Shown here: positions 1 to 64,000 of the stretch, one piece after another | How positions within the stretch are numbered: position 1 is the stretch's first letter | Layout of the letters: every line of letters starts with the position of its first letter | From: an uncultured Gammaproteobacteria bacterium | GTDB lineage: Bacteria; Patescibacteriota; Microgenomatia; PFEM01; JAHIFH01 | Length of the DNA stretch: 64,000 nucleotides | NCBI GenBank assembly: GCA_964347135.1 | Contig: CAYFXA010000001.1 | Location: 7,563 to 71,562, forward strand | Direction of reading: 5' to 3' | Notes under the pieces: model-generated | What the model was told of the DNA's origin: nothing | The model's database searches: none | Seen by the model: only the letters and a program-made list of their open reading frames with translations | Made by a program: the position numbers and the translations under genes

Positions 1-123
1 TTCCTGATAAACTTGGCGGGAATCAGCGGAAATTAATTCTCCATTGAATTCCTTAGCCAGTTTGATTGCCAAAGAGGTTTTTCCGGTTGCCGTTGGTCCG
101 CAAATTACTAGAAGTTTACCCAT
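1..123 (-). CDS. miaA: tRNA dimethylallyltransferase, N-terminal fragment (gene continues beyond window start)
   Basis: Minus-strand translation from the ATG at 121-123 gives [41 protein letters not shown]. It has the P-loop GPTAxGKT and the ISADSxQVY motif typical of the MiaA N-terminus. It is absent from the ORF track because it runs off the window. Confidence 0.7.
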
Positions 124-143
124 ATGCTATTATATTTTATCAG

Positions 144-830
144 ATGAAAGTTAATCAGGTTCTCAAAAAATTAAAATCAATGTCTAACCCAAAAAATGTT
201 GAAGACATGGCGCGGTTTGGCATCAATCCTCGAAATACTTTGGGAATTTCAATTTATGTTTTAAGAAAAATTGCCAAAGAAATTGGCAAAAATCATCAAT
301 TGGCTCAACAACTTTGGAATTCTGGTATTCATGAGGCCCGAACTTTGGCGAGCATGATTGATGAACCAGAAAAAGTGACCGAAAAACAAATGGAAAAATG
401 GGTTAAGGATTTTGATTCCTGGGATGTTTGTGACCAAGTTTGTGGTAATCTTTTTGACAGAACCAAATTTGCTTATCCAAAAGCTTTTGAATGGAGCAAA
501 AGAAAAGAAGAATTTGTTAAAAGAGCAGGATTTGTTTTAATGGCCACCCTTTCGGTTCATGACCAAGAGGCAAAAGATAAAAAATTCGAACAATTCTTTC
601 CTGTTATTAAAAGAGAAGCAACTGACGAGCGAAATTTTGTTAAAAAAGCAGTCAATTGGGCTTTAAGACAGATTGGAAAAAGAAATCTGGCTTTGAATAA
701 AAAAGCAATTGCCATTGCCAAAGAAATTCAGAAAATGGATTCCAAGAGTGCTAAGTGGATTGCTAATGATGCTCTCCGAGAATTAACTGGTGAGGCAGTT
801 CAAAAAAGATTAAAAAGAATGATAAAATAG
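144..830 (+). CDS. DNA alkylation repair enzyme, AlkD/AlkC-like HEAT-repeat glycosylase family
   Basis: ORF 66..830 trimmed to the ATG at 144, because the upstream part overlaps the miaA start. WVKDFDSWDVCDQVCGNLF and NWALRQIGKRN resemble the DNA alkylation repair (pfam08713-like) family; the family call is from memory, not a search. Confidence 0.55.
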   Translation: MKVNQVLKKLKSMSNPKNVEDMARFGINPRNTLGISIYVLRKIAKEIGKNHQLAQQLWNSGIHEARTLASMIDEPEKVTEKQMEKWVKDFDSWDVCDQVCGNLFDRTKFAYPKAFEWSKRKEEFVKRAGFVLMATLSVHDQEAKDKKFEQFFPVIKREATDERNFVKKAVNWALRQIGKRNLALNKKAIAIAKEIQKMDSKSAKWIANDALRELTGEAVQKRLKRMIK

Positions 831-856
831 TTATTAAGAAAAGGAGGTGAGGAGTA

Positions 857-1240
857 ATGAAAGGCTATGTAGGCAATATAGAGGAAGCCACTGAAAAAAA
901 TAATAACTTTAGAAAGGTACTTTTTACAGGAAAATATTGCCAGTTGGTTGTTATGAGTTTAAAACCAAAAGAAGAAATTGGCATGGAAGTTCATCCCAAG
1001 GTAGACCAATTTTTTCGAATTGAGGAAGGAAAAGCAAAATTAATTATTGATGGAGAGGAACATTCTGTTGGCGATGGTGATGCGTTTATTGTTCCTGGCG
1101 GCAGTCAACACAATGTTATCAATGCTTCAGGAAATGAGAACCTTAAGCTTTATACGATTTATTCGCCACCCAACCATCCCGATGGTACGATTCATAAAAC
1201 AAAGGCAGAAGCGGATGCCGCAGAGGCTCACGAAGAATAA
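857..1240 (+). CDS. cupin-domain protein
   Basis: Strong SD AAGGAGGTGAGG at 841-852, 5 nt before the ATG. Motifs HPKVDQFFRIEEGKAKLIIDGEEHSVGDGDAFIVPGGSQHNV match the cupin G(X)5HXH...G(X)5PXG...H pattern. Confidence 0.7.
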   Translation: MKGYVGNIEEATEKNNNFRKVLFTGKYCQLVVMSLKPKEEIGMEVHPKVDQFFRIEEGKAKLIIDGEEHSVGDGDAFIVPGGSQHNVINASGNENLKLYTIYSPPNHPDGTIHKTKAEADAAEAHEE

Positions 1241-2286
1241 CTTTCTCTTTTGTTAATTAAGTCTTCCAAAATTCTCCATCTTCTTTTCTTTTCTTCTGGG
1301 GAAACATTATCTTTTAATTTAAAAGCCGCTGTTCCAGGGCGAGGCGAGTATTTGGCAATGTAGGCTTTATCAAAATTGACTTTTTTACATAAAGCAACCG
1401 TGTTTTGAAAGGCTTTCTTTGTTTCTCCGGGAAAACCAACAATAATATCAGTGCTTATTTGAATATCGAGAATCTTTTTTCTGATTTTTTCCACCAATTT
1501 AATATATTGAAGTGATGTATAAGGACGATTCATTTTTTTAAGAATTTTATTATCACCTGACTGAACTGGTAGATGAAGATAACGAACCATTTTTGGCAAA
1601 TTCATGGCATCAATAATGTCATCAGTTAAATCCCAGGGATTGGAAGTAACAAAAGAAATCTTTTTAATGCCTTTGATTTGATGAAGGCGTTCAAGTAACT
1701 GACTAAATTTTTTTCTTGGTTTTAAATCTTTCCCATAACTATTAACGTTTTGACCTAATAAAGTAATTTCTTTGTAACCTCGATTTGCCAATTCTTCCAC
1801 TTCGCAAACTATTTCTTTAAAGGGTTTGCTTATTTCCTTTCCTCGAGCATAAGGAACAACACAATAGGAACAGAAATGGTCACAACCCTCCATAATCGTA
1901 ACAAAAGCGCTGGTTTTCTTTTTGTATTTTGGGGTAATTTTTTCTGGACCCACTAACTCCTCAATTGTTTTAAATTCATTGACTTGGGGCAGTTTCTTTT
2001 TAAGCTGAGCTGGGGTATAGCGTCGCCTTTCCCCTCGCGCTGAGCCAACCATACAACCAGTGAGAATAATTTTTTGCCCTTTCCTTTTTTTCTGAGCAAG
2101 ATTATTGACCAAGCCAAAAACCCGGTTCTCAGCGGACTCACGAACAGAACAGGTGTTAATCACAACCACATCAGCTTCTCCAATTTTTTTTGCTATTTGA
2201 TAACCTTTTTTCTCAAAAACAGCAGTCAACCTCTCACTATCCGCTTTATTCATTTGGCAACCAAAGGTTTGGATAAAATATTTCAT
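1228..2286 (-). CDS. radical SAM methylthiotransferase, MiaB/RimO/MtaB family (short form, apparently lacking TRAM domain)
   Basis: N-terminal MTTase domain (FIQTFGCQMNKADSE) and radical SAM CDHFCSYCVVPYARG (CxxxCxxC). 352 aa; 13-nt convergent overlap with the cupin gene. Confidence 0.8.
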   Translation of the reverse strand: MKYFIQTFGCQMNKADSERLTAVFEKKGYQIAKKIGEADVVVINTCSVRESAENRVFGLVNNLAQKKRKGQKIILTGCMVGSARGERRRYTPAQLKKKLPQVNEFKTIEELVGPEKITPKYKKKTSAFVTIMEGCDHFCSYCVVPYARGKEISKPFKEIVCEVEELANRGYKEITLLGQNVNSYGKDLKPRKKFSQLLERLHQIKGIKKISFVTSNPWDLTDDIIDAMNLPKMVRYLHLPVQSGDNKILKKMNRPYTSLQYIKLVEKIRKKILDIQISTDIIVGFPGETKKAFQNTVALCKKVNFDKAYIAKYSPRPGTAAFKLKDNVSPEEKKRRWRILEDLINKRESYSS

Positions 2287-2358
2287 GGTTTATTTGACAG
2301 GTTAATTTTATCACTTCCATCTTGTTTTTTGAAACTAGCCCTGATATTATAGGACATT

Positions 2359-3147
2359 ATGAGCAAAGAGTCGGATTTAATTTATCAAGCCGAAATGAAA
2401 CGGGTAATGGATCCTGCGCGTGAGGCAATAGAAAATGCTCAACAAAACGCTTCTATTCCATTAGAAGAACTCGCCCATCTTTCCTCTGAAGAAATGATTG
2501 ATGTAATGCGCTTGTGGAGAATTTGGGCGGTTACACTTATGACTCTTCACAAAAAAGAATGGAATGGTAAAAGAGCCGCTGAATACCTTTATGAAGCTCG
2601 GGAGGTTTTTAGGACCTACTATTACAACCCAACAGTACTAGAAGCAGCGAGTGCAATGAAAACCGACCCAGAAGGAAATGAATACCAAATGCTCGCAGAA
2701 ATGAATCGTGACCAAGGAAAATTTTATCTTTATGCAGCTGGTTTAACAGGAGAATCTTTTTTAACAGCAATCGCCTGCCAATGTTTTGAAGAAGCAATTA
2801 AGAATGCTGAAGAGGGCACATCCGCTTGGGCAGTGGCAACAATGGAAAGAGAAATTGCTGGTAAAAAGATAAAGCAAGAAATTGATTTTGATATTTTTAG
2901 AGAAGCCTATGAAACCGCTGTTTACTTGTCTCCACGAGCGGGTGGTTGGGATCGAATGGCAGCGGTTTCTTGGTGGTATGTTAAGGAATCGCTTTGGGCA
3001 GGTAGAAAAAGCGATTTAGAGTTAGGGTTAAGGAATTTGAGAAAAGCCTCTCAAGAACTGGGTATCAACTGGCTAAAAAAATATCCTTTAAATGAAGTCT
3101 CCATTACTCTTTTAGGAGTTAGTAGGAGAATAACAGCCCGGTGGTAA
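2359..3147 (+). CDS. hypothetical protein (alpha-helical, no recognisable motif)
   Basis: 262-aa ORF with uniform codon usage, divergent from the methylthiotransferase gene. Confidence 0.45.
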   Translation: MSKESDLIYQAEMKRVMDPAREAIENAQQNASIPLEELAHLSSEEMIDVMRLWRIWAVTLMTLHKKEWNGKRAAEYLYEAREVFRTYYYNPTVLEAASAMKTDPEGNEYQMLAEMNRDQGKFYLYAAGLTGESFLTAIACQCFEEAIKNAEEGTSAWAVATMEREIAGKKIKQEIDFDIFREAYETAVYLSPRAGGWDRMAAVSWWYVKESLWAGRKSDLELGLRNLRKASQELGINWLKKYPLNEVSITLLGVSRRITARW

Positions 3148-3168
3148 ATCTCGCCATGCGATCTTTTT

Positions 3169-3957
3169 TTAACTACTAGCGCTTGAATATTGAGTTAAGG
3201 CATATTTCCAAAATCTTAGTGATCCCCAAAGGGCAATTCCACTAATAACAAAAGAAAGAGCTGCCCATTGCCACGACAAAAGTCCCATTAATACCTTAGT
3301 TGGAACCGTAATCATGATTATTATTGGCATGGCAAAAGTTAGAATTGTTTGAATTGAGCGCTGATAAATATCAGTGGGAAATCTAGCCAAGTTTAATAAA
3401 TCTCGATAAACCTCTATTAAGTGATCAATGGCTAAGGTAATTACTCCAATTGAGGAAACAAAAAGATGAATGGCAAAAGCCACAATCAAAGCATTTAGAT
3501 AGAAAACAAAGAAATAAAACAAAAAGCTTACATTAGGAGCCAAACCCCGAGTTAGGATAAACCACAAAGTAAGAATCCAAAGTGGCACTAAAAAAGCAAA
3601 ATCTAAAATATCCGTTCTTCTGAATAAGGGGTGAAAAAATGAGGGTAAAGGTTTGACCAAATGGATATCAAGCTCGCCGCTGTCAACTAAATAGCGGAAA
3701 ATGTAAACTCCTCTAAAGAAAAACTGGGCGGTGATATCAACAATATTAAAAATCAAAAAGAAAAGAATCACCTGGTTCGCATCATATCCCGCTAAAGACT
3801 TTGTTGAGCTGACAACGGTATACAAAAATATGAAGAAAAATATAAAACGGACGATTTTACCAAGGGTGAAAAAGACGGCTGCCAAAAGAGAAGTGACCTG
3901 CTCTTGGAGAGCATTTTTAGACATCAAAAACCAGATTTTAAGAAATTTTTTAAACAT
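3169..3957 (-). CDS. ABC-2 family transporter permease
   Basis: 262 aa with about 6 predicted TM helices; last gene of the ATPase-permease-permease operon; 1-nt overlap with the upstream permease. Confidence 0.6.
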   Translation of the reverse strand: MFKKFLKIWFLMSKNALQEQVTSLLAAVFFTLGKIVRFIFFFIFLYTVVSSTKSLAGYDANQVILFFLIFNIVDITAQFFFRGVYIFRYLVDSGELDIHLVKPLPSFFHPLFRRTDILDFAFLVPLWILTLWFILTRGLAPNVSFLFYFFVFYLNALIVAFAIHLFVSSIGVITLAIDHLIEVYRDLLNLARFPTDIYQRSIQTILTFAMPIIIMITVPTKVLMGLLSWQWAALSFVISGIALWGSLRFWKYALTQYSSASS

Positions 3958-4754
3958 TAAATGCCCGGAACATCATAAGTAATTAGCCCTTTTCGCCAAA
4001 CAGTCTTCAAAAGGTAATAAAAAAGAAATACCCAAACGCTGGTGATCAGAATCGCTGTTAATACTTCGATTGGTGCCATCTGCCCCAGCCAAACTTTTAA
4101 GGGATAGTAAACTATATAAGGAAAAGGAGTTAAACGAAGAATTTTTTCAAAAATAGGCGGTAAAACATCTAAAGGAAAAAATCCCCCACCACCAAATTCC
4201 AAAAAAATAACAATAAATAAAAATCTTGGTGCCCAAACATCAGCTACCCAAAAACCAGTACTACCCGCAACTAAATTTAAAATGAAATAGAGGATAGTTG
4301 CCAGGAAACAAAGAATTATAAAGGCAAAGATATAGAACAAATTAGTCTGAAAAAAGAGAGATGGTTTAAATATTAAAATTATCAGTCCCAACTCGATTAT
4401 AGTAAAAAAGATATTAAGAACCTTATCAGCTAAATCTCGACTCGCCCAGAATTTAAAAATTCCGATGGGACGTAAAAACCAAGGAGCAATTTGTCCGGTT
4501 TTAATTTGTCCGGCTAAATCAGCTGTCCGGGATGCCAAAACAATACTCCTTAAAACAGCAATTCCAAGAGTATAAGTCAACATTTGGCTTTTTTGATAGC
4601 CAAGTAAGCTCTGTCTATCTCCGTAGAGAGCACTCCAAAAGAAAAACAAAGAAAGTAATAAGACAAAGTTTCGAAATCGCCAAAGAAAAAAGTTAACGCG
4701 GTAAACAAAATATTCTTCAAAAGTATTTTTAGTTAACTGAAGATACTTACGCAT
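3957..4754 (-). CDS. ABC-2 family transporter permease
   Basis: Multi-TM hydrophobic protein. Start placed at the internal Met MRKYLQLTKNTF (4754), giving only a small overlap with the ATPase gene. Confidence 0.55.
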   Translation of the reverse strand: MRKYLQLTKNTFEEYFVYRVNFFLWRFRNFVLLLSLFFFWSALYGDRQSLLGYQKSQMLTYTLGIAVLRSIVLASRTADLAGQIKTGQIAPWFLRPIGIFKFWASRDLADKVLNIFFTIIELGLIILIFKPSLFFQTNLFYIFAFIILCFLATILYFILNLVAGSTGFWVADVWAPRFLFIVIFLEFGGGGFFPLDVLPPIFEKILRLTPFPYIVYYPLKVWLGQMAPIEVLTAILITSVWVFLFYYLLKTVWRKGLITYDVPGI

Positions 4755-5730
4755 AGTTTTTGCCAGTAAACAATTCACGGATGATATCTTCAATCGCCGG
4801 TTCTTCAATATTCAAATCCGCTACTGGTAATTTGTCTAAGATTTGAGCCGCAATAAATGAAGCTTGATCTCGTTTAACGGTAATTACCAGTTTGGGATAC
4901 TCAAATTCTTTTATTTTTCCTATATCCTCAATTTTTTTGGGATCCACTTCTTTGGCTAAAGTAATGGAAATTCTTTTGTTATCAGCATATTTTTTAATTA
5001 TTTCACTCAATTGTCCATCAAAAACGATTTTGCCCTTGTCAATAATAATCACCCGTTTGCACAACTCTTTAACATCACCCATGTAATGAGAAGTCAAAAT
5101 AATGGTTGATTTGTAACGCTTGTTGTACTCTTTAATAAAATCCCGCATCTTTTTTTGCATGACGACATCAAGGCCAATCGTTGGCTCATCTAAAAACAGA
5201 ATTTTGGGAGAATGAAGTAAAGCAGTAATTAATTCACATTTCATTCGTTGACCTAAAGAAAGTTTTCTCACTTGGACATTAAGAATATCTTTAACATCTA
5301 AAAGTCTGACGAGCTCATTAAGCATTTTCTTGTACTTTTTATCAGGCACTTCGTAAATTTCTTTGTTAAGAATAAAAGTCTCTGTTGGTGGCAAGTCCCA
5401 CCAAAGTTGGTTTTTCTGTCCCATCACTAAAGAAAACTGCTTTTGAAATTCGGGTTTACGGTCCCAAGGATTAAAACCCAAAACATCAACTTTTCCTGAA
5501 GTGGGGTAAAGAAGACCGGAAAGACATTTCAAGGTTGTGGTTTTTCCTGCTCCATTGGGTCCAATAAAACCAATTAATTCGCCTTCATCAATGGAAAAAG
5601 AAATATTGTTGACTGCCCTAACAGTCTCATACTTTCGTTTAAAAAGAGATTTAACTGAACCAGCTAGTCCTGGTTCTTTTTTATGAACTTGGTAAAATTT
5701 TTTTAAACGAGAGACTTTGACTACTGCCAC
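4747..5730 (-). CDS. ABC transporter ATP-binding protein
   Basis: Walker A GPNGAGKTT, ABC signature LSLGQRMK, Walker B ILFLDEP. 327 aa with a C-terminal accessory domain. Confidence 0.9.
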   Translation of the reverse strand: MAVVKVSRLKKFYQVHKKEPGLAGSVKSLFKRKYETVRAVNNISFSIDEGELIGFIGPNGAGKTTTLKCLSGLLYPTSGKVDVLGFNPWDRKPEFQKQFSLVMGQKNQLWWDLPPTETFILNKEIYEVPDKKYKKMLNELVRLLDVKDILNVQVRKLSLGQRMKCELITALLHSPKILFLDEPTIGLDVVMQKKMRDFIKEYNKRYKSTIILTSHYMGDVKELCKRVIIIDKGKIVFDGQLSEIIKKYADNKRISITLAKEVDPKKIEDIGKIKEFEYPKLVITVKRDQASFIAAQILDKLPVADLNIEEPAIEDIIRELFTGKNYA

Positions 5731-5763
5731 TGTAGTTAAAGTTTAGCATATTTGAAGAAGAAA

Positions 5764-6036
5764 CTACCTGACTGCCTTCTTAAGTGGTTTGCCCGGAGAA
5801 AATCTTGGCGCCCGATGGCTTTTGACCATCTTTTTTTCGTTGGTTCCAGGAATAATTACTGGTTTGTCCTTGACCTTGACAACACGAAAAGTGCCGAAAC
5901 CGGAAAGAACGACTTTATCACCTTTTTTCAAAGCATTAGCAACTTCGGAAAGAAAAGTATCAATTGCCTCCCGCGAAGCTCTTTTAGTTAAATGGGCTTT
6001 AGTTGCCACTAAAGAAACAATTTGTTTCTTGGTCAT
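5764..6036 (-). CDS. hup: DNA-binding protein HU
   Basis: 90 aa; TKRASREAIDTFL...GFGTF...RNPRT-like arm (SHRAPRFSPG); HU/IHF fold. Confidence 0.85.
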   Translation of the reverse strand: MTKKQIVSLVATKAHLTKRASREAIDTFLSEVANALKKGDKVVLSGFGTFRVVKVKDKPVIIPGTNEKKMVKSHRAPRFSPGKPLKKAVR

Positions 6037-6069
6037 TAAATCACCTCCTTGAGCAGGAGACTTTAATAG

Positions 6070-6098
6070 AGGATAACTTAAAAAGGATAATTTGTCAA
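6070..6098 (-). promoter_or_regulatory. candidate sigma70 promoter for hup (TTGACA-17-TATCCT), followed by SD AGGAGGTG
   Basis: Minus-strand TTGACA (top 6093-6098), 17-nt spacer, TATCCT (top 6070-6075). AGGAGGTG lies 6 nt before the hup ATG. Confidence 0.3.
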
Positions 6099-6126
6099 GC
6101 TAATTCGGTCTTTTTTGAAGAAAACA

Positions 6127-7515
6127 CTATTTTGCTTTAGTGGTTTCACTAGCAGTTGTTTCTCGAATACAGGTTACTTTAATTTGTCCGGCATAAGAAA
6201 CTTTCTTCTCTAATTCTTTAGCAATCTTGTTTGCCAAAACCACTAACTCATCATCAGAAACTTCCTCGGGTTTAACCAAGACTCTCACATCTCGGCCCGC
6301 TTGATAAGCAAAAGCTTCTTCAACTCCTTTAAACTTGTTAGCGATTTCCTCAATTTCCTCCATTCGCTTAACATATTCTTCATGAGCTTCGTATCGAGCC
6401 CCCGGTCGAGAACCGGAAATGGCATCAGCAATCCAAACAATTCTTGACTCGGGTGAAGAAAAAGGCTTGTCCTCATGGTGCTCGGCAATGCAATCAATTA
6501 CCTCTTTGGGCAGCCGGTACTTCTTAGCCAAATCAACTCCTAATTGAACATGGGTGCCTTCTTCTTCGGTCACTACTTTGCCAATGTCATGGAGCAAGCA
6601 ACCAAGACGAACAATATTGGTATCTGCTCCCACTTCATGAGCAATTTGAACACCAATCTTGGTTTCTTCAAGAGTATGAGCAATCATATTTTGACCATAA
6701 GAAAACCTAAATTTAAAACGCCCTAAAAGTTTAATTAGTTCGGGGTGAAGTCGATAAACCTTAAGAGAATGACAAAGTTTTTTGCCTTCCTCGAACATAA
6801 TTTTTTCTACTTCTTTTCTAGTTCGCTCAACCACTTCCTTTATTCTGGCAGGCTGAATTCTTCGATCACGAACTAGTTTTTGGAGAGCTCTTTTGGCAAT
6901 TTCTCGACGAACAGGATCAAAAGAAGAAATAATAATGTCATTGGCATCACCTAGTTCAATCTCTACTCCTGTTGCCTGCTCAAAGGCGCGAATATTCCTA
7001 CCTTCACGACCGATAACTCGACCTTTTAATTCTTCACTAGGAAGCTGAACCGAAGAAACAGTGTATTCCGCCACATAGTCAGTGGCACCATGCTGCATCG
7101 CTTCCACCAAAAGCTCTTTGGCTTTCTCCTCGGTTTTCTCTTCAATCTCCTCTTCAGCTTCCTTAATCTTTCGAGCAATACTCTCTGCTAAATGTTTTTC
7201 AGTTGCTTCAAGAAGAAGCTTTTTTGCTTCCTCGCGCGTTAACTTAGCAATCTTCTCTAATTTGGCAATTTCTTTTTTCTTAATTTCATCAATCCCACTA
7301 AGTTTTTTATCCAATTCCCGCTTGCGTTTATTAAGCTGTTTCTCCTTCTCTTCTAAAGCTCCTTCACGCCTTTCAATTTCCGCAATTTTAGTTGCTAATT
7401 CCTTGGCAATCCTTTTACTAGCGGTTGTTTTTCCAACTGTTTTTCTTTTCCTTCCTTTTTGAGCCGCTTTCTCTTCTGCTATAGCTTTGGTTAATAAATT
7501 ATCTAAAAGTCCCAT
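6127..7515 (-). CDS. rny: ribonuclease Y
   Basis: Coiled-coil N-region, KH domain (GREGRNIRAFEQATG) and HD domain (LLHDIGK...HH). SD AAAGGAGG upstream. Confidence 0.85.
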   Translation of the reverse strand: MGLLDNLLTKAIAEEKAAQKGRKRKTVGKTTASKRIAKELATKIAEIERREGALEEKEKQLNKRKRELDKKLSGIDEIKKKEIAKLEKIAKLTREEAKKLLLEATEKHLAESIARKIKEAEEEIEEKTEEKAKELLVEAMQHGATDYVAEYTVSSVQLPSEELKGRVIGREGRNIRAFEQATGVEIELGDANDIIISSFDPVRREIAKRALQKLVRDRRIQPARIKEVVERTRKEVEKIMFEEGKKLCHSLKVYRLHPELIKLLGRFKFRFSYGQNMIAHTLEETKIGVQIAHEVGADTNIVRLGCLLHDIGKVVTEEEGTHVQLGVDLAKKYRLPKEVIDCIAEHHEDKPFSSPESRIVWIADAISGSRPGARYEAHEEYVKRMEEIEEIANKFKGVEEAFAYQAGRDVRVLVKPEEVSDDELVVLANKIAKELEKKVSYAGQIKVTCIRETTASETTKAK

Positions 7516-7559
7516 AAGACCTCCTTTGATTGGCGATTTGGCTTTGGCAAATGGAAATT

Positions 7560-7578
7560 ACCGTTAGAAGATAACGGT
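7560..7578 (-). other. stem-loop ACCGTTA-gaaga-TAACGGT between recX and rny
   Basis: 7-bp perfect inverted repeat with a 5-nt loop. Only a weak U-rich tail on the minus strand, so possibly a partial terminator or a processing/regulatory structure. Confidence 0.25.
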
Positions 7579-7680
7579 TTAAATAAATAAATTATTTAAT
7601 CCACATTTTTTAGAAGCCATAATTAATAAAACCAATTTCGCCAAAACTAAATATTATTTAATTTCAACGCCTTTATTTTA

Positions 7681-8295
7681 TCACTTCTCTAAATATTTCG
7701 CAACCACTTTTTTAATTGTTTCCCAAGAAAAACCTCGACGAGCCAAAAAAGCAGACATTTTTTGATAAAATTCCTCTCTGGGCAGGTTTTTGTAAGTTTT
7801 TAATTTTTTTTGGGCTAGTTTATTGGCCAAGGGTAATTCATTCACTTTTTTAATGGTTTTTTCAATTATTGTTTTATCAATTCCTTTTTGTTTTAATTCC
7901 ATGGTTAAGCCAAATTTGCCTCGGGGACGAAAGGCTGTTCGCTGTTCCACCCACCAACGAGCGAATTCCAAATCATTAACTTGTCTCAATTGCTTTAATT
8001 TTTTAATGACTGAATCAATTAGTCTTGGTGGTGATTTTCTCTTTCTAAGATAATCACGGATTTCTTTTTCTGAACGAGGGCGACGAGAAATTAAACGAAG
8101 AGCCCGATTAAGTAGCTTTTGAAATTCGTTTTTAAAAACCAAATCATCAACCTGTCTCTGAGTTAATTTCTTGCCAACTTTTAAACCTGCCTTCAAGAAA
8201 TTATCCGCATCCAGGCCAAAAGCAAACTTGCCATCAAGATAAATATTGACCCTTTTTTTGTTTTTTTGGGCTTTGATTCTGGTTATCTTTGCCAT
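7681..8295 (-). CDS. recX: recombination regulator RecX
   Basis: 204 aa, three-helix repeat architecture, immediately downstream of recA. Confidence 0.75.
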   Translation of the reverse strand: MAKITRIKAQKNKKRVNIYLDGKFAFGLDADNFLKAGLKVGKKLTQRQVDDLVFKNEFQKLLNRALRLISRRPRSEKEIRDYLRKRKSPPRLIDSVIKKLKQLRQVNDLEFARWWVEQRTAFRPRGKFGLTMELKQKGIDKTIIEKTIKKVNELPLANKLAQKKLKTYKNLPREEFYQKMSAFLARRGFSWETIKKVVAKYLEK

Positions 8296-8312
8296 CTCAC
8301 CAGTATAGTATC

Positions 8313-8336
8313 AAAAAAACCCGCCGATTCGGCGGG
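8313..8336 (-). terminator. rho-independent terminator/attenuator between recA and recX
   Basis: Minus strand reads CCCGCCG-aat-CGGCGGG followed by UUUUUUU (top: aaaaaaa 8313-8319; stem 8320-8336). It lies 24 nt after the recA stop and before the recX ATG. Confidence 0.6.
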
Positions 8337-8359
8337 TGCTTTAGTTACCAAAAGCCATC

Positions 8360-9439
8360 TTACTTCTTAACTTCCCCAATTTCTTTGCCTAAATCAATTT
8401 TTCCTGACTTTACTATTTTCCAAATTTCTGTTTCAATCTGTCTGGCAATTTTAGGATGTTCTTCTAAATAGGCTTTAGCGGCTTCCCTTCCTTGACCCAA
8501 CATCGTTTTGTTGAATTTGAAAAAGGCACCTGATTTTTCAATAATGCCAAATTCAACAGCCACATCAATTAAATTACCAGATTGAGAAATCCCACCAACA
8601 TTCATGATGTCAAATTCAGCGGTGCGGAAAGGTGGAGCGACCTTATTTTTCACTACCCGTGCCCGGTGGCGAGAACCAATCACTATTTCCCCTTCTTTAA
8701 TCGTACCAATTTTTCTTAAATCAAGCCGAACCGAAGAATAGAATTTTAATGCTAAACCGCCGGGAGTGACTTCGGGATTGCCAAACATTACTCCGATCCG
8801 ATGACGAATTTGGTTGGTGAAGATAACAATAGTTTTTGATTTAGAAATGGCGGCTGTTAATTTTCTCAAAGCTTGAGACATTAACCTTGCTTGAACACCA
8901 ATCATGGCATCCCCCATTTCGCCTTCGATTTCCGCTCGAGGAACAAGAGCGGCCACTGAATCAACAACTACCACATCAACTGCTCCTGACCGGACCAATG
9001 TCTCCACAATTTCCAAGGCTTGTTCACCCGTATCGGGTTGGGAAATCAAAAGTTCATCCAAATTAACGCCAATTGATTCGGCTCTTGCCGGATCCATACC
9101 GTGTTCGGCATCAACAAAAGCCGCAGTTCCTTTCATTTTTTGAACTTCAGCAACAACGTGAAGAGCTAAAGTAGTTTTTCCTGAAGCCTCTGGTCCGTAG
9201 ACTTCCACCACCCGACCCCGAGGAAAGCCACCAACACCTAGAGCAATATCAAGGGCAATTGAACCAGTGGGAATAGCATTGACCCTCTTTACTTCCCTTT
9301 TTCCACCCAATCTCATAATCGCTCCTTTGCCGTATTGTTTTTCAATTTGTTCCATTGCCATTTTAACGGCTTGGGCTTTTTTATTGGAAGTTTGTTTTTT
9401 TACAACTGGTTTCTTAGGAGTCTTTTTCTTTCTTGCCAT
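8360..9439 (-). CDS. recA: recombinase RecA (with lysine-rich N-terminal extension)
   Basis: Walker [10 protein letters not shown]; canonical RecA core. ORF track start at 9733 rejected because the extension runs antisense through tRNA-Pro. Start at [10 protein letters not shown] (9439, or the Met at 9445). Confidence 0.9.
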
Positions 9440-9484
9440 GCCCATTAAATTTTTACACAAAATGTGATAAAATTCAAGAGGTAA

Positions 9485-9561
9485 CGGGGTGTGGCGCAGT
9501 TGGCTAGCGCGTGCGCATGGGGTGCGTAAGGTCGCGGGTTCGAGTCCCGCCACCCCGACCA
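9485..9561 (+). tRNA. tRNA-Pro (anticodon GGG)
   Basis: Manual cloverleaf: acceptor CGGGGTG/CACCCCG, 4-bp D stem GCGC/GCGC, anticodon stem TGCGC/GCGTA with loop A-T-GGG-G-T, T arm GCGGG-TTCGAGT-CCCGC. C1:G72 plus A73 are typical of bacterial tRNA-Pro. CCA is encoded. Confidence 0.85.
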
Positions 9562-9563
9562 AA

Positions 9564-9586
9564 AGCCCAATTTTTGGGTTTTTTAT
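9564..9586 (+). terminator. rho-independent terminator after tRNA-Pro
   Basis: CCCAA-ttt-TTGGG followed by TTTTTT (9579-9584). Confidence 0.5.
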
Positions 9587-9604
9587 TATGATAGAATAAA
9601 ACAC

Positions 9605-10265
9605 ATGGCCCAAATTCTTATTTTTGGAGACAGTCTTACTTATGGCTGTTGGGATAAAAAAGGAGGATGGGTAAATAGGTTGAGAGATTTTTTGGATAAG
9701 AAAAAACTTCCCAAATATCGCCAGACTCGCCAAATCACGGACATGGATTTGGTTTATTCATTGGGAAGATCTGGTGATGTAACCGATGGTGTTTTGAAAA
9801 GATTCAAATTTGAAACAAAGCAAAGGATTATTGAAGCCAGGGAAACAATAATCATTTTCCAGGTTGGAACAAACGACACTTTCTTTTATAAAGAATATAA
9901 GGATCCTAAAAAAACGCTTAAGAACCACCCCTGAAAAATTTTCTAAAAAAATTCAGAAATTAATCAATGAAGCAAAAGAATTTACTTCAAAAATTGTTTT
10001 TCTTGGTTTAACTCCGGTTGATGAATCAAGTGCCTCACCTTTGCCTTGGGCGAAAAATAAATTCTTCAAAAATGAAAATGTTAAGAAATACGATGAGATC
10101 ATCAAATCCGTTTGCAAAGAAAATAATGTTTATTTTATTGATGTTTTTGAAAAACTAAAAAATGGCGCTAAGTATTTAGAAGACGGGCTCCATCTTAATT
10201 CAAAAGGACATCAGAAGATTTTTGAAATTGTAAAAGATTTCTTGCTAAAAAAGAAGATAATCTGA
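9605..10265 (+). pseudogene. SGNH/GDSL hydrolase interrupted by a +1 frameshift in an A7 homopolymer (or a sequencing error)
   Basis: ORF 9605..9934 carries GDSL blocks I-III ([17 protein letters not shown]). ORF 9864..10265 carries block V (DGLHLNSKGHQ). Removing one A from aaaaaaa at 9908-9914 fuses them in frame. Confidence 0.6.
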
Positions 10266-10286
10266 ATTTAACCAACACCAATTTTT

Positions 10287-11471
10287 TCAAGCCCAACCCA
10301 AAAACATCATAATTCCCAATCCCAAAATAATTATTCCTGCAACTAAATGAAGATAGCGAATGTTTTTGTCTTTCCAACCTGCCACGCTTTCCACGGTGGT
10401 AAAGCCAATATAACAGGCTCCTGTAATAGCCAGCATTGGCAGAACAAAGATTAAATTATAGAGAAGCAACCAGGGAATGGTCTCTATTAAATCAAGAGAG
10501 CACAAGATTCCTCCACAAATAACATAAGGGCCAATAGTACAAGGCAACAAGAAAAGAGTTACTAGAGCACCAACAACAAACGCTCCTTTGGGACTGGTTA
10601 CTTTAAAGAAGAATTTCTGTAATTTGGGTCGCAGAAACATGGGCATTTCAGTTAAAAATCCGCCGGGTTTGTAGCGAATAAAATCTTTAAGATTTAAAAT
10701 TCCCAAAATAATGGCTGCTAATCCCAATATTCTATAAAGCCAAAGTTTAATACTCGTTAAAGCCTGAATCAATTGAAAAAATCGAATAATAACTAAACCG
10801 TAAAAGAAATACATCACAAAAACCGCTGAAGTAAATGCCAAGCCAGCTAGCAAAATGTTATAACGCTTTTTGGGGGCAAAAGCCAAAATGGCAAAGAGCA
10901 TCATAATCAGAACCGCTAAAGCACAGGGATTAACAGCATCAACGATTGCTAGAGAAACAACTTTAGGAAGAGTTAATTCTGTTTGAACCACCTCGCTTGA
11001 AACTTTCTCACTTGAAGATTCTGGCAAAATTTTTGGCTTTCCTGACAATTTAGAAAAATCAAGCTCTTCAAAATCAACAACCGTTCCATCTGCCAAAGGG
11101 CAAGGATTGCCTTTTTTTTCTTCAAGTTTCTTTTCAATATTTTCCAGAATCGGCGTGTCACCAATGAGAAAGTCATCTTTACCAAAAATAATCAAAGGAA
11201 TGCCTAAACCAGAGCCATAGACATCGTTGTACTCATAAAGTAAAGGGGCATTTTCTCGCTCTTGATAAATTTCGTATTCAATAATCACTAAATCAGGATA
11301 TTTTTCCGGTAATTCTTCTAGAAGAACTGGGTCAACCTTGGCACAATGAGGACAACCAATGCCAGTGAAATAAACTACGCAAGTTGACTGCTCATTGACT
11401 GCTAAACTCGAAGATGAAAAAAAACCTATTAATAGAAGAACTAAGGTTAAAATAGCAATTATTTTCTTCAT
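10287..11471 (-). CDS. thioredoxin-like domain fused to CcdA/DsbD-family membrane thiol-disulfide transporter
   Basis: Signal peptide, thioredoxin CPHC motif (GIGCPHCAK), then a multi-TM domain with conserved Cys pairs (NPCALAV; LLPCTIGPYVICGG) typical of CcdA/DsbD. Confidence 0.65.
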   Translation of the reverse strand: MKKIIAILTLVLLLIGFFSSSSLAVNEQSTCVVYFTGIGCPHCAKVDPVLLEELPEKYPDLVIIEYEIYQERENAPLLYEYNDVYGSGLGIPLIIFGKDDFLIGDTPILENIEKKLEEKKGNPCPLADGTVVDFEELDFSKLSGKPKILPESSSEKVSSEVVQTELTLPKVVSLAIVDAVNPCALAVLIMMLFAILAFAPKKRYNILLAGLAFTSAVFVMYFFYGLVIIRFFQLIQALTSIKLWLYRILGLAAIILGILNLKDFIRYKPGGFLTEMPMFLRPKLQKFFFKVTSPKGAFVVGALVTLFLLPCTIGPYVICGGILCSLDLIETIPWLLLYNLIFVLPMLAITGACYIGFTTVESVAGWKDKNIRYLHLVAGIIILGLGIMMFLGWA

Positions 11472-11477
11472 AAAAGA

Positions 11478-12326
11478 TTATCTTTTCGGTGATTGCTTTT
11501 TCTTCCAAGCAAAGAAGCTTACTGCACCTATTACCATAACAACCAATAGTAAAGCAAGGGTTTTCCCCTTATCAGCCAATATCCCTTCTGGCCTGAGTGT
11601 CGGCGATGGTGTAGGTTTTGGAGTGGGAGTAATATCAGGTAAAGGAGAAGGGGTTGGTTTGATTGTTGCTCTCGGACTAGGAGAAGGCGTTGGTGATGGT
11701 TCGGGAGTTGGCGTGGGTAATGGAGTCGGTGGAAGATGGTAAGACACTATAAGTTTAGGGTGAGAATTAGTGTCGCCATTCTGGCGAGAAGCAAATAGCT
11801 TCCGGCATTCGTCAGTGGCAAACATAACTACACCGTAATTGTGAAATTTCTCACTATGCCATTCTGAAACGAGTTGAGTAACATCCCAGTTATAAGACCT
11901 CTGGTCCACAATGTAAGCGATATCATAAATTATTCCTGTGTTACTATAACCCAAACTAAAATAGTTTTCGTATTCATTCCAGGCATCTCCTTGACGTTGA
12001 ACTTGGACACTGCAATTGTCTGTGTGATTTTCGAGAAGAACAAGGGAAAGAGTGGCTTTGTCGATAATTGCATTTTGAGGAAGCGAATTAAGATCAAAAA
12101 TTATGTAAACGTAACTCCTATAAGTAATCGTTTCCGTTTTTACATTTTCAATAAGAAGGACGTCTTCAAATCCGTGGCTCTCTCCACCACCAGGTTTTAT
12201 GTAGGTATCTCGGAGGGGAAAGAAAGTTAACTCTAAAGCAGATATTTTTTTAGGATGGCAAACCAAGAAAGCTAAAAAAAGAAGTCCAAAACAAAATATT
12301 CCTAAGAAAAACTTTCGCATACTCAA
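11478..12326 (-). CDS. secreted/anchored hypothetical protein with Pro/Thr-rich linker and C-terminal TM plus basic tail
   Basis: N-terminal signal/TM, about 190-aa domain, (PT/PS)n linker, then [11 protein letters not shown], a hydrophobic 20-mer and KKKQSPKR. Confidence 0.5.
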
Positions 12327-12355
12327 TAATTAGATTATAGCATCTGTTTTAAGTT

Positions 12356-12799
12356 TTATCTTTTCGGAGATTGTTTCTTGGCTCTTGCCTTTTGGGCATA
12401 GCCTGCTTTACGCCGTTCCTTCATTCGTGGGTCACGGGTTAATAAACCAGCTTTTTTTAAGGGAAGATGGTAAGCTTCAGGATTTTCTTTGTCTAGGGCT
12501 CTAGCCAAGCCATGAGTAACAGCGCCTAATTGACCATTTTTACCTGAACCCCCAACTTTAATGGTGGCATAATACTTGCCTTCGGTTTCAGTTAGTTGAA
12601 AGGGTTTTGAATAAACGATTCTGTTAACCTCTCCTGGAAAATATTTGCTAATTGGCTGTTCATTAACAACCAAATCTCCTTTTCCTTTAAACAGCCTTAT
12701 TCGAGCAGTGGCAGATTTTCGCCGACCAACAGCATAGGTATAAGACTTTTTCCGCCCTCTTTTAATTTTTTTCTTTTCTGTTTTTTTCTTTTTAGCCAT
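12356..12799 (-). CDS. rpsI: 30S ribosomal protein S9
   Basis: S9 core and C-terminal ...RRKAGYAQKARAKKQSPKR. Start at MAKKKK (12799). Confidence 0.85.
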   Translation of the reverse strand: MAKKKKTEKKKIKRGRKKSYTYAVGRRKSATARIRLFKGKGDLVVNEQPISKYFPGEVNRIVYSKPFQLTETEGKYYATIKVGGSGKNGQLGAVTHGLARALDKENPEAYHLPLKKAGLLTRDPRMKERRKAGYAQKARAKKQSPKR

Positions 12800-13217
12800 T
12801 TTGTTTAAACTTATCTTGATATGGATGTTTGTTGTTAACAAAAACTTTCAATCTCGCTAATCGCCTATCTCTTAATTTATTTTTTGGCAACATACCGGAA
12901 ACAGCATATCTAATTACCTTTCTGGGATCTCGCTTCATCATTTGAGCAAAAGTTAATTCTTTAAAGCCACCAGGATAACCAGAGTGGCGATAGTAAAGCT
13001 TTTGTTTTCTTTTTCGGCCACTTATTTCTATGCCTTCTGCATTAATGACGACCACATAATCACCGCAATCTAAATTGGGTTGGTAATAGACTTTATCCTT
13101 ACCCATGAGAAGTTTGGCAATTTGGGTGGCTTCTCGCCCTAACATTTTGCCTTTAGCATCAACCAAATGCCATTCCCTTTTAATTTCACTTCCTTTGGTT
13201 ACTTTTGTTTTTTTCAT
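12792..13217 (-). CDS. rplM: 50S ribosomal protein L13
   Basis: L13 family sequence (HSGYPGG, TPLK-like). Confidence 0.9.
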   Translation of the reverse strand: MKKTKVTKGSEIKREWHLVDAKGKMLGREATQIAKLLMGKDKVYYQPNLDCGDYVVVINAEGIEISGRKRKQKLYYRHSGYPGGFKELTFAQMMKRDPRKVIRYAVSGMLPKNKLRDRRLARLKVFVNNKHPYQDKFKQNG

Positions 13218-13623
13218 TTTTCTTTTTCTTCTTAGCTTTCTTTTTAACTGGTTTCTCCTCTGCTCCTGGTTTTTCCACCAATTCTAATTTCACCATCATC
13301 GCATCATCACCTTTTCGTTTTCCCAAGCGAATCATTCGGGTAAAACCACCGGGCCTGTCTTTAACTTTGGGAGCAATTTCATCAACCAATTTGTTAACCG
13401 CTTTTTTATTATTAAGAAAAGCAGCCACAATCCTTCGAGCTTGAAGAGTACCTGATTTTCCTTTGGTCACTAAACGGTCAAAAAGCCGACGGATGGCTTT
13501 AGCTTTACTCTCTGTTGTTTTAATTTCTCCATGTAAAATTAAAGCGCTGAGTAAATTTCTAAACAGCGCTTTGCGATGGCTTCGACTTCGAGCCAACTTT
13601 TTGCCAGCGACCCGGTGTCTCAT
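13186..13623 (-). CDS. rplQ: 50S ribosomal protein L17 (Lys-rich C-terminal extension)
   Basis: MRHRVAGKKL...; C-terminal KKKAKKKKKNEKNK tail. Confidence 0.9.
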   Translation of the reverse strand: MRHRVAGKKLARSRSHRKALFRNLLSALILHGEIKTTESKAKAIRRLFDRLVTKGKSGTLQARRIVAAFLNNKKAVNKLVDEIAPKVKDRPGGFTRMIRLGKRKGDDAMMVKLELVEKPGAEEKPVKKKAKKKKKNEKNKSNQRK

Positions 13624-14540
13624 GATTTCTTCTTTTTCAAACCAACTCCTTTTTGGGATAAAGCTGCCTCAACAACTTTAATCGATTTTTCTCCCAAATT
13701 CTTTACCTTAGCCAAATCAGTTTCAGTTGCCGCTACTAATTCAGCGACCGTGCCATAACCCCCTTTGCGCAAAGCGTTAGCGATTCTGGTTGGTAATTCA
13801 AGTTCTTCAACGGTCAGTCTTAAAGTTAAATCAGGAACTTCAATCTTTGGTTCCTTTTTCTTAGGAATTCTCTTGGGTTCATATACTTGGTGAAAATAGC
13901 CTATCAAAATTTTTGCTGCCTGCTTCAGTGCTTGGCTTGGCTTCAAACTGCCATCAGTAATGATTTCTAAAACCAGTCTATCTAAATTAGTTCGCCGACC
14001 AACACGGGTAGCTTCAACCCGATAATTAACTTGAACCACGGGACTGAAAATCGCATCAATCGGAATTTCACCTAATTTTTCAACTTCCCGTTCTTCAGCT
14101 GGCAAGTAGCCATAACCAGACTCAACTAAAATATCGGCTTTAAGGCGATTTTTTTTGGTCGCCAAGTTGCCAATTACTAAATCTGGATTGGCAATTTCCA
14201 CTTTAGCCGGTGTTTTAATGTCTCCTGCCTTAACTGCACCTGGCCCAGTTTTCTCCAAAGTTAGTTTAACTGGTTTTTTCCCGTCATAACTAACTTTCAC
14301 TTGTTTGAGATTAAGAATAATCTCAACAATATCCTCTTTTAACCCCTCTAAAGTTGAAAATTTATGCTTGACTCCTGTTATCTTAATCTGGCTAATTGCT
14401 GCTCCTGGCAAAGCCGAAAGCAAAACTCGTCGCAAAGCATTACCCAAAGTATGACCAAATCCTGGTTCAAGAGGCTCAATCACAAAATGACCGAAATCCT
14501 TGGTTTCTTTTTCTTTTTTAATTCGAAATAAAGGCTCCAT
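13620..14540 (-). CDS. rpoA: DNA-directed RNA polymerase subunit alpha
   Basis: N-terminal dimerisation domain and C-terminal domain. Confidence 0.9.
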   Translation of the reverse strand: MEPLFRIKKEKETKDFGHFVIEPLEPGFGHTLGNALRRVLLSALPGAAISQIKITGVKHKFSTLEGLKEDIVEIILNLKQVKVSYDGKKPVKLTLEKTGPGAVKAGDIKTPAKVEIANPDLVIGNLATKKNRLKADILVESGYGYLPAEEREVEKLGEIPIDAIFSPVVQVNYRVEATRVGRRTNLDRLVLEIITDGSLKPSQALKQAAKILIGYFHQVYEPKRIPKKKEPKIEVPDLTLRLTVEELELPTRIANALRKGGYGTVAELVAATETDLAKVKNLGEKSIKVVEAALSQKGVGLKKKKS

Positions 14541-14550
14541 TATCGACCTC

Positions 14551-15174
14551 CTATCTAGAATAGTATTCTACAATTAACTTATCATCAATACCCGATTCTA
14601 TCTCTTCTCTTTCTGGCAGACGAATCATTTTACCAATTGGACCTTTTCTTTGCAACCATTTAGGCGTATTTTTTATCCTGTCTGCCCAGTTTTTTTCAAC
14701 CGCTGGTATTTTCATTGCTTTATCACCCAAACGAACGGTGTCTTCGGGCTTAACTTGATAGGAAGCAATGTTTACCCGCTTATCATTAACATAAACATGA
14801 CCATGACTGACTAATTGCCTGGCCACTGACCGAGAGGGAGCCAAGCCTAACCGGTAAACAATATTATCTAATCTCGATTCAAGAAGTTGAAAAAGAACTT
14901 CGCCAGTTGCTTGAGGATTTTTGGCGGCCTTTTCAACATAACGACGAAACTGTTTTTCCAAAACACCATAAAGCCTTTTTGCCTTTTGTTTTTCTCTTAA
15001 TTGATTGCCATATTCACTCAATCTTCTTCTTCCTCTCGGACCATGCTGTCCAGGGGGAACGCCTCCTTTTCTTTCAATAGGACATTTGGGTGAAAAACAA
15101 CGCTCACCCTTTAAAAAAAGTTTAATCCCTTCTCGCCGGCAAAGCCGACATTTGGCATCAGTATATCTTGCCAT
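14551..15174 (-). CDS. rpsD: 30S ribosomal protein S4
   Basis: MARYTDAKCRLCRREG zinc-finger-type S4. Confidence 0.9.
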   Translation of the reverse strand: MARYTDAKCRLCRREGIKLFLKGERCFSPKCPIERKGGVPPGQHGPRGRRRLSEYGNQLREKQKAKRLYGVLEKQFRRYVEKAAKNPQATGEVLFQLLESRLDNIVYRLGLAPSRSVARQLVSHGHVYVNDKRVNIASYQVKPEDTVRLGDKAMKIPAVEKNWADRIKNTPKWLQRKGPIGKMIRLPEREEIESGIDDKLIVEYYSR

Positions 15175-15579
15175 CTAAACTCTCCTTTTCTTTCTTGGTC
15201 TGGGACCGTTGTGAGGAATGGGAGTAACGTCAGCAATTAAACTCATCTTAATTCCTGTGGATCTTAAAGCCCTTAGAGCCGAATCTCTGCCCGGACCAGG
15301 ACCTTTAATGTAAACTTCAACTTCTCTTATTCCCTGAGCCAAAGCTTTTTTAGCCGCGGCTTCAACCGTACTCACTGCCGCAAAAGGAGTTGATTTCCTT
15401 GCTCCTTTAAATCCCACTTCGCCTGAACTTCCCCAACAAATAGTATTACCTTCTAAATCAGTAAAAGTAATAATCGTATTATTAAAAGTGGCTTGAATAA
15501 AAGCTTTTGCCTTAGCCACTTGCTTCGGTTCTTTTTTTATTTTCTTTGCTTTGGTTTTTTTAGTCTTCGGTTTAGCCAT
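15175..15579 (-). CDS. rpsK: 30S ribosomal protein S11
   Basis: S11 family. Confidence 0.9.
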
Positions 15580-15585
15580 ATTTCT

Positions 15586-16023
15586 TTATTTCTTGGCTTC
15601 CTTTTCCTCTTTTTCCTTGGGTTCCCGGGTAGCAATGCCAAGTTTAGTTAAATCTTTTTTCCTCATTGCCCCAACCGTCCTTCGTCTTCCTCTTTTTGTT
15701 CGAGCATTTGACCGAGTTCTTTGTCCACGAGAAGGTAAACCTTGAGCATGTCTAATCCCTCGATAACTTGCTGTTGTTTTTAACTGCTTAATGTTTTCCT
15801 TAACTATACTTCTCAGTTCTCCTTCGGTCGGAAGTTTGTCAATTGCTTTTTGCAAACGGGTTACTTCTTCACTGGTCAAATCTTTTATCCTTTTATTGGG
15901 ATCAACTTTAGTTTCCTCTAAAATACCTTGGACATTTTTTCGACCAACACCATAAATTACGGTTAAACCGATATCAACTTTCTTTTCAACTGGTAAATCA
16001 ACTCCAGCAATCCTGACTGCCAT
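15586..16023 (-). CDS. rpsM: 30S ribosomal protein S13
   Basis: MAVRIAGVDLP... Confidence 0.9.
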   Translation of the reverse strand: MAVRIAGVDLPVEKKVDIGLTVIYGVGRKNVQGILEETKVDPNKRIKDLTSEEVTRLQKAIDKLPTEGELRSIVKENIKQLKTTASYRGIRHAQGLPSRGQRTRSNARTKRGRRRTVGAMRKKDLTKLGIATREPKEKEEKEAKK

Positions 16024-16026
16024 GAT

Positions 16027-16140
16027 TATCCTTGCCTTTGTTTATGGCGGGGATTAGAACAAATAACATAAACTCGCCCCCGTCGGCGAACAATTTTACA
16101 ATTTTTACAACGCTTTTTTACTGATGCTTTTACTTTCATC
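16027..16140 (-). CDS. rpmJ: 50S ribosomal protein L36
   Basis: Not in ORF track (37 aa). Minus-strand translation is [37 protein letters not shown], with the C-x2-C-x12-C-x4-H zinc ribbon. Confidence 0.85.
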
Positions 16141-16150
16141 TCTTTTTCCT

Positions 16151-16369
16151 TTATTTCTCCCGATAAACAATTCTGCCTCTAGTTTCATCATGGGGTGTTA
16201 ACTCCACTTTTACCTTATCTCCAGGCATGACTTTAATATAATGCATTCTCATCTTGCCCGAGAGATGACATAAAAGCTTTCGACCGTCTTTGAGTTCTAC
16301 TCTAAAAGTGGTGTTGGGCAAGGCCTCGGTTACCATCCCCACAACTTCTTCTTTTTTCTGTTTTATCAT
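16151..16369 (-). CDS. infA: translation initiation factor IF-1
   Basis: 72-aa S1-like OB fold protein. Confidence 0.9.
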
Positions 16370-16424
16370 CTATTGTAAATTCTACCAAAAATTGAACTTA
16401 TTCTCAAGCGTAAATAGGCACAGC

Positions 16425-17168
16425 CTATGACTGGGTTAGGTTCAATGGTCCTCTTTTTGTAACCGCTACCGTATCTTCAAAAAGTCCTGCTAACTGACCA
16501 TCAGCGGTCTCCACTGTCCAACCATCGTCATTAACTACCATCTCATATTTCCCTTTTGTATAAATCACTTCAATGGCAAGAACCATCCCTGGTTTTAATT
16601 TTTCGGTTGCAGCAATTTCTCCCTTCAAAAAACAAGGAATTTGGGGCGACTCGTGAAGTTTTCTACCAACACCATGACCAACCAGGGCGCGAATTGGTTG
16701 AAAACCATGCTTTTTAATTTCTTTTTCCATTGCTTGAGAAATGTGGCCCACTCGATTACCTGGCAGAGCCGCGTCAACGGCTTTAGCCAAGGCTTTTCTT
16801 CCAGCTATCAGAAACCTTTCGCTTTGGTCTTTTCTTCCAACCCTAATTGTCTCTGCCTTATCGGTATGAAAACCTTGGTAAAACATGCCGATATCAATGC
16901 TAAGAATATCACCTGCTTTTAACTGATAATCGGCTGGTACTCCATGAACCACGCCCTGATTAACGTTAAGACAACTTGCCCAATAATAGCCTTCAACCAT
17001 TTTAAAGGAAGGCCTGCCTTTTTGTTTTTTAATGAGCCTTTCAATAAGATAATCAATTTCCTTTAAACTCATCCCTGGCTCTATCTTGAGTTGTTTGAAA
17101 ACCCAAGCTAATTTCCTGCCTCCTTGTTGCATCACTTCAATTTCTTCAGCTGACTTTATGGGAATCAT
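16425..17168 (-). CDS. map: methionine aminopeptidase type I
   Basis: Pita-bread fold metal ligands (D, D, H, E, E); 247 aa. Confidence 0.9.
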   Translation of the reverse strand: MIPIKSAEEIEVMQQGGRKLAWVFKQLKIEPGMSLKEIDYLIERLIKKQKGRPSFKMVEGYYWASCLNVNQGVVHGVPADYQLKAGDILSIDIGMFYQGFHTDKAETIRVGRKDQSERFLIAGRKALAKAVDAALPGNRVGHISQAMEKEIKKHGFQPIRALVGHGVGRKLHESPQIPCFLKGEIAATEKLKPGMVLAIEVIYTKGKYEMVVNDDGWTVETADGQLAGLFEDTVAVTKRGPLNLTQS

Positions 17169-17812
17169 TGCTTCAACCGAGCCATAATATCCTGGTGAAT
17201 AGCCCTGATTGATCTTTCACCATCAACCTCCATAAGGATTCCTTTTCGACGAACATAATTTATCAAGGGCTCAGTTAGTTGATGGTAAACTTTAAGCCTT
17301 TTTTTAACTACCTCTGGCTTGTCATCTTTGCGTTGATTCAATTTAACCTGACACTGATCACAAAGTTGATTTTTTCGAGGCGGTTTGGTTATCAAGTTGT
17401 ATTCAGCATCACATTGTGAACAAACTCGTCGGGAGTCAATTCGTTTAACAGAAGTATCATCGCTAACATCTAAATAAATCACTTTGTCTATTTTCATTCC
17501 TCTTGCTTCCAACATTTCCTCTAAATCCTGATATTGACTTAATTTGCGAGGATAACCATCAAAAACAATTCCTTTTAACGCCTCCCTTTTATCCAACCAG
17601 TCGCTAGCAACTTTTTTAATAATGGCATCGGATACTAAAACTCCTTTTTGGTGCATAATTCGGTCAATTTTTTTACCAAAAGGTGTTTTCTCTTTCACTA
17701 TTTCTCTTAAAACATCGCCCATCTCAAGATAGGCAAGTTGCAATTTTTTTGCTAAAAGTTCAGCTTGGGTCCCTTTTCCTGACGCCGGCTGGCCTAAGAT
17801 AATGATATTCAT
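17165..17812 (-). CDS. adk: adenylate kinase (zinc-lid type)
   Basis: P-loop [10 protein letters not shown]; lid with CSQC...CDQC. Confidence 0.9.
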
Positions 17813-19095
17813 CGCAAAAATCCTTCGTAACTCCTCATTGTCATCATCGCCTCTAACTGACGAGTGGTTTCCAAAATAACGGAAACAACAATAAGAATGC
17901 TCGTCCCGCCAATGGTTAAAGTGGCGATTCCCGTTAAGCCTTGAGCAATTGACGGCAAAATGGCAATCAAACCCAAGAAAATCGCACCAGCTAAAGTAAT
18001 TCTGTTTAAAATGCGGTTCAAATAGTTCGCCGTTGGTTGACCGGGTCGAATACCGGGAATAAAACCACCATATTTTCTAATTTCCTCAGCAATTTTATCG
18101 GGGTTAAAAACCACGGCCGTATAAAAATAAGTAAAGCCAACCACAAGAAAGAAATAAGTCAAATTGTAGATGGCTCCACCGGGTTGGAAAACATTTGCCA
18201 AACTGGTCGCTATTTTAGCCACGGTTGGTTGAGGAACACCTTGCAAAAAACTGCCCAACATTGAGGGCAAAAGAATCAAAGAAACAGCAAAAATAATGGG
18301 AATCACTCCCGCCTGATTAATTTTAAGAGGCAAATAGGTAGATTGACCGCCATAAATTTTTCTTCCTCGAACTCGACGAGCATATTGAATTCTAATTTTT
18401 CGACTTGACTCATCAACAACAACAATGGCAGTAATAACCGACAAAGCCATTACCAAAAAGACAATCAAATTAAACAAATTGCCTGGTTCAAAAATGGCAA
18501 ATGTTTGACCTATTTGAACCGGATAGCGAGAAACAATCCCAGCAAAAATTAACATCGAAATTCCGTTGCCAATCCCGTATTCACTAATTAACTCGCCGAG
18601 CCACATTAGGAAAATTGTTCCAGCAATCATCGTTACCACAAGACTAACTAAATTTAGAGGTGCTAAGGTGCCAATAATCTGTTGATTTCTTAAAAGAGCG
18701 TACATTCCCAAAGACTGAACCCCTGCCAAAGGCACGGTTAAAATTCGGGTGTATTGATTAATTTTTTGTCTTCCGTATTCGCCTTCTTTAGATAATTCTT
18801 CCAACTGGGGAATGACCATGGTGAGTAATTGGAAAATAATCGAGGCGTTAATGTAAGGGTTTAATCCCAAAGCCATAATCGAAAAGTTGGCCAATGTTCC
18901 TCCAGAAAAAATATCCAATAAACCCAATAACTGATTCCGCTCAAACAATTGGCGGAGGGCAACGATATCAACCCCGGCAACGGGAATGTGAGCGGCAAAA
19001 CGAAAAAGAACAAAAATAGCGCCAGTGAATAGAAGCTTCTTTCTTAAATCAGCAATCTTCCAAGCATTAACAATTGTATTTAAAATTCGGTTCAT
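17809..19095 (-). CDS. secY: preprotein translocase subunit SecY
   Basis: 10-TM SecY family. Confidence 0.9.
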
Positions 19096-19629
19096 TTATT
19101 TTCCTTTCTTTTTAGTTTTCCTTGGTGTTTTTTTCTTGGTTTTTGGCTTCCTTTTTTTAGCAACAACTTTCTTTTTAACTCCAACCACTTTTCCTCCGGC
19201 TTTAGTAATTTTTTTTGCCGCCCCTTTTGAGGTTGGTAACTCGACCGTTAAAGCAACCTTCAAATCACCATCACCTAAAATTTTAACACCTTGTTTTCTA
19301 GCTTCATTTGTAGCAATAATGCCCTTTTTCACTAAAGTAGTTAAATTAACTTTTTCCCCTTTTTTATAAAAATTAAGGTATTTAACATTAACCACTAAAG
19401 GTTTAGGTTTCAAAGACTTAAATTTCCCCTTACCTCGCTGAAGGGGTAATCTTTTAAGAAAAGATTTTTTAGTTTTTGTTCCTTCAAAAGTCAAACCAAC
19501 TTTACCCCGAGCTTTGAGTCCTTTGGCTCCTCGACCAACGGTGTGACCACCTTTTCCTGAACCATACCCTCGACCCACTCTTTTTTTCTTTTTTTTGGTT
19601 GTTTTGGGTAGTTTATTTAATTTAGCCAT
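19096..19629 (-). CDS. rplO: 50S ribosomal protein L15 (Lys-rich C-terminal extension)
   Basis: GRGxGSGKGGH motif; 177 aa. Confidence 0.9.
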   Translation of the reverse strand: MAKLNKLPKTTKKKKKRVGRGYGSGKGGHTVGRGAKGLKARGKVGLTFEGTKTKKSFLKRLPLQRGKGKFKSLKPKPLVVNVKYLNFYKKGEKVNLTTLVKKGIIATNEARKQGVKILGDGDLKVALTVELPTSKGAAKKITKAGGKVVGVKKKVVAKKRKPKTKKKTPRKTKKKGK

Positions 19630-19630
19630 T

Positions 19631-20116
19631 TTACTTTCCTTTATAACTCTTAAGTTGTTTTAAAGCTTCAAGAGTAGCGTAAACATTATTAATCTTATTA
19701 TTACTCCCCATGATTTTAGAAACAATATCTTTAATGCCAGCCGCTTCAACCACCACCCGAACTGCTCCACCTGCTTTAACCCCGGTTCCTGGTGGGGCTG
19801 GCTTTAACAAAATTTTGGCGGCCCCCCGCTTAATTTTAACTTCATGAGGAATGGTTGTTCCTTTCATTGGGACTTGAATCATTTTTCTTCTCGCCTGTCT
19901 AAAACCTTTTTTAATGCCGGAAACAACATCTGGTGCTTTACCTAGGCCAACCCCGACTCTACCTTTTTTATCACCAACAACGGTTAAAACCGAAAAGCTA
20001 ATTCGGTTGCCGCCTTTGGTTTTTTTGGAAACCCGATTAACCTGAACAACCTTCTCCTCAAACTCTTTTTCCTCTTGGTTCTCTTCTGGAATTTTTGGTT
20101 TTGGTTCTTCCGCCAT
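19631..20116 (-). CDS. rpsE: 30S ribosomal protein S5
   Basis: S5 dsRBD plus C-terminal domain. Adjoins rplO with a 1-nt gap, so there is no rpmD between them. Confidence 0.9.
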
Positions 20117-20463
20117 TAAAATTTCAGTCCTCCTTTCCTCGCCCCTTCGGCCAAAGCCTTAACTCGGCCATGATAGCGATAAGGTCCGCGGTCAAAAACA
20201 ACTTCTTTAATCTTCTTTTTCAAGGATTTTTTAGCCAATAACTCTCCCACTAACCTGGCCTTTTCCGTTTTTGTCAGTTTATTTTTAGACTTAATATCCT
20301 TTTCGCTGGCAGCAACAAGAGTTTTTCTGGCTCCATCATCAATCAATTGGGCATAAACTTTTTTGTTGGAACGAAAAACGGACAATCTCGGTCTTTTCAT
20401 CGTTCCTTTGATTTTTTTACCCACTCTGGTTTTTCTTCTTTGTTTCTGGGTTATTTTCATCAT
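20116..20463 (-). CDS. rplR: 50S ribosomal protein L18
   Basis: Start at [11 protein letters not shown] (20463). Confidence 0.85.
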
Positions 20464-20464
20464 C

Positions 20465-21031
20465 TTACTCTCCTGGACCAAATCCAGCGGCACCCACTTT
20501 TCCAGCTTTACCTGGTTTGCGCTTTACTTCTTCGCCTTGATAACGAATTCCTTTGCCTTTGTAGGGCTCTGGAGGTCTAATTTGACGAATTTTTGCTGCC
20601 ACTTGACCCACTAAACCCTTATCAGTTCCGGAAATCTTAATCGTGTCTTTGTCTTCAACTTCGAATTGAATGCCTTCAATCGGCTCAACCACTACTGGAT
20701 GAGAAAAGCCTAAAGATAAACTCAATTTTTCTCCCTCTTTTTTCACTCGATAACCTGTTCCCACCAGTTTCAGAACCTGACTATAACCTTCGGTTACGCC
20801 AGCAATCATATTGGCAATTAATGTCCTGGTTAAGCCATGTAAAGAGCGACTAAATCTATCATTCTTTTTTCGAACCACTTTAATTTCATTTTGACTGATC
20901 TCTATTTTCAATTCGGGCCTAATTTTTTGCTTTAACTCACCTTTGGGACCTTTAACCACTAAAGCCGGTTGGCGATAATCAACTTCAACGCCTTCAGGTA
21001 TTTTAATTGGTTGTTGGCCGATTCTAGACAT
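20465..21031 (-). CDS. rplF: 50S ribosomal protein L6
   Basis: Start [12 protein letters not shown] (21031). Confidence 0.9.
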
Positions 21032-21033
21032 TT

Positions 21034-21426
21034 TTACCAAACTTGACAAATAACTTCTCCGCCAAGATTTTTCTTTTTAGCTTCTTTACCTGTCATCAAT
21101 CCTTGAGAGGTGGAAAGAATTCTCATTCCAAAACCTCCTCGCAACGGCTTTAATTCTTTAGCCTGAAGATAAACCCTTAAACTGGGTTTTGAAACCCGTT
21201 CTATTTGGGTAAGGGCTGGTTTCTGTTGAGGGTATTTCAATTCCAAAATCAACTCTTTCTTTTGAGGTTTTTTGCCTTCAACAGCCATTTTTTTAAGATA
21301 ACCCTCTTTAACTAAAATTGCGGCTAAGTTCTTTTTAACGACTGAATAAGGCACCTTTATCTGTCGTTGATGAACAGAATAACCATTTCTAATCCTAGTA
21401 ATTAAGTCACCAATTGGGTCAGTCAT
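21034..21426 (-). CDS. rpsH: 30S ribosomal protein S8
   Basis: S8 family. Confidence 0.9.
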   Translation of the reverse strand: MTDPIGDLITRIRNGYSVHQRQIKVPYSVVKKNLAAILVKEGYLKKMAVEGKKPQKKELILELKYPQQKPALTQIERVSKPSLRVYLQAKELKPLRGGFGMRILSTSQGLMTGKEAKKKNLGGEVICQVW

Positions 21427-21427
21427 A

Positions 21428-21613
21428 TTACCAACTTGCCTTGGTTACCCCAGGCAATTCTCCTTTATGAGCTAACTCACGAAAACAAAGGCGACAAATA
21501 CCAAAGAGACGAATATAGCCTCTTGGTCGTCCGCAAAGACGACAGCGATTATGTTGTCGACTTGAATATTTCGGCTTTTTCTGATCTTTAACAAATTTTG
21601 ACGTTTTTGCCAT
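21428..21613 (-). CDS. rpsN: 30S ribosomal protein S14 type Z (zinc-binding)
   Basis: 61 aa with CRLCGRPRG...CRLCFRE. Confidence 0.9.
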
Positions 21614-21618
21614 TGATT

Positions 21619-22167
21619 TTATCCTTTCTCAAAAGGCATACCTAGTAATGCTAATAATTTTTCAGCTTTCTCATCGGTCTTGGCATTGGTAACAATCGTA
21701 ATTTCCAATCCTCTAACTTTGTCAATTTTAGCAGGGTCAACTTCTGGAAAAACGATTTGTTCTGGGATACCCAAACTGTAATTCCCTTGACCATCAAAAC
21801 TTTTTAAGGAAACGCCCTGAAAATCTCTTAATCTGGGCAAAGTCACCTTAACTAATTTCTCAAAAAAATCGTACATTCTTTGGCCTCTTAAAGTAACCAT
21901 TAAACCAATAGTTTGACCCGCCCGGAGTTTAAAACCAGCAATTGACTGACGAGCTTTAGTTATTTTTGGTTTCTGCCCCGTAATAACAGCTAAATCACCC
22001 CTTGCTGCTTCGAGTGCTTTTTTATTCTCCATTGCTTCACTCAAACCAATATTAACAACAATTTTATCCATTCTTGGTGCTGCCAAAAAATTAGCCAACC
22101 CCAGTTCTTTAGCTAATTTTGGCGCAATTTTCTCTTGATATTCTTTTTTTAAATTAGTGCCTGACAT
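21619..22167 (-). CDS. rplE: 50S ribosomal protein L5
   Basis: L5 family. Confidence 0.9.
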
Positions 22168-22454
22168 TTTCGACAAATTCTACTTTTACTTCCTTTACTA
22201 ACTTGATAACCAACTCGAGTCGGTTTTTTACATTTAGGACAAAATAAAGCAACATTAGCGATTGCCAAGGGTTTGACAATCTCAATAATCCCACCTGGTT
22301 TTTTTTCACTCTGTTTTCGAGCATGTTTTTTGTAAATATTAATTCCTGGAATAAGAACTTTACCGGTTTTGGGAAGGATTTTTTCTATCTTTCCCTTCCG
22401 ACCTTTATCTTTACCCCTGGTGATAATCACCGAATCGCCTTTTTTTAGCTTCAT
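22149..22454 (-). CDS. rplX: 50S ribosomal protein L24 with C-terminal CxxC...CxxC motif
   Basis: KOW domain [23 protein letters not shown]; C-terminal [28 protein letters not shown]. Confidence 0.85.
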
Positions 22455-22819
22455 ATAACCTCCGGTGCTAAAGAAGCAATTTTTGCATAACCCAAGTCTT
22501 TAATCTCTCTGGCAATCGGACCCAAAATTCTTGTTCCTTTTGGATTTCCTTGTTTGTCAATAATCACCGCCGCATTATCATCAAAACGAATGTAGGAACC
22601 ATCAGGACGACCTTTTTCTTTTTTTGTCCGAACAATCACTGCTCTCACGATTTCTGAATCCTTTACCACTCCTTCTGGATCCGCCTGATCAACCACGGCC
22701 ACAACCACGTCCCCAAGATGACCAAAACGTCTTTTTGAACCACCAAGAACCCGGATAACATTCAACCTTTTTGCGCCACTGTTATCAGCTGGTTTTAAAA
22801 CGCTTCTTAATTGAATCAT
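22451..22819 (-). CDS. rplN: 50S ribosomal protein L14
   Basis: [17 protein letters not shown]. Confidence 0.9.
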
Positions 22820-23046
22820 TTTTTTACCACCTCAATAATTTTCCATTTTTTCGTTTTACTAATTGGTTTGGTTTCAACAAGTGTTACCCAATCACCCACC
22901 TTAACTCCCAACTCATCATGAGCATGAAATTTTTTCTTTGTTTTTACCCTCTTTTTATAAATCGGGTGGGCCACGAGTCTGATTACTTCAACCGTGGCTG
23001 TTTTATCCATTTTGGTGCTAATAACCTGTCCAGTAAATTTTTTCAT
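22816..23046 (-). CDS. rpsQ: 30S ribosomal protein S17
   Basis: S17 OB fold. Confidence 0.9.
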
Positions 23047-23246
23047 TGAGTTAACTCCTTTTCTTTTAGAACCGTTTTCAAAGCCGCTAAGTGATGGCGT
23101 TGATTGATTAAATCCCGAACATTTTTAACCTTACCCGCCCTGGATTCCAATCTTAACTTAGCCAACTTTTTTTCTGCTTTAGCCACTTCTTTTTGGAGCT
23201 GGGCAATTGTTTTTTGATGGAGTTCTTGTTTTTCTTTTTTTTTCAT
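23043..23246 (-). CDS. rpmC: 50S ribosomal protein L29
   Basis: 67-aa helical L29. Confidence 0.85.
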   Translation of the reverse strand: MKKKEKQELHQKTIAQLQKEVAKAEKKLAKLRLESRAGKVKNVRDLINQRHHLAALKTVLKEKELTQ

Positions 23247-23249
23247 TAA

Positions 23250-23657
23250 CTACTCCTTTTTAACAAACTTGGTTTTAAAAGGCAGTTTGGCTCCAGCTCG
23301 CTCAATCGCTTCACTGGCAATCGCTTCCTCAACTCCGGCTAATTCAAAAATAATCCTCCCAGGGGTTACCACGGCCACGTAATGATCAACCGCTCCTTTT
23401 CCTGAACCCATCCTCACTCCAGCTGGTTTCTTAGTTACTGGTTTATCAGGAAAAACTCGAATCCAAACTTTACCCTGCCTTTTAGTTTGATGAGTAATCG
23501 CTCGTCGAGCGGCTTCGATTTGTCGAGATGTTAACCAACCTCGACCCAAACTTTTCAAACCATAATCTCCAAAAGCCAGAGTTGAACCCCGAACCGACTT
23601 ACCTTTCATTTTGCCGCGAAATTGTTTCCGATATTTCTTCTTTTTTGGCTCTAACAT
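23250..23657 (-). CDS. rplP: 50S ribosomal protein L16
   Basis: L16/L10e family. Confidence 0.9.
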
Positions 23658-24307
23658 TAAGTCTCCTTTTTTTCACCTTTATAAATCCAAACTTTTACAC
23701 CGACGTAGCCAAAGCGGGTTAAGGCGGGTATTTGAGCGTAATCAATATCAGCTCGTAAAGTTTGTAAAGGCACAGCACCTTTTTTAAAAGTCTCGGTCCG
23801 ACCAACTTCTGTTCCGCCAACTCGACCCGCAAGAGCAATTTTTACTCCTTTAGCACCAGCGCCCATCACTCTTTCAACCGCTTTGTTGGCCACTCGCCGA
23901 TAGGGCATTCTTTTCTCTAATTGTTGTGCCACCCGGTTGGCCACCAAACGGGCTGATAATTCCGGCTCCTTAACTTCTTCAACATCAATTTCCAGATTTT
24001 TTTCTGGTTCAGGCAAACTAACCATTCCCATCAATTCTTTTTTCAGTAATTCCAATCCTGTTCCACCGCGTCCGATTACCACTCCCGGACGGGAAACCAC
24101 CAATGTTATTTTCATTTTATTGATTGAACGGTAAATATGAACCTCAACAATTCCAGCTAAAGCCAGTTTATCCATTAAAAAACGACGGATTTTGTGGTCT
24201 TCTAAAATATTCTTCCGGTATTGTTTAGGATCCCGGGCAAACCAGCGTGATTTCCACTGTTTAGAATCTTTCAACCTAAAGCCAAAAGGATTAACTTTTT
24301 GTCCCAT
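23657..24307 (-). CDS. rpsC: 30S ribosomal protein S3
   Basis: Start at [12 protein letters not shown] (24307); KH plus S3 C-terminal domain. Confidence 0.9.
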
Positions 24308-24677
24308 CTTTCTTACTCGCCTTAGTTTTAGCGGGTTTCTTTTTCTCCTTTCCTTCAAGAACTATTTTGATATGAGCCATTCTTTTTAAAATCTGGTGAA
24401 TTCTGCCTTTGGCAACAAAACGATAACGCTTCATTTGCGGACCTTCACCAATTTCTAATCTTTTAATTTTTAAGTCCTCTTTATTAAGTTTAAAATTATT
24501 TTCCGCATTCGCCATTCCCTGTCTTAGGGTTTTAAGCAACAATCGGGCTGATTTTTTGTTAAGGCTCTTTAAAACCGTTTCTGCCTCCAAAGCGCTTAAA
24601 CCCCGGATTTCATCTGCCGTCAGGCGTAATTTCCTTGGCGTTTGGCGAACAAATTTAGCTTGAGCAATAACTTCCAT
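24291..24677 (-). CDS. rplV: 50S ribosomal protein L22
   Basis: L22 family. Confidence 0.9.
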   Translation of the reverse strand: MEVIAQAKFVRQTPRKLRLTADEIRGLSALEAETVLKSLNKKSARLLLKTLRQGMANAENNFKLNKEDLKIKRLEIGEGPQMKRYRFVAKGRIHQILKRMAHIKIVLEGKEKKKPAKTKASKKDGTKS

Positions 24678-24682
24678 AATTC

Positions 24683-24967
24683 TTAAGTTTTGGTAATAAC
24701 TCGCTTAACCACTCGACCATGACCATGAAAAGTTCGGGTAGGGGCAAATTCGCCTAAGCGCTGACCGACCATTGCTTCAGTAATAAAAACATCAATAAAA
24801 TTTCGACCATTATGAACCTGGAAAGTATGACCAACAAATTCAGGCGGAATTTGACTGGCTCTTGCCCAGGTTTTAATGGGCTCTTTTTTGCCTGCTTTTT
24901 TTTGGGCCATCACTTTTTTGAGCAATTTTGGGTCAATGTATGGTCCTTTTTTGGATGATCTACTCAT
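24683..24967 (-). CDS. rpsS: 30S ribosomal protein S19
   Basis: S19 family. Confidence 0.9.
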
Positions 24968-25715
24968 GTCTTCTTTTTCTTTCTTTAATAATTAACTTAT
25001 CACTGTATTTCTTAGGTTTTCTGGTCTTTTTACCAAGGGTTTTCTTTCCCCAAGGTGACTTTGGACTGGGCATACCAATTGGTGATCTTCCCTCTCCACC
25101 ACCATGGGGGTGAGCCCCAGGATGCATTGCCACTCCCCGAACAGAAGGACGAATGCCCATGTGTCTTTTTCTTCCTGCTTTACCCAATTTTCTTGTTTTC
25201 AATTCTGGTTTACTCACTTGACCAATGGTGGCGTAACATTCCTCTTTAATCATTCGCTGTTCGCCTGAAGGTAATTTAACAATCGCATAACCTTTTTCTT
25301 TGCTGGCAATCGTTGCCCCTGTACCTGCCCCACGCACAATCTGACCTCCCTTTCCTGGGATTAACTCAATATTGTGGATAACCGTACCAACCCGAATTCT
25401 TTTCAAAGGCAGGGCATTACCTACTTTAAAATCAACTTTTTCGCCTGCCACCACTTGGTCGTCCACTTTTAGCCCGACTGGGGCGAGAATGTATCTTTTC
25501 TCACCATCAGGATAATGCAAAAGGGCAATGTCAGCACCTCGATTGGGGGCGTATTCAATCGAAACCACCTGAGCGGGAATATCTTTTTTATCTCTTTTGA
25601 AATCAATTTTTCTCAAAAACCGCTTTTCTCTCCCACCCCGATGACGGGTGGTAATTTTACCCGTTGCATTTCGTCCTGCGCGTTTTTTAAGAATTCTTTT
25701 TAATTTCTTCGCCAT
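24960..25715 (-). CDS. rplB: 50S ribosomal protein L2
   Basis: Start [10 protein letters not shown]; conserved [13 protein letters not shown] motif. Confidence 0.9.
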
Positions 25716-25716
25716 A

Positions 25717-26010
25717 TTACTCACCACTTTCTAAAAGATCAATTTTTTCTCCCTCAACTAATTCAACAATCGCCTTTTTCCAATCAGCCTGCTTAACTGG
25801 TCGGCGATAGCGACCGCTTCTTTTGGTTTTGCCTCGAACCATCGTTGTTCTCACTTTTTTTACTTTAACCCCAAAAGCTTCTTCAACTGCTTGAGCAATA
25901 TCCTTTTTAGTTGCTTGCCGATCAACTTCAAACAAATAGCGCCCCCAAACCGCTTCTTGGCTTGCTTTTTCGGTTACCACTGGCTTTTTTAAAACGTCTT
26001 TTGCTTTCAT
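25717..26010 (-). CDS. rplW: 50S ribosomal protein L23
   Basis: L23 family. Confidence 0.9.
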
Positions 26011-26651
26011 GCTTTTTTACCTGAAAAAGTTTCTTTCAATTTCTCAATACTTTCTTCCATCAAAACCAACTGGTCATGACTCAAAACTTGATAAGTATTA
26101 AGTTGATTTGCTTGGGCAAGTTCCACTCTTGCTAAATTTCTACCTGCTCGAATAACATTTTCCAAAACACTTGGTAAAACCAACAGGACTTTTTTCTTTT
26201 CTTTTAATGGCAAACCCGCCATGGTTTTAGCCATTTCTTTGGTTTTTGGCTCAATCTTGGCTAAACCTTTGATGGCGACGACTTCTTTTTCTTTCAACTT
26301 GCTCGTCAAAGCAGAGAAAAGAGCTTTTTTCTTCATTGCTTTGCTCATTTTGAGTTTATAATTTTCCTTCCCTGTTGGCCCATGGGCTCGACCCCCACCA
26401 ACAAAAATCGGAGCATAGCGGTCGCCATGTCGAGCTCGACCCGTTCCTTTTTGACGCCAAATTTTTCTTCTTGAACCCCTAATCTCGGCTCGGGTCTTGG
26501 TTTTAGCCTTAGCCTTTCTTTGATTGGCTAAGTAAACCCTGACTGCTTGAGCCATAAGCTGCTCATTCACCGGAGCCGCAAAAATCTCTTTAGGCAAATT
26601 AATTCGCCCTGACTTTCTGCCCGTGATGGTGTACAAATCTGCTTTAGGCAT
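26007..26651 (-). CDS. rplD: 50S ribosomal protein L4
   Basis: L4 family. Confidence 0.9.
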   Translation of the reverse strand: MPKADLYTITGRKSGRINLPKEIFAAPVNEQLMAQAVRVYLANQRKAKAKTKTRAEIRGSRRKIWRQKGTGRARHGDRYAPIFVGGGRAHGPTGKENYKLKMSKAMKKKALFSALTSKLKEKEVVAIKGLAKIEPKTKEMAKTMAGLPLKEKKKVLLVLPSVLENVIRAGRNLARVELAQANQLNTYQVLSHDQLVLMEESIEKLKETFSGKKA

Positions 26652-27498
26652 TTTCCTCCTTAGGGGCTTCTTCAGCCGGTTTTTCTTCTTTTTTCTCGGT
26701 TGGCTTTGCTTCTTTGCCTGGTTCAGGCTTTTCCTCTGCTGTTTCCGCTGCTTTCAAAGCTTCTTTGGCTTCTTTTTCTCGTCGTAAACGCTCAGCTCGT
26801 TGTTCTTCGGTTTCTTCGATTTTTTTCTCTCCTTTTTTAAGTAAAGGCACAAACCGTTTAACTTTGCCTGTTTTGATAATGGTTAAAAAACCATTGATCG
26901 CTCCTGGCACTAAGCCTTTTACAAGCAATTCATCTTTTTTTTCATCAATTCCCATTACCGTTAAACCCAAAACCGTTACTTTATTTCCCCCAGCTCGACC
27001 CGCCATTTTTTTACCTTTTCGAACTCGCCCAGGTGTGGTTCCTTGACCAATTGAGCCTGGAGCTCGTTCACGGTCAGACTGGCCATGAGTCCGAGGACCA
27101 CCTTTAAATCCCCAGCGCTTAACTACGCCGGTAAAGCCCTTGCCTTTTGCCCAACCAGTTACTTTGACTTCATCTCCTGGCTGAAAAATGTCAGCAACCT
27201 TAATTTGGTCGCCAACTTTAAGCCTATCTGCTGGTTTTTCGAGCCTAATTTCGCCTAAAAAGCGAGGAGCTTTTTTTAGCTTAGCTCCTCGAAGATGTCC
27301 TTGTAATTGTTTGCTTACCTTAGTCATTTTTTTCTCTCCCCAACCAATTTGAATTGCATTATAGCCATCTTTCTCTTGCTTCCGAATATGAACCACGTAA
27401 CAAGGTCCGGTTTTGATTCTGGTAACCGGAACTCGCCCACCATCTTGAGTGAACCTTTGAACAGTTTTACCTTTTGTGCCTAAAATAGCGTTTAACAT
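26644..27498 (-). CDS. rplC: 50S ribosomal protein L3 with about 70-aa Lys/Glu-rich C-terminal extension
   Basis: Start at MLNAILGTKGKT (27498); the longer track ORF would begin inside the terminator hairpin. The C-terminal KKGEKKIEETEEQRAERLRREKEAKEALKAAETAEEKPEPGKEAKPTEKKEEKPAEEAPKEENA is not found in typical L3. Confidence 0.85.
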   Translation of the reverse strand: MLNAILGTKGKTVQRFTQDGGRVPVTRIKTGPCYVVHIRKQEKDGYNAIQIGWGEKKMTKVSKQLQGHLRGAKLKKAPRFLGEIRLEKPADRLKVGDQIKVADIFQPGDEVKVTGWAKGKGFTGVVKRWGFKGGPRTHGQSDRERAPGSIGQGTTPGRVRKGKKMAGRAGGNKVTVLGLTVMGIDEKKDELLVKGLVPGAINGFLTIIKTGKVKRFVPLLKKGEKKIEETEEQRAERLRREKEAKEALKAAETAEEKPEPGKEAKPTEKKEEKPAEEAPKEENA

Positions 27499-27512
27499 TT
27501 TTTCCACTAAAA

Positions 27513-27531
27513 AGAGTGCCGGAGGCACTCT
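27513..27531 (-). terminator. terminator/attenuator hairpin in the rplC leader (AGAGTGCC-ucc-GGCACUCU followed by UUUU)
   Basis: 8-bp perfect stem with a 3-nt loop followed by a U-tract on the minus strand. It sits 10-15 nt upstream of the rplC ATG and about 60 nt downstream of a consensus promoter. Confidence 0.45.
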
Positions 27532-27598
27532 TAGCAGTTACTCCCTAAATTAACTCAATTTTTTCAATAGGTGTTGAACCTCACCTCCATTAGAGATA

Positions 27599-27627
27599 AT
27601 TATAGGAAAATTGAAGAAAAAATGCAA
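27599..27627 (-). promoter_or_regulatory. sigma70-type promoter TTGCAT-17-TATAAT driving rplC and the downstream r-protein operon
   Basis: Minus strand has TTGCAT (top 27622-27627), an exact 17-nt spacer, and TATAAT (top 27599-27604). Confidence 0.5.
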
Positions 27628-27667
27628 ATTGATTCCCTCGTGGACGAAGTTAGAACTATTTCAATCC

Positions 27668-28090
27668 CTAACCACCTGATTTTGAGGTAACTGGCGGGTT
27701 TTGAAACATCTTGACTGCGGCTTTGAACTTAAAAGCAATATTCTCTTCTTTGGGATTTGAGTAGCATTTTCTCACCCAAGTAAGTAAATTGTGTACGTTC
27801 CCTTTATTGTCTTTAATTTGAATTTCATCGACCTCTTTACCCTTAAAAATTACGTTAAATTCAAAATTTGGAAACTTCTTTTGCCACATTTTCCCTAAAT
27901 AAACTGCGAGTCCGATCATTGCTTTAGACTGATATGAGTCATCCGTACCACTATCTTTTAAAGAGGCAACCCAAGCTTGTACATTCTCAATACTCTCATC
28001 AGAATAATCCAAAGCTAAAACTGGGTCATTTTTTATAATATCGATATATTTTTCCCCAATCTCAATTATCTGTTTGGTTTTATCATCCAT
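27668..28090 (-). CDS. hypothetical protein inserted between rpsJ and rplC
   Basis: 140-aa ORF MDDKTKQIIEIGEKYIDII...; acidic N-terminal half; no motif recognised. Confidence 0.5.
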   Translation of the reverse strand: MDDKTKQIIEIGEKYIDIIKNDPVLALDYSDESIENVQAWVASLKDSGTDDSYQSKAMIGLAVYLGKMWQKKFPNFEFNVIFKGKEVDEIQIKDNKGNVHNLLTWVRKCYSNPKEENIAFKFKAAVKMFQNPPVTSKSGG

Positions 28091-28100
28091 AATTTTTTTG

Positions 28101-28130
28101 ATTATCTCTCAAAATTATGTTTAAAATCAA
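28101..28130 (-). promoter_or_regulatory. weak candidate promoter TTGATT-18-GATAAT upstream of the inserted hypothetical gene
   Basis: Minus strand has TTGATT (top 28125-28130), an 18-nt spacer, and GATAAT (top 28101-28106), then 10 nt to the ATG with no SD. Confidence 0.25.
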
Positions 28131-28174
28131 GAGACAATTTTAGTAAGCTTGCCCCAAGGGCAAAACTTAAACCG

Positions 28175-28483
28175 CTACATCTTAATTTCAATATCCACCC
28201 CAGCAGGAAGCTCAAGGTGCATGAGGGAGTCAATTGTTTTGCTCGTGGGCTCAAGAATATCAATTAGCCTTTTGTGGGTGAGAATTTGAAAGTGTTCTCG
28301 AGCGTCTTTGTCTGTGTGAGGACTAGTGGTGACGGTGATTAATTTTCTGTGGGTAGGAAGAGGCACGGGACCAACTACCTTGGCACCTGTGGCTAAGGCT
28401 GTTTCTAAGATTTTTTCGCAACTCTCATCGATGACTCGATGATCGTACGCTTTTAAACGTACTCTTATTCTGCCTTTGGGCAT
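28175..28483 (-). CDS. rpsJ: 30S ribosomal protein S10
   Basis: [21 protein letters not shown]... canonical S10. Confidence 0.9.
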
Positions 28484-28489
28484 TTTCTC

Positions 28490-29680
28490 TTAAGCAATGA
28501 TTTTGCTAATTACTCCCGCGCCAACGGTATGTCCACCTTCACGGATAGCAAAACGGAGGCCATCCTCCATGGCAACCGGCTGAATGAGTTTAACGGTCAT
28601 TTTGGCATTATCCCCAGGCATAACCATCTCCACTCCTTTAGGCAGAGTTACTTCACCGGTTACATCAGTGGTTCGGATATAGAATTGGGGTTTATAACCA
28701 CTAAAGAAGGGAGTGTGACGACCACCTTCCTCTTTGGTCAAAATGTAAACCTCGGCCTCAAACTCCTGATGAGGCTTAATCGTGCCAGGTTTAGATAAAA
28801 CTTGACCCCGCTCAACATCTTTTTTTTCAATTCCTCGAAGGAGAATGCCAATATTATCACCCGCTACTCCTTCATCAAGAATCTTGCGGAACATCTCCAC
28901 TCCCGTAACCACCGTCTTTTGAGTGTCACGCAAACCAACGATTTCCACTTCTTCACTGACTTTGACTTTGCCCCGCTCGACTCTTCCGGTTACCACGGTT
29001 CCTCGACCCCTGATTGAAAACACATCTTCAATAGGCATCAAAAATGGTTTATCTAATGGCCGTTTAGGCGTGGGGATGGTTTCATCAACCGCTTTCATTA
29101 GTTCGAGAATGGCTTTCTTGGACTCCTCATCGCCTTCAAGGGCTTTTGTAGCTGAACCACGAATAATCGGAATTTTGTCACCAGGAAATTTATACTTGGT
29201 CAAAAGTTCTCGGACTTCCATCTCAACCAAGTCAAGCATCTCTTTATCTTTAACCAGGTCGGTTTTGTTCAGAAAAACAACCATGGCTGGTACATCAACT
29301 TGACGAGCTAAAAGAATGTGCTCTCGTGTTTGGGGCATGGGTCCGTCATCAGCCGCCACCACAAGAATAGCACCGTCCATTTGGGCTGCCCCTGTAATCA
29401 TGTTTTTGATGTAGTCTTTGTGACCAGGACAATCAATGTGGGCGTAGTGACGGTTTTCGGTTTCGTATTCAATGTGAGAAATAGAAATTGTTAAACCACG
29501 CTCTTTTTCTTCGGGAGCGTTGTCAATCTCTTCGAATTTAACAAACTTTGTTCCCGTCTTTGCCTCTTCTAAAGCTTTGGTGATGGCTGAGGTTAGAGTG
29601 GTTTTACCGTGGTCAACGTGACCAATTGTCCCAATATTAATGTGGGGTTTTTTTCTTTCAAATTTTGCCTTCGCTGCCAT
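28490..29680 (-). CDS. tuf: elongation factor Tu
   Basis: [20 protein letters not shown]-motifs; 396 aa. Confidence 0.95.
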
Positions 29681-29720
29681 ATTTTTTCCTCCTGAATAAT
29701 ATTCTAATCAATTCTTGAGT

Positions 29721-29749
29721 ATTTTACAAGACTATTTTTTCTTTTGCAA
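29721..29749 (-). promoter_or_regulatory. candidate internal promoter TTGCAA-17-TAAAAT upstream of tuf (overlapping fusA 3' end)
   Basis: Minus strand has TTGCAA (top 29744-29749), a 17-nt spacer, and TAAAAT (top 29721-29726). SD AGGAGG precedes the tuf ATG. Confidence 0.35.
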
Positions 29750-31852
29750 GCCCTGTTTGGCTTCGACTATTTTTTCAGTAATGTTAGCTGGAACTTCTTG
29801 ATAATGAGAAAATTCCATATAAAAGCTGGCCCTACCTTGGGTCATACTCCTGATTGTGGTTGCATAACCAGGTACTTCGGCTAAGGGTACCAAGGCGGTA
29901 ATCACCCGAATATTGCCTCGGGTATCTGTTCCTTGAACTTGAGCCCGCTTACTTGATAAATCACCAATAACATCACCCATAAAATCCTCAGGGGTGGTTA
30001 CCTCTAACTTCATAATTGGCTCTAAAAGGACTAAACCGGCTTGTTTAACCGCTTCCTGAAATCCAGCCGAACCCGCAATTTTAAAAGCAATATCAGAAGA
30101 GTCAACTTCGTGATAGCTACCATCATAAACGGCAACAGCTACATCGGTAATGGGATAACCAGCTAAAACACCCTTCTCCATTGCTTCCTTAACACCTTTT
30201 TCAATGGCAGGAATATAAACAGAAGGAATTGCTGTTCCCCGAATCTCATTTGTAAATTTAAAACCTTCACCCCGTCCCAAAGGTTCAACCCTTAAAAAAC
30301 AGTGTCCATATTGACCTCGACCACCAGATTGACGGATGTATTTGCCTTCTCCTTTGGCGGTTTTAGAAATCGTTTCTTTGTAAGCTACTTGGGGTTGACC
30401 CGTATTGGCTTCAACATTAAACTCACGCTTCATTCGGTCAACAATAATCTCCAAATGCAACTCTCCCATACCAGAAATAATGGTTTGGCCCGTTTCCCGA
30501 TCGGATTTAATCCGAAAGGTTGGGTCTTCTTCAGAAAGACGATTGAGGGCAGTGCCAAGCTTTTCTTGGTCAGCTCGAGTTTTTGGCTCAATGGCAAGAG
30601 AAATAACTGGCTCGGGAAAAGTAATTGATTCAAGAATAATTGGCTTATCTTTGTCAGAAAGAGTGTCACCAGTGGTGGCTTCTTTTAAACCCACAATGGC
30701 AATAATTTCTCCTGCTTCGGCAGAGTTAATTTGCTCTCGGTTATTGGCGTGCATTAATAGAAGCCGACCAGCGCGCTCAGACCTGCCCTGGCTACTGTTG
30801 TAAACTTCTTTACCGGCATCCAATTGGCCTGAATAAATCCGAACATAAGTTAAGCGACCAACATGGGGGTCGGTTTGAATCTTAAAAACCAAGGCAGCAA
30901 AAGGTCCTTTAGCATCACAAAGCCTGGTCTCCTCTTTGTTTGTCTTGGGATTAATTCCTTTTATCGCCGGGACATCAAGCGGATTGGGCAAAAAATCAAC
31001 CACTCCATCCAATATTGGTTGAACGCCTTTGTTTCGCAAGGAAGCTCCAGCGTAAACAGGCACAAGTTGATTAGCAATCGTCGCTTTGCGAATACCGACT
31101 TTCAATTCTTCAACACTTATTTCTTCGTTGCGTAAATACTTTTCCGTTAAAGCTTCATCTGCTTCAGCTACTCTTTCAATTAATTCTTCCCGATGTTTTT
31201 TAGCTTGTTTAACCAAATCAGCTGGAATTTCTTTGGTAATAAACTTCTCTCCAGTTTTATCCTTCTCTTCCCAAATCAAGGCTTTTTGGTTAAGGATGTC
31301 AACAACACCAACAAAATCTTTTTCCGCTCCAATGGGCATGGTGAGGATGATTGGCTTCGCCCCCAAACGCTCGACAATCATTTTGACTGTCCGCTCAAAA
31401 TCCGCTCCCAATTTATCCATTTTGTTAATAAAACAAAGGCGGGGAACTTGGTAGCCATCAGCTTGGTGCCAAACTTTTTCTGATTGAGACTGAACTCCTT
31501 CTTCGGCATCAAAAACAACGATGCCGCCATCCAAAACTCGAAGAGAGCGCTCTACTTCAGCGGTAAAGTCAATATGGCCAGGAGTGTCAATGATGTTAAT
31601 CCGGTGGTCACGCCAGAAAGTGGTTGTGGCAGCAGACATAATCGTAATCCCTCGCTCTTTTTCTTGCTCCATCCAGTCCATTTGGGTCGTCCCTTCATCA
31701 ATGTCGCCGATTTTGTAGGTTTTGCCAGTGTAATAGAGCACCCGCTCGGTGGTGGTTGTTTTACCGGCATCAATGTGAGCAATAATGCCAATGTTCCGCA
31801 CTTTCTTGATCGGAACTTTTCTTTTTTTGGCTGTTTCGTTTTTTTCCGCCAT
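29732..31852 (-). CDS. fusA: elongation factor G
   Basis: [18 protein letters not shown]; five-domain EF-G, 706 aa. Confidence 0.95.
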
Positions 31853-31948
31853 ATATATAATTCTACCAATTTTTAAGCAAACAAAAAACCGCCTCTGTCA
31901 AGAAGCAGGTTGGCTTCAAAATTATTTTAACAAAATCATGCCTGTAAT

Positions 31949-32299
31949 TCAAGCACCACGCTCCGGATGGATTCTTTTCGTTTCGTTAAGAAGTTCAGAC
32001 AACACTTTCTCGTTTTCTGTTTCAAAATGATGATCTTGGGTAAAACTTCTTACCTCCATCGTCCCAATTTTTCCTGAACCATCAAAGACATCAAAAACAT
32101 CGTGCTGAGGTAATCTGCCTAATCCTCTTTTAAAACGGTGGTGTTCAACACAAGCTTGAGCAAGACTGCCCTCGGCTCTAATAAAAAGTTTTTCTCCTGC
32201 CCATTCGCTCGCTTCACCTGCTTTCAAAGAAATTGAGCCAACAATCTTTTCCCGACATTCTTGACAAGTTGCTCTTGCTTTTGGTTTTGTTAACAACAT
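31949..32299 (-). CDS. hypothetical protein inserted between rpsG and fusA
   Basis: 116-aa ORF MLLTKPKARATCQECREKIVG... with CxxC and CVEHH; no family recognised. Confidence 0.45.
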   Translation of the reverse strand: MLLTKPKARATCQECREKIVGSISLKAGEASEWAGEKLFIRAEGSLAQACVEHHRFKRGLGRLPQHDVFDVFDGSGKIGTMEVRSFTQDHHFETENEKVLSELLNETKRIHPERGA

Positions 32300-32360
32300 A
32301 ATTTAAAACTGCCTCTTGGGCAGCTAATTAGGCACTGTTTATGCTAAAAAAGCTCAATTT

Positions 32361-32837
32361 TTACCACCGGAAATGGGCAAATGCCTTATTGGCTTCGGCG
32401 ATTTTATGGACTTCTTCTTTTTTGGCAACGGCGCCACCCTGCTTGTTGGCAGCATCCATTAGTTCGGCGGCTAACTTTTCGTAAAAGTGATGATATTCTT
32501 TATTGGAGCGTGCTTGGGCTGCTTGAATGAGCCAACGAATGGCCAATGACTCCCGCCTATCACCTTTAACCGGCATCGGTACCTGATAAGATGCTCCACC
32601 AACTCTTCGAGGACGAACTTCCATTTTCGGCTTAATGTTTTCCAAAGCTTTTTGAAAAATTTCTAGGGGGTTTTCTTTAGTCTTTTCCTCAACCAGATTA
32701 AAGGCATTATAAACGTGTTTTTGGGCAACCGTTTTTTTGCCTTGGCGCATCACTCGATTAATTAGCCGCGCTACAATCCGGCTTTGATAAACCTCATCAG
32801 CGGCAATAACCCTTTTGGGTGCTCTTTTACCCCTCAT
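32361..32837 (-). CDS. rpsG: 30S ribosomal protein S7
   Basis: Start at [10 protein letters not shown] (32837); S7 family. Confidence 0.9.
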
Positions 32838-33327
32838 CTCCCTCTCCTTTTGTCTCTTCTTTTTCTTCAGGTTTCTCTTCACCAGCTTCTTCACCTGGAC
32901 CAGTCACTTGGGCAACAACGCCGCCCTTTCGGGTGCCGTATTTAGAACGAGCCTTTTTCCGCCCGGTAACGCCGGCCGTATCAAATCTTCCCCGAACAAC
33001 GTGATATTTTACTCCTGGCAAATCCTTAACTCGCCCACCCCGAACCAAAACCACCGCGTGTTCAGCCAGGTTATGTCCTTCACCCGGGATATAGGCAGTG
33101 ACTTCTTTTTTATTAGAAAGTCGAACCCGAGCCACTTTTCTTAAAGCTGAATTGGGCTTTTTAGGCGGCATGGTCTTGACATGAAGAACCACTCCTCGCT
33201 TAAAAGGACTCATCGTTTCTGTCATCCGGCGGTCTTTGGCATTAAAAGTTTTCCGCAAAGCCGCGGCCTTTATTTTTTTCCTGGTTTTCTTCCTGCCCTT
33301 ACGGACAAGTTGACTGATTCTTGGCAT
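32827..33327 (-). CDS. rpsL: 30S ribosomal protein S12 (with acidic C-terminal extension)
   Basis: [12 protein letters not shown]...[11 protein letters not shown]; about 30 extra acidic C-terminal residues ([24 protein letters not shown]). Confidence 0.9.
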
Positions 33328-33354
33328 GGTTAATTTCGAGCAACGCGAGAAACA

Positions 33355-33443
33355 AGGTTCTGAGCGAAGCTCAGGTTCTTATTTTACCAAATTTGAGCTC
33401 ATTTCTCAAAGAGAAATTAGGTTCTCGCGAAGCGAGGTTCTTA
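33355..33443 (-). repeat. structured rpoC-rpsL intergenic region: two copies of an AGGTTCT-hairpin-GGTTCTTA motif flanking a third hairpin
   Basis: Copy 1 is CTGAGC-gaa-GCTCAG (33360-33374). Copy 2 is CTCGC-gaa-GCGAG (33424-33436), overlapping the rpoC stop. Both are flanked by GGTTCT direct repeats. The middle hairpin is ATTTCTC-aaa-GAGAAAT (33401-33417). Confidence 0.5.
33381..33409 (-). promoter_or_regulatory. candidate str-operon promoter TTGAGA-17-TAAAAT embedded in the hairpin region
   Basis: Minus strand has TTGAGA (top 33404-33409, inside the middle hairpin), a 17-nt spacer, and TAAAAT (top 33381-33386). Copy-1 hairpin would form the 5' end of the rpsL transcript. Confidence 0.4.
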
Positions 33444-36400
33444 CTCTTCAATCTTAGCGCGTTCAGGGGTAACAGGAATAAGCCGGCCAATAATTACGTT
33501 TTCCTTAAGGCCAAGAAGGTTGTCTTCCTTACCTTCGGCGGCAGCATCAGTCAAAACATTGGTCGTTCGCTCAAAGGAAGCGGCTGAAAGCCAAGATTCA
33601 GTGTAAAGAGAGGAACGAGTAATTCCCAAAATTACCACCTGGGCTGAAGCAGGCTCACCGCCTTCTGCAAGAACCTTAGCGTTTTCTTCCTCAAACAAAG
33701 ACCGACTAAGAAATTGACCAGGCAATAAAGAAGTGTCTCCTGAAGTCTCGATACGAACTTTGTCACTCATCTTTCTAATAATTACTTCAAAATGTTTGTC
33801 TTGAATATGAATACCCTGGGACTCGTAAACCGTTTGTAATTCTTCAATCAAGTATTCTTGGGCGGCTTTCAATCCTCTAATTTCTAATATCTCGCGGACA
33901 TCAAGAGACCCAGTGGCCAATTGCGTCCCAGCGTCAATCAAATCACCATCACTAACCTTAACTTGACTAACCGCTGGCACCAGATATTCTCTTTCTTCAA
34001 CTGGCTTGACTCCTACACTTTTAATCCTAATTCGATAACCCTCCTCAGTTTCATCCACCGCCGCCTTTCCGGCTATCTCTGCTAAGGGAGCCAATACTTT
34101 TGGCTTTCGTGCCTCAAACAATTCTTCTACTCTCGGTAAACCTTGAGTAACATCAGAAACAACAATACCGCCAAAATGATGAGTTCTTAAAGTCAACTGA
34201 GTGCCGGGTTCACCAATAGACTGGGCCCCAACAACGCCGACGGGTGTCCCGACTTCGACTATCGACTTTGTTGAGAAATCCCAACCATAACACTGAACGC
34301 AAATACCATATTTAGTTTTGCAAGTCAGGGGTGAACGAATTTGAACTTTATTAACTTTATGCTTCTTCAAAAGGGAAAGGTTGTTTTCAGAAATTACTTC
34401 GCCTTTTTTAAGCAACACCTTTTTTGTTTTAGGACTAACCACCTTATCCGCCAAAACCCGCCCCAAAATTCTGCTTAAAAATTTCTCTCCTCGCCTCCCT
34501 GAGTGAACAATCTCAATTGATTCTTTAGTACCACAATCTTCCTCCCGAACAATAACGTCATGGGCAACATCAATTAATCGCCTGGTCAAATAGCCCGCAT
34601 CAGCCGTTTTCAAGGCGGTGTCTGTTAATCCTTTTCGTCCACCTCGGGCGGAAGTAATGTATTCAAAAACCGACAAGCCCTCTCTAAAATTAGACTTCAC
34701 CGGCAACTCAACAATTTTACCCACAGGGTCAACTACCAATCCCTGCATTGCCGAAAGTTGTTTGACCTGGTCTTTTGAAGCTCGTCCGACCTTGGCTTCA
34801 ATTATTAAACGAACACTATTCTCCGAATCAAATTTCTCCCAAGTCCTATCAGCAAGGTCTTCGGTGGTATCCATCCAAACCTCTTGAGTTAAACGCCGCC
34901 TCTCTTGGTCAGTAATTAATCCCTTATTGTAATTCTCTTCAATTTGGGCTACTTTTTTGTTTGCTTGTTCAATTATTTCTGGCTTCTCTTCTAAAATCTT
35001 ACAATCCAAAACTCCGAGCGAAAGTCCAGAAAGGGTTGAACCCCAGAAGCCAATTCTTTTAATATCATCAATCAACTTAACAACAGTTTGGGTATCACAG
35101 ACCTGCATTGCTCGAGTAATCAAAGCCTTAATCGTTGGTCCTTTAACAACATCATTGACAAAGGACAACTCTTTGGGTAAAATCCGATTAAAAATGACGC
35201 GTCCAGGGATAGTTTTTATAACTTCGCTGTCGGTTTTCACTTTAATCAATTGACGAAGATCAACTTTCTCCTCTTGATAAGCCAAAACCACCTCTTTTTG
35301 GGTGGAAAAAATTGTTGGATAAGTAGGTAATTTCTTATTAACCGAGGTGATAAAAAAGCAACCCAAAGCCATTTCTTTATTAGGAATGTCTATTGGCGAT
35401 CCATCCGATGGTTTAAGTAAATTTTTATCGGGAGCCATTAACTCCAAAGACTCTTTTTTCGCTTTCTCACCTAAAGGAACGTGAACCGCCATCTGGTCTC
35501 CGTCGAAGTCAGCGTTGTAACCAGAACAAACACAGGGATGAATTTGAATTGCTTCTCCTTCAATTAAAACTGGGTAAAAAGCTTGAATACCCAATTTATG
35601 GAGAGTTGGGGCTCGATTAAGCAAAACGGGATGGTCTTTGGTAATCCTTTCTAAGATATCAAAGACCTCTGGTGGTCTTTGTTCAAGAACATTTTTAGCA
35701 TTTTTGACGTTTGGTGCCACTCCTGTCAAAATCATCTCCCGCAAAACAAAAGGCTTAAACATCTCTAAAGCCATCTCTTTGGGCAAGCCACATTGATTAA
35801 GTCTCAATTCAGGTCCAACAACAATAACCGAACGACCCGAATAGTCAACTCGTTTTCCTAATAAATTCTGTCTAAAGCGTCCTTGTTTACCCCGCAGCAT
35901 ATCAGAAAGCGAACGCAATGGTTGACGACGCCGACGATAACGCCGAATTGGTCGTTTAGAAGCATCAATTAAAGTGTCAACCGATTCCTGGAGCATTCGC
36001 TTCTCATTGCGAAGAATAATTTCTGGTGCCCCTAATTCAATTAAATGCTTGAGTCGATTATTTCGGTTAATCACTCGGCGGTAAAGGTCATTCAGGTCAC
36101 TGGTAGCAAAACGACCGCCGGAAAGCTGAACCATTGGTCTTAAATCCGGAGGAATTACCGGCAGAATCTTTAAGACCATCCAGGCAGGATCAACCTCAGC
36201 TTTTCTAAAACCTTCAACCACTTGGAGTCTTTTAACTGCTTTAATGTGACGAGCACCCTTACTTTCCTTAACAACCGTTTTCAAATCAGCCGCCAATTTT
36301 TCTAGATCAATGTTTTTAACCGCCTCAAGGATTGCCTCTGCTCCCATGCCAACCTTGAAAAAGTCAGCCGCTTTGTATTCGACTAACTTTAGATACTCAT

Positions 36401-37145
36401 CTTCGCTAATAAGAACTTTTTCCTTCAGGCCTTTCACTAAATTAATAATCGCTTGATAAACCTCTTCGGCCCTTTCTCCTTCAGCTAAATATTCATCACG
36501 GAGGCTTTGAATTTTTTGCTTAATTTTAAGATCAATTTCCCCTAGAGCTAAAGCCAGTCTGTCTTTATCTTTAATCTCTTTTTTGGCCTTGACATTCTCC
36601 TGTTGACCTTCCTCTTTAGCTTCTTGAATTTTTTTCTCGCGCTCCTCTTTAAGAGCTTTCTTTTTTCCGGCCAAATCTTTTTCTAATCGTTCAATCGTTT
36701 TTTTCTGTTTTTTATTATCAACTTCCGAAGTTAAATATTGGGAGAAATAGATAACCGATTCCAAACCTCGAGGAGAAATATCTAAAAGCAACGACAGTTT
36801 TGAGGGAGTGCCTTTAAAAAACCAAATGTGGGCAACTGGTGAAGCTAGGTCAATATGACCCATTCGTTCTCGCCTTACTCGAGACTGAGTAACTTCAACA
36901 CCACACTTATCACAAACAATTCCCCGATAACGAATTCGTTTATATTTTCCACAATAACACTCCCAATCTTTAGTCGGCCCAAAGATTCGTTCGCAGAAAA
37001 GACCATCTTTTTCTGGTTTCAGAGTTCGGTAGTTGATTGTTTCTGGCTTGATAACCTCACCGTGAGACCAATCTTTAATCTCTTGCGGTGAAGCCAATTT
37101 AACCCTCAAACCAGAAAAATCAACAATGTTTTTACCAAATACCAT
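33441..37145 (-). CDS. rpoC: DNA-directed RNA polymerase subunit beta'
   Basis: 1234 aa; zinc-binding [20 protein letters not shown]; NADFDGD active site. Confidence 0.95.
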
Positions 37146-40100
37146 TACTCCTCCTTTTCTTTAACTACCGTTGCCCCAGCTGCCCGAGCCAGCTCTTCGG
37201 CCTCCTCTTTAGCTTCTTCTTCTTCCTCCAATTCTTCCTCTGTTTCCTCTTCTTTTTTAACCTCAACTACTCCAGTGGGTTCAATCTTCAAACCCAAACT
37301 GTTCAATTCCTTAACAAGAACCTTAAATGATTCGGGTACGGTTGACTCCGGAATTTGAGTGCCCTTGACAATAGCCTCAAAACTTTTGGCTCTCCCAACA
37401 ACATCATCGCTTTTAATCGTCAACATTTCCTGAAGAGTATTTGCTGCTCGGTGAGCTTCTAAAGCCCAAACCTCCATCTCGCCTAGGCGCTGACCACCCA
37501 TCTGTGCTTTCCCGCCCAATGGTTGTTGAGTCACTAAAGAATAAGGGCCAGTTGAACGAGCATGACTTTTGTCCTCAACCATGTGGGCTAATTTAAGCAC
37601 GTAACCAATGCCGACAACGCTTTTTTTGGCAAAAGGTTTACCGGTTCGACCGTCATAAAGAACAGCCTTACCTTTAGTTGGCAAGCCAGCCTTTTTTAGT
37701 TCTTGAGTAATTTTTTCTTCACCAATTTCTTCAAAAACAGGAAGGGCAACTTTGTAACCTTGTTTTTTAGCCGCCCAGCCAAGATGAGCTTCAAGTAACT
37801 GACCCAAATTCATTCTTGTGAGAACAGACAGGGGCGAAATGATGATGTCTACGGGAGTACCGTCTTCGAGATAGGGCATATCTGCCTCAGGAACAATTCG
37901 GGAAATCACTCCTTTATTACCATGACGACCAGCTACCTTATCTCCTACGGTTACCTTACGCACTTGAGCCACTTTAACAATCACTTTTTTAAGAGTTCCA
38001 GGTTCCAATTCATCCCCTTTGGCTCTATCAAGAATTTGAACATCAATCACTGTTCCTCTTTCACCATGGGGCATCCGTAACGAAGTGTCGCGCACCTCCC
38101 TCGCTTTCTCTCCGAAAATTGCCCGTAATAATCTCTCCTCGGCTGTTAGTTCCGTTTCTCCTTTGGGAGCAATTTTACCCACTAAGATATCATGAGGCCC
38201 AACTTCGCTCCCAACAACAACAATGCCATCTTCAGCTAGGTTAGCCAAATCCGCTTCACCCACATTGGGAATATCCCGAGTAAGTTCTTCAGGACCTAGT
38301 TTGGTCTCTACCACTGAAGCATCATATTCTTCGATAGTAATCGAGGTAAGAGCATCAATCTTAGCCACTTTATCAGAAATAATAATGGCGTCTTCATAAC
38401 CCAAGCCTTCAAAAGATGTGTAGGCAATAACCAAGTTTGTCCCTAAAGCCAATTCACCTTGATCACAAGAAGGACCATCAACCAACAAATCTCCTTTTTT
38501 TACTGTATCGCCAATTGAAACCAGAGGCCGCTGGGAATAACAGGTACTGGGACTTGTCCGCTTGAATTTAGCTAAATAGTAAGTTTCTTCCCGGCCTTTA
38601 ATTTTGATATTTTCTGTATCTTCTAAATCCGTTCTTTTATTTTTGATTTTCAAAGTTATCCTTTCGCTATCAACGTAAGTCACCTTGCCATCATGACGGG
38701 CTCTAACAACCCAGCCCATCTGCTCAGGAATAACTGTTTCAATACCAGTGCCAATAATGGGCGCTTGAGGTTTTACTAAAGGTACTGCCTGACATTGCAT
38801 GTTTGTTCCCATTAAAGCCCGGTTAGCCATATCATGGGAAAGAAAAGGGATCAAAGAAGCCGAAGTGCCAACTATTTGACGGGGAACAATATCAATATAT
38901 TCTATTCTTTCCACTGGTGCTTCCAAAAACTCTCCGTGATAGCGTACCGGAACCCAAACATCGGTAATAAAGCCTCTTTTGTCAATTCCTACGCCACTAT
39001 GGGTAATATAATGTTCTTGTTCGTCATCGGCCTGTAAATAAACAATCTCATCAGTTACCTTCATTCGGGTTTTACCTCGAACTTTCTTTTTCACTACCTT
39101 GCGATAGGGAGTTTCCATAAAACCATATTCATTCACCCGCGTAAAAAGAGCCATGTAAGTCACTAAACCAATGTTTGGTCCTTCGGGTGAGCGAACAGGA
39201 CAAATCCGACCGTATTGAGAGGCATTAATATCTCGAATCGAAAAACTAGCCCGTTCTCGGGTAATTCCTCCGGGACCAGTGACCGAAAGTCGACGCAGAT
39301 TATCAATTTCGGACAAAGGATTAACCTGGTCCAAAATTTGGGAAAGCTGGCTGGAGCGGAAAAATTCATTAATCAAAGCCATTACTGGTCGGGCATTAAC
39401 AAGCTGAACCGGACTTGCTTTTTCTTCAGTTGAAATCAGGCTCATTTTCTCCTTAATTGATCTTTCTAAACGAAGTAAGCCAATCCGAAAGACGGTGTCA
39501 GCCACCACTTCACCCACTCGACGAATTCGCCGATTGGATAAATGGTCAATATCATCGACTCGACCTTCACCATTTTGGAGTTTAATTAAATAGCGAACGG
39601 CAGCAACAACGTCCTCTTGACGAAGAATCCAATTTTTTTTGGTATTAGACGTTTTTAAACCAAGCCGCTTGTTGGTTTTGTAACGACCGACTTTCCCTAA
39701 ACTATAACGACGAGAATCGAAAAACATATTTTCGAACATTTCTCGAGCATTTTCTAAAACCGCGGGTTCACCGGGACGCATTTTCTGATAAATCTCAATT
39801 AAAGCCTCCTCTTTGGTTTTGGTGGGGTCTTTTTCTAAGGTAGCCAAAATGTAGTCCTTGCCCTCTTTAATTAGATCTTTAAAAGTATCAATTATTTCCT
39901 CATCACTAACTAGACCAAAAGCCCGTAACAAAACGGTAACCGGGAATTTTCGCCTTCTGTCCAAGCGGCAACTAATGATATCATTGCGATTGATATTGAG
40001 CTCTAGCCATGAACCTCTTAAAGGACGGACTTCTGCGTTATAAAGGAGACGACCGCTCACTCGATCAATCTCACCAAAAAAGAAGGCGCCTGGGGCGCGA

Positions 40101-40501
40101 ATAATCTGGCTAATTACTCCTCTCTCAATCCCATTAATAATAAAAGTTGCCCGCTCAGTCATTTGGGGAATATCACCTAAGAAGACTTCCTTACTTACTT
40201 TACGACCCGTTTTTTTATTGATTAGGGTGGCTTCTACTCTAAGGGGAGCATCGAAGGTTAAGCCTTTTTTGGTTGCTTCCACAGGAGTGAGTCGGGGTTT
40301 ATCAAAATGATACTTGCCGAAGGTCAATTGCCAATTTTTGCCAGTAAAGTCATCAATTGGAGAAACTTCCTCCAATGCCTCCTTAATCCCTTCGTCAATG
40401 AACCACTGATATGATTCTCGCTGAGTTTCCAGGAGGTTTAATTGAGGCAGGTTTTTATATTCTTTACCCCAGTTTAGGCGCTTCGGCTTAGAGGCGGGCA
40501 T
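37145..40501 (-). CDS. rpoB: DNA-directed RNA polymerase subunit beta
   Basis: Start at MPASKPKRLNWGK (40501), which aligns with canonical beta N-termini; the track start at 40555 would be an N-terminal extension. 1-nt overlap with rpoC. Confidence 0.95.
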   Translation of the reverse strand: MPASKPKRLNWGKEYKNLPQLNLLETQRESYQWFIDEGIKEALEEVSPIDDFTGKNWQLTFGKYHFDKPRLTPVEATKKGLTFDAPLRVEATLINKKTGRKVSKEVFLGDIPQMTERATFIINGIERGVISQIIRAPGAFFFGEIDRVSGRLLYNAEVRPLRGSWLELNINRNDIISCRLDRRRKFPVTVLLRAFGLVSDEEIIDTFKDLIKEGKDYILATLEKDPTKTKEEALIEIYQKMRPGEPAVLENAREMFENMFFDSRRYSLGKVGRYKTNKRLGLKTSNTKKNWILRQEDVVAAVRYLIKLQNGEGRVDDIDHLSNRRIRRVGEVVADTVFRIGLLRLERSIKEKMSLISTEEKASPVQLVNARPVMALINEFFRSSQLSQILDQVNPLSEIDNLRRLSVTGPGGITRERASFSIRDINASQYGRICPVRSPEGPNIGLVTYMALFTRVNEYGFMETPYRKVVKKKVRGKTRMKVTDEIVYLQADDEQEHYITHSGVGIDKRGFITDVWVPVRYHGEFLEAPVERIEYIDIVPRQIVGTSASLIPFLSHDMANRALMGTNMQCQAVPLVKPQAPIIGTGIETVIPEQMGWVVRARHDGKVTYVDSERITLKIKNKRTDLEDTENIKIKGREETYYLAKFKRTSPSTCYSQRPLVSIGDTVKKGDLLVDGPSCDQGELALGTNLVIAYTSFEGLGYEDAIIISDKVAKIDALTSITIEEYDASVVETKLGPEELTRDIPNVGEADLANLAEDGIVVVGSEVGPHDILVGKIAPKGETELTAEERLLRAIFGEKAREVRDTSLRMPHGERGTVIDVQILDRAKGDELEPGTLKKVIVKVAQVRKVTVGDKVAGRHGNKGVISRIVPEADMPYLEDGTPVDIIISPLSVLTRMNLGQLLEAHLGWAAKKQGYKVALPVFEEIGEEKITQELKKAGLPTKGKAVLYDGRTGKPFAKKSVVGIGYVLKLAHMVEDKSHARSTGPYSLVTQQPLGGKAQMGGQRLGEMEVWALEAHRAANTLQEMLTIKSDDVVGRAKSFEAIVKGTQIPESTVPESFKVLVKELNSLGLKIEPTGVVEVKKEEETEEELEEEEEAKEEAEELARAAGATVVKEKEE

Positions 40502-40530
40502 CACTTTTAAAATCCGGGTATGAAAAAGTA

Positions 40531-40573
40531 GCCGTAAAATCTCGTACGGCAACAAAGCGTACCTATCGTACGC
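40531..40573 (-). other. two hairpins in the rpoB 5' leader (GCCGTA-8nt-TACGGC and GCGTAC-5nt-GTACGC)
   Basis: Perfect 6-bp inverted repeats at 40531-40550 and 40557-40573, both built around CGTACG. They lie 30-72 nt upstream of the rpoB ATG. Confidence 0.35.
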
Positions 40574-40683
40574 CTACCCTAATACTTAACTGTTGTCAAA
40601 ATAACATAAAAACCCTAATTCGTCAAGAGGTATTTTCCGTTTGAAAATTGACCTTAGTAATTAATCCTTGCTACAATCATCTT

Positions 40684-40851
40684 ATGCTATTTACTATTTT
40701 TAAAATCGCTGCCCTTTGTTTAATTATTATTCTTGTTTTAAAGGCTCTTAGAATAGTTTTTGTTCCAGTTAAGATAATTAAGTGGCTGATTTTAATAGGC
40801 GTGGCGATTTTCTTGCTGGTAATGGCAAGAAACTATATAGGAGTTTTTTAA
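40684..40851 (+). CDS. small hypothetical membrane protein (2 predicted TM helices)
   Basis: 55-aa hydrophobic ORF MLFTIFKIAALCLIIILV...; no RBS seen; may be spurious. Confidence 0.25.
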   Translation: MLFTIFKIAALCLIIILVLKALRIVFVPVKIIKWLILIGVAIFLLVMARNYIGVF

Positions 40852-41264
40852 AGCAACCTTTTCTTCGCTTTTTCTAACTCTTCATAGAGTCCAGGAATAA
40901 GATCATAATTTTTGGCTTCCCCAAGAGTTACCCAGGCAAAATCAGTAAAATCATCACCTAGTTTCACTCTCCCCGATTTATATCTACAACCAAATGTCAA
41001 ACCAATGACATGATAGCCATCAGGACGAGTGAATTCATAATCATTTAAAAAGATAAATTCACCTCCTACTTTAACTCCCACCTCCTCCTCTATCTCTCGA
41101 TAAAGAGTTATTTCGCAATCATCTGGCGCCTCCACCTTACCTCCAGGTACCGTCCACATTCCCGGAAAGGCGATTTCATCCTCTTTGCGCTTAATAATTA
41201 AAAACTTACCATCTTTTTCAATAACAGCAGTAACGGCGACAATGTGAAATTTCTTCTTATCCAT
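40848..41264 (-). CDS. NUDIX hydrolase
   Basis: Nudix box GGKVEAPDDCEITLYREIEEEVG. Confidence 0.8.
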   Translation of the reverse strand: MDKKKFHIVAVTAVIEKDGKFLIIKRKEDEIAFPGMWTVPGGKVEAPDDCEITLYREIEEEVGVKVGGEFIFLNDYEFTRPDGYHVIGLTFGCRYKSGRVKLGDDFTDFAWVTLGEAKNYDLIPGLYEELEKAKKRLL

Positions 41265-41285
41265 TTTTTCACTGTTAAAAGTGGT

Positions 41286-42284
41286 TTATTTCAGGTACTT
41301 CTCAATATTTTCATTGTGCTCTTCACCGGTTTTGGCGTAGTGCATTCCCCCTTTTTTGTCAGAAAGATAAAACCAATACTCGGTCTCTTGGGAATAAATC
41401 ACGGCTTCGATTGAAGCTAAACCAGGACTGCAAATTGGTTCGGGCGGCAAACCTTTATATTTATAAGTATTAAAAGGTGAGTCGATTGCCAAATCTTCTC
41501 TTGTTAGTTTTTGAGGCCACCAATCTATTTCTTGCCAATTTTTAGAGTCTGAATTGTCTCGGCTAGCAAGGGCATATTGAACCGTGGCATCAGCCTGGAG
41601 AGACCAGTTTTCTTGCCAGCGCTTAAGCAAGATTCCAGCAACAATAGGGCGGTCTTTTTCCGTCCGACATTCCCTTTCAACAATTGAAGCCAAAATTATC
41701 ACCTGGTTTTGAGTCAGGCCCTTTCTTTTAGTCTCCAGTTCTAATTCCAAGGAATACTTTTTTTCAAAATTGTTGGTAAAAATTTTAATCACTGAAGATG
41801 GGCTAGCATCCTTAGGTACTAAATAGGTATCAGGAAAAAGAAAACCTTCAAGCTCATCCGTTAATTGAATAAATTGCGGATAACTAAAATCATCCAAGTT
41901 GGCGGTTAGGCGGCGCCCAAATTCCTCTCGCCGCCACCCTTCAGGAAAAGTTAGCCAAATGTCCAAAGAGCCATGAGTTAATAAATAGGCAACCTCTTCA
42001 ACGCTCCAAGAAGGATTGATTCGAAAATCCCCTGCTTGGATTTCGCCTGATAAACCTTTGGCTAAGATAAAAATTTTGAAAGCTGAAGCATTTTTAATCA
42101 AACCAGCGTCCTCTAACCGCTGAGCTGTCAAGGACAAACTTTCGCCTTTATGAATAACAAAGATTTGGCTTTCAGCCGGAGGTTGACTAACCGGAAGAAG
42201 CGCCCAGCGCCACCAAAAAAAGCCGCCGATAATGGCGGCCACTAGTACCAAAATGACTATACTAAACTTCTTCAAAAAGCGCAC
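41286..42284 (-). CDS. mltG: endolytic murein transglycosylase MltG (YceG family)
   Basis: N-terminal TM followed by the YceG domain; conserved neighbour of ruvX. Confidence 0.8.
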   Translation of the reverse strand: MRFLKKFSIVILVLVAAIIGGFFWWRWALLPVSQPPAESQIFVIHKGESLSLTAQRLEDAGLIKNASAFKIFILAKGLSGEIQAGDFRINPSWSVEEVAYLLTHGSLDIWLTFPEGWRREEFGRRLTANLDDFSYPQFIQLTDELEGFLFPDTYLVPKDASPSSVIKIFTNNFEKKYSLELELETKRKGLTQNQVIILASIVERECRTEKDRPIVAGILLKRWQENWSLQADATVQYALASRDNSDSKNWQEIDWWPQKLTREDLAIDSPFNTYKYKGLPPEPICSPGLASIEAVIYSQETEYWFYLSDKKGGMHYAKTGEEHNENIEKYLK

Positions 42285-42462
42285 GGCGATATTTCTTTGT
42301 TTTCAAATTATAGATAAAAATCCGGCCGCACTTGCAAGTCACTTTTTCCGTGTCGTTTTTCCTTTTCTCTTTTTTACCTTTGTCCAATGGCTTGCCGCAA
42401 CCAACACATTGGCCTCGACTCAAAAGCCAAGCTTGTACTGGAGCAATGATATTTTTAAACAT
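42262..42462 (-). CDS. small zinc-ribbon-like protein (hypothetical)
   Basis: 66 aa with CVGCGKP...CKCGR; overlaps the mltG start by 23 nt; uncertain. Confidence 0.3.
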   Translation of the reverse strand: MFKNIIAPVQAWLLSRGQCVGCGKPLDKGKKEKRKNDTEKVTCKCGRIFIYNLKTKKYRRALFEEV

Positions 42463-42838
42463 TTTGTTTATCTAAGTATGCTTGTAAAATTATGGCCGCG
42501 GCAAAAGCATCCTCTTTTTCTTGGCGATATTTCTTCTTTTTGCCTGCCTCTATCATTTTAGCAATTGCTTCTTTGGTGGTCAAGGTTTCGTCTTGAAAAG
42601 ATACTTTTATTCCCGTTATCTTTCCTAATTGCTTGCCGTATTTTTTTGCTTTTTGGCCAATCTTTCCTTCACTCACGCCAATAACAATTATTTCTATCTT
42701 TTTTTGTTCAACTAGCTGGGAAATTTTCGTTAACGTTTCTTGATGGTTTTTGATAACCCCTATTGGCTGAACCAAGCCATTATCAGCAATAGCTAAGCCA
42801 ATTTTGGCGATACCAAAATCAATGCCTAAAATTCTCAT
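42455..42838 (-). CDS. ruvX: Holliday-junction-resolvase-like RNase RuvX/YqgF
   Basis: Start at MRILGIDFGIAKIGLAIAD (42838); RNase H-like YqgF fold. Confidence 0.8.
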   Translation of the reverse strand: MRILGIDFGIAKIGLAIADNGLVQPIGVIKNHQETLTKISQLVEQKKIEIIVIGVSEGKIGQKAKKYGKQLGKITGIKVSFQDETLTTKEAIAKMIEAGKKKKYRQEKEDAFAAAIILQAYLDKQNV

Positions 42839-43551
42839 ATTCTGACCAATTGGGTTCTTACTATTAACCGCTTTAAATAAGTTCCTGGCGGAACACAAGT
42901 AATCAAAGAAAGCCACTGGCTGTCATATCTCTGTTCCAAAACAGCCAGGTCCTCGGGTTTAGTCTCAGAGATTTCCCTTACCAAATAACGATACTGAATG
43001 CCATCAAAATCAACTAAAATTTCATCGCCTTCTTCCAAGTTAGGTAAAGTAGAAAAAATCGTTTTGTAATTTTCGGGATTAAAAAATTGGGGCAAAACTG
43101 AGTGACCAAAAATCACGGTGTTGCCGTACTGTCCAGGCAGGGCAGTACCAGGATAATGAATTAAACTTTTCATCAAATCCTCACCCCCGATTTGAACCGT
43201 GGCATCCTCAATATCTAATTTGGGAATAGAAAGATTGTAATGGGTAATTCGACTTGGCCTGGGTGGCAAAATCGGTGCATCTGGAAACCAACTTTTGGGG
43301 TTAGCGTAGTCAACGACCGCTTCTTTTCCCAAAACGGTTTCTTGAGAGGTTAAAGGGCTGAGCGGTTGCTGGGTAAAACGACTGCTGGTCAACTCATAAT
43401 ACAAAATCGGCAAAGCCGCATTACCGATTAAAACCAGACCAATGACCAAAATTAAAAAAGATAAACTTTTCCACAAAAAAGCCAGTCGTTTTCGTTGAAC
43501 CAATCGTTGACCAAGCGGAGCTGATTTTAGATAACGGTAGGGAAATGTCAT
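42835..43551 (-). CDS. sortase (transpeptidase)
   Basis: N-terminal TM; catalytic His in VIFGHS; TLxTC-type LSLITC active-site cysteine; conserved Arg in LIVRTQL. Confidence 0.8.
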   Translation of the reverse strand: MTFPYRYLKSAPLGQRLVQRKRLAFLWKSLSFLILVIGLVLIGNAALPILYYELTSSRFTQQPLSPLTSQETVLGKEAVVDYANPKSWFPDAPILPPRPSRITHYNLSIPKLDIEDATVQIGGEDLMKSLIHYPGTALPGQYGNTVIFGHSVLPQFFNPENYKTIFSTLPNLEEGDEILVDFDGIQYRYLVREISETKPEDLAVLEQRYDSQWLSLITCVPPGTYLKRLIVRTQLVRI

Positions 43552-45845
43552 TGAATTTCAACCTCAATCTCAATTCTATTGACTCTCCGGGGAAAAGTGC
43601 CAAGGCGCCCAGGTAAACGGGGAGAAATTACGGCTTCAAAACCAGCCACTCTTGGTAAATTACCTAAATAAGTCTCACCTATCACGATGTATTTCCCCGC
43701 CAAATTCTTTTTAATCTGTTCCAAATCTTGCTTAGGAATTAATTTGGCTTTTAGATGAGTTTTTACCGTTGCGACGCCTTTTTTATCAACTTCACCAACA
43801 TCAAAAGAAAATTCAGTTTCCTCAGGTAAGTATTCAAAACCCTCGGCAGCTGATTCTAAAACGCTATCTTCAACTAGTTCTTGTAATTCTTTTTCCGTGT
43901 AAACTAAAGCATTTGCTTGTAGTTTTAAAGAAAGCTCCAAACTATCCGTTTCTTCATCTACCTCATGGCTATAATTACTGCTAATAACTTTAGTGGCAAT
44001 CGACTCTTCAACCAAATTTGCTTCAGGAGAAAGTTGGGTTAACAATTTTTCTTTGGCATCTTTTTCCAAAGCGGCTTCTAAATCAGCCAGCAATGCCTCT
44101 TTGTCTTCCTCAGAAACAGCTTGAATTTGACGACTGATGCCTCCACTAAAAGCAGAATCATTTTTGGCAACATAATCCGATTTGGCGTAATTAGCAATTG
44201 TAAATTCGGTTCCTGCAGCCAAGTTACCCTCGGTCCCAATTTCTTCAGCAGTAACTTTGACATTGGCTTTACCAGGGGGATCGGCGGCGCTACTTTGAGA
44301 AGCAACGGTGACATCATCATCAAGGGTAAATTCCAAACCTGCGGCACTGGCAATTTCCGTTCCCGAATCAAAAGTTTTTTCACTGGAAGTACCGTTGTAA
44401 ATTGTTACTTCTCCTTTGGCTGGGTCACCGATTTCTTTAGCACCGGTCGTTGTCCGGCTCTTGCTGCCTTCAACCCCAATTTTCATTTGCTCGGCGGGCA
44501 AAATGAAATTTTCTTTATCTGGAGTGTCTGTTGTGGGATCAAGTTTAACCGTAAAATCTTTTTCCAGAATTTCTGGTTCCAAAAAAAGAGTTACTTTTGC
44601 CCGAGGAAGAAACCAATAGGCGGCAAAAGCACTGCCAATTAAAATCAAAATGAAGGCGATGATTAAAAAGAGAATCGGGGAGGTTTTAAGAGACTTGGGC
44701 ATTAACCCTCTAAGGTAAGCTAAATTCAGCTTCCTTAGAAGAGAAGGACCAGGACGAAAAGAGGTTATTTTGGCAAAAAAATTGCCCAAAAACGAAGGTT
44801 TTTCTTCGATTGGCGGTTCTTTAATCACAGGCGGTTCCCTTACTTCCGGTTCTTCAGGTTTCTCTGGCTCAACTGGTTTTAACGGCTCTTCGGGTTCGGC
44901 TTCTATTTTCTCTTCAGCAACATCGGTCCCTTTAATAAAACCCAGCTCTCCTGCAGGAACAAAACCTGGCTCTTCAACTTCAACCTCTTCTCCTTTCTCA
45001 ATTTTCTCTTCTGCTACCTCTTTCTTCTCCTCTTTTTCTTTTTTCACTGGTTTTTCTTCTAGAACCAAGCCAGCGGCTTTGGCCACCTCTTTACCACCAG
45101 CCAAAGCAATTGCTTTAATATCAAAATTCAGGGGCAAGATTTCTACTCTAGGCAAATGAAGGAATTCAACTTCTTCTTTCTTTTTTTCTAGCCAGGGATA
45201 GTTAACTAATTGTTGCCTGGCCTCTTCTAATTTATCTTCTTTGTTGTAAATTAAGATTCGGGCAGGCAAAGATTCCTTAGACTCAAATCGAGACAGACCC
45301 TCAATCAAGTCATCAGCCAAATTATCGCTTTTGTCAATCAATTCCGGTCCCAAAATCTTCCCAATTCTCACTAAGCCAACGCTTACCTTCTTCATCCCTA
45401 AATGCACCAAAATGGCGGTTGGCGGAACTCCTTCAGTAGCTTTTATATGATGAACAATTGCCTCAGTAACCACCACAAAACCAGCTGGTTTGAGATCGAG
45501 CTTTTCAGAAAGTTTTTTTAGAAGTTTTAATTTCTCATCAACAATTTTCTCTCCCTCAATCCAATTAAAAGGCAAGCCGAAAACAACTTTATCAGGCTCT
45601 TTAACCTCTCCCTCTATTGGCAATTTCTCGGCTGCAGAAGATAAACACGCGTCAACGGCTTCAATTAATTCTTCTTCATTCTCCCATCTTTCGGCGTTTC
45701 CCAAGGAAAGAACTTTGACCTGATTTTCAACAATGGCAAAGATAGCACTCTTAACAAGTTCCAAACCAATTTCCAGAGCAAAATAATACTCTGATGGCTG
45801 CTTTTCCTTTTGACGAATTTTGTTTAAGACAGATTTAACTTCCAT
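43548..45845 (-). CDS. large hypothetical fusion protein: N-terminal actin-like (FtsA/PilM-like) domain, acidic EEKPE-repeat linker, single TM, about 350-aa C-terminal extracytoplasmic domain
   Basis: YYFALEIGLELVKSAIFAI resembles the phosphate-1 region of FtsA/PilM actin-fold ATPases (weak). TM ILFLIIAFILILIGSAFAAYWFL. Start chosen at the Met at 45845 to limit overlap with alaS. Confidence 0.45.
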   Translation of the reverse strand: MEVKSVLNKIRQKEKQPSEYYFALEIGLELVKSAIFAIVENQVKVLSLGNAERWENEEELIEAVDACLSSAAEKLPIEGEVKEPDKVVFGLPFNWIEGEKIVDEKLKLLKKLSEKLDLKPAGFVVVTEAIVHHIKATEGVPPTAILVHLGMKKVSVGLVRIGKILGPELIDKSDNLADDLIEGLSRFESKESLPARILIYNKEDKLEEARQQLVNYPWLEKKKEEVEFLHLPRVEILPLNFDIKAIALAGGKEVAKAAGLVLEEKPVKKEKEEKKEVAEEKIEKGEEVEVEEPGFVPAGELGFIKGTDVAEEKIEAEPEEPLKPVEPEKPEEPEVREPPVIKEPPIEEKPSFLGNFFAKITSFRPGPSLLRKLNLAYLRGLMPKSLKTSPILFLIIAFILILIGSAFAAYWFLPRAKVTLFLEPEILEKDFTVKLDPTTDTPDKENFILPAEQMKIGVEGSKSRTTTGAKEIGDPAKGEVTIYNGTSSEKTFDSGTEIASAAGLEFTLDDDVTVASQSSAADPPGKANVKVTAEEIGTEGNLAAGTEFTIANYAKSDYVAKNDSAFSGGISRQIQAVSEEDKEALLADLEAALEKDAKEKLLTQLSPEANLVEESIATKVISSNYSHEVDEETDSLELSLKLQANALVYTEKELQELVEDSVLESAAEGFEYLPEETEFSFDVGEVDKKGVATVKTHLKAKLIPKQDLEQIKKNLAGKYIVIGETYLGNLPRVAGFEAVISPRLPGRLGTFPRRVNRIEIEVEIQ

Positions 45846-47622
45846 GAGCAAGTTGAGCGTAGATTCGACGCCGACCAGCACCAATTGCTTTTTCTTTATT
45901 TATCTTAACACGACCAATCTCTCCAGTCGACTTTACATGAGGTCCACCGCAAACTTCTTGGGAATAATTTCCAATCGAATAGACTTTAACTTTTTCGCCA
46001 TACTTTTCGCCAAAAAACGCAAGGGCACCCTTTTTCTTGGCTTCAACCAAAGTCATTGTCTCTGCTCGCACTGGCAGATTGGCTTTAATCTTCTTGTTAA
46101 TAATCTCTTCAACTTTTTTCATTTGGGCTTCAGTTAATTTTTCAGGATGGGTAAAATCAAACCGCAATCTTTCAGGAGTAATATTACTCCCCACTTGTTG
46201 AACATGGTCACCAAGAACATCACGCAAAGCCTGATGAAGAAGATGGGTGGTGGTGTGTAATTTAGTTACGGTCGCCGAGTGATCCGCCAATCCCCCCGCA
46301 AATTTTGTTTCCATCCCTGCTCGAGAAATCTCTTGATGCTTTTTAAACTCTTTCTCAAAGACTTTTTTTTTAATTTTTTGACCTCTTTCTTGGGCAATCT
46401 CTTCGGTCATTTCCAAAGGAAATCCATAAGTCTCATACAAATAAAAGGCGAGTTTGCCATCAAGGACTTTATGCTTCTCAACTTCTCTCAACCCTCGCTC
46501 AAGTGTTTTTCTAAATCGATTTTCCTCTACTTCTAGCTCTTGGAGAATTTGTTTCTCATTTTCTCTAAGATAAGGGTATTCATCTTGGTAAATCTCAACC
46601 GCTGTCTGGGCAAGGTTTTTAGCAAATGGTTTAATTAATTGAAGCGATCTCCCATAACGAATCGCTCGCCGAATTAGGCGGCGAAGAACATATCCTTGCT
46701 CCTTATTCGAAGGAACAACGCCATCAGCAATAACGAAGGTGGCAGCCCGAATATGGTCGGCAATGATTCGAAAATGCTTTTTGTTCTGGATATATTTCTT
46801 CTTACTTAACTCTTCAATCCGACGCAGTATTGGAAAAAAAAGCTCTGTTTCATAAAAAGTCTCCTTTTTTTGAAGAATAGCAGCGACTCGTTCTGTTCCC
46901 ATCCCTGTATCAACATTCTGCTGTTTCAGTCTCTCATATTTGCCTTTTCCTTTTTTGTTATATTCCATAAAGACGTTGTTCCAAATCTCGATATATCGAC
47001 CGCAGTCACAGTTGATATGACACTCTTTGCCAAAATGGAGATCATGAGATTTTCCTGTATCATAAAAAACCTCAGAATCTGGACCACAAGGACCAGTTTT
47101 GCCAACTGGTCCCCACCAGTTTTTCTTTTTGGGATAAGGAACAATCCTCTCTCCAACATTAGCTTTGATGCCTGCCTTTTTATATATTTCTTGCCAAATT
47201 TTTATTGAACTCTCGTCTCGAGGTGCATCTTGATCCCCTTTAAATACCGACACGTAAATTTTTTTAGGATCCATGCTCAACCATCTCGGCGAAGTTAAAA
47301 ATTCAAATGCCCAATTAAGTTGTTCCTTTTTAAAATAATCTCCCAGTGACCAGTTACCTAGCATTTCCATGAAGGTCAAATGGCGGTTATCACCAACTTC
47401 ATCTATATCGTCTGTTCTTAAACAACGTTGATTGCTCACTAAGCGTTTGCCTAATGGATGAGGCTCACCAAGAAGATAAGGAACAAGCGGATGCATTCCG
47501 GCGGAAACAAATAAAGCGGTGGGGTCATTTTCCGGAATTAAAGAAACATTGGGCAACTTTTTATGCCCTTTTTTCACAAAAAAAGAAAGAAATTTCTCTT
47601 TTAATTCTTTGGCGGTCATCAA
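45835..47622 (-). CDS. alaS: alanine--tRNA ligase, short form (catalytic plus minimal editing domain, no C-Ala domain)
   Basis: Class II AlaRS N-terminal motifs (FVSAGMHP, RCLRTDDIDEVGD, GNWSLGDYFK); editing motifs HTTTHLLH and CGGPHV. 595 aa versus about 870 typical. Confidence 0.85.
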   Translation of the reverse strand: MMTAKELKEKFLSFFVKKGHKKLPNVSLIPENDPTALFVSAGMHPLVPYLLGEPHPLGKRLVSNQRCLRTDDIDEVGDNRHLTFMEMLGNWSLGDYFKKEQLNWAFEFLTSPRWLSMDPKKIYVSVFKGDQDAPRDESSIKIWQEIYKKAGIKANVGERIVPYPKKKNWWGPVGKTGPCGPDSEVFYDTGKSHDLHFGKECHINCDCGRYIEIWNNVFMEYNKKGKGKYERLKQQNVDTGMGTERVAAILQKKETFYETELFFPILRRIEELSKKKYIQNKKHFRIIADHIRAATFVIADGVVPSNKEQGYVLRRLIRRAIRYGRSLQLIKPFAKNLAQTAVEIYQDEYPYLRENEKQILQELEVEENRFRKTLERGLREVEKHKVLDGKLAFYLYETYGFPLEMTEEIAQERGQKIKKKVFEKEFKKHQEISRAGMETKFAGGLADHSATVTKLHTTTHLLHQALRDVLGDHVQQVGSNITPERLRFDFTHPEKLTEAQMKKVEEIINKKIKANLPVRAETMTLVEAKKKGALAFFGEKYGEKVKVYSIGNYSQEVCGGPHVKSTGEIGRVKINKEKAIGAGRRRIYAQLAHGS

Positions 47623-47644
47623 GAAAGATTATACTATGGCAGAA

Positions 47645-48025
47645 TTATGAAGTTAAGGGTCTGCCGTTGCGGATGAAAAATTTTTTACTTGCCAATCGTC
47701 CTCTTTTTCGCAGTTTTTCGATATGACCTATTTTCTCTTGAGCTTCACCAGCCACTTCTTCTTTCACATCTTTTGCTTTTTCTTCTAATTTGGCTTGAAT
47801 TTCTTTGGCTCGGGCTCGAAATTCTTCTCCCTTTTCCTCAAAATCTTCAACTAACTCGGTTAGACTGTCCAGAGCTTCCTCGCTTTTTTTCTTAATTCTT
47901 TTTTTAACCTTTTCCCCTTCTTTAGTTTGGGTAAGGAAATAGAAGGCGCCAGCGCCAATTAAAGCACCTATAATTAATCCTTGAAGAAAACCACCACTGC
48001 GGTCTTGCTTGCTCATTTTATTCAC
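47645..48025 (-). CDS. YtxH-domain protein
   Basis: GGFLQGLIIGALIGAGAFYF N-terminal TM followed by a coiled-coil, as in YtxH. Confidence 0.6.
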   Translation of the reverse strand: MNKMSKQDRSGGFLQGLIIGALIGAGAFYFLTQTKEGEKVKKRIKKKSEEALDSLTELVEDFEEKGEEFRARAKEIQAKLEEKAKDVKEEVAGEAQEKIGHIEKLRKRGRLASKKFFIRNGRPLTS

Positions 48026-48305
48026 CCACTTCTTTCTCAGCTTTTTTTGATTTCTTTTTCCGTTGACCTAGCCAACCTAAAAGTCCAGCAATACCGGAAA
48101 CGCCGGTGATAGAGTTAGAAAGCGAAGCAATCGGTCGAGCCACTGATTCGGAAATCATTCCTGCGTCATCAAGCATTTTGTTAAACTTCCTAACCGACTC
48201 CCTTATCTCTCGCAAAATAAAAAAGACTTGAACCCCAATGATAGTAAGAACAGCGGTTAAAACAGTGACAACAGCAATGAGTAAAAGCTGTGTGTTATCA
48301 ATCAT
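48018..48305 (-). CDS. DUF948-like small membrane protein
   Basis: 95 aa, N-terminal TM; paired with YtxH as in Firmicute ytxG-ytxH. Confidence 0.4.
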   Translation of the reverse strand: MIDNTQLLLIAVVTVLTAVLTIIGVQVFFILREIRESVRKFNKMLDDAGMISESVARPIASLSNSITGVSGIAGLLGWLGQRKKKSKKAEKEVGE

Positions 48306-48370
48306 GGGCAGTGTTTCCTTGTTAATAATATCCTCTATTTGAGGCTAAATGTCAATTATAACTTTCTGTA

Positions 48371-49000
48371 TCAATCCAAATAAACCGTTTTTGTTTGTCT
48401 TGTTTTTCTACCGAGACGGTTAGTGGTTTCAATAACAATTTTATTTTCACCGGAAGTTAGCCTCAGACGATAAGTAAATTCTCCTTTTTCATTAAGCTGG
48501 GTCAAACTACCATTAATCGTCACCGAATTATCAAGGTCGGTTCTGCCTTTAATCACTATTTGTTCCTCGGTGACCCGTTGGTTATCAAGTGGCAAATCAA
48601 CTTCTAATCTGGGTCTTCCCAATAAACCATGGTATTGATAAGCCAAATACGTTAAAAAGGCAACAATAAACAGAGCAACAACAACAATCAAAGTTTTTTT
48701 TGGGTTCCATTTAAACTCCTTGTTGAGGTCAACTTTTGGAGGAAAAACAATTTTCTGTTCTTGAGTTCGCCGGTAATCTCTTTTGAAAATCGCCACTACC
48801 TTTTCGGGCTCCAAACCTAAAAACTGGGCGTAGTTTCTGATAAAACCCTTAATGGTTGCCACCGATGGCAAAGATTGATAACTATCTTTTTCTAAATCTT
48901 TTAGATAGCTCTTTCTTATTTTTGTTTCCCGAGTAACTTCATCAAGACCAATTTGTTTTTTTAACCGATTCTCTTTAAGAATTTGACCTGCTGTTTTCAT
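48371..49000 (-). CDS. rodZ: RodZ-like cytoskeleton protein (HTH_XRE plus TM plus C-terminal domain)
   Basis: N-terminal LGLDEVTRETKIRKSYLKDLEKDSYQSLPSVATIKGFIRNYAQFLGL matches the RodZ HTH; central TM. Confidence 0.65.
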   Translation of the reverse strand: MKTAGQILKENRLKKQIGLDEVTRETKIRKSYLKDLEKDSYQSLPSVATIKGFIRNYAQFLGLEPEKVVAIFKRDYRRTQEQKIVFPPKVDLNKEFKWNPKKTLIVVVALFIVAFLTYLAYQYHGLLGRPRLEVDLPLDNQRVTEEQIVIKGRTDLDNSVTINGSLTQLNEKGEFTYRLRLTSGENKIVIETTNRLGRKTRQTKTVYLD

Positions 49001-51054
49001 TGAGAGGCAATTTGAGAAGCAAGATATTCCTCAGGGTTTTTAATTAAGACTTCTCGAGGTTTAGAACCTTCAGCTGGTCCAACGATTCCTGCCCTTTCCA
49101 ATTGGTCAATAATTCTTGCTGCTCGAGCGTAGCCAATCTTAAGCCGCCGTTGAAGCAAGGAAGCTGAAGCTCGTTCATAACGACAAACGGTCCGGACCGC
49201 ATCTTCAAAAAGTTCATCCCTTTCTTCTATTTCTCCGGCGGCGACTGCCCTTTTTGTTGGCATTTTAGTTACTTCTTCAGTGTATTGTGGTGCCACGCCT
49301 GCTTTTCTCAAAAAATCAATCAACTTTTGGATTTCTGGCTCGGAAACGAGTGTTCCCTGAATTCGGGTTGGTTTTGATTGGTCAGGAGGAATATAGAGCA
49401 TGTCACCCCGGCCCAACAACTTTTCTGCCCCTGGCATGTCAATAATCACTCGAGAGTCAACTTGGGAAGAAACATTAAAAGCAATTCGACAAGGAATATT
49501 GGCTTTAATCAAACCCGTAATAACATCAACCGATGGACGCTGGGTGGAAATAATTAAATGAATTCCTGTTGCCCTTGCCATTTGGGCAATACGACAAATG
49601 GCGTCTTCTACTTCTGCCGGGGAATACAAAATAATATCGGCTAACTCATCAATAATAATTAGTATGTAGGGCAAGGCAGCAAAACCAGAAAGCTCATTGT
49701 AAGCTTCAATATTCCGGACTCCCACTTCAGCAAACAGTTTGTAACGGCGGTCCATCTCGGAAATCGCCCATTTCAAAGCAGAAAGAACTTTTTCCGGGTC
49801 AACAATCACGGGCGTTAACAAATGAGGAATGCCATTGTATTGGGTTAGCTCTACTCTTTTGGGGTCAACTAAAATAAATTTAACCTCAGCAGGGGAAGCT
49901 CTAAAAAGAATGGTGGTAATAAAAGAGTTAAGACAAACCGTTTTTCCTGAACCAGTTGTGCCCGCAATCAAAACGTGGGGCATTCGCCCAATCTCGTCAA
50001 CAACGGATTCACCAGAGACATTTAAGCCAAGAGAAACAGCTAATTTGGATTTGGCTTTTTCCATTTGTTCTGAAGTCAACATCTTCTTGAGGGTAACAAA
50101 CTCTGGACTTCGGTTAGGCACCTCTATTCCCACTAAAGAACGGCCGGGAATAGGTGCTTCAATTCTGATTTGTCCGGTTGGCGCTGCCAAAGCAAGAGCC
50201 AGATCATTGGCCAAAGTAGTAATTTTTGAAAGCTTGGTTCCTAAAGCAATTTCCAAAGCATATTGAGTCACTGCTGGACCCAGGTTAACCTCTGCTACTC
50301 GAGCAGCAATTCCAAATGATTCAAGCGTCTTTTCAATAACATCCGCGTTTTTCTTGATATCCCCCCGGTTGGCCTTGCCACCAACTTCATCGGCTAATAA
50401 AGATAAAGGAGGAAATTCCCAAACCCCTTCTTCGGTGGGTAAATTGCTTACCAAAGCAGGGGCTAGCTCTTCTTCTTTTGCTGCTGGCTTCCGTTCTTCT
50501 CTTGGCTCTGAGACCTTCATCTCGGGTTCAACCGCTAATTTACGCCGTCCAGAAATTTTTCTTATGCTTACTCCAGCTTGGCGAAACCGGGAAAAAATTT
50601 TGGCTAAAAAAAGAATAATTTCCTCTAGAGAGGTATTAAAAATCACCACGACCCCGATAAAAACAAAACCTAAAAGAACAAAAAAAGCGCCAAAAGAACT
50701 AATTAAAGTTGCCAAGTTATACCAGACTTGAGCGCCAATCAGCCCTGCTCGGGTTAAGCTAACAAGGGCGATTGATAAAATAACTGAACCAGCAAAAACA
50801 TTGGGGCGGGTAATTTTCCACTGCAAACGCGCGAGCATTAATCCCGCGGTCAGCAAAAGAAAAGGTAAGAGCAAAACTCCCCAACCAAAATAGTGAGTGA
50901 GAAGAATAAACAAACGGCTTAAGATAACGCCTTGGCGAGAAAAGGAGAAAATGATAATCGCTGCCAATGAGAAAAGGAAAACACTGGAAATGGTATAAAG
51001 AGTGTGTTTTTTGAGTTTTAATTTAAATGGATTTTTTCTTCTTCCTCGGGCCAT
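48997..51054 (-). CDS. ftsK: DNA translocase FtsK/SpoIIIE
   Basis: 4 N-terminal TM helices; motor domain with Walker A GTTGSGKTV; C-terminal winged-helix gamma domain. Confidence 0.85.
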   Translation of the reverse strand: MARGRRKNPFKLKLKKHTLYTISSVFLFSLAAIIIFSFSRQGVILSRLFILLTHYFGWGVLLLPFLLLTAGLMLARLQWKITRPNVFAGSVILSIALVSLTRAGLIGAQVWYNLATLISSFGAFFVLLGFVFIGVVVIFNTSLEEIILFLAKIFSRFRQAGVSIRKISGRRKLAVEPEMKVSEPREERKPAAKEEELAPALVSNLPTEEGVWEFPPLSLLADEVGGKANRGDIKKNADVIEKTLESFGIAARVAEVNLGPAVTQYALEIALGTKLSKITTLANDLALALAAPTGQIRIEAPIPGRSLVGIEVPNRSPEFVTLKKMLTSEQMEKAKSKLAVSLGLNVSGESVVDEIGRMPHVLIAGTTGSGKTVCLNSFITTILFRASPAEVKFILVDPKRVELTQYNGIPHLLTPVIVDPEKVLSALKWAISEMDRRYKLFAEVGVRNIEAYNELSGFAALPYILIIIDELADIILYSPAEVEDAICRIAQMARATGIHLIISTQRPSVDVITGLIKANIPCRIAFNVSSQVDSRVIIDMPGAEKLLGRGDMLYIPPDQSKPTRIQGTLVSEPEIQKLIDFLRKAGVAPQYTEEVTKMPTKRAVAAGEIEERDELFEDAVRTVCRYERASASLLQRRLKIGYARAARIIDQLERAGIVGPAEGSKPREVLIKNPEEYLASQIASQ

Positions 51055-51072
51055 TTTTCTTCTACCATTATA

Positions 51073-52452
51073 CTATTTTCGGCGATGTTTCCGCCTCTTT
51101 TTTGATTTTGACTTTACCAAATGGGTTCTTCTTGAAATCTTGGATCCCAGTTTAACTTGACCAGAAGGAGTTATTTCCATTGTGTCATTTCTATCTGGAA
51201 GAAAAATTTGTTTTTCACTATAACCCATTTTTTGAGCTAAAAGAGCGTATTGTCTCATTTGCCGAAAAGCACCGCCAATAGGAATTAGATAATTAGGACG
51301 CGCCAAACCAATCATTAATGATAAATCTCCTTGGGCAGCGTGGCCCGAAACATGTAAATCATCAAGAATCTCTGAATAAGAAACGGTTGCACCCAAACGG
51401 CAGAGGTTATCAATCAGCCTGTGAACCGCTGTTTCAGTGCCGGGAATATAATCAGGGGCAGAAAAAACGACTTTGTCACCCGGCTCAATTTGAATTCCTT
51501 TATACTCTCCGGCGGTAATTCTGTCTAAAGCCGAACCCGTTTGAGCCAAACTGCCAGCCACAAACAAACTGATTTTCTCTTTGGGCAGGTCTTTAATCTT
51601 TTTCGCAGGAATCAAAACTCCCTTTGGAATCTGAAGATAGCCCAGACGAGTAGCGATTTTAAAAATCTTTTCAATTGACATTCCCACCAAAGCTACCTGG
51701 CGTCCATATTTAGCAGAGACATTTAAAGCTTGTTGCCACCGGGAAACATTGGAAGACATGGTGGTAACAAAAACCTTACTTTTGAAATCGCGAATTTCCC
51801 TTTCTAAAGAGTCCTCAATCATTTGTTCGGAAAGAGTATAGCCAGCTTTTTCACTTCTTAAACAATCGGAAAGAAGACAAACAACTCCTTGATTGCCAAT
51901 GGTGGCTATCTTACCAACATCAGAAATTGTTCCCATCGCTGGTGTCCAGTCAAATTTAAAGTCACTAATATGAAGAACCGTTCCTAAAGGGGTATTGATG
52001 GCGATTCCAAAAGTATCAGGAATTGAATGAGTTAAATAAATAAAATCAAGATTGAAATTACCCAAATTAACTTTCTCTCGAGAATCAATCAGATTAACTT
52101 TAGCCGGTAAATGGTACTCATCAAGTTTATCTTTTATCAAAGCCGCTGCCAGTCGCGAGGCATAAATAGGAATTTTTCGATTAAGTTTAGGTAAAACAAA
52201 CGGCAAACCCCCATAATGGTCTTCATGCCCATGAGTAATCACTATTCCCTGAATCTTTTCTCGGTTCTTAACTAAGTAATCAACATTAGCAACCAACAAA
52301 TCACCTTGGGGTGTTTCCTCATCAGGAAAACCAACTCCACAGTCAACTATCAAAATCTGGTTATTGTATTGATAAACAAAAAGGTTTTGGGTAACCTTTC
52401 CCCAGCCTCCCAAAGAAATTATTCTTAGATTTTGTTTATCGTTTTTTTTCAT
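51073..52452 (-). CDS. rnj: ribonuclease J family (metallo-beta-lactamase/beta-CASP), short form
   Basis: HGHEDHYGG motif; beta-CASP region. 459 aa, lacking the usual C-terminal domain. Confidence 0.8.
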   Translation of the reverse strand: MKKNDKQNLRIISLGGWGKVTQNLFVYQYNNQILIVDCGVGFPDEETPQGDLLVANVDYLVKNREKIQGIVITHGHEDHYGGLPFVLPKLNRKIPIYASRLAAALIKDKLDEYHLPAKVNLIDSREKVNLGNFNLDFIYLTHSIPDTFGIAINTPLGTVLHISDFKFDWTPAMGTISDVGKIATIGNQGVVCLLSDCLRSEKAGYTLSEQMIEDSLEREIRDFKSKVFVTTMSSNVSRWQQALNVSAKYGRQVALVGMSIEKIFKIATRLGYLQIPKGVLIPAKKIKDLPKEKISLFVAGSLAQTGSALDRITAGEYKGIQIEPGDKVVFSAPDYIPGTETAVHRLIDNLCRLGATVSYSEILDDLHVSGHAAQGDLSLMIGLARPNYLIPIGGAFRQMRQYALLAQKMGYSEKQIFLPDRNDTMEITPSGQVKLGSKISRRTHLVKSKSKKRRKHRRK

Positions 52453-53084
52453 TGAATTAATTTCATTTGTTTATCTTCTTTTTCTACTGCAATTTTTTCA
52501 GTTATCTCCTCCTCCGGAGCTTTTTCAAGAAAGCGTTTTATCTTTTGAAAATCTTCTTTTATCTCTGCCATTATTCTATCACTTCTTAGAGCCGCGGCGG
52601 GATGATACATAGGAATAACAATATATCTTTTACCAAAAAAGTCAACGTATCTAGCTTGGCCGTGAATTAAGGAAATTTTTTCATTCGGAAGAAATTTGTT
52701 CATCGAAAATCTTCCTAAAGTAACAATAATTTTTGGTTCAATTATTTGAATTTGCTCATCCAAAAAAGGACGACAGGCTTTAATTTCTTCTGGTAGAGGA
52801 TCACGATTCCCTGGTGGACGATGTTTGATAATGTTACCAACAAAAACTTCCTTTCTCTCCAGTTTAATTGATTGAAGTAGATTATCTAAAAGCTTACCCG
52901 CAGCACCAACAAAAGGCAAACCTTGTTGGTCTTCATGATAACCTGGCCCTTCGCCAATAAACATCACTTCGGCATCAGGACTACCATCACCTGGCACTGG
53001 ATTATTAGCCCTTTTATATAAGGAACAGCGGGTGCATTTTGCCACCCGCCCTGCAATTTGTTTAAGTTTTTCCGTTTTAGTCAT
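52449..53084 (-). CDS. uracil-DNA glycosylase, family 4
   Basis: CTRCSLYK...GEGPGYHEDQQGLPFVGAAGKLL with the Fe-S cysteines typical of family 4 UDG. Confidence 0.8.
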   Translation of the reverse strand: MTKTEKLKQIAGRVAKCTRCSLYKRANNPVPGDGSPDAEVMFIGEGPGYHEDQQGLPFVGAAGKLLDNLLQSIKLERKEVFVGNIIKHRPPGNRDPLPEEIKACRPFLDEQIQIIEPKIIVTLGRFSMNKFLPNEKISLIHGQARYVDFFGKRYIVIPMYHPAAALRSDRIMAEIKEDFQKIKRFLEKAPEEEITEKIAVEKEDKQMKLIQ

Positions 53085-53571
53085 TTAAATCGATTGTTTT
53101 AAACTCATTCGTTTTAGTTTCATAAATACTAAAAGAACATTTTCCTTCCATTCCCATTACTTCTCCTGGATTAATAATTAAGGTCTTGCCAATCTTTTCT
53201 TGTTTGGCTTCATGAGTATGACCATGAAAAACTGCATCATATTTCCCGGTGTGAGCTAAACCCTCAGCAAGTTGCGGATAGTGACACATGGCAATTTTCT
53301 TTCCACCAAGCTCAACTTCTGCCATTTCTTTAAATTGATGATAAAAAGATAGATTGCTAACTAACTTTGTTATTTCATAGTGAGCCCCATCAACATTGCC
53401 GAAAACGGCATAGGTAGGAAGTCTTAATTCGATTATTAACTTAACCGCCGGGCCTGCACAATAATCACCACAAAACAAAATGGCTTTACATTTTTCCTTT
53501 TTAACCCGTTTCAACACTTTTTTAAGATTCCAAATATTATCATGAATGTCTGAGAGAACCGCTACTTTCAT
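53077..53571 (-). CDS. metallophosphoesterase, YfcE/MJ0936 family
   Basis: DIHDN, GDY, GNVD, GHTH motifs. Confidence 0.8.
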   Translation of the reverse strand: MKVAVLSDIHDNIWNLKKVLKRVKKEKCKAILFCGDYCAGPAVKLIIELRLPTYAVFGNVDGAHYEITKLVSNLSFYHQFKEMAEVELGGKKIAMCHYPQLAEGLAHTGKYDAVFHGHTHEAKQEKIGKTLIINPGEVMGMEGKCSFSIYETKTNEFKTIDLND

Positions 53572-53587
53572 ACTTTAGTCATTTAAA

Positions 53588-54670
53588 CTACCAAGTGGGT
53601 AGAAATTCCTTCATATTGGCAGTCGTAATCTGAAAAGTTCTTCCTTTACCTTGGACAATCATTTTCGCCACTTTACGACAAATGCCATTAATTGTCCTTT
53701 CTAAAGTTCGAATGCCAGCGTCATAACCCAAGGGCCTTACAATTTTAGGCCAAACAGCAGCATCAATCTTAACTGTTCCTTTGTCCAGACCTGCTTCTTG
53801 CATTGTTCTTGGCAAAACATAATCCCTACCAATGGTAATTTTCTCCTCATCGGTATAAGAGGGCATTTGAATTGGTTCTAAACGGTCCATCACCGCCACG
53901 GAAATATTACTGGTATTATTACAAGTGGCAATGAACAAAACCTCTGAGAGGTCAATTGGGTAATCAACGTAATGATCCCGGAAAGCCATGTTTTGTTCAG
54001 GGTCAAGGAGTTCCACTAAAACTCCCATGATGCTTGCTCTGCCTTCCACAGTCACTCGGTCAATTTCATCAAGAAGAACAACCGGGTTTTTGGTTTTTGT
54101 TCGTCGTAAAGCTTTAATAATCAAACCTGGTTCTGCATCCGGTCGAATCCTTGATTGTCCTCTTAAATCAAGTGGGTCGCCTAAACCGCCAAAGGGAACT
54201 CGGGCAAATTCTCTTTCCATTGCTTCGGCAATTGAATAAGCAATCGTTGTTTTGCCCGTACCCACCAAACCAACAAAAAGAAGCATTGGTGCTCGCATGA
54301 ATTTCATAATCCCTTCTTCCTTAATTTTGCCTTCCTCTTTTTTTGTTTTTTTCAGTTTTAAAACCGCCATATACTCCAAAATTCTTTCTTTAGTTTCTTC
54401 CAGACCATAATGGTTTTTATCCAAAATTTCTTTAGCCAATTTTAAATCAAGCCTGTCTTCACTTCTTGTATCCCAGGGCAGAGCCGTTATCCAATCAATG
54501 TAATGGGCAACTCGTTCGTACTCGGTTGAGTATTCACCGTATTTAACCATTCGGGATAGGCGTTCAACCAAACGAAGACAATTTTCTTTTAATTCAGGAG
54601 GAAGACGAGTGGCATCAACCTTTTTTTCTAACTCAACAATTTCTTTAAAAAGGGCAGTTTCTTCAGGCAT
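53588..54670 (-). CDS. Lon-family AAA+ ATPase domain protein lacking N-terminal and protease domains
   Basis: The region before the AAA module (ITALPWDTRSEDRLDLKLAKEILDKNHYGLEETKERILEYMAVLKL) is near-identical in pattern to the Lon helical region. Walker A GLVGTGKTT, Walker B LLDEIDR, sensor-1/Arg-finger ATCNN...DRLEP. The protein ends after the AAA+ alpha-subdomain with no Ser-Lys protease domain. Confidence 0.65.
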   Translation of the reverse strand: MPEETALFKEIVELEKKVDATRLPPELKENCLRLVERLSRMVKYGEYSTEYERVAHYIDWITALPWDTRSEDRLDLKLAKEILDKNHYGLEETKERILEYMAVLKLKKTKKEEGKIKEEGIMKFMRAPMLLFVGLVGTGKTTIAYSIAEAMEREFARVPFGGLGDPLDLRGQSRIRPDAEPGLIIKALRRTKTKNPVVLLDEIDRVTVEGRASIMGVLVELLDPEQNMAFRDHYVDYPIDLSEVLFIATCNNTSNISVAVMDRLEPIQMPSYTDEEKITIGRDYVLPRTMQEAGLDKGTVKIDAAVWPKIVRPLGYDAGIRTLERTINGICRKVAKMIVQGKGRTFQITTANMKEFLPTW

Positions 54671-54711
54671 ACATATAGCTTAGCAGAATCATAAATTCAA
54701 GACAAGAAAGA

Positions 54712-56880
54712 CTAGCGGCGACGGAAGGGGCGTCGCTTCTTAAATTGAGACCTTCTTTGTTGCTGAAAAGGCTGGCGGCGAGCTGATTGTTTTCGTGGTC
54801 TCTCTTCCAATATCATGCTTAGATTAATCCGCCCTCTGTCATCGATTTCAACTACTTTCACTTTCACTTTATCACCGACCTTAACAATTTTACTGGGATC
54901 AGCCACGTATTGAGTTGACATCTTGGAAACATGAACCAGACCTTCTTTTCCTGGAGCAATCTCCACAAAAGCGCCAAAAGGCTGAATCCGCTTTACTTCA
55001 CCCTCATAGATTTCACCCGCTTCCACTTCTCGGGTTAAGCCTTCTATTTTAGCCACTGCTTGATCAACTGATTGCTTATCTGGGGCAGAAATATTAACCG
55101 TACCGTCATCTTCAACATCAATCGCTGCCCCTGTTTCTTTAATTAAACCTCTAATTGTTCGTCCACCTGGGCCAATGATTTCACCAATTTTGTCAACCGG
55201 AAGATGAAGAACTTTAATTTTAGGGGCAAATTTGGAAATTTGGGCGCGAGAAGCAGGCATAACCGCCATCATTTTCTCAAGAATAAACAAACGCCCTTCT
55301 TTTGCCTGGGCAATAATTTTCTTCAATAAAGCTAAATCAATTCCTTGGTTTTTAACATCCATTTGAATCCCCGTCGCCCCCTTTTTAGTTCCTGCCAGTT
55401 TGAAATCCATATCGCCATTAAAATCTTCCAAACCAAGAATATCGCTTAAAATCACTTGTTTCTTTCCCTCTTCTATTAATCCCATGGCAATGCCCGCAAC
55501 CAGGGCTTTAATAGGTACGCCAGCATCCATTAAGGAAAGAATCGAGCCACAAACCGCTGCCATTGAGGTTGAGCCATTAGAGGACATCACTTCGGAAACG
55601 ACTCTGATTGTGTAGGGAAATTTTTCTTCAGCCGGAATAACACCTAATAAAGCTCTTTCTGCCAAAGCACCGTGGCCAATATCTCGGCGTGAAGGCCAGC
55701 CAATTCTTCCGGTATCACCCAAAGAAAAGGGTGGCATGTAATAATGATGAATATAGCGCTTGGTTTCTTCACCCTCCATGCTTTCAATCAACTGCTCCAA
55801 AGAAGGTGAACCTAAAGTAGTAACGGTTAACACTTGAGTTTGACCGCGTTTAAACATGGCCGAACCATGAGTCCGGGGCAAAAGACCCACCTCAATTTCG
55901 ATTGGTCTGATTTCATCGGGTTTCCGACCATCGGCTCGTTTACCCTTTTTAATAATTTGCTCTCGAACTCTTTTTTTAACCAAGTCATCGATAACTTGAT
56001 TAATTACTCGTCTCTTTTCCTCATCATATTTCTCAGCCAAAGCCTCTCTAATTTCACCAATCATCTCCCGGGCCTCATTTTTAGCCATTGTCTTCAAAAT
56101 AGTATCAATTTGTTTAATCACGTCTTTCTCTATTTTTTTAGCCAGTTGTGGATCAATCTTCTCTTTTTCAATTGATTTTTTCTTTTGACCTGCTTTTTTG
56201 ACCAGCGCTTTAATTAATTGAATTACCTCTTTATTCTCTTTTTGAGCCACATCAACTGCCTCAACCAAAGTTTCGTCTGGAATTTCTTGGGCTTCACCTT
56301 CAAGCATCACCGTCTTCCCTTCGCGTCCAGCAACAATCAAATTCATAATTGAGTAATCTAAGTCTTGATAAGTAGGGTTAACAATAAAAGAACCCTCGCC
56401 GTCTTTGGGAACATAACCAATTCTCATTGCCCCTACTGGTCCATCCCAAGGAATATCGGAAATAGCCAGAGCAGCGCTTGTTGCCCAAACCGCTGGCATG
56501 TCGGGGTCATTTTCACCATCAACCGAAAGAACGGTAATAATTACTTGAATTTCGTTTCTGTAATCTTTTGGAAACAAGGGACGAGTGGAACGATCAACTA
56601 ACCGAGCCGTTAAAACCGCTTCATCGGATGGACGTCCTTCTCGTTTTACCCAACGCGAACCTTTAATCCGGCCGCCAGCATAAAGGCGTTCAACATACTC
56701 AACATGAAGGGGTAAATAATCAATTCCTTCTTGGGGCCTAGAAGAAACCACGGTTGCTAAAACCATGGTATCGCCATAGCGAGCCAAAACGGCTGCGTTG
56801 GCTTGTTCAGCCAAACGACCTACCTCAAGGGTTAATTTTTTATTACCTATTTCAGTTGACTGGGAAATTTTTTTTATCAT
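54712..56880 (-). CDS. pnp: polyribonucleotide nucleotidyltransferase (PNPase)
   Basis: Two RNase PH domains plus KH plus S1; 722 aa. Confidence 0.95.
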   Translation of the reverse strand: MIKKISQSTEIGNKKLTLEVGRLAEQANAAVLARYGDTMVLATVVSSRPQEGIDYLPLHVEYVERLYAGGRIKGSRWVKREGRPSDEAVLTARLVDRSTRPLFPKDYRNEIQVIITVLSVDGENDPDMPAVWATSAALAISDIPWDGPVGAMRIGYVPKDGEGSFIVNPTYQDLDYSIMNLIVAGREGKTVMLEGEAQEIPDETLVEAVDVAQKENKEVIQLIKALVKKAGQKKKSIEKEKIDPQLAKKIEKDVIKQIDTILKTMAKNEAREMIGEIREALAEKYDEEKRRVINQVIDDLVKKRVREQIIKKGKRADGRKPDEIRPIEIEVGLLPRTHGSAMFKRGQTQVLTVTTLGSPSLEQLIESMEGEETKRYIHHYYMPPFSLGDTGRIGWPSRRDIGHGALAERALLGVIPAEEKFPYTIRVVSEVMSSNGSTSMAAVCGSILSLMDAGVPIKALVAGIAMGLIEEGKKQVILSDILGLEDFNGDMDFKLAGTKKGATGIQMDVKNQGIDLALLKKIIAQAKEGRLFILEKMMAVMPASRAQISKFAPKIKVLHLPVDKIGEIIGPGGRTIRGLIKETGAAIDVEDDGTVNISAPDKQSVDQAVAKIEGLTREVEAGEIYEGEVKRIQPFGAFVEIAPGKEGLVHVSKMSTQYVADPSKIVKVGDKVKVKVVEIDDRGRINLSMILEERPRKQSARRQPFQQQRRSQFKKRRPFRRR

Positions 56881-56886
56881 TAGAAG

Positions 56887-57156
56887 CTATTTAGACAATT
56901 TTAAAGCGCTAACAACTTTTTTGTAGCGCTTTTCGTCTTTTTTCAATAAATAAGCTAATAATCTTCTTCTTTTTGAAACAAGGGAAAGCAAACCTCGTCG
57001 GGAATGAACATCCTTTTTGTGTTCTTTAAGGTGTTTGGTTAACTTTTTAACTTTGGAAGTTAACAAGGCAATCTGCACCTCAGGAGAACCCGTGTCTCCC
57101 TTTGACTGGGCAAATTTTTTAATAATTCTCTTTTTTTCAGTTGTGGTTAATGCCAT
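56887..57156 (-). CDS. rpsO: 30S ribosomal protein S15
   Basis: 89 aa; S15 helical fold ([19 protein letters not shown]). Confidence 0.9.
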
Positions 57157-57231
57157 CGAAAGCTATTTTATCAGAGACTAGGAAGCTTAACAAGGGGTTA
57201 AAGCCCGTTAAGCGGGTTTAACTGTGAGCGG

Positions 57232-58131
57232 TTAAACGCGAGTTTCACCTTTGAAGATTTTGGGTTCGAGCCAATCTGGTTTTGGCTTTTCTTCTTCTTC
57301 CTCTTCCTCAACAGGTTTTTTCTTGGCGGAAACTTCTGCGGGCATTGGTTTTAAGGGAAGTTTGCGCTTGGGTATTTTTACTGAAGGCTTTTTAGCTTCC
57401 CTTCTTGCCCCTATTTTGAGACAAAAAGCCGCGGCTTCAAAAGTGGACGCCTCCACTTTGGAAGAAGAAAAACGGTTGGTGGCCCGCTCAATTCCTGATA
57501 AAAGATTGGAGCCAATATCACTGTCGGCCGGTAATCTCATTTGAACAATTAAACCAGTTATCTTCTCGGAGAGAGAGGCGGTTCTGGGATCAATCAAATT
57601 AAGTTGACCATATTCTTGATTTCGGGGGTCGTTATCAAGATTAATGATTTGACTCTCTTTAAAAGCCTCTCGATTGCCTTTATAAATACTTCCCAAGCTT
57701 TCTAAAGAGTTGGCGCCAATGGTAAAGATTAAATCCACTTTGCCACCGCTATAAGTATATTCGACTTTCTCTGAATCTAAAGGCGGATGCCCAATTCTTG
57801 GCTTAACAACCAAATTGAATTTATTATTCTCAATGTTGTAACTCACTTTTTCAATCGCGTCTTCAACGTAATCAAAAGAAATTACCAAGCTGTCTTTGCC
57901 TCCTTGAAAAGAGTTTTTAATTTTATCCACTCCCACTAAAGAAGAAAACTCAACCCTCATCTCGGTTGGACTGCCAATCTCCACTGACTTTTTAGCTTTA
58001 ACAAGGGAAAGATAAAGACCTAAACCCGCCGCGACTTTATCAAAACTTGGATTTTGGGGTAAGGCAATAAAAATGCTTTGGGCAGTGGCAAGAGCGGATT
58101 GGATTCGAGAAGTTTGATTTGGTGTAACCAT
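57232..58131 (-). CDS. hypothetical protein, possibly a catalytically degenerate DHH/NrnA-like protein
   Basis: It occupies the rbfA/nrnA/truB position between infB and rpsO. AQSIFIALPQNPSFDKVAAGLGLYLSL mimics DHH motif I with His/Asp replaced. Acidic C-terminal tail. Confidence 0.35.
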   Translation of the reverse strand: MVTPNQTSRIQSALATAQSIFIALPQNPSFDKVAAGLGLYLSLVKAKKSVEIGSPTEMRVEFSSLVGVDKIKNSFQGGKDSLVISFDYVEDAIEKVSYNIENNKFNLVVKPRIGHPPLDSEKVEYTYSGGKVDLIFTIGANSLESLGSIYKGNREAFKESQIINLDNDPRNQEYGQLNLIDPRTASLSEKITGLIVQMRLPADSDIGSNLLSGIERATNRFSSSKVEASTFEAAAFCLKIGARREAKKPSVKIPKRKLPLKPMPAEVSAKKKPVEEEEEEEKPKPDWLEPKIFKGETRV

Positions 58132-59579
58132 TACTCTTCCACTTTTCTATAAGATAGTAACATATCTCCAATCTTAAAGTCAAGCGAAGGCGAAAGAACC
58201 GCCCCAAACTCCTCCCCAGCTTTTGCGCCTTCTATTTTTGTTTTGCCTGTTTTCATTGACTTAATCCAACAATCGCCCACCAACTCTTCACCCCGCTGTA
58301 AATGAAGTTTACCCCTTTTCTTAATTTCACCTTCAATTACTCGGCAACCAGCAACTCTTTTCTTGTCAATCTCAAATTCCTGAAGAACTTCTGCTTTACC
58401 AAGAATTTCCTCGCCCGCAAAGGGTTCCATTAACTTCTTAACTTTTTCTTCAATCTCCTCAAAAAGTTTGTAAATCACCTGATAATCACTTATTCTTACC
58501 TTTTCCGTTACCGCCAACTTTTTCACTTTTGCCGATGTTTTGACATTAAAAGCAATTATTTCCGCACCAGTTGTTTCCGCTAAAAGAACATCTGATTCAT
58601 TAATCTCACCCACTCCGGAATCAATAATTTCTACTTCCTTAGGCAAACCTGTTAAAATCGCTTCCAAGGTACCGTTAACATCGGCTTTGACAATTAAACG
58701 CAGCCTATCCTCTTCGGTCTCCTTTTTTTTAGTTAACTCCGGTTTAACAGGCTCTGTTGGCAGGGTAATAATTTCTTCGGTTCGTTTAACTAAACTGCCA
58801 ATTTGGGGTACACTTTTAAAACCCAAAACCTCGACTGGCTTACTTGGACCCGCTTTTTTTACTGTTTGGCCATTTTCATCAAACATGGCTTTAATCTTGG
58901 CAAAAGTATTGTCGGCTTTAATTTGGTTGCCTATTTCCAAACAACCATTTCTCACTAAAACCGTTGCCAAAGGACCCCGGCGCTTATCCAATTTTGACTC
59001 AATCACCACCGCTTCTAATTTGGCCTTGGGGTCGCCCTTAATCTCTTCCATTTCTGCCACTAATAAAATCATTTCCAAAAGTTCATCAACTCCTTTGCCT
59101 GTTTTGGCTGAAGTTGCTACACTGACAATCTTGCCGCCATGTCCTTCAACTTTGATATCATTTTTGGCCATTTCTTTTTTCACTTGCTCCAAGTCAATAT
59201 TGGGTTTATCAATCTTGTTAATCGCCACTAAATAGGGAATTTTCGCTTTTTTAATAAATTTCAAACTTTCTAAAGTTTGGGGCTTAACGCCTTCGTCAGC
59301 GGCAATCACTAGAACCGCCAAATCAGCCACTTTTGCTCCTCGGGAACGCATTTCTGAAAAAGCAGCGTGCCCTGGAGTGTCAATAAAGGTAATCGTTTTC
59401 TTTTTGGCTTTAATTTGATAAGCCCCAATATGTTGGGTAATACCCCCAAATTCTTTGGCAACAACATTGGTTTTACGAATTTTGTCTAGGAGAGTGGTTT
59501 TACCGTGGTCAACATGGCCAAGAACCGCCACCACTGGCGGTCGTAAAGACTCTTGAGAAGTGATTCTCTTTTTTGCCAT
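58131..59579 (-). CDS. infB: translation initiation factor IF-2 (short form)
   Basis: G domain [21 protein letters not shown]; 482 aa, starting directly at the G domain. Confidence 0.9.
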
Positions 59580-59607
59580 GTTAGTTTTTTTTGTCCCAAG
59601 AAACGAC

Positions 59608-60783
59608 TCATGTTAGTGCTTTTTTAATCTCTTCGGCCGCCTTGGGACCAATGCCTTTAATTTCTGCCACTTTATCTTTTTGTGACATTAATTTTTTCTT
59701 GGTCTTAATACCAGCTGCTATTAAAGCATTAATTGTTCTTGCGGATAACTTCAACTCTTCTAATTCTGGCGCTTCGGGCTTTTTCTTTTCCTTCTTAGCT
59801 TTTTTAACCGCTTTTTCCGCGCCTTTGATATCAATTTTAAAACCAGTTAACTTGGCTGCCAAGCGGACGTTTTGACCCTCCTTGCCAATGGCTAATGAAA
59901 GTTGGTCATCGGGCACAGAAACAACCGCCTCTTCTTTCTTTTTATCAATTTTTACTTTAACGCCTTCCGCAGGAGAAAGAGCAGCAATAATAAATTTTTC
60001 CGGGTCATCACTGTATTGAATAACATCAATTTTTTCACCTTCAAGTTCATCAATCACTGCCTGAACCCGAACTCCTTTTTGACCTACACAAGAACCAACC
60101 GGATCAACACCTAATTGAGTTGAAGAAACAGCAATTTTTGTTCGACCTCCGCCTTCTCGGGCAACGGCTTTCATTTCCACTGCTCCAGAAGCAACCTCCG
60201 GAACTTCCCGACGAAAGAGAGCCTCAACCAGAACTGGGTCAGCTCGAGAAACAACCACCTCACGACCGCGAAGAGAATCTCGAATCTCTTTAATAAGAAA
60301 GGTTAGACGCTGGTTAACGGAATATCTTTCAGAACGGACTTGTTCTTGAGGGGGCATTACCCCTTCGGCTTTACCAATATCAACAATCGCATTGGGACCA
60401 TCAAAACGAATAATCATCCCACTCACCAAAGTACCAACACGCTTAGAATACTCATCAAGAATGGCTGTTTTTTCTGCTTCTCGAAGTTTTTGAATAATCA
60501 CCTGTTTGGCAGTCATTGAAGCAATCCGACCAAAACCAGGAGGAGTGACTTCTTTTTTCTTCTTCTCTTTTCCTTCAGGAAATTCATAAACCTTAAACTC
60601 TCCTGTTGTCATATCCAAATCAACACTGTAATCCATGTCCTCTTTAGCCCCATAATCCTTCCGATAAGCCGCTAAAACCGCGGCCTTAATTGATTCCAGA
60701 GCCACCTCTGGTTCAATTCCTTTTTCAGCACAAATCTGATTAAGGGCTGAAGCAAATTCTGTTCTTGCTTTTAATGCTGGCAT
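59608..60783 (-). CDS. nusA: transcription termination/antitermination factor NusA
   Basis: N-terminal domain, S1, two KH domains, C-terminal HhH. SD AAGGA before the ATG. Confidence 0.9.
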   Translation of the reverse strand: MPALKARTEFASALNQICAEKGIEPEVALESIKAAVLAAYRKDYGAKEDMDYSVDLDMTTGEFKVYEFPEGKEKKKKEVTPPGFGRIASMTAKQVIIQKLREAEKTAILDEYSKRVGTLVSGMIIRFDGPNAIVDIGKAEGVMPPQEQVRSERYSVNQRLTFLIKEIRDSLRGREVVVSRADPVLVEALFRREVPEVASGAVEMKAVAREGGGRTKIAVSSTQLGVDPVGSCVGQKGVRVQAVIDELEGEKIDVIQYSDDPEKFIIAALSPAEGVKVKIDKKKEEAVVSVPDDQLSLAIGKEGQNVRLAAKLTGFKIDIKGAEKAVKKAKKEKKKPEAPELEELKLSARTINALIAAGIKTKKKLMSQKDKVAEIKGIGPKAAEEIKKALT

Positions 60784-60795
60784 ATTCCTTTATTT

Positions 60796-60817
60796 AAAAA
60801 GGTGGGAAATTCCCACC
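60796..60817 (-). terminator. leader hairpin plus U-tract immediately upstream of nusA (attenuator-like); perfect 17-nt palindrome GGTGGGAAATTCCCACC
   Basis: Minus strand reads GGUGGGAAUUUCCCACC followed by UUUUU, then AAAUAAAGGAAU-AUG. It lies between a consensus promoter and the nusA SD. Confidence 0.45.
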
Positions 60818-60840
60818 TCAAATTCACTTAACCTGGACTG

Positions 60841-60869
60841 ATTTTAACACTGGAAGACAAGGAAGTCAA
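60841..60869 (-). promoter_or_regulatory. sigma70-type promoter TTGACT-17-TAAAAT for nusA-infB
   Basis: Minus strand has TTGACT (top 60864-60869), a 17-nt spacer, and TAAAAT (top 60841-60846). Confidence 0.45.
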
Positions 60870-60900
60870 TTAAAAACCCAATTAATGATAAAATCTAAAT

Positions 60901-61788
60901 ATGTTGCGAAAAAGGAATCAGGCGATTGGTTCTCTTGTTACTGCTACACTACTTTACGGTCTCTATGGAGTTTATTCCCGTTTAATCGGTCTTGATTTTG
61001 GGGTCTTTTCACAAAACTTTGCCAGAAACTTAATCGTTGCTCTTATTCTTGCCCTTTATATATTCTCCAAAAGAAAGTGGCGCAAAATCAGAACCGAAGA
61101 TGTTAAATGGATTTTGACCTGGGTATTGAGCGGGTTTATTTCAATCATCGCCATTTTTATTGCTTTTAATAAAATTCCTATTGGCACTGCTCTTTTTGTT
61201 TTTTACGCAGGTTCAATAACTGGCGGCTATTTGGTTGGAAGTTTGTTCTTTAATGAAAAATTATCAAGAATTAAGCTTATTTCCATTGTTTTATGTTTTA
61301 TTGGTCTTGCTTTGATTTACTCTTTAAGTTTTGAAATAGACAACTCAACCTACATTCTCTTTGCTCTAGTTGCTGGTTTTTCAACGGGCTTGTGGAATAC
61401 ACTTTCCAAAAAGGTATCGGGCAAGTATCCCCATTTACAATTAGTTTTTGTTGATGCCTTACTTCATGTTGCCTTAAGTTTTTTGCTGGTATTTATCTTA
61501 AACGAAAAACTATCTTTTCCAGAGTTATCGGTTCCCTGGATAACAATTTTTGTTTTTGCTTTAACCCAAATAGCAGTTGTTAAACTTGTTATCTATGGTT
61601 TTAGGCATTTGGAAGCTCACATCGGAACACTAATCATGCCTTTGGAAGTATTTTTTGGCGCCTTTTTTGGCTTTATCTTCTTTAAGGAGGTTTTATCCTT
61701 TTACACGATAATCGGCGGTCTAATTATAATTTCTGGGTTTGTCTTACCTAACCTGAAAGTCAATCAAAAAGGCAAGTCATCGGAGTAA
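60901..61788 (+). CDS. EamA/DMT-family transporter
   Basis: 295 aa, about 10 TM helices in two repeats. Confidence 0.75.
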   Translation: MLRKRNQAIGSLVTATLLYGLYGVYSRLIGLDFGVFSQNFARNLIVALILALYIFSKRKWRKIRTEDVKWILTWVLSGFISIIAIFIAFNKIPIGTALFVFYAGSITGGYLVGSLFFNEKLSRIKLISIVLCFIGLALIYSLSFEIDNSTYILFALVAGFSTGLWNTLSKKVSGKYPHLQLVFVDALLHVALSFLLVFILNEKLSFPELSVPWITIFVFALTQIAVVKLVIYGFRHLEAHIGTLIMPLEVFFGAFFGFIFFKEVLSFYTIIGGLIIISGFVLPNLKVNQKGKSSE

Positions 61789-62681
61789 AGGTCTTCTTCA
61801 TCTGCTTTCTTAGTTAATTCCTCCGCTTTTTTCTTAGCTGGACAAAAACTGGTGAAAATGCAGTACTGACAGAGTTTGCTTGGTTTTGTTTGCCATTCTT
61901 TTGTTTTTTGAATCTTTCCGATTTTTTTTAAAACATCTTCTTTAATTTTTTCTGCTTTTTTCTTAACATCAAAACTTTTCTTTTTCCCTGACTTCAAAAA
62001 GTAAAAACTCGTTTTCTTAACTGGTTTGTCAAAATTTAATTCTGCTAATAATTGGTAAAAATCTAATTGAAAGGGGTCGGTTTCTTCTTTTTTGGCGGTT
62101 TTGAAATCAATAATGTGGAGGGAGCCGTCATCGTTTTGAACAATTAAATCAAACTTGCCACTAATATCATAATTTTCATTCAAGGGGGAAATTAAATCCT
62201 GATAATCTTTAATTGAGCGACGGAAATCTTCGGTGGGTAAATAATGAATGGCGGGATTTTCGTCTGCCATTTTTAAAAAGTTCCTGAGCATTTTAATGGC
62301 CTCACTATAAACTCCCCGCTCTTCTTCAATGCTTTCAAAGCCACCCCATTCTAATAATGGTGGCTTTTTATTCCAACGAGCTTCACTTACCCAAGCTTCT
62401 TCCAATTTTTTCATTAAATTTTCTTTGGTTCGTTGGGATAAGGGCAGGTAGTAATAAAGAGTGATGGCATTATGAATCGCTTTTCCAAGAGTATGAAAAG
62501 AATAAATATTTTCCGGCATTTGTTTTAATTTTGTTTTCATTTTCGTCTTGACTGGATCAAGATAATTGAAAAAATATTGTTGGGGACACTGAATAAATAA
62601 ATTCAGTTTGCTCGGAGAATAAATCTTAGAATAATCAATTTTTGGTTGCTCTTTTACTACTTTAGTCATTTGAAGTGGCAA
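61764..62681 (-). CDS. PD-(D/E)xK nuclease of the Cas4/RecB family with 4-Cys cluster
   Basis: N-terminal SPSKLNLFIQCPQQYFF; core GKFDLIV...LHIIDFKTAKK (D...ExK); C-terminal CQYCIFTSFC. This is the C-x(n)-C-x2-C-x5-C pattern of Cas4/AddB-type Fe-S nucleases. Confidence 0.65.
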   Translation of the reverse strand: MPLQMTKVVKEQPKIDYSKIYSPSKLNLFIQCPQQYFFNYLDPVKTKMKTKLKQMPENIYSFHTLGKAIHNAITLYYYLPLSQRTKENLMKKLEEAWVSEARWNKKPPLLEWGGFESIEEERGVYSEAIKMLRNFLKMADENPAIHYLPTEDFRRSIKDYQDLISPLNENYDISGKFDLIVQNDDGSLHIIDFKTAKKEETDPFQLDFYQLLAELNFDKPVKKTSFYFLKSGKKKSFDVKKKAEKIKEDVLKKIGKIQKTKEWQTKPSKLCQYCIFTSFCPAKKKAEELTKKADEEDLYSDDLPF

Positions 62682-62686
62682 AAAGA

Positions 62687-63064
62687 TTATTCACTGTTCA
62701 CTTGACAAGTTCCTTCTTCTGTTTTATCGCAAAGACCCCTAACACATTGGGGGCATGGTTCTTTTCCTTGGGCAATCAAATCATCACAAGCGCAAGTAGC
62801 GGGTTGGAAATTATTCCATTGATTGGCTTCCATAAAACACATGGTGCAAGGAGGATTAATACAACACTTAAAATCACCTTCTTCAACTGCTTTTTGAATG
62901 GCAATATCTCTTTTCGCAATTATCTCTTCATACATTTCTTTAACACTTAGGTTTTCAAAGACTGGTGGTTGTTTACTAGTAATAAAAAGACCCAATCCAA
63001 GCCCAATCAAGATTGAAAAGATTATCAATAATAAATCTTGTTTTTTAATCTGAAAAATTGACAT
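62687..63064 (-). CDS. cysteine-rich membrane-anchored small protein
   Basis: N-terminal TM, then 9 Cys in about 55 aa (KCCINPPCTMC, CACDD, CPQCVRGLC). Confidence 0.4.
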   Translation of the reverse strand: MSIFQIKKQDLLLIIFSILIGLGLGLFITSKQPPVFENLSVKEMYEEIIAKRDIAIQKAVEEGDFKCCINPPCTMCFMEANQWNNFQPATCACDDLIAQGKEPCPQCVRGLCDKTEEGTCQVNSE

Positions 63065-63125
63065 CCGAACCATTATAGCAGATTATTTGACAAATAAGAA
63101 AAAAATCTTTACTCTTAAGGTAGCC

Positions 63126-64000
63126 ATGAGTGGAAAAACTACTTTAAAGTTTTTTCTATTTTTCTTAGGTCTTCTATTCTTCTTGGTATTTACTAAAGAT
63201 GCATTAGCAAATTGGGTGCTTACAAGTGATGGGACATTACTGTTTGAGTCTTTTCAGGTTTTAGGAAGAAAAACCACTCCTCCGGGATTAGAAAAAAAGG
63301 AAGGTGTTCCCCCAGGAAAACAACCAAAAATGCTTCACCTTGAACCAAAAGGCAATCAACTCAAGATAACGGCTGAAGATGAAGAAGGCGAAGAAATAGA
63401 AATGCCTGATAGTACAGAAAGTGCTGAAATTGAAATCGAGGAGCCAGAAGACAAAACAACGGTAAAGGTAAGGTCAGTCAAAAATTCCTATGCTGTTATT
63501 CGGGATAAAGTGGCTGCCAAAACCAACTTCCCTTTGATGGTTAATCTGGAAACAAATGAATTGATTGTTACCACTCCAGCAGGTCAAAAAACGGTTACGG
63601 TTTTACCTGACCAAGCAGTCGAAAACATGCTCGCAGCCAATGTGATTGACCAACTCGGAGGCAAAGGAGGCTTGCTTTGGTTAGAATATCAAGCAAGTTT
63701 GGCTAGTCCTTCACCAGCAGCAACAGAATCAGCTGCACCAAGCCCAACAGCAACCGAATCAGCTGCTCCGACTCCGGAAATAACCCCAACACCAACTCCT
63801 GAAGAATCTCCTCCAGCCACTGAAGGAGCTGAATTGCCTTTAGTAGAAGAGGTGATTGTTCTCACAACCACTGATGATGGGATTTTGGCTTATGAAATCG
63901 AGGGAATAAAATACAAGAAACTCCTTGGCTTTATTAAAATAATGCTTAAGAGAAAAGTAATTGTTTCCGCGGAAACCGGGGAACTCCTTGGTATTGAACA
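63126..64000 (+). CDS. secreted hypothetical protein, partial (continues beyond window end)
   Basis: ATG at 63126; signal peptide MSGKTTLKFFLFFLGLLFFLVFTKDALA; open frame to the window end; internal tandem ATESAAPSPT/ATESAAPTPE repeat. Not in ORF track because it has no stop. Confidence 0.5.
   Translation, partial: MSGKTTLKFFLFFLGLLFFLVFTKDALANWVLTSDGTLLFESFQVLGRKTTPPGLEKKEGVPPGKQPKMLHLEPKGNQLKITAEDEEGEEIEMPDSTESAEIEIEEPEDKTTVKVRSVKNSYAVIRDKVAAKTNFPLMVNLETNELIVTTPAGQKTVTVLPDQAVENMLAANVIDQLGGKGGLLWLEYQASLASPSPAATESAAPSPTATESAAPTPEITPTPTPEESPPATEGAELPLVEEVIVLTTTDDGILAYEIEGIKYKKLLGFIKIMLKRKVIVSAETGELLGIE

Follow-up and report, generated by a model that had tools for sequence, protein, structure and literature searches.

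What lies between rpsJ (S10) and rplC (L3) in the genome of this uncultivated Microgenomates bacterium, and how might the long ribosomal protein operon that begins with rplC be controlled? An earlier note on the window, the whole 64,000-nucleotide stretch of DNA analysed here, described rpsJ, a 140-aa gene, a promoter of the form TTGCAT-17-TATAAT, a hairpin with a U-tract and rplC on the minus strand, and all of these are present. From sequence comparison, we think that the interval probably holds two separate things: a clade-specific module that would attenuate rplC transcription, and an unrelated accessory gene, ORF140. Every feature located below lies on the minus strand.

The open reading frame of rpsJ (28483-28175; Pfam Ribosomal_S10, E 1.4e-33) encodes a protein 100% identical to that of relative L002. 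It follows tuf (29680-28490) and, in the ORF list for the window, is the final gene of an rpsL-rpsG-fusA-tuf-rpsJ unit; in bacteria this position after tuf is the common arrangement and not an oddity. Just 3′ of the rpsJ stop codon a 7-bp hairpin can be read from the sequence (UUUGCCC-UUG-GGGCAAG, 28148..28164), which has no U-tract and is absent from the terminator scan list, making it at best a weak terminator or 3′ stabiliser. ORF140 comes next (28090-27668), a lineage-specific accessory gene between rpsJ and the rplC promoter, and then the open reading frame of rplC (27498-26644; Pfam Ribosomal_L3), which heads an L3-L4-L23-L2-S19-L22-S3... cluster with rplD as its second gene. We place the rplC start at the ATG at 27498-27496 (MLNAILG...), 10 nt past the U-run of the hairpin and 1 nt below the lower bound of 27499 first given to the interval. 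In the window rplC has no canonical Shine-Dalgarno (SD) sequence of its own. Public gene calls place the L3 start inside the hairpin (GTG 27528). We rejected the leader as an L3 N-terminus, since L002, L005 and L007 do not keep the frame that runs from this in-frame GTG, and the sequence around it behaves as a hairpin.

Comparison of the S10-L3 junction across 44 loci with enough upstream sequence showed S10 abutting the module in 13, an insertion of 0.5-1.5 kb in 24, and no S10 upstream in the remaining 7, so in this clade contiguity of S10 and L3 is not the norm that had been assumed. Many of the insertions lie on the opposite strand, and in those relatives the promoter would have to serve rplC, in agreement with the proposal that it drives this gene. 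The element had also been pictured as relocated in front of rplC; close relatives L002, L005, L009 and L046 carry the same module with S10 directly abutting it, so the inserted gene neither created nor relocated it. Nor is the arrangement an assembly artefact, as the earlier note had allowed, because the order S10-ORF140-L3 recurs on a second, Logan-assembled contig (L001). In the synteny comparison suggested by the same note, ORF140 is absent from all other S10-L3 loci and was rejected as a conserved partner of the junction. Two ORF140 homologues with usable context sit elsewhere and a third is on a contig of 692 nt that was uninformative, and a profile search of ORF140 for annotated protein families or defence systems returned no significant match. 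ORF140, an accessory gene with no relation to the module, landed upstream of the rplC promoter as one among many unrelated insertions, and the S10-L3 junction has repeatedly served as an insertion or breakpoint site in this clade. S10 in this clade appears to belong to the str transcription unit and rplC to head a unit of its own.

The rplC promoter (27627-27599) is of the sigma-70 type, with a -35 element TTGCAT (27627-27622), a 17-nt spacer and a -10 element TATAAT (27604-27599); a consensus scanner gives a shifted version, TTTGCA-18-TATAAT, scoring 10/12. Its description as near-consensus holds for the -10 and fails for the -35, which matches TTGACA at only 3/6 positions. Among 42 distinct relatives TATAAT is kept in 39, the 17-nt spacer in 38 and a -35 of the form TTGC[AT][AT] in 37, while the spacer sequence and all DNA upstream of the promoter vary. 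The assignment to the sigma-70 type rests on the two hexamers, a spacer within 16-18 nt and this positional conservation. In 37/42 distinct relatives 8 nt separate the -10 and the AUG of AAUGGAGG, and transcription is predicted to start near this AUG. The AUG, at +2, opens a mini-ORF of 6-8 codons (MEVRFNTY, then stop, in the window), and its translation could cover region 1 and the P1 hairpin (both described below) and so choose between terminator and antiterminator. A start codon 8 nt past the -10 followed by an ORF of 5-8 codons occurs in all sequences, distant ones included, but AU-rich sequence will contain ORFs this short by chance, only MEV is conserved, and locus L039 is frame-shifted (MEGEALF, then stop). 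The AUG has no SD upstream, so leaderless initiation would be required, and we regard control by a leader peptide as very unlikely.

Between the promoter and rplC lies a leader of ~90 nt that ends in a terminator-like hairpin. We retrieved 54 related loci from Patescibacteria/Microgenomates, with 39 distinct sequences among them, and in every one this promoter-leader-hairpin module lies directly upstream of rplC (nhmmer E 1e-10 to 5e-47); four further loci likewise carry it before rplC. The leader sequences are on average 65% identical in pairwise comparison; the corresponding values are 24% for -120..-46 and 51% for a stretch of 240 nt, mostly rplC coding sequence, that starts 30 nt downstream of the leader. 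The leader folds more stably than its shuffles (z -3.05), and as stops occur in all three sense frames and its indels are not multiples of 3, we consider it non-coding. A covariance model built from group 2 only, a group to which the window does not belong, gave one significant match in the 64 kb (55.1 bits, E 1.5e-9; the next reached 15 bits), and it also detected all group-1 loci, L058 and L060, and none of three control loci. Rfam 15 run on the whole window at the gathering threshold returned tRNA only and no leader family, and a search of 27300-28600 at E up to 10 gave only chance snoRNA/potC matches far under threshold, so the leader matches none of the ribosomal protein leader families in Rfam. 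The window contains no rRNA, and a blastn search of the leader against E. coli genomes, made for rRNA likeness, found nothing. No orphan-SD leaders like that of rplC were seen before rpsL or rpoB in the window; the str-operon leader in the window likewise opens with a stable 5′ hairpin.

The hairpin closing the leader (27532-27509 with its U-run) has a left arm AAGAGUGCC (27532-27524), a loop UCC (27523-27521) and a right arm GGCACUCUU (27520-27512), giving AAGAGUGCC-UCC-GGCACUCUU with 9 bp, 5 of them G-C pairs, at -13.1 kcal/mol, and then U5 (27513-27509). The earlier note had described an 8-bp hairpin about 10 nt before the ATG; the GC-rich stem and the U-run are as described, the stem is 9 bp long, and the 10 nt to the ATG at 27498 are counted from the U-run. 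A G+C-rich stem, a short loop and an adjoining U-run are what an intrinsic terminator looks like in sequence. The terminator scanner did not list the hairpin at 27532-27512, apparently because extension of the stem takes in two U of the tail. Across 30 distinct sequences 93% of stem cells are paired and 2 pairs are changed on both sides; these compensatory changes fall in the lower stem, which also covaries in distant loci L058, L060 and L062. All 43 sequences examined have U5-7 immediately after the stem, and more distant Microgenomates keep a hairpin and U-run just before rplC with differing stem sequences. The 17-nt core is unique within the window, ruling out a generic terminator of the genome or a repeated element, and the hairpin is kept where upstream genes lie on the opposite strand, ruling out a mere str-operon terminator. 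Termination is predicted to occur at this hairpin and to be regulated.

Just past the stem, the segment UAGUG (27509-27505), identified by RNAalifold on group 1 and by a permutation test, may add to the hairpin. Its UAGU (27509-27506) pairs with ACUG at 27538-27535, which lengthens the predicted hairpin in read-through RNA, and its NUG triplet (27507-27505) is GUG, AUG or UUG in all sequences. In the RNAalifold structure for group 1, pair 61-90 occurs as UA in 4, CG in 3 and UG in 3 sequences; an alignment-free permutation test of this flanking helix (X-Y) gave a weak signal overall (p ~0.02), although group 1 does show compensatory changes in it. That the hairpin hardly varies, even in its loop, could instead mark a sequence-specific protein site. 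A tentative possibility along these lines is autogenous control: L4 in excess, or the product of another downstream gene, would attach to P1 or to the leader hairpin, make the terminator more stable and perhaps also prevent translation, in the manner of L4 on the E. coli S10 leader and L20 on the B. subtilis infC leader. This would name a specific effector for the same attenuator and not a different architecture. It suits the position of rplD as second gene of the unit, and the hairpin and loop are almost invariant while the L3 proteins share ~55-60% identity, as expected of a sequence-specific site. The extension of the hairpin in read-through RNA over the GUG and weak SD before the AUG (p ~0.02) would make dual control of transcription and translation possible, as for L4 (PMC3616713), and L20-dependent attenuation provides a Gram-positive precedent (PMC1865079). 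Against L4, no Rfam ribosomal protein leader family was matched at E up to 10, and the distant relatives retain the hairpin and U-run and not the sequence of the hairpin, which argues for a structural terminator over a fixed protein site.

The predicted 5′ end of the transcript holds the other half of the proposed switch. Region 1, AAUGGAGGUGA (27591-27581), is a perfect extended SD with no start codon at initiation distance, an orphan SD-like element that is invariant or nearly so in the 39 distinct leaders. It is complementary to GCCUCC in the terminator, which covers left arm and apex, so the RNA could take two states. Group-2 leaders can pair their first 17 nt with the entire left arm plus apex; this helix has 12 bp and a predicted energy of -14 to -15.4 kcal/mol, and comparison with shuffled leaders gives z -2.5 to -3.8. 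The duplex in the window, a group-1 sequence, is of 6 bp only, at -9.8 kcal/mol and with a chance p of 0.015-0.03. In the group-2 antiterminator 96.3% of cells are paired, compared with 40-55% in slid registers, a control that is inflated because the structure was derived from the same sequences. Every substitution seen is a transition that preserves both alternative pairings. No double-sided compensatory changes were found in the antiterminator within either group; its support comes from conservation and one distant lineage. In that lineage, L058, the left arm has a G to A change, and the right arm and region 1 each have the matching C to U, a triple covariation. RNA cut before the right arm folds into the 5′:left-arm helix in ~30/39 sequences. 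The CUCC apex has another potential partner in the group-1-specific mid-leader GGGAG (27545-27541), whose GGAG is invariant in group 1 and is paired to CCUCC when RNA lacking the right arm is folded.

Region 1 overlaps a further hairpin, P1 (AGGUG-(8 nt)-CACCU, 27586-27569; -5.9 kcal/mol), which RNAalifold on 11 group-1 sequences recovers with 5 pairs and one U-A to U-G change. The overlap is kept in groups 1 and 2, though the P1 sequence differs, and by hiding part of region 1 P1 would be a candidate anti-antiterminator. A conserved upstream segment that pairs with the 5′ arm of a terminator, to the exclusion of the terminator itself, is the arrangement of an attenuator. With this and conservation above background, the comparison of the layout made in the earlier note with an attenuation-controlled ribosomal protein leader is supported. 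At predicted equilibrium the terminator state is favoured (-20.2 vs -12.7 kcal/mol), so read-through would need kinetics or a factor.

One such factor could be the ribosome. A free 30S subunit (or a 70S at the 5′-proximal AUG) might capture the orphan SD and block its pairing with the CCUCC apex and left arm, letting the terminator form; the decoy SD paired with apex and left arm would then mean read-through, and the decoy captured by an idle 30S would mean termination. The sequence GGAGGUGA equals the strongest real SDs of the genome, its predicted duplex with a canonical 16S tail has -15.2 kcal/mol, and two other genes in the window use GGAGGTGA as a real SD. The element lacks a start codon at initiation distance, it is the same strand that forms the antiterminator, and the terminator apex CCUCC resembles an anti-SD. 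Set against this, the reading is purely inferential, P1 already masks AGGUG in group 1, and L059 and L062-L064 have a C-rich apex without a 5′ GGAGG (the GGAGG element is absent from L059 and L062-L065). To our knowledge a ribosome-sensing attenuator of the rplC-leader type has no precedent, and we think this effector rather unlikely.

About equally unlikely, in our judgement, is that the leader is not a regulator at all, and that its hairpin and SD-like 5′ element serve to stabilise or process a very long operon mRNA, in the way of a STAB-SD, with the U-run incidental or causing constitutive partial termination. The lack of a canonical SD before rplC and the stable 5′ hairpin of the str-operon leader are in keeping with this, and 5′ SD-like elements in Bacillus bind ribosomes and stop 5′-exonuclease (PMC5737220, PMC4113751). 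It leaves unexplained the U5-7 right after the stem in every lineage, even where the stem differs, as well as the complementarity of the 5′ 17 nt to the whole left arm and the dual-compatible substitutions. In the Bacillus cases (cryIIIA, hbs) an SD-like sequence likewise lies near the 5′ end, far from the start codon, and is expected to bind 30S (PMC4113751, PMC5737220), but here the SD-like strand is also complementary to the downstream terminator arm, making a role in a structural switch plausible.

Recruitment of NusB-S10 by GCUCUUUUUGAG in group-2 leaders, as a BoxA that makes RNA polymerase terminator-resistant and couples the S10 level to the L3 operon, seems to us highly improbable. 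Group 2 has GCUCUUU, the first 7 positions of the gamma-proteobacterial consensus GYTCTTTAANA (PMC5725501). The segment is missing from the window and all of group 1, where CACCUAUUGAAA occurs instead, and the variants CUCUUCUAGAG lengthen a hairpin arm rather than keep a linear box; we found no linear conserved box of the GYTCTTTAANA type.

We compared the proposed attenuator module with known leaders. Like the E. coli S10-operon leader, it is an untranslated leader of an S10-type ribosomal protein cluster with a terminator hairpin and U-run shortly before the first cistron and an upstream hairpin involved, and it has the potential for transcriptional and translational control (PMC3616713). 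The E. coli leader, which is confined to Gammaproteobacteria (PMC3616713), lies before rpsJ and spans 172 nt with five hairpins, whereas ours is downstream of rpsJ and before rplC (seven relatives have no rpsJ upstream), spans ~90 nt with two hairpins, shows no sequence or structure similarity to it (no Rfam match) and has an explicit 5′ antiterminator strand resembling a Shine-Dalgarno sequence. Its location is thus not that of an E. coli-type L4-interacting S10 leader, which sits upstream of rpsJ. The B. subtilis infC-rpmI-rplT leader is likewise a terminator/antiterminator switch of a ribosomal protein operon, acting from a single promoter on the whole operon at the level of elongation (PMC1865079), but it belongs to another operon, is 200 nt long, has an rRNA-mimicking domain to which L20 binds, and shares no sequence similarity with ours. 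The only listed candidate leader upstream of rplC-rplD-rplW-rplB is the Archaeoglobi L4 r-leader candidate of Eckert and Weinberg 2020 (PMC7247131), which is archaeal and not of the terminator-based bacterial design, and Rfam, which should include such motifs, gave no match. We consider the rplC leader a new candidate control element for a ribosomal protein operon, not described before.

What the sequences themselves show is the conservation, the promoter geometry, the hairpin with its U-tract, and two alternative pairings together with the pattern of substitutions in them. The mechanism that we propose from them would begin at the sigma-70-type promoter, which starts the rplC unit and yields a leader with, in order, the orphan SD-like AAUGGAGGUGA, P1 and an intrinsic terminator whose end lies 10 nt from the rplC AUG. 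In one state P1 and the terminator would form and transcription would stop; in the other, the long-range helix between the 5′ element and the left arm would allow read-through into L3-L4-L23-L2.... Candidate effectors are a ribosomal protein of the operon, e.g., L4, or a 30S subunit bound to the orphan SD.

The E. coli L4 leader is confined to Gammaproteobacteria (PMC3616713). Little is known about regulation of the S10/spc/alpha cluster outside that class, and we found no ribosomal protein leader for the Candidate Phyla Radiation (CPR) in Rfam or the literature searched. The rplC module is a compact candidate of ~135 bp comprising promoter, switch and terminator, and could be synthesised and assayed in vitro without cultivation. 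In Microgenomates the ‘universal’ S10-L3 linkage appears as a transcriptional boundary and a recurrent insertion site, which matters when operons are predicted, when gene starts are annotated and when the block is used in phylogeny as a syntenic marker. If the leader does sense ribosomes, ~25 ribosomal protein genes would be fed back directly from the concentration of free ribosomes with no dedicated repressor protein, which would be economical for a genome-reduced CPR bacterium, and an orphan SD acting as the sensor would be a new principle of ribosome homeostasis.

Every gene of the region is carried on the minus strand, where the order runs from tuf (29680-28490) through rpsJ (28483-28175; Pfam Ribosomal_S10, E 1.4e-33) and a 7-bp hairpin without a U-tract 3′ of rpsJ (28164-28148) to a 140-aa ORF (ORF140, 28090-27668). 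The split of the S10-L3 junction by an inserted gene, first flagged in an earlier note, was borne out; another contig, the Logan-assembled L001, has ORF140 with the same neighbours, so the split does not stem from a mis-join in one assembly. The features described in that note are present on the minus strand with small corrections: rplC starts at the ATG at 27498, 1 nt under the lower coordinate it gave; the promoter it called near-consensus is there (-35 TTGCAT, 27627-27622; 17-nt spacer; -10 TATAAT, 27604-27599), but the -35 hexamer matches TTGACA at only 3/6 positions; and the hairpin before rplC has a 9-bp rather than an 8-bp stem. The ~90-nt leader between promoter and ATG begins, 8 nt past the -10 box, with a Shine-Dalgarno-like segment (region 1, AAUGGAGGUGA, 27591-27581) overlapped by a 5-bp hairpin (P1, 27586-27569). 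An A/U-rich linker of ~35 nt then leads to the terminator-like hairpin (AAGAGUGCC-UCC-GGCACUCUU, 27532-27512), five U (27513-27509) and a GUG (27507-27505). The hairpin core occurs once in the 64-kb window, and the leader fold is more stable than shuffled versions (z -3.05). The public gene call for L3 (P0017, 294 aa) uses GTG 27528, which falls within the leader hairpin, as its start; this frame is not kept in the related loci L002, L005 and L007, which argues that the true start is ATG 27498 (region 27496-27528, minus strand) and the annotated N-terminus MPPALFLVEK an artefact.

The weightiest, and in our view decisive, evidence on the rplC leader is comparative. Using L3 as query against genome and metagenome collections gave 54 related loci (L3 identity ~36% to 91%), named as Patescibacteria or Microgenomates, over which we ran a profile built on three leaders. 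The leader lies directly 5′ of rplC in 54/54 (E 1e-10 to 5e-47; 39 distinct sequences) despite varying upstream content: the rpsJ stop adjoins the -35 box in 13, including L002 (S10 protein 100% identical to the window's); 0.5-1.5 kb is inserted between rpsJ and promoter in 24; rpsJ is absent within 1-2.9 kb upstream in seven; and ten had too short an upstream sequence to be classified. Seven more loci, reached via more distant L3 proteins, show the same pattern. This constancy argues that promoter, leader and hairpin are part of rplC and older than the ORF140 insertion, and the variation 5′ of them points to the S10-L3 junction as a transcriptional boundary and insertion hotspot in this clade. 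The proposal of an attenuator-like r-protein leader before rplC stands, but its link to the gene insertion does not, as the module appears to be ancestral and clade-wide.

The inserted material differs between lineages. In group 2, the large subgroup other than the window's own (group 1), insertions are for the most part opposite-strand genes, one or two per locus, whose products are membrane-anchored and Pro/Thr-rich. These genes are syntenic in the rpsJ-to-promoter gap of L015-L055, in one or two copies, and the proteins combine a transmembrane helix at the N-terminus with a Pro/Thr-rich linker and a C-terminal domain that is conserved (GGAYWLAAKT...VYDGQ.QP.C). The closest relative, L006 (L3 identity 88%), has two different ORFs at the site of ORF140. 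Just 5′ of the -35 box, ~30 nt are common to window 27631-27660 and L006 2835-2862 (AGTTCTAAC..TCCACGAGGG) despite wholly different inserted genes, suggesting a shared insertion boundary or cassette exchange. ORF140 itself has a GC of 0.33 versus 0.42-0.48 in the flanking ribosomal genes and no matches in Pfam, NCBIfam, PADLOC or PHROGs; by an exhaustive HMMER search it belongs to a small family, whose 16 representatives share conserved motifs. The gene context of two homologues could be read and was unrelated in both cases (a third is on a 692-nt contig, too short for context), which argues for an accessory gene outside the regulatory module. A second accessory insertion is seen within the str operon (31889-32299, minus strand), where rpsG and fusA are separated by a 116-aa ORF without Pfam matches (32299-31949); a terminator-like hairpin (31908-31889) with U6 comes after this ORF, ~37 nt before the fusA ATG. 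Between rpoC and rpsL (33360-33437, minus strand), a promoter-like TTGAGA-17-TAAAAT has a UUCG-tetraloop hairpin (GAACCUNNGCUUCGCNNAGAACC) on either side; the two hairpins are nearly identical and may be an rpoC 3′-end hairpin and a str-operon 5′-stabilising hairpin. Both L3 (Lys/Glu-rich C-terminal extension of ~80 aa, 26644-26890, minus strand) and S12 (acidic C-terminal tail, 32827-32900, minus strand) carry additions missing from typical bacterial homologues.

The leader has a mean pairwise identity of 65%, versus 24% at -120..-46 and 51% over the 240 nt (mostly rplC coding) starting 30 nt 3′ of it. Among 42 distinct sequences, the -10 TATAAT is kept in 39, the 17-nt spacer in 38 (its sequence drifts) and the 8 nt between the -10 and the AUG of AAUGGAGG in 37. 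The sense strand of the leader has stops in 3/3 frames and indel lengths are not multiples of three, and the leader is best read as a selected, non-coding element. Over 30 distinct sequences, 93% of cells retain pairing in the terminator-like hairpin, with compensatory lower-stem changes in the distant lineages L058 (AAAAAAGUGCC / GGCACUUUUUU), L060 (AAGGUGCC / GGCACCUU) and L062 (ACAGCC / GGCUGU), and U5-7 follows the stem without exception. Still more distant Microgenomates have a hairpin and U-run right before rplC with unrelated stem sequences; a functional terminator would be expected to show just this retention of both while the stem sequence changes.

The first 17 nt of group-2 leaders (UGGAGGUGAAGCUCUUU) are complementary to the entire left arm and apex of the hairpin (AAGAGUGCCUCC), forming a predicted helix of 6+6 bp around a 3-nt bulge (-14 to -15.4 kcal/mol; z -2.5 to -3.8 relative to shuffles of the leader). 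This antiterminator pairing is kept in 96.3% of cells versus 40-55% in slid registers (27 sequences, the structure being drawn from the same sequences), equal to the 95.5% for P1 plus terminator. No double-sided changes were found in it within group 2 (27 sequences); all substitutions are transitions, and each leaves the nucleotide able to pair with either of its alternative partners (left-arm A/G with U16 and U85, column 14 G/A with U72 and U27, column 75 C/U with G8 and G80), the pattern expected if each nucleotide serves two helices. One clear covariation occurs in L058, where a left-arm G-to-A is matched by C-to-U in both the right arm and region 1. Both groups have a P1 that overlaps region 1, with a different sequence in each (AGGUG/CACCU in group 1, AGCUC/GAGUU in group 2), so P1 could act as an anti-antiterminator. 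When RNAs are cut before the right arm, the 5′:left-arm helix is predicted in ~30/39 sequences. Complementarity in the window's group is limited to the upper half (GGAGGU:GCCUCC, -9.8 kcal/mol, chance p 0.015-0.03). The terminator state wins at equilibrium (-20.2 vs -12.7 kcal/mol in the window, -23.3 vs -16.7 in group 2), which implies that read-through would be kinetic or factor-assisted.

As to the effector, the analogy to L4 attenuation drawn in the earlier note is reasonable in architecture, with a terminator just 5′ of the first cistron, an upstream hairpin, and a hairpin that in read-through RNA can extend across the GUG/weak-SD region (group-1 pair 61-90 is UA in four, CG in three and UG in three; permutation p ~0.02 for the extension overall), although the leader lacks similarity to known leaders. 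The triplet right after the U-run (27505-27507; same position in L002-L062) varies among GUG, AUG and UUG, with no case of CUG; some loci have it in the rplC frame, and in others it is out of frame and opens an ORF of 2-5 codons that stops at the rplC AUG. It could be a coupling mini-ORF or just the 3′ strand of a terminator-flanking helix. The sequence of region 1 is that of a perfect extended Shine-Dalgarno and recurs as the Shine-Dalgarno of two real genes of the window (predicted pairing with a canonical 16S tail -15.2 kcal/mol). Region 1 has no start codon at initiation distance, and rplC itself lacks a canonical Shine-Dalgarno; these features leave a small chance that idle 30S subunits and the terminator arm compete for region 1, a ribosome-sensing mechanism that would be new if true. 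This reading is weakened by the distant L059, L062 and L064, which keep the C-rich apex without a 5′ GGAGG, and by analogy region 1 could equally be a STAB-SD-type 5′ stabiliser. BoxA and leader-peptide models of the leader are weak.

A covariance model trained on group 2 alone, leaving out the window and its whole subgroup, has the window leader as its sole significant match in 64 kb (55.1 bits, E 1.5e-9; next 15 bits), and further picks up L058, L060 and every group-1 locus, with no match in three control loci. The leader matched no Rfam family; the sole candidate 5′ of rplC in an r-leader survey is an archaeal L4 candidate (PMC7247131), and full-text literature searches found no such leader for CPR bacteria. 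The rplC leader appears to be an r-protein-operon leader with a predicted terminator/antiterminator switch, of which none is known to have been described in the phylum, and it is compact, well defined and suited to direct in vitro testing.

What the first reader, a model, noticed from the sequence alone, without database searches (positions are those of the whole stretch)
27668..28090. Unknown 140-aa protein at the S10/L3 junction
The protein (MDDKTKQIIEIGEKYIDII...NPPVTSKSGG) has no motif I can recognise. It sits in one of the most conserved gene junctions in bacteria and appears to carry its own weak promoter. Genes that colonise ribosomal operons are usually highly expressed and lineage-specific; in CPR such genes may be ribosome- or symbiosis-associated.
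Basis: seen in the sequence. Interest (0 to 1): 0.5.

Follow-up and report, generated by a model that had tools for sequence, protein, structure and literature searches.

The report
Stray small gene between S10 and L3
A real but very rare small gene of unknown function lies in the spacer between two ribosomal-protein genes in this one candidate-phyla-radiation bacterium; its relatives elsewhere never lie next to ribosomal genes, so the position looks incidental rather than a sign of a ribosomal role.

Summary

The gene lies in a clean 544-bp segment (27630..28173) that the closest genome, L001, lacks, although L001's S10 is 100% identical. The segment sits between the rpsJ stop codon and a conserved rplC promoter and leader, so it lies at a boundary between transcription units. 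In this clade the S10/L3 junction is not conserved: empty in L001, broken in L048, and filled by an FtsJ-like methyltransferase in Woesebacteria.

None of 12 homologue loci (9 distinct family members) is ribosomal, and no neighbour recurs.

Best reading: a lineage-specific accessory gene, probably expressed by read-through from tuf-rpsJ. An immunity-like binding role is only a lead; it rests on a marginal DUF6278 match and on Imm53, Imm32 and NADAR neighbours. A ribosomal role is not supported. Interest is modest.

The parts
27668..28090 (-). ORF140: a 140-aa cytoplasmic alpha/beta protein of a rare family with no Pfam model
27630..28173 (.). 544-bp segment present here and absent from the closest genome L001, where 7 bp stand in its place. 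It holds ORF140 plus 83 bp of the 84-bp spacer upstream of it and 38 bp downstream.
   Evidence: blastn gives collinear blocks, L001 2049-5881 = window 31917-28174 and L001 5889-12798 = window 27629-20820. Pairwise alignment A1. GC is 0.343, but the ORF's GC3 of 0.333 equals the window mean of 0.323 +/- 0.044.
28091..28174 (-). Spacer between the rpsJ stop and the ORF140 ATG, with two RNA hairpins (28168..28145 and 28137..28102). No U-tract terminator. No Shine-Dalgarno-like motif at normal spacing; GAGAGA lies 13-18 nt upstream of the ATG.
   Evidence: RNAfold gives -23.6 kcal/mol, z = -3.28. The terminator scan finds none here. Coordinates. The Shine-Dalgarno statement is read from the sequence.
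28101..28130 (-). Weak sigma-70-like match, TTGATT-18-GATAAT, 9 of 12 positions. It lies inside the second hairpin and ends 10 nt before the ATG. Not statistically supported.
   Evidence: 6 sites found in 2.5 kb against 3.4 +/- 2.0 in shuffles.
27499..27628 (-). Context: conserved rplC promoter-like site (TTTGCA-18-TATAAT, 27628..27599) and a structured leader. The leader ends in a 9-bp hairpin, whose 8-bp GC-rich core is 27531..27513, followed by U5 just before the rplC ATG. This element marks the distal edge of the insertion.
   Evidence: 10 of 12 promoter match. About 95% identical in L001. 86% mean column identity across window, L001 and L048, although L048 has different upstream genes. 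Fold z = -3.05. No Rfam family matches.
28175..28483 (-). Context: rpsJ (S10), which starts 6 bp after tuf. Its stop codon is the proximal edge of the insertion.
   Evidence: 100% amino-acid identity to S10 of L001.
26644..27498 (-). Context: rplC (L3). The real start is the ATG at 27498. The listed GTG start at 27528 is an in-frame reading of the leader hairpin and is out of frame in L001.

Best explanation
ORF140 is a lineage-specific accessory gene, not a component of the ribosomal gene set. A 544-bp module carrying one intact gene lies in the spacer between two transcription units: tuf-rpsJ upstream, and the rplC operon with its own conserved promoter and leader downstream. This is shown.

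No terminator follows rpsJ, so the gene is most likely transcribed by read-through from the strong tuf-rpsJ unit. Its own promoter-like site is not distinguishable from chance. This step is inferred.

The product is a small cytoplasmic alpha/beta protein: three helices, a three-stranded sheet, then two helices. It belongs to a very rare family found scattered in low-GC metagenomic bacteria and in Actinomycetes. Family members are always solitary genes in unrelated neighbourhoods. This is shown.

The most likely mode of action is as a stand-alone binding protein of the 'orphan immunity/antidote' type, which neutralises a protein toxin or effector by binding it. This step is a low-confidence inference. 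It rests on a marginal, colinear sequence similarity to DUF6278, on the family's mostly acidic proteins, and on Imm53, Imm32 and NADAR neighbours in some genomes. A published report says the Myxococcus immunity protein SitI2 hits DUF6278 and DUF3806.

The position next to ribosomal genes is incidental. In this clade the junction tolerates insertions.
For: Real gene and family.

Clean insertion absent from the nearest relative.

The distal edge abuts an rplC promoter and leader conserved in three genomes, including L048 whose upstream genes differ.

The junction varies in the clade. It is empty in L001, broken in L048, and holds an FtsJ-like methyltransferase in L002-L005.

A second, unrelated 443-bp segment specific to this genome (31918..32360) lies between rpsG and fusA, so spacers of this gene cluster differ repeatedly from L001.

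No ribosomal neighbours and no recurring neighbour in 12 homologue loci. No paralogue nearby.

No terminator between rpsJ and the ORF.

Confident model whose only real structural match is 3HLZ. The N-terminal domain of 3HLZ resembles the T6SS immunity protein Tsi3 (PMC3792639).

The family consensus matches DUF6278 colinearly, residues 4-107 against profile positions 30-129 of 145, E 0.011. Three of 64 members hit it individually.

SitI2 is reported to hit PF19794 (DUF6278) and PF12713 (DUF3806) (PMC12390754). sitI2 is the candidate immunity gene downstream of the SitA2 toxin gene (PMC5562445).

Imm53 lies immediately upstream in L089, Imm32 lies 3.4 kb away in L087, and NADAR lies 24 bp downstream in L093.

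59 of 64 family members are acidic, median pI 4.5.
Against: The DUF6278 match is below Pfam's threshold (15.7 bits against 26.4). The Actinomycete-only consensus does not reproduce it, and ORF140 itself does not hit it. The single DUF3806 hit (E 0.058) is at noise level.

No toxin gene lies next to any family member examined, and none lies next to the ORF in the window (rpsJ and rplC flank it).

Two Actinomycete contexts instead place the gene directly after a small transcription factor: WhiB with a 4-bp overlap, and HTH_20 with a 10-bp gap.

ORF140 is near neutral (pI 6.6), unlike most of the family.

The direction of the event is not resolved. It could be a gain here or a loss in L001. Third-position GC is native, so there is no compositional sign of recent transfer.

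Expression was not tested.
Confidence: 0.5

Rival explanations
1. A lineage-specific ribosome- or translation-associated factor. On this view the position between rpsJ and rplC reflects co-regulation with, and binding to, the ribosome or EF-Tu.
For: The gene lies inside the str/S10 gene cluster and is probably co-transcribed with tuf-rpsJ, because no terminator was found. In Woesebacteria the same junction holds a gene plausibly related to the ribosome, an FtsJ-like methyltransferase, so the site can host translation-related genes.
Confidence: 0.08
2. A partner or modulator of small transcription factors. On this view the protein binds a WhiB-like or ArsR-like regulator, and the copy here is an orphan of that pair.
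For: In Nocardia the gene overlaps the stop codon of an upstream WhiB-family gene by 4 bp (three loci carrying the identical protein). In Spirillospora it starts 10 bp after an HTH_20 (ArsR-type) gene.
Against: The other contexts have no upstream regulator. They show an amidase, Imm53, membrane ORFs, unknowns and NADAR. The three Nocardia loci are one observation. No regulator lies next to the gene in the window.
Confidence: 0.12
3. A functionless passenger. On this view the ORF was carried in by an illegitimate recombination event and is on its way to decay, with no role in this genome.
For: Only 3 contigs on record carry this protein and its cluster has one member. The nearest relative lacks it. 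There is no Shine-Dalgarno-like motif at normal spacing (sequence). The promoter-like site is at chance level.
Against: The ORF is full length relative to homologues and has the same start. It keeps all nine near-invariant residues. The AlphaFold model is confident along the whole chain apart from the last 10 residues. Third-position GC matches the genome, which suggests long residence. CPR genomes are small and tend to lose useless DNA (general knowledge).
Confidence: 0.12
4. A small-molecule-binding or enzymatic protein unrelated to toxin immunity. On this view the conserved D28, S33, Y64, W105 and K121 form a pocket.
For: A handful of polar or aromatic residues are conserved in at least 90% of 64 sequences. 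The one structural neighbour, 3HLZ, has no known function, so it does not exclude this reading.
Against: No catalytic-family match in Pfam, NCBIfam or PDB. The conserved residues are equally consistent with helix capping and core packing. No metabolic neighbourhood recurs.
Confidence: 0.1

Closest known systems
PDB 3HLZ, 'BT_1490' of Bacteroides thetaiotaomicron (JCSG structure, function unknown)
   Different: Sequence identity is 10-13% and no sequence method links the two. 3HLZ is 268 aa and has an additional N-terminal beta-sandwich domain resembling Tsi3 (PMC3792639). That the match falls on the other, C-terminal part is my inference; the tool gave no coordinates. I recall that 3HLZ corresponds to Pfam DUF3805 plus DUF3806. 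This is unverified.
Pfam DUF6278 (PF19794) and DUF3806 (PF12713), the families reported to be hit by the Myxococcus xanthus immunity protein SitI2
   Same: The family consensus aligns colinearly with DUF6278 (residues 4-107 against profile positions 30-129 of 145, E 0.011). Three of 64 members hit it individually (best E 0.005) and one hits DUF3806. Sizes are similar (about 130-170 aa) and both occur in Actinomycetes.
   Different: All scores are below the curated thresholds (15.7 bits against 26.4). ORF140 itself gives no hit. A profile-profile test could not be run. No family member examined is next to a toxin gene, whereas sitI2 follows sitA2 (PMC5562445).
FtsJ/TlyA-like methyltransferase gene found between rpsJ and rplC in Woesebacteria and Microgenomatus (L002-L005)
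   Same: It occupies the same junction, with nearly the same spacer length (667-672 bp against 676 bp here), in related CPR genomes.
   Different: The protein is unrelated (BLASTP E 34), with a Rossmann-type FtsJ domain (Pfam E 1e-26). Its start overlaps the rpsJ stop codon (ATGA), whereas ORF140 has an 84-bp structured spacer.
Strain-specific ORFan or accessory genes inserted in intergenic spacers
   Same: A single small gene, present or absent between close relatives, placed exactly between a stop codon and the next promoter. A second such segment lies between rpsG and fusA in the same genome.
   Different: There are no transposase, integrase or tRNA genes, no target-site duplication, and no terminal repeats that would name a mobile-element class.

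Membership tests
Ribosomal protein or ribosome-associated factor | Match to a known ribosomal or translation-factor family by sequence or fold | tested here: not met
Ribosomal protein or ribosome-associated factor | Conserved genomic linkage of family members with ribosomal-protein genes | tested here: not met
   0 of 12 homologue loci. The gene is absent from the nearest genome.
Ribosomal protein or ribosome-associated factor | Physical association with ribosomes | not testable with these tools
   Needs ribosome-fraction proteomics or cryo-EM.
Pfam DUF6278 (PF19794) | Score at or above the gathering threshold (26.4 bits) | tested here: not met
   ORF140 gives no hit. The family consensus scores 15.7 bits, E 0.011. 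Three of 64 members have E <= 1, best 0.005.
Pfam DUF6278 (PF19794) | Profile-profile or fold-level homology | not testable with these tools
   No DUF6278 alignment or structure was available. The AFDB libraries were offline.
Pfam DUF3806 (PF12713) | Score at or above the gathering threshold | tested here: not met
   One of 64 members hits, at E 0.058.
Polymorphic-toxin immunity protein | Gene immediately downstream of, or paired with, a toxin-domain gene | tested here: not met
   In the window the flanking genes are rpsJ and rplC. No toxin domain is recorded next to any homologue. At best the gene is an 'orphan' immunity gene.
Polymorphic-toxin immunity protein | Occurrence among other immunity or antidote genes | tested here: inconclusive
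   Imm53 is adjacent (L089), Imm32 is 3.4 kb away (L087) and NADAR is adjacent (L093). Nine other loci show nothing of the kind.
Polymorphic-toxin immunity protein | Neutralises a cognate toxin | not testable with these tools
   Needs co-expression or binding assays, and no candidate toxin is known.
FtsJ/TlyA methyltransferase (occupant of the same junction in Woesebacteria) | FtsJ domain | tested here: not met
   No Pfam hit. BLASTP against the L004 protein gives E 34. The predicted fold has a three-stranded sheet and is not a Rossmann fold.
Mobile element (IS, MITE or integron cassette) | Terminal inverted repeats, target-site duplication, an attC-like site or a recombinase | tested here: not met
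   No boundary direct repeats. The only boundary-related repeat is a 19-nt imperfect inverted repeat with one arm inside rpsJ. No repeats are shared with the second inserted segment. The 3' tail is 38 bp, too short for an attC site. No integrase or transposase lies nearby (gene list), and the only tRNA is at 9485.
Phage or plasmid gene | Homologues in phage or plasmid collections | tested here: not met
   tblastn against phages and plasmids found no family homologue; the only match was a chance-level hit (E 8) inside a cobyric acid synthase gene on a Vitreoscilla plasmid. BFVD fold search: none with E <= 0.001. IMG/VR scan: none.

The most novel reading that the evidence does not exclude
The position is adaptive rather than incidental. 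On this reading the ORF140 family are antidote or protection proteins against toxins that attack the translation apparatus (EF-Tu, S10/NusE or the ribosome), or ORF140 is a CPR-specific factor that docks on EF-Tu, S10 or L3. The gene was then fixed between tuf-rpsJ and rplC so that it is made in step with its client. This would be a new class of translation-protecting protein, with a fold so far seen only in one uncharacterised structure.
Probability: 0.06. Interest if true: 0.6.

Novelty: new member of a known kind. Interest (0 to 1): 0.28.

Why it matters
As it stands, this is an ordinary case of a strain- or lineage-specific accessory gene. Three modest points follow.

1. It defines a previously unnamed, very rare protein family: about 60 clusters among 5.8 billion. 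The family has a confident fold that otherwise appears only in one orphan structural-genomics entry.
2. It shows that the supposedly invariant S10/L3 junction is a variable site in Microgenomatia-type CPR bacteria. The junction is empty, broken, occupied by an FtsJ-like methyltransferase, or occupied by this gene. This matters for anyone using synteny of the ribosomal gene block for binning or phylogeny.
3. If the DUF6278/SitI2 lead holds, the gene would be an orphan immunity gene in an episymbiotic bacterium. That would bear on how CPR cells survive contact with hosts and competitors.

Tried and rejected
- **Single-sequence family searches.** Pfam, NCBIfam, PADLOC, PHROGs and PDB gave only noise hits such as HECT and Colicin-DNase at E about 0.1.
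- **Word-indexed protein search with the single sequence.** It found only the protein itself. The exhaustive search was needed to find the family.
- **Look-up of the window's own protein in the contig index.** Not on record.
- **Pattern scans for relatives.** GTDB genomes, JGI metagenomes (twice) and IMG/VR gave no confirmed hit. Two scans with the 16-sequence alignment failed because it has no conserved block.
- **AlphaFold without an alignment.** It gave only pLDDT 64.7 and was replaced by the alignment-based model.
- **AFDB fold search.** The library was unavailable. The BFVD viral fold search gave nothing.
- **PDB sequence searches with both family profiles.** Nothing, and 3HLZ was not recovered.
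- **Last protein search at E <= 10, meant to reach members annotated as DUF6278 or DUF3806.** It returned only the family itself.
- **Consensus-sequence scans.** Only the mixed consensus hits DUF6278; the Actinomycete consensus does not. The ten low-GC members scanned singly gave no DUF hit.
- **'BT_1490 = BtuG1, a B12-binding protein' as a functional lead.** Rejected. The published BtuG1/BtuH region is a different, larger architecture, and its authors found no PDB neighbour for it (PMC8941943). The locus label of 3HLZ therefore cannot be used to carry a function across.
- **Low GC of the insert as a sign of foreign origin.** Rejected. Third-position GC equals the genome mean, and the contrast comes from the GC-richer first and second codon positions of the flanking tuf, rpsJ and rplC genes.
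- **Remnant of the FtsJ-like gene.** Rejected.
- **Rfam.** Nothing credible in either inserted segment or in the rplC leader.

Full report
**Observation**

It lies between rpsJ (28175..28483) and rplC. All genes from rpoB/rpoC through the S10 and spc blocks run on the minus strand.

rpsJ starts 6 bp after tuf. The true rplC start is the ATG at 27498. The GTG at 27528 in the ORF list is an in-frame reading of a conserved leader hairpin, and in the closest genome it is out of frame.

**Is it a gene?**

Yes. The word-indexed search found only the protein itself. An exhaustive HMMER scan of 1.84 billion cluster representatives found 16 clusters at E <= 1e-3. The best has 52% identity over the full length, E 6.5e-40. 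A profile of these found 57 proteins among 5.8 billion. Most of the named ones are 'hypothetical protein' from Streptomyces, Nocardia, Actinomadura, Nonomuraea, Spirillospora and related genera, and none carries a Pfam domain.

The family members are 128-173 aa long. The closest homologues start with the same 'MD.K'. ORF140 keeps all nine residues conserved in at least 90% of 64 sequences: L27, D28, S33, V63, Y64, L103, W105, P113 and K121. The family is sharply bounded: relaxing the cut-off to E 10 added nothing outside it. It is rare, and the clusters looked up hold only one or two sequences each.

**What the sequence is not**

Pfam, NCBIfam, PADLOC, PHROGs and PDB sequence searches are empty apart from noise. 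No family homologue turned up in the phage or plasmid collections; the only match was a chance-level hit (E 8) in an unrelated Vitreoscilla plasmid gene. BFVD and IMG/VR also gave nothing.

**Structure**

Without an alignment AlphaFold was unconvincing (pLDDT 64.7). With the 64-sequence alignment it gave pLDDT 92.7 and pTM 0.86. The elements are helices at 3-19, 33-46 and 51-72, strands at 77-83, 86-93 and 99-101, and helices at 102-111 and 118-130. The last ten residues are disordered.

[quoted passage not shown] By elimination, ORF140 should match the other domain; this is my inference. The label 'BT_1490' points in the literature to BtuG1, a larger B12-binding lipoprotein. Its authors found no PDB neighbour for their domain (PMC8941943), so I do not carry that function across.

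**Anatomy of the locus**

The closest genome in the GTDB species set is L001, a Patescibacteria MAG. Its S10 is 100% identical, its L3 about 80% and its EF-Tu 93%. There rpsJ and rplC are separated by 141 bp with no gene.

blastn gives three collinear blocks at 77-82% identity. These define exactly two segments specific to this genome: 27630..28173 (544 bp, holding ORF140) and 31918..32360 (443 bp, between rpsG and fusA).

The ORF140 segment begins right after the rpsJ stop codon. It ends 1 bp before a promoter-like TTTGCA-18-TATAAT (27628..27599, 10 of 12 positions). A leader follows, which ends in a 9-bp stem, of which the 8-bp GC-rich hairpin 27531..27513 is the core, plus U5 just upstream of the rplC ATG.

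That promoter and leader are about 95% identical in L001. Across window, L001 and L048 they show 86% mean column identity, which is higher than the coding DNA. In L048 the genes upstream of rplC are entirely different. In this lineage rplC therefore heads its own transcription unit, and the insertion lies at a boundary between units, not inside a tight operon junction.

**The junction in relatives**

About 60 non-CPR loci retrieved with L3 have aligned S10-L3 gaps of roughly 20-190 bp, mostly 45-55 bp. Within Microgenomatia-type CPR genomes the junction varies:

- Four genomes (two labelled Woesebacteria, one Candidatus Microgenomatus and one mislabelled MAG; L002-L005) have a gap of about 670 bp. 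L002, L004 and L005 hold a 181-182-aa FtsJ-like methyltransferase gene whose start overlaps the rpsJ stop; in L003 the gene was detected by tblastn only (61% identity to the L004 protein). The L004 protein scores Pfam FtsJ E 1e-26.
- L048 has no S10 or tuf within 6 kb upstream of rplC.
- L001 is empty.
- The window has ORF140, which is unrelated to the methyltransferase.

**Signals around the ORF**

The 84-bp spacer upstream of the ORF folds into two hairpins (28168..28145 and 28137..28102; z = -3.28). Neither is followed by a U-tract, and the scan finds no terminator between rpsJ and the ORF or between the ORF and the rplC promoter. Read-through from tuf-rpsJ is therefore the simplest route to expression; this is an inference.

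The 'own weak promoter' exists as a 9-of-12 match (28130..28101). Such matches occur at about the chance rate here, 6 found against 3.4 +/- 2.0. There is no Shine-Dalgarno-like motif at normal spacing (sequence).

**Composition**

The insert is AT-richer than its flanks (0.34 against about 0.44). This reflects the GC-rich first and second codon positions of tuf, rpsJ and rplC. The ORF's GC3 (0.333) equals the window mean (0.323 +/- 0.044). There is no compositional sign of recent foreign origin, and gain here cannot be told apart from loss in L001.

No transposase, integrase, nearby tRNA, target duplication or terminal repeats were found. One 19-nt imperfect inverted repeat (16 of 19) pairs the distal edge of the insert (27627-27645) with a site inside rpsJ (28217-28235). 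By my rough estimate it is of borderline significance.

**Context of homologues**

I examined 12 loci for 9 family members.

- Low-GC contigs:
  - small membrane ORFs (L081);
  - NUDIX, MFS and 3-demethylubiquinone-methyltransferase-like genes (L086);
  - unknown genes near Rrf2-IscS-NifU, with a Y1 transposase 3 kb away (L090, L091);
  - rhamnose-pathway genes and unknowns (L092);
  - a NADAR gene 24 bp downstream (L093);
  - one contig too short to judge.
- Actinomycetes:
  - directly after an HTH_20 gene (L082);
  - overlapping the end of a WhiB gene (L083-L085, which carry one protein);
  - after an amidase and before a SnoaL_2 gene (L088);
  - with Imm32 3.4 kb away (L087);
  - with Imm53 as the upstream neighbour (L089).

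None is ribosomal, no neighbour recurs, and no paralogue is nearby.

**Function**

The evidence excludes little beyond a ribosomal or known housekeeping identity. The best lead is a marginal but colinear match of the family consensus to Pfam DUF6278: residues 4-107 against positions 30-129 of 145, E 0.011, 15.7 bits against a threshold of 26.4. Three individual members also hit it (best E 0.005), and one hits DUF3806.

A 2025 paper reports that the Myxococcus xanthus immunity protein SitI2 hits exactly these two families (PMC12390754). sitI2 is the candidate immunity gene downstream of the toxin gene sitA2 (PMC5562445).

Other features fit an 'orphan immunity/antidote-type binding protein': the mostly acidic family (median pI 4.5), the solitary scattered genes, and the occasional Imm53, Imm32 and NADAR neighbours. 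This remains a low-confidence inference. The match is below threshold. It is not reproduced by the Actinomycete consensus or by ORF140 itself. No cognate toxin is seen anywhere, and I could not run a profile-profile test.

The adjacency to WhiB and ArsR-type genes in two Actinomycete lineages supports a rival reading, a partner of small regulators.

**Verdict**

It is a new member of a familiar kind, a small accessory gene of a rare uncharacterised family sitting in a permissive spacer.

The more useful by-products are three. The S10/L3 junction is variable in this CPR clade. rplC has its own conserved promoter and an attenuator-like leader. A second inserted ORF lies between rpsG and fusA.

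Noticed in passing
window 27499..27628 (-); L001 5881..6021; L048 about 5890..6033: rplC has its own conserved promoter-like site (TTTGCA-18-TATAAT). Its leader of about 100 nt ends in a 9-bp stem, whose 8-bp GC-rich core is AGAGUGCC-UCC-GGCACUCU, followed by U5, about 10 nt before the start codon. The element is more conserved than the coding DNA across three genomes, one of which has different upstream genes. It looks like a ribosomal-protein leader or attenuator, comparable to the L4-controlled S10 leader of E. coli (comparison from memory). No Rfam family matches it. Three sequences are too few to judge covariation.
   Followed up: partly
window 31918..32360, ORF 31949..32299 (-): A second segment specific to this genome (443 bp against 13 bp in L001) lies between the rpsG stop and the conserved region upstream of fusA. 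It holds a 116-aa ORF (MLLTKPKARATCQECREKIVG...) preceded by a GC hairpin followed by a short T run (32324..32308). It has no Pfam, PDB or Rfam match and shares no repeats with the ORF140 insert.
   Followed up: partly
L002 5356..5901, L004 5357..5905, L005 5346..5894, L003 about 4056..4577: In Woesebacteria and Microgenomatus genomes a 181-182-aa FtsJ/TlyA-like methyltransferase gene without an S4 domain fills the rpsJ-rplC junction. In L002, L004 and L005 its ATG overlaps the rpsJ stop codon (ATGA), which suggests translational coupling of an rRNA-modifying enzyme to S10; L003 was checked by tblastn only.
   Followed up: partly
L048 4264..6000: In the second-closest genome (L3 about 75% identical) rplC is not preceded by rpsJ or tuf at all. 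Upstream lie a methyltransferase, a PsbP_2-like 186-aa gene on the other strand and a 97-aa membrane ORF, yet the rplC promoter and leader are retained.
   Followed up: partly
window 26644..about 26860 (-), C-terminus of L3; also L001 and L048: L3 carries a C-terminal extension of about 70 aa rich in Lys, Glu, Ala and Pro (…EETEEQRAERLRREKEAKEALKAAETAEEKPEPGKEAKPTEKKEEKPAEEAPKEENA). The window, L001 and L048 share it. The Woesebacteria L3 proteins lack it (225-237 aa).
   Followed up: no
window 27627..27645 and 28217..28235: A 19-nt imperfect inverted repeat (16 of 19) pairs the distal edge of the ORF140 insert with a site inside the rpsJ coding region. In an rpsJ-ORF140 transcript it could form a long-range stem enclosing the whole ORF. 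By my rough estimate its significance is borderline.
   Followed up: no
L083 5714..6423, L084 2739..3454, L085 2194..2909; L082 5673..6438: In Nocardia the family member overlaps the stop codon of an upstream WhiB-family gene by 4 bp, with a DUF4254 gene upstream of that. In Spirillospora it starts 10 bp after an HTH_20 regulator and lies near an HTH_31/DUF5753 and DUF397 pair.
   Followed up: no

Follow-up and report, generated by a model that had tools for sequence, protein, structure and literature searches.

The rpoC–rpsL spacer of the DNA analyzed here (the window, a stretch of 64 kb that is Microgenomates-like) very probably contains two copies of a dispersed CPR repeat, which were inserted around an ancestral promoter, and not a regulator specific to this operon. 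The family to which both copies belong is one of REP/MITE-like mini-elements dispersed in CPR/Patescibacteria. It has no entry in Rfam or in the literature searched and is apparently undescribed: comparison of the spacer with Rfam in E-value mode gave a best E of 1.3 and five chance-level matches, none of which aligned to the unit as such, and comparison of the whole window at the gathering threshold gave one tRNA as the only match and no rRNA.

Read directly from the sequence, the 113-nt spacer comprises a strong promoter, a pair of AGGTTCT-hairpin-AGGTTCTTA modules, and one further hairpin (Table 1, plus-strand coordinates), which confirms the duplicated hairpin module with embedded promoter of the original prediction. 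All three perfect stem-loops described there were found; a fourth, imperfect hairpin (U1 hairpin A) had been missed. The modules form part of two units, U1 and U2. The terminal three bases of U2 are the rpoC stop codon (TTA 33441–33443, i.e., TAA 33443..33441 on the minus strand), and the ORF 33441..37145 matches TIGR02386 (rpoC). The consensus promoter TTGAGA-17-TAAAAT also held up, scoring 10/12 in a promoter scan, with an additional TG before the −10 box. The two modules have the same orientation, at a distance of 64 nt, and have direct repeats of 7–9 nt in common. The pattern GGTTCT-N9–21-GGTTCT occurs three times in the window, compared with 0.13 expected from shuffles, and two of these occurrences are copies 1 and 2. 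Covariance model R1 recovers both U1 (47.4 bits, E = 5e-12) and U2 (28.7 bits, E = 3e-6). The folding energies of U1 and U2 alone lie modestly below those of shuffles (z = −1.3 to −3.0, a weak signal), and in U1 an alternative pairing between its two similar hairpins competes with the local ones.

Table 1. Features of the rpoC–rpsL spacer and its borders.
Feature	Position	Strand	Description
Module copy 1	33355–33381	+	AGGTTCT 33355–33361; GAGCGAAGCTC 33362–33372; AGGTTCT 33373–33379; TA 33380–33381
Module copy 2	33419–33443	+	AGGTTCT 33419–33425; CGCGAAGCG 33426–33434; AGGTTCT 33435–33441; TA 33442–33443
Middle hairpin	33402–33416		TTTCTC-AAA-GAGAAA; inverted-repeat scan, I3
Unit U1	33333..33381	+	complete two-hairpin unit, 49 nt; between −10 box and rpsL start codon
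U1 hairpin A	33334–33352		imperfect; TTTCGAGCAACGCGAGAAA, tandem G.A mismatch; then CA 33353–33354
U1 hairpin B	33362–33372	+	flanked by AGGTTCT 33355–33361 and 33373–33379, then TA
Unit U2	33402..33443	+	hairpin A 33402–33416, TT, AGGTTCT, hairpin B 33426–33434 (CGCGAAGCG), AGGTTCT, TA
Ancestral rpoC 3′ end, relic	33399..33409	−	TTGAGAAATGA vs. L209 TTGAGGAATGA (..L E E stop)
Present rpoC end	33441..33451	−	TTGAAGAGTAA (I E E stop); second copy of the 11-nt duplication
rpsL promoter (predicted)	33381..33409	−	−35 TTGAGA 33409..33404; 17-nt spacer; TG 33389..33388; −10 TAAAAT 33386..33381
rpsL start codon	33327..33325	−	ATG; TAACC directly before; TIGR00981 aligned from residue 1

In the closest relatives (RpoC C-terminus up to 97% identical), the same spacer is 24–25 nt long and contains only the same −35/TG-extended −10 promoter, located ~6–7 nt from the ATG, which predicts a leaderless rpsL. 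One relative, L209, whose RpoC is 96.8% identical to that of the window over the last 124 residues and whose S12 is 94% identical, has the junction GAGGAA-TGA-GCTCAAATTTGATAAAAT-TGACTC-ATG without any unit and the promoter TTGAGG-17-TGATAAAAT. L081 and L082 have a spacer of 25 nt and share with L083 and L214 the core CTTCAA(A/T)TT(T/G)TG(C/A)TA(G/A)AAT near the ATG; the TG-extended −10 box is thus kept in the relatives, and in L209 the −35 box is kept as well. No unit was found in the rpoC–rpsL spacer of L209, L081, L082, L083, L002, and L211–L214 or of 79 further species-level relatives. Neither the window S12 nor the RpoC fragment P0008 (89% identical) gave a record in exact look-ups. Since the relatives lack the units but have the promoter, the window spacer reads as an ancestral promoter bracketed by two inserts, U1 and U2, and by this comparison the promoter is older than both.

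The traces of insertion can be followed at both units. Relative to L209, the window has new DNA at ~33410–33440, plus a duplication of the rpoC end over 11 nt. The relic of the ancestral gene end is identical to the L209 rpoC end at 10 of 11 positions, the same GCTCAAATTTG then follows in both, and its only present role is to provide the −35 region and one arm of the middle hairpin. U2 would have landed in the last codons of rpoC and duplicated the 11-nt gene end, so that both RpoC and the −35 box survived. At U1, a second TAA (33332..33330) is present, giving TAA at both ends of the unit, where the empty site in L081 has only one. U1 agrees at 44 of 47 positions (94%) with a unit of L135, an unrelated contig; the match of U2 to other family members is restricted to a 25-nt core, which is identical in many contigs.

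To define the family, metagenome contigs were searched with the pattern AGGTTCT-N1–3-GCGAAGC-N1–3-AGGTTCT, which matched in at least 120 contigs. The same pattern had no match in 2.9 million viral contigs, indicating that the unit is not phage-borne. Named hosts include Nealsonbacteria, Curtissbacteria, and “Patescibacteria group”, and the heptamer is invariant across two CPR classes, Microgenomatia and Paceibacteria; as only sequences with the GCGAAGC core between two exact heptamers could match the pattern, the family looks uniform partly through the way it was searched for. On its best-folding strand, the unit spans ~35–65 nt and consists of a variable hairpin A, CA, AGGTTCT, a hairpin B that is usually built on GCGAAGC, a second AGGTTCT, and TA. 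The flanks lie beyond the searched pattern, with CA preceding 85–99% of the matches and TA following 171 of 215. On the AGGTTCT strand, the bases after the unit are rich in T (T at +3 in 71% and at +6 in 57%). Several copies are present per contig, often in arrays that run head-to-tail on one strand with periods of 36–63 nt. In the window only the two copies are present, too few to show activity in this genome.

Hairpin B covaries between constant heptamers and CA/TA flanks. Among 50 unique cores, the three outer positions form 43, 33, and 29 Watson–Crick pairs, including all four pair types, and none of 2,000 shuffles reached these values. In a hand-picked subset of 28 cores, from which several imperfect ones were omitted, none of 500 shuffles reached the observed pairing. 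The AGGTTCT strand gives the better fold in 56 of 57 unique units (−9.0 vs. −4.95 kcal/mol), and stem mismatches on this strand are G.A in 43 cases and C.T in none; in the window, this strand is antisense to both rpoC and rpsL. The original prediction had taken the differing stems of the two window copies to imply selection on structure. These stems share the GCGAAGC core and differ in one to two outer pairs, so that they are not independent and the pair alone is weak evidence; the covariation in the family as a whole indicates that the selection is real. On the AGGTTCT strand, both window copies and most of the members found have exactly GCGAAGC in hairpin B, a core that the search pattern itself required; it corresponds to the d(GCGAAGC) mini-hairpin (PMC13037366), which is a physical motif and not a genetic element.

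Comparisons of filled and empty orthologous sites show that units were inserted recently, in most cases at a TAA stop codon or immediately ahead of one; the unit can itself provide this codon. In L182 (Ca. Nealsonbacteria), five arrays directly follow the stop codons of rplD, rpsS, rplP, rplE, and map, while relatives with 77–91% identical S3 proteins have compact TAA-C-ATG junctions at the corresponding sites. Two of the L182 inserts are identical over 46 nt, decayed unit remnants are retained in L206, and array length differs between the near-identical contigs L123 and L182. TTA is present at the left flank and at the element end of the unit, an arrangement compatible with insertion either with or without a target duplication. 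TAA is found at both junctions of U1 and, among the five L182 sites compared, at both junctions of three (rplP and rplE are ambiguous); this triplet is too common in these AT-rich spacers for statistics. The junctions are not uniform, with longer duplications of 11 nt at rpoC and exact ones of 8–18 nt at tRNA genes; a suffix-match test found no general long target duplication, the excess arising only from unrecognized array periodicity and a few sites. The units also lack terminal inverted repeats, as their ends (ATTTCGAG... and ...CAGGTTC(TTA)) are alike only through the common hairpin motif. The rpoC and tRNA junctions have the order target copy, core, inverted target copy, target copy. Such an arrangement hints at a fold-back or template-switch insertion that would differ from known transposition.

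The arrays are predominantly intergenic (126 of 149, ~85%). Besides the ribosomal protein genes and map mentioned above, the units lie between tRNA genes and adjoin polA, secF, ftsA, and others. Their TTA end is directed toward an opposite-strand gene (51 vs. 26), and in 28 cases the TAA of the unit terminates an ORF of 60 codons or more, compared with 6–7 cases for the two remaining frames. Units are least often found in spacers between divergent genes, on the promoter side (5/53 to 13/94), and with co-directional neighbors the two orientations occur 24 and 14 times. No neighbor family recurs in more than 8 of the 120 loci listed, and all-versus-all clustering of 864 neighboring ORFs yielded only housekeeping families. 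The ten ORFs beside six larger arrays encode RuvB, SecF, FtsA, a sigma factor, and similar proteins. In L122, a transposase between two oppositely oriented units was considered and ruled out, as the gene there encodes an M23/LysM peptidase. A relation to tRNA introns was likewise discarded, as the units adjoin intact tRNA genes with duplicated 5′ ends and do not lie inside them.

No mobilizing enzyme was found among the CPR DNA examined. Two Y1 (PF01797) transposase genes were seen in ~1.4 Mb of this DNA, one in L207 and one in L084; the hairpins at their borders are unrelated to the AGGTTCT units, and the check for RAYT/Y1_Tnp genes flanked by units, which covered contig fragments, found none. 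A linked transposase was also sought by tblastn with a CPR Y1_Tnp protein among the 120 motif loci listed; the search returned one homologue (L084), which has its own unrelated terminal palindromes, and this candidate was rejected.

REP sequences are described as short (20–60 nt), G+C-rich imperfect palindromes that are numerous, extragenic, and favor gene 3′ ends, that are mobilized, as REP/BIME and REPINs, by RAYT (Y1 HUH) transposases, and that can secondarily affect mRNA stability and termination (PMC2817692, PMC3116915, PMC3733652). Measured against these descriptions, the AGGTTCT units are REP-like in being short, G+C-rich imperfect palindromes with many extragenic copies, a preference for gene 3′ ends, and composite arrays, as well as in their strand-specific folding, as for recognition of single-stranded DNA, and their presence or absence between relatives. 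They differ in having no GTAG or CGTC tag, their constant parts being the two direct AGGTTCT heptamers and the CA/TA flanks, in forming head-to-tail arrays instead of the inverted pairs or alternating arrangement of REPINs and BIMEs, and in carrying a stop codon, abutting coding ends, and residing in CPR hosts.

IS200/IS605 elements have sub-terminal hairpins on one strand, lack terminal inverted repeats, and insert 3′ of a fixed tetra- or pentanucleotide; to our knowledge, they make no target duplication. The units resemble them and their miniature derivatives (PATEs) in their two similar sub-terminal hairpins on the same strand without terminal inverted repeats, a right end ~9–10 nt past the hairpin foot, and an apparent insertion next to a short fixed sequence, TTA. 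The details of IS608 are reportedly those worked out by Barabas et al. in 2008 and Ton-Hoang et al. in 2010. Since each unit itself ends in this fixed target sequence (TTA), arrays in head-to-tail order would be a natural outcome. The TAA at both junctions, the occasional longer duplications, and the failure to find a cognate tnpA set the units apart, and they are several-fold smaller than any IS200/IS605 derivative that we know of. Tourist/PIF-Harbinger and IS5-type MITEs, which depend on a DDE transposase, duplicate a TAA/TTA target. The units are similarly tiny and non-autonomous, with a 3-bp TAA/TTA at both junctions of filled compared with empty sites and AT-rich targets, but have no terminal inverted repeats, are much shorter, and contain internal hairpins between direct repeats. 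A further likeness is to the mobile G+C clusters of yeast mitochondria and the double-hairpin elements of fungal mitochondria, reportedly the subject of Weiller et al. in 1989 and Paquin et al. in 2000: like the units, these are palindromic or double-hairpin sequences of 30–50 nt that occur singly or in tandem, with a short fixed trinucleotide at both junctions, in compact AT-rich genomes, and they have no known mobilizing activity. Sequence and hosts are unrelated, and the resemblance is one of behavior only.

The original prediction suggested a protein-binding module for ribosomal protein autoregulation, in which S7 or S12 would bind the hairpins and control rpsL–rpsG and copy 2 would act as an rpoC terminator or processing site. 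The positions of the copies fit such an operon-specific device, one adjoining the rpoC stop codon, as had been noted, and the other lying at the predicted 5′ end of the rpsL mRNA. Nevertheless, we consider it very unlikely. The original prediction had itself named two results that would refute it, and both were obtained: the modules are absent from this spacer in every relative examined, including the very close L209, and the motif is a common dispersed repeat found beside unrelated genes and tRNAs in at least 120 unrelated contigs. The terminator role of copy 2 did not stand either, as its sense strand continues with AACCUAAUUUCU and has no U-run, being terminator-like on the plus strand only, and the best-folding strand is antisense to both genes. 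A purely local origin, by slipped-strand duplication or template switching within the spacer and with no wider meaning, would draw on the short distance, direct orientation, and direct repeats of the two copies, which favor slippage; the close match between U1 and the L135 unit, the U2 core shared by many contigs, and the independent family loci, at least 120 in number, leave it with almost no probability.

A signal that serves the host in RNA or DNA, whether mobile or not (an intercistronic mRNA stabilizer, a processing site, a weak or bidirectional terminator, or a binding site for a protein conserved across CPR), is unlikely but deserves more weight; E. coli REP/BIME elements have such roles secondarily. 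Distant CPR lineages have the same heptamers and CA/TA flanks around a covarying hairpin, and an invariant heptamer in two classes is just as compatible with a conserved host factor and with a function for the host. The rarity of promoter-side spacers, the T-rich tail on the AGGTTCT strand, on which both window copies also scored as terminator-like, and the location of the L182 units within a highly expressed operon agree with such a role. Against it, both orientations to transcription are common, close relatives lack units at the same sites, remnants decay and array length varies between L123 and L182, and five terminators in one ribosomal protein operon are implausible. Guide-RNA arrays were also weighed, since TIGR-Tas systems are common in CPR and their stem-loop arrays follow a rule of two variable spacers, each within a 14-nt interval of box C, 9 nt, and box D (PMC12045711; bioRxiv 10.64898/2026.09.09.750476). 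The units share with them the CPR hosts, the tandem arrangement, with a 36-nt period of 9+9+9+9 nt in some arrays (L123, L182), the alternation of palindromic hairpins with short single-stranded segments, a CUU at the stem base as in stem-loop tigRNAs, and hairpin ends (UG/CG...CNA) that resemble box D and box C. However, the would-be spacers are always AGGTTCT, which leaves no guide diversity, the interval between box C and box D is 11–12 nt instead of 14 nt, units are dispersed singly across genomes, and neither a Nop/Tas gene nor any recurrent gene was found beside the arrays examined. A TIGR-Tas system was rejected on spacer constancy, box spacing, and the absence of tas genes beside these arrays, and degenerate or novel TIGR-like arrays, with the window copies as stray units, are highly improbable.

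The evidence for dispersed inserts around an ancestral promoter suggests that the unit is a non-autonomous mobile element, which would be copied within genomes, with insertion at TAA (TTA) sites or immediately ahead of them, and which may be tolerated at gene ends because it carries its own stop codon. The enzyme would be encoded elsewhere and would recognize the AGGTTCT strand as a folded single strand of nucleic acid. For its mobilization, our best guess is a route like that of REP/RAYT or of IS200/IS605; that the route is a single-stranded, HUH-type one is conceivable, with the balance of probability against it. Speculatively, the units may be undescribed mobile double-hairpin elements of ~35–65 nt found CPR-wide, with their own stop codon, insertion at gene ends, and head-to-tail arrays even in ribosomal protein operons, in which an invariant AGGTTCT pair on one folded strand is recognized by an enzyme, possibly of a new kind, and the junctions hint at the fold-back or template-switch route. 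For rpsL, the position of the −10 box predicts a transcription start at ~33372–33377 on the minus strand, which would put copy 1 at the 5′ end of the mRNA or close to it, in agreement with the 5′ stem-loop of the original prediction. Insertion of U1 between the −10 box and the ATG would have turned a leaderless mRNA into one with a ~47-nt leader without a Shine–Dalgarno sequence and with hairpin B at its 5′ end. Any effect on rpsL or rpoC expression would be a by-product of insertion and not a conserved regulatory design.

For the window, the hairpins therefore carry no specific information on S12/S7 regulation. CPR/Patescibacteria genomes are ~1 Mb in size and thought to be streamlined and repeat-poor. 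A repeat that distant CPR classes have in common and that can lie between ribosomal protein cistrons, replace stop codons, and give a leaderless mRNA a leader is a so far unnoticed force on gene expression and genome evolution in these organisms. The units also pose a practical hazard, as they can be taken for regulatory RNAs, terminators, or CRISPR/TIGR-like arrays, and, since array length varies between close contigs, they may serve as a strain marker. Identifying what copies them could reveal a new mobilizing activity or a new nucleic acid-binding protein conserved in CPR.

The 113-nt spacer between rpoC and rpsL (sense strand: TAA-GAACCT-CGCTTCGCG-AGAACCT-AATTTCTCTTTGAGAAATGAGCTCAAATTTGGTAAAATA-AGAACCT-GAGCTTCGCTC-AGAACCT-TGTTTCTCGCGTTGCTCGAAATTAACC-ATG) had been described as a duplicated hairpin module with an embedded promoter, and this title proved right. 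Two AGGTTCT-hairpin-AGGTTCTTA modules were read directly from the sequence, an inverted-repeat search recovered the middle hairpin between them, and a promoter scan identified a minus-strand promoter (TTGAGA-17-TG-n-TAAAAT, 10/12); the observation as a whole was confirmed. The original prediction missed the GCGAAGC heptamer common to both module stems, which differ in one or two outer pairs only, and overlooked a fourth, imperfect hairpin (TTTCGAGCAACGCGAGAAA) directly before copy 1. The window contains three occurrences of GGTTCT-N9-21-GGTTCT, where 0.13 would be expected. Each unit (U1 for copy 1, U2 for copy 2) consists of a variable hairpin A, a heptamer AGGTTCT, hairpin B, a second heptamer, and TA.

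Coordinates of features in the window and in comparison contigs (L handles); genes downstream of rpsL are listed in their order
Sequence	Feature	Position	Strand	Remarks
Window	rpoC	33441-37145	-	TIGR02386, 1519 bits
Window	unit U2	33402-33443	+	
Window	module, copy 2	33419-33443	+	
Window	unit U1	33333-33381	+	
Window	module, copy 1	33355-33381	+	
Window	rpsL (S12)	32827-33327	-	TIGR00981, alignment starting at residue 1
Window	rpsG		-	
Window	116-aa ORF	31949-32299	-	unknown function; no NCBIfam match
Window	fusA promoter	31860-31868	-	TGGTAGAAT
Window	fusA		-	
Window	tuf		-	
Window	tRNA-Pro(GGG)	9485-9561	+	only RNA gene detected in the window
Window	direct-repeat-flanked hairpins (examples)	271-289; 15468-15484; 26878-26895		
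L150	unit adjoining tRNA	2040-2330		
L104	unit adjoining tRNA	330-470		
L119	unit adjoining tRNA	7850-8040		
L123	array after rpsS	2789-2921		7 core matches
L182	array after rpsS	3146-3278		5 core matches
L204-L206	YafQ-like toxin gene, small partner ORF	~6000-6700		between rpsJ and rplC
L207	Y1_Tnp gene	18982-19710		
L084	Y1_Tnp gene	1900-2601		
L093	pattern match in tuf	2487-2509		
L125	pattern match in tuf	4781-4803		

S12 has 166 aa, with a Lys/Glu-rich C-terminal tail extending about 30 residues past the 124-position bacterial S12 model; its length in relatives of the clade is 139-202 aa. Nealsonbacteria loci likewise contain small unannotated ORFs within the str/S10 region, and the toxin gene lies in their ribosomal-protein operons. 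The tRNA-Pro(GGG) gene is enclosed by an opposite-strand ORF of 457 aa from mechanical ORF calling, and the ORF as called is therefore probably too long.

An exact metagenome scan for AGGTTCT-N1-3-GCGAAGC-N1-3-AGGTTCT revealed matches in at least 120 metagenome contigs and none among 2.9 million viral contigs. Named hosts are Nealsonbacteria, Curtissbacteria, and "Patescibacteria group", which together with the Microgenomates window span at least two CPR classes. Among the matches listed, conservation extends outside the pattern: CA precedes the first heptamer (C in 85%, A in 99%), and after the second comes TA, which the pattern does not require, in 171 of 215 cases, then T in 71%. A second hairpin lies shortly upstream of most of these listed copies, and its commonest form, TT(T/C)GAGC-NNN-GCGAGAA, contains a tandem G.A mismatch; head-to-tail repetition is frequent (units of 36-63 nt, up to seven core matches per array), and a single contig may bear several arrays. 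U1 agrees at 44 of 47 positions with a unit of L135, an unrelated contig, and U2 resembles the family solely via its 25-nt core. A covariance model trained on 28 cores picked up no copies in the window beyond U1 and U2 (47.4 and 28.7 bits; next best 9.2 bits). Chance pattern matches inside tuf, coding ..QVLAKPGS.., have no CA/TA flanks and were rejected as family members. Separately, the window holds 22 perfect hairpins with adjoining direct repeats of at least 5 nt, about twice the ~9.5 in shuffled sequence; their sequences are unrelated to the family.

Watson-Crick pairs occupy the three outer stem positions in 43, 33, and 29 of 50 unique hairpin-B cores, with all four pair types represented, and none of 2000 shuffles matched these counts. 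In a hand-picked subset of 28 cores, from which several imperfect ones were excluded, 98.6% of cells are paired and 44 are altered on both sides (0/500 shuffles as high). Mismatches remaining in unit stems are mostly G.A (43), with no C.T. The AGGTTCT strand is the better folder in 56 of 57 unique units (-9.0 vs -4.95 kcal/mol), and on this strand alone can the two heptamers extend the stem via G.U pairs. It also carries GCGAAGC, a DNA mini-hairpin known for its extraordinary stability (PMC13037366). For the window copies it is the plus strand, antisense to rpoC and rpsL, that is favoured, and taken by themselves U1 and U2 have folding energies that do not stand out (z = -1.3 to -3.0).

The window is assigned by S12 and the RpoC C-terminus to the Microgenomates group of CPR/Patescibacteria. 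The modules had been read as a regulatory element, possibly for ribosomal-protein autoregulation. This reading is refuted on the very grounds that the prediction had named against itself: the module is absent upstream of rpsL in all 80 species-level relatives, and the motif is a widespread dispersed repeat. In L209, the closest contig (96.8% identity across the last 124 RpoC residues, 94% in S12), the spacer reads GAG GAA TGA-GCTCAAATTTGATAAAAT-TGACTC-ATG, and in the relatives L081 and L082 it reads TAG-CTTCAAATTTGCTAGAAT-AATTTCT-ATG. The TG-extended -10 box shared by these spacers is therefore ancestral, and its end 6-7 nt before ATG would imply an ancestral mRNA that was leaderless or nearly so. 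The leaderless-type fusA promoter, which lies within the str operon and stops 7 nt short of the fusA ATG, has the same geometry. The L209 -35 element (TTGAGG, 17-nt spacer) sits within the last rpoC codons; the window retains exactly this -35-to--10 stretch (TTGAGAAATGA-GCTCAAATTTGG-TAAAAT) downstream of copy 2, and its present rpoC end is a second copy of those 11 nt (TTGAAGAGTAA). Comparison of the two spacers thus indicates that the whole rpsL promoter is old, that U2 entered on its upstream side, duplicating 11 nt of the rpoC end, that U1 entered between the -10 box and ATG, and that the middle hairpin combines a relic in one half (the -35 region, once the rpoC end) with a new inverted copy in the other. 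The spacer very probably consists of an ancestral rpsL promoter of leaderless type with a copy of a CPR-wide, apparently undescribed mini double-hairpin repeat on either side.

Among the matches listed, arrays are intergenic in 126 of 149 (~85%) and adjoin ordinary housekeeping genes, with no recurrent protein family among these neighbours. All kinds of orientation occur among them, divergent spacers being the rarest context; however, roughly two units in three point their TTA end at a gene on the opposite strand (51 vs 26). In 28 cases the TAA of the unit closes, in frame, an ORF of 60 or more codons; the other frames give 6-7 such cases. Five arrays in the Ca. Nealsonbacteria contig L182 follow the stop codons of rplD, rpsS, rplP, rplE, and map, sites at which the related contigs L204-L207 (S3 protein 77-91% identical) have compact junctions, e.g. 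TAA-C-ATG. Three of the five filled sites, those at rplD, rpsS, and map, read TAA-[GAACCT ... AAAT]-TAA-(C/T)ATG or equivalent; at rplE the ancestral stop is kept downstream of the insert, the new stop coming from the unit. Two L182 inserts are identical across 46 nt, and decayed unit remnants persist in L206. The differing unit number after rpsS in the near-identical contigs L123 and L182 indicates copy-number instability. Where units adjoin tRNAs, 8-18 nt of the tRNA 5' end are exactly duplicated beyond the unit, and hairpin A holds an inverted copy of these bases. The rpoC site has the same order (target copy, core, inverted copy, target copy), which suggests fold-back or template-switch events rather than fixed cut-and-paste.

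Several known systems share traits with the family. REP/BIME-REPIN elements are alike in behaviour, but two features that define them, the GTAG/CGTC tag and the inverted pairing, are absent from AGGTTCT units. Mitochondrial G+C clusters and double-hairpin elements also behave similarly, IS200/IS605 derivatives likewise have two hairpins on the same strand and no terminal inverted repeats, and Tourist-type MITEs share TAA junctions. A 36-nt period in some AGGTTCT arrays prompted comparison with TIGR stem-loop arrays, which are common in CPR; this reading was rejected. Searches of the spacer and the whole window found no matching Rfam family, and a limited full-text literature collection gave no description of the repeat. 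Y1_Tnp (IS200/RAYT-like) genes in the CPR contigs L207 and L084 are bordered by their own palindromes (e.g. TTGTTGACGTCTGACTTCAACAA in L084), unrelated to AGGTTCT units.

The family combines co-varying hairpins, constant flanks, recent gain at orthologous sites, identical within-genome copies, arrays, stop-codon sharing, and strand-asymmetric folding. We propose that the unit may be a non-autonomous mobile element copied in trans. Since it ends in TTA and lands at or beside TTA/TAA, a new copy could insert at the end of a resident unit, which would account for head-to-tail arrays; insertions in the last codons of genes would be tolerated because the unit supplies TAA, and this tolerance would account for the orientation bias. 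The best analogy, a tentative and rather doubtful one, would be single-strand recognition by an HUH-type enzyme.

In the window, U2 would leave RpoC unaltered and place a hairpin 7 nt past its stop codon, and the rpsL mRNA would acquire a ~47-nt leader without a Shine-Dalgarno sequence, with hairpin B at its 5' end and unpaired GAAAUUAACC before AUG. Bacterial mRNAs can be stabilised by 5'-terminal stem-loops, and in E. coli REPs near stop codons can influence translation. The spacer is ordinary as a regulatory element; the repeat family merits a census and a search for its copying agent.

Follow-up and report, generated by a model that had tools for sequence, protein, structure and literature searches.

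An ancient gene pair of the Microgenomates: a sortase and a membrane protein with predicted actin-fold and baseplate wedge-like domains

A sortase gene and a large gene, for which we use the working name BIG, lie side by side between alaS and ruvX. This pair is ancient and kept across the whole Microgenomates class; it is not a recent insertion. According to our in silico analysis, BIG encodes a bitopic membrane protein that joins an actin-type domain, predicted to face the cytoplasm, to an outer homologue of phage baseplate wedge proteins, two folds that are not known to occur together. BIG and the sortase probably form a core cell-envelope module of the Microgenomates, an uncultivated group that makes up a large share of the bacterial tree and whose cell biology is almost unknown. 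BIG is modeled confidently by AlphaFold (mean pLDDT 83) and kept in essentially every member of the class examined. Its operon is a core one that also holds the wall-related mltG, a rodZ-like gene and ftsK, and it adjoins the near-universal sortase of the class. We regard BIG as a concrete candidate for an envelope or division component that defines this lineage.

Organization and conservation of the locus

The window, that is the whole stretch of DNA analyzed, is 64 kb long, and all positions are numbered within it. On its minus strand we confirmed a run of ORFs consisting of alaS, BIG, the sortase gene, ruvX, a 66-aa zinc-ribbon ORF and mltG (Table 1). A first-pass annotation of the same DNA had placed two genes, a sortase among them, between alaS and ruvX, and all of these ORFs are present. 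It had started BIG at a TTG (45884), giving 778 aa. The real start is almost certainly the downstream ATG (MEVKS...), since the family consensus begins there and both the database protein and the gene call have 765 aa. In the longest ruvX ORF, the PF03652 match begins at residue 27.

Table 1. Features of the BIG locus and of the BIG protein, with positions in the window
Feature	Position	Strand	Basis
alaS, short 595-aa form	45835..47622	-	NF002436, 830 bits; PF01411, E 6.5e-142
BIG, 765 aa, start ATG at 45845	43548..45845	-	ORF; database protein and gene call, both 765 aa and 100% identical
Sortase, 238 aa	42835..43551	-	PF04203, E 1.2e-24; TIGR01076 above cut-off
ruvX (yqgF), start ATG at 42838 (MRILGIDFG)	42455..42838	-	PF03652, E 1.9e-27
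66-aa zinc-ribbon-like ORF (CxxC...CxC)	42262..42462	-	ORF; tblastn in relatives
mltG (yceG), endolytic transglycosylase	41286..42284	-	PF02618, E 5e-76; TIGR00247, 194.6 bits
rodZ-like gene (HTH_25 and beta domain)	48371-49000		same conserved block as BIG
BIG residues 20-257, predicted cytoplasmic minimal actin/ASKHA-fold domain	45075..45788	-	pLDDT >90 in AlphaFold model
BIG residues 262-385, disordered Glu/Lys/Pro-rich cytoplasmic linker	44691..45062	-	pLDDT <50
BIG residues 301-309 (LGFIKGTDV), motif [LFM]-G-F-[VI]-K-G-x-D-[IV] in linker	44919..44945	-	conservation
BIG residues 390-412, predicted single TM helix	44610..44678	-	helix in AlphaFold model
BIG residues 415-765, extracytoplasmic Baseplate_J / phage wedge-protein-like domain	43551..44603	-	AlphaFold, Foldseek
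BIG residues 475-570, stretch matching Baseplate_J and PHROG 6	44136..44423	-	PF04865, phrog_6

From alaS to mltG, consecutive genes overlap by 11, 4 (ATGA), 4 (ATGA), 8 and 23 nt, the last 11 nt of alaS being shared with the start of BIG. An earlier count of five genes, all overlapping, holds for the chain from alaS through BIG and the sortase gene to ruvX; ruvX and mltG do not overlap each other. Between them lies the 66-aa ORF, which that count had left out; it shares 8 nt with ruvX and 23 nt with mltG and brings the consecutive overlapping genes to six. This ORF has no family match above cut-off in Pfam or NCBIfam, and tblastn detects it between ruvX and mltG in most of the related loci.

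The tight coupling with housekeeping genes had also been considered unusual, a point that our results weaken. Overlaps of 1-8 nt are the rule in this compact genome and recur across the window (rpoB/rpoC, ftsK/rodZ-like, several ribosomal-protein junctions), so those of the BIG block are not special; moreover, unrelated genes (for instance a nucleoside/AMP-phosphorylase-like one) occupy the same block in relatives. Overlap by itself is weak evidence for a functional link. A promoter and terminator scan of 40-52 kb of the window gave nothing beyond chance, so no internal transcription units are evidenced there.

BIG is carried by 157 species-level Microgenomates genomes, and Méheust et al. report a distribution that is the same as that of BIG. 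We examined 80 of these genomes for synteny. Nearly all of them preserve the order alaS-BIG-sortase-ruvX-(66-aa ORF)-mltG, and the recurrent neighbors of BIG are alaS, the sortase gene, ruvX, mltG, ftsK and the rodZ-like gene. The distance between BIG and the sortase gene has a median of -0.5 nt and is at most 30 nt in 66 of 76 loci, the sortase gene usually overlapping BIG by 1-4 nt. Elsewhere in the block, the median gap is 2 nt between the sortase gene and ruvX and 7 nt between alaS and BIG. The block as a whole is just as syntenic and just as tightly packed, alaS and ruvX included although their functions are unrelated, which speaks against a functional pairing. In Gottesmanbacteria, where the gene downstream of the sortase gene is an unrelated one (phosphorylase-like), the pair is still adjacent, while two loci contain BIG with no sortase gene beside it. 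The description of the pair as inserted is therefore misleading if read as recent, given its synteny across the class; absence of the pair from this locus in all relatives was not what we observed.

In Bacillus subtilis and other bacteria, the cluster runs alaS-yrzL-ruvX(yrrK)-yrzB-mltG(yrrL), with alaS, ruvX and mltG in the same order as here and small ORFs between them. In the Microgenomates, by contrast, the alaS-ruvX slot holds BIG and the sortase gene and the ruvX-mltG slot holds the zinc-ribbon ORF. The B. subtilis genes yrrK and yrrL correspond to BSU27390 and BSU27370 (PMC3814617).

Mirror-tree analysis across 38 genomes (the window and 37 loci), covering alaS, BIG-N, BIG-C, the sortase, ruvX and mltG, gave no usable signal of co-evolution. 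BIG-N groups with the sortase and BIG-C with mltG and ruvX, which we tentatively attribute to evolutionary rates.

Domain architecture of BIG

The succession of an N-domain, a linker, one TM helix and an ectodomain, read earlier from the sequence, is borne out by the AlphaFold model. In this model, the N-domain of about 240 residues is built from two beta-beta-beta-alpha-beta-alpha-beta-alpha halves and is predicted to be a minimal actin/ASKHA fold with degenerate nucleotide-binding motifs. Across 92 orthologues, its phosphate-1 position is occupied by E/Q/T and G/D/S, and phosphate-2 has no Asp and no GGG. The closest structures are those of FtsA and PilM, and the small ASKHA proteins EutJ and BT_3980 fit about as well (target-normalised Foldseek TM-score 0.51-0.55).

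The first-pass annotation had called this domain FtsA/PilM-like, which is right for the actin-type fold and wrong if membership of either family is meant. Searches with 10 diverse N-domains returned no Pfam match even at E <= 10, and the domain has no sequence similarity to any family of the Pfam actin clan. NCBIfam gave no match to it either, nor did the PDB searched with the family profile, and the full-length profile found no FtsA in the PDB at E <= 1. FtsA and PilM comprise 330-420 residues, whereas the N-domain of BIG is limited to the two RNase-H-like core halves, with which 215 of 370 FtsA residues align in the structure comparison. FtsA has four subdomains, 1A, 1C, 2A and 2B, of which 1C is FtsA-specific; BIG leaves no room for 1C or 2B, as judged from length and secondary-structure order rather than from a residue-level superposition. 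The phosphate-1 and phosphate-2 motifs of FtsA and PilM are not conserved in BIG. The mode of membrane attachment also differs: FtsA, which binds the C-terminal peptide of FtsZ, carries a C-terminal amphipathic membrane-targeting helix and PilM is linked to the membrane via a bound PilN peptide, whereas BIG has a true TM helix of its own.

The linker varies between 49 and 166 aa among the 92 orthologues, with a mean composition of 20% acidic residues, 15% basic residues and 11% Pro. It contains a conserved motif (Table 1), in which G302 is kept in 91, F303 in all 92 and D308 in 83 of the 92 orthologues; its G-F-[VI]-K-G-x-D core is also found in the distant Gottesmanbacteria. Lys and Arg are richer on the N-terminal flank of the following TM helix, so an N-in/C-out topology is expected, and on this model BIG is a bitopic membrane protein. 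At the outer boundary of the helix, W411, P414 and A416 are nearly invariant.

The region beyond the helix had been described as a 350-aa extracytoplasmic domain. A folded ectodomain is indeed modeled; its homology to phage wedge proteins had been missed. The only sequence family that BIG matches is that of the phage baseplate wedge: Pfam PF04865 is hit at E 1e-7 (31.9 bits, gathering cut-off 21.1) and phrog_6, "baseplate wedge subunit", at E 1.4e-8. Most BIG homologues carry the same precomputed Baseplate_J match in Pfam, and the PDB profile search gave a weak match to diffocin TRI-2. With Foldseek, the ectodomain aligns over its whole length (337-364 columns) with the wedge proteins of phi812, diffocin (TRI-2), Mu (gp47), XM1 and A-1(L). 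A rigid core of about 100 residues superposes on them at 3.0-3.6 Å with 14-24% identity, while the differing arrangement of the sub-domains keeps the global TM-scores low (about 0.2). On these three grounds, namely the Pfam cut-off passed, PHROG 6 and the Foldseek alignment, the ectodomain of BIG is a homologue of the baseplate wedge proteins (Baseplate_J / gp47 / gp6-type) of contractile phage tails and tailocins. Unlike in tail and tailocin wedge proteins, the domain follows a TM helix and a cytoplasmic domain in one fused protein, and its gene lies in a housekeeping operon without other tail genes. A profile search with the ectodomain collected about 3,150 clusters at 50% identity (E <= 1e-30); the best 150 representative matches listed are all orthologues or orthologue fragments.

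The sortase and the search for its substrates

The sortase belongs to its family with clear scores (PF04203, 86.9 bits against a cut-off of 26.6; TIGR01076, 54.7 bits against 39.35). It has an N-terminal TM anchor at about residues 23-52 and a conserved WFP motif upstream of the catalytic residues. The motifs that had been proposed as catalytic are real: H150 (FGHS; GHS in the family), C219 (LITC; L.TC) and R228 are each kept in at least 90% of 77 orthologues, and the sortase looks active, with an intact His-Cys-Arg triad. Its scores with the NCBIfam models for classes C, D, E, F and GN fall far short of their cut-offs (best class models 45-55 bits against 140-166), and it has no match to the NCBIfam models of class A or B. 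Its nearest solved structures are the SrtD-type 4d70 (E 1.4e-9) and class C pilus sortases. With the Gram-positive housekeeping sortases (A, E) and with classes C and D it shares the fold family, the triad and the N-terminal membrane anchor; it differs from the classified sortases in sitting in a housekeeping operon and not beside substrate genes.

We scanned every stop-to-stop ORF in the 64-kb window and in about 1 Mb of sequence from 80 related loci for a C-terminal hydrophobic stretch followed by a basic tail, and no sortase substrate or sorting motif was found in these sequences. The sole candidate, a CBM96-type surface protein (11478-12326), was rejected: no motif is conserved ahead of the TM helix among its orthologues, and long cytoplasmic tails occur in several of them. 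Its sequence characteristics are those of a plain C-terminally anchored protein.

Proposed role of the pair and alternative explanations

The link between BIG and the sortase as functional partners is drawn solely from their adjacency. Our leading reading, which we put forward tentatively, is that of an ancient class-wide envelope pair, in which BIG, produced along with the sortase, would span the membrane as a non-enzymatic scaffold. GspL consists of a non-catalytic actin-like cytoplasmic domain, one TM helix and a folded outer domain, and RodZ is likewise bitopic, linking contact with the cytoskeleton on the cytoplasmic side to a beta-rich domain outside. BIG may work in the manner of GspL, PilM-PilN or RodZ. 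The GspL and PilM-PilN platforms, in which an actin-like cytoplasmic domain is joined to a bitopic membrane part as in BIG, are probably the closest analogue; RodZ differs in binding its actin homologue through a helix-turn-helix domain, whereas BIG itself carries the actin-fold domain. In the proposed scaffold, the actin-fold domain and the linker peptide would dock cytoplasmic partners, either by associating with themselves or by binding a protein of the cytoskeleton or of division, and the wedge-like ectodomain would oligomerise on the external face of the membrane. Production together with the sortase would then allow surface proteins to be linked covalently to peptidoglycan or lipid II at defined places where the wall is being made, which fits the locus because mltG, the rodZ-like gene and ftsK flank it. 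A role of the pair in the envelope or in division, as suggested in the first-pass annotation, is plausible; the link to episymbiosis also raised there is pure speculation.

It is somewhat unlikely that the adjacency is meaningless and that BIG is a sortase-independent division or elongation protein, a membrane-tethered FtsA-like adaptor held in the frozen operon of a compact genome. However, BIG and the sortase gene are the two additions relative to the B. subtilis arrangement of alaS, ruvX and mltG. Both share a Microgenomates-wide distribution and they stay adjacent where downstream genes change. For an FtsA-like adaptor, moreover, the ATP motifs would be expected in the N-domain along with subdomains 1C and 2B, and it has none of these.

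A more ambitious and rather unlikely version of the scaffold makes BIG the core of an unrecognised trans-envelope machine of the Microgenomates. The wedge-like domains, a domesticated phage module, would form a ring or platform outside, coupled through the TM helix to a nucleotide-independent lattice of actin-fold domains inside, with the co-translated sortase stapling the platform or its cargo to the wall. If true, such a machine might, for instance, be the base on which a surface or host-attachment organelle is built.

BIG could also be the dedicated substrate of the sortase, its ectodomain being cleaved or cross-linked and thereby attached to peptidoglycan or polymerised, as in the marine class GN sortase-target pairs. 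The tight and conserved one-to-one pairing of the genes would suit such a relationship, as would the empty outcome of the substrate scan. A nearly invariant Leu-Pro-x-Ala (L413, P414, A416) sits exactly at the outer membrane boundary, and a C-terminal P-x-L-P-x-x-L-x-T-F-P-R stretch is conserved. We nevertheless consider BIG an improbable substrate. It has no C-terminal sorting signal (a motif, then a TM helix, then a basic tail); the LPxA comes after the TM helix and not before it, so that cleavage would leave the membrane-embedded half on the enzyme; and Thr, the usual P1 residue of sortase motifs, is missing from it. At the C terminus, the conserved Pro-rich stretch lies inside the folded domain (pLDDT >90).

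An assembly platform for pili or secretion, with BIG as a GspL-like protein in which a PilM-type cytoplasmic domain is fused to an outer domain in place of PilN, is very doubtful. There are no pil, gsp or other secretion genes in the conserved neighborhood, BIG has no match to the PilM_2, GspL (T2SSL, GspL_C) or PilN models even at E <= 10, and, judged by its length and the order of its secondary-structure elements, it has no SHS2/1C subdomain. Outside the membrane its domain resembles Baseplate_J, whereas those of GspL_C and PilN are ferredoxin-like, and CPR already have a separate PilM family.

That the region is a remnant of a prophage or tailocin, or an anti-phage element such as a baseplate-protein decoy, is highly improbable: a remnant would explain why the sole family match and the structural neighbors of BIG are phage and diffocin baseplate proteins, but no sheath, tube, spike, gp25-like or gpI-like genes were found among the window neighbors or in the syntenic loci, the alaS-ruvX position and gene order are conserved in about 80 species, the GC content equals that of the surroundings, no relative was found on IMG/VR viral contigs or by tblastn of the ectodomain against 50,697 phage records, and the PADLOC defence models gave no match. 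The prophage or tailocin reading is largely refuted by the conserved synteny. We infer that BIG is cellular rather than viral and that its baseplate-like domain is an old domestication of a phage tail module, as the envelope-scaffold reading also supposes; BIG would then show clearly how a structural module of phages can be taken over for housekeeping by the host.

Our literature searches on the sortase or a baseplate-like protein in CPR or Microgenomates yielded only general statements on the sortase and nothing on BIG. Keyword searches can be misled by the name that BIG receives in automatic annotation, "baseplate J/gp47 family protein", when they look for prophages or viral contigs in CPR; a keyword list of that type for viral searches is described in PMC4742961.

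Organization of the gene block and start of BIG

BIG, the gene for a large membrane protein between alaS and a sortase gene, lies in a tightly packed series of minus-strand genes running from ftsK through a Nudix hydrolase gene, as defined by ORF calls and family searches. The first-pass annotation had placed a sortase and a 778-aa actin-like/TM fusion protein between alaS and ruvX, and our ORF and junction analysis bore this out apart from the length of BIG and one missed small gene. The longest form, from a TTG start at 45884, does have 778 aa. However, since the family consensus starts at MEVK, the identical database protein has 765 aa and a gene call made independently on a different assembly also chose the ATG at 45845, we retained this ATG as the start of a 765-aa protein. 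The overlap between the five reading frames was present as claimed, but ruvX and mltG are separated by a sixth gene, a 66-aa ORF. This ORF carries a CxxC...CxC zinc-ribbon pattern and lies between ruvX and mltG in most of 80 related loci (tblastn); no family assignment above cut-off was found.

Genes of the block and further features of the window (overlaps calculated with realistic starts)
Feature	Position	Strand	Overlap with next gene downstream
ftsK	48997-51054	minus	
RodZ-like HTH_25 protein	48371-49000	minus	
95-aa membrane protein	48018-48305	minus	
ytxH	47645-48025	minus	
alaS	45835-47622	minus	11 nt
BIG, 765 aa	start ATG 45845	minus	4 nt (ATGA)
Sortase	42835-43551	minus	4 nt (ATGA)
ruvX	42455-42838	minus	8 nt
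66-aa CxxC...CxC ORF	42262-42462	minus	23 nt
mltG	41286-42284	minus	
Nudix hydrolase	40848-41264	minus	
RecA ORF	8360-9733	minus	
CBM96-type surface protein	11478-12326	minus	
299-aa ORF	57232-58131	minus	

Within the block, alaS is the short 595-aa form (NF002436 type), compared to 847 positions in the TIGR00344 alaS model. In the RodZ-like protein, an HTH_25 domain is joined to a TM segment and a Glucodextran_B-type beta domain; its gene overlaps ftsK by 4 nt and keeps this upstream place within the block in most loci. Elsewhere, the 299-aa ORF is flanked by pnp and infB, with a 1-nt overlap with infB, and gave no Pfam match at E ≤ 0.001. The longest form of the RecA ORF has 457 aa (TTG start) with the RecA domain from residue 121, so that either translation truly starts further downstream or the protein has an N-terminal extension of about 120 aa. 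Almost all genes of at least 150 aa in the window (1-64000) are on the minus strand, and GC skew stays below zero between about 4 kb and 62 kb; strand-composition disparity is named in the title of a paper on a closed Microgenomates genome (PMC7143001).

Domains of BIG

The AlphaFold model of BIG, built on 92 homologues, has a mean pLDDT of 83 and four parts. Residues 20-257 (pLDDT >90) form two successive beta-beta-beta-alpha-beta-alpha-beta-alpha units, which is the actin/ASKHA core, and Foldseek retrieved the same superfamily (top target-normalised TM-scores of 0.51-0.55, for the small proteins EutJ and BT_3980). Describing the N-domain as actin-like and nearest to FtsA/PilM is correct for its fold, but not for family membership. 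Compared to FtsA and PilM, it is about 140 residues shorter and lacks the 1C and 2B subdomains, judging from its length and the order of its secondary-structure elements. Across the family, neither the phosphate-1 nor the phosphate-2 motif is kept, and a Pfam search of ten diverse N-domains gave no match even at E ≤ 10. Because the domain is short, its motifs are degenerate and Pfam matches are absent, we place it outside both families and consider that it probably does not bind nucleotides.

Residues 262-385 are disordered and Glu/Lys/Pro-rich, and in orthologues the linker measures between 49 and 166 aa. It contains a near-invariant motif, [LFM]-G-F-[VI]-K-G-x-D-[IV] (G in 91/92 and F in 92/92 sequences), retained by even the most divergent orthologues. 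Such a conserved peptide within a disordered tether marks a putative partner-docking site. One TM helix follows (residues 390-412), and its more basic N-side flank indicates an N-in/C-out topology.

The folded ectodomain (residues 415-765; pLDDT 89 when modeled alone) is not the anonymous domain it had seemed. It matches Pfam Baseplate_J (31.9 bits, cut-off 21.1) and PHROG 6 "baseplate wedge subunit" (E 1.4e-8), and all Foldseek PDB matches of its model at E ≤ 1e-3, except one Streptomyces GlxA domain, are phage or tailocin baseplate wedge proteins (phi812, diffocin TRI-2, Mu gp47, XM1, A-1(L), Pa193, and phiCD508). These alignments span the whole target, with a rigid core of about 100 residues at 3.0-3.6 Å and 14-24% identity. 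Global TM-scores against the wedge proteins are only about 0.2; the sub-domains are therefore arranged differently. To our knowledge, and within the searches made, no protein has been described that joins a minimal actin fold with a degenerate nucleotide site to a TM helix and a complete ectodomain resembling baseplate wedge proteins, and a literature search returned no description of BIG.

Conservation of the locus and the sortase

Scanning a single genome for each GTDB species gave 157 BIG loci, and 80 were retained for comparison. All 80 are from Microgenomates wherever the label is credible, with Ames-, Shapiro-, Chisholm-, Davies-, Gottesman-, Woese-, and Collierbacteria represented. Many MAG records with this Microgenomates-type operon (among L002-L080, the related loci) carry the title "uncultured Gammaproteobacteria", "Pseudomonadales", "Nevskiaceae" or "Bathyarchaeia"; these public labels are evidently wrong. 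A profile of the TM helix and ectodomain retrieved 3,150 clusters (50% identity) at E ≤ 1e-30, and the best 150 of these were all full-length BIG orthologues or fragments thereof.

The order ftsK, rodZ-like, ..., alaS, BIG, sortase, ruvX, (66-aa ORF), mltG was found in nearly all 80 loci (tblastn with the window proteins). The median distance from BIG to the sortase gene is -0.5 nt; it is at most 30 nt in 66/76 loci, and half overlap. Insertions separate the two genes in L060 and L065. In two related species (L075 and L076; 5900-8620), ruvX directly follows BIG, alaS is on the opposite strand and no sortase gene adjoins BIG, which makes them a natural case in which to ask whether BIG depends on the sortase. 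In five Gottesmanbacteria loci (L056, L069, L072, L074, and L078; about 8800-10200), an ORF of about 448 aa replaces ruvX after the sortase gene, overlapping it by about 85-90 nt in stop-to-stop reading frames. We judged its product to be nucleoside/AMP-phosphorylase-like from a ...HSTGG... motif. Unrelated genes can therefore enter the block.

The sortase, N-terminally anchored by a TM segment, scored above cut-off against PF04203 (E 1.2e-24) and TIGR01076, but far under the curated cut-offs for classes C, D, E, F, and GN, and it matched none of the class A or class B models. The nearest solved structures are the SrtD-type 4d70 and class C pilus sortases. The His, Cys and Arg motifs already noticed are real: H150 (GH150S), C219 (L.TC219) and R228 are each kept in at least 90% of 77 aligned orthologues from related genomes; an upstream W-F-P motif is conserved as well. 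The protein looks like an active transpeptidase. We regard it as a new, unclassed addition to a known enzyme family; its prevalence in the Microgenomates class is already recorded in the literature.

No sortase substrate was identified among the ORFs of the window and related loci. A C-terminal TM helix together with a basic tail occurred in a single ORF, that of the CBM96-type surface protein (signal peptide, CBM96/disaggregatase-like (DNRLRE-type) domain, Pro/Thr-rich stalk and C-terminal TM anchor). Though resembling a substrate, this protein was ruled out as one, its orthologues sharing no common motif ahead of the TM helix.

Possible role of BIG with the sortase

The architecture and folds of BIG, its degenerate nucleotide site and linker peptide, the intact sortase triad and the class-wide synteny are established; this anatomy and conservation are solid, and surprising. 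In this major class of uncultivated bacteria, BIG is a universal protein encoded in a housekeeping operon. What BIG does we infer from context only. Our tentative preference is that BIG may be a non-enzymatic trans-membrane scaffold, similar in kind to known bitopic actin-fold scaffolds, with GspL (a PilM-PilN-type fusion) and RodZ as analogues. The actin-fold domain and linker peptide would bind a partner or self-associate in the cytoplasm, and the wedge-like ectodomain might oligomerize outside the membrane. In baseplates, its phage relatives are organized as dimers and rings. On this view, BIG would be produced together with the sortase and both would work at common sites, beside wall-remodeling functions such as MltG.

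The main rival, which we find doubtful, is that the two are simply frozen neighbours. In its favour, the alaS-BIG and sortase-ruvX junctions are equally tight, at least ten other junctions in the window (rpoB/rpoC among them) also overlap by 1-8 nt, and the block also holds unrelated genes. BIG is unlikely to be a substrate of the sortase: it lacks a C-terminal sorting signal, and, at the outer membrane boundary, its near-invariant L-P-x-A is wrongly placed relative to the TM helix and has no Thr where one is usual. A pilus or secretion platform is very improbable, as genomic support is absent. A prophage or defence origin of the region is essentially excluded, being contradicted by synteny, and BIG showed no relatives on IMG/VR viral contigs or in phage genomes and no match to defence-system models. 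Public records annotate BIG as "baseplate J/gp47 family protein" or "hypothetical"; with the former name on a universal cellular gene (as in the database homologues P0019 and P0064), virus or prophage detection by keyword could mistake it for a viral hallmark.
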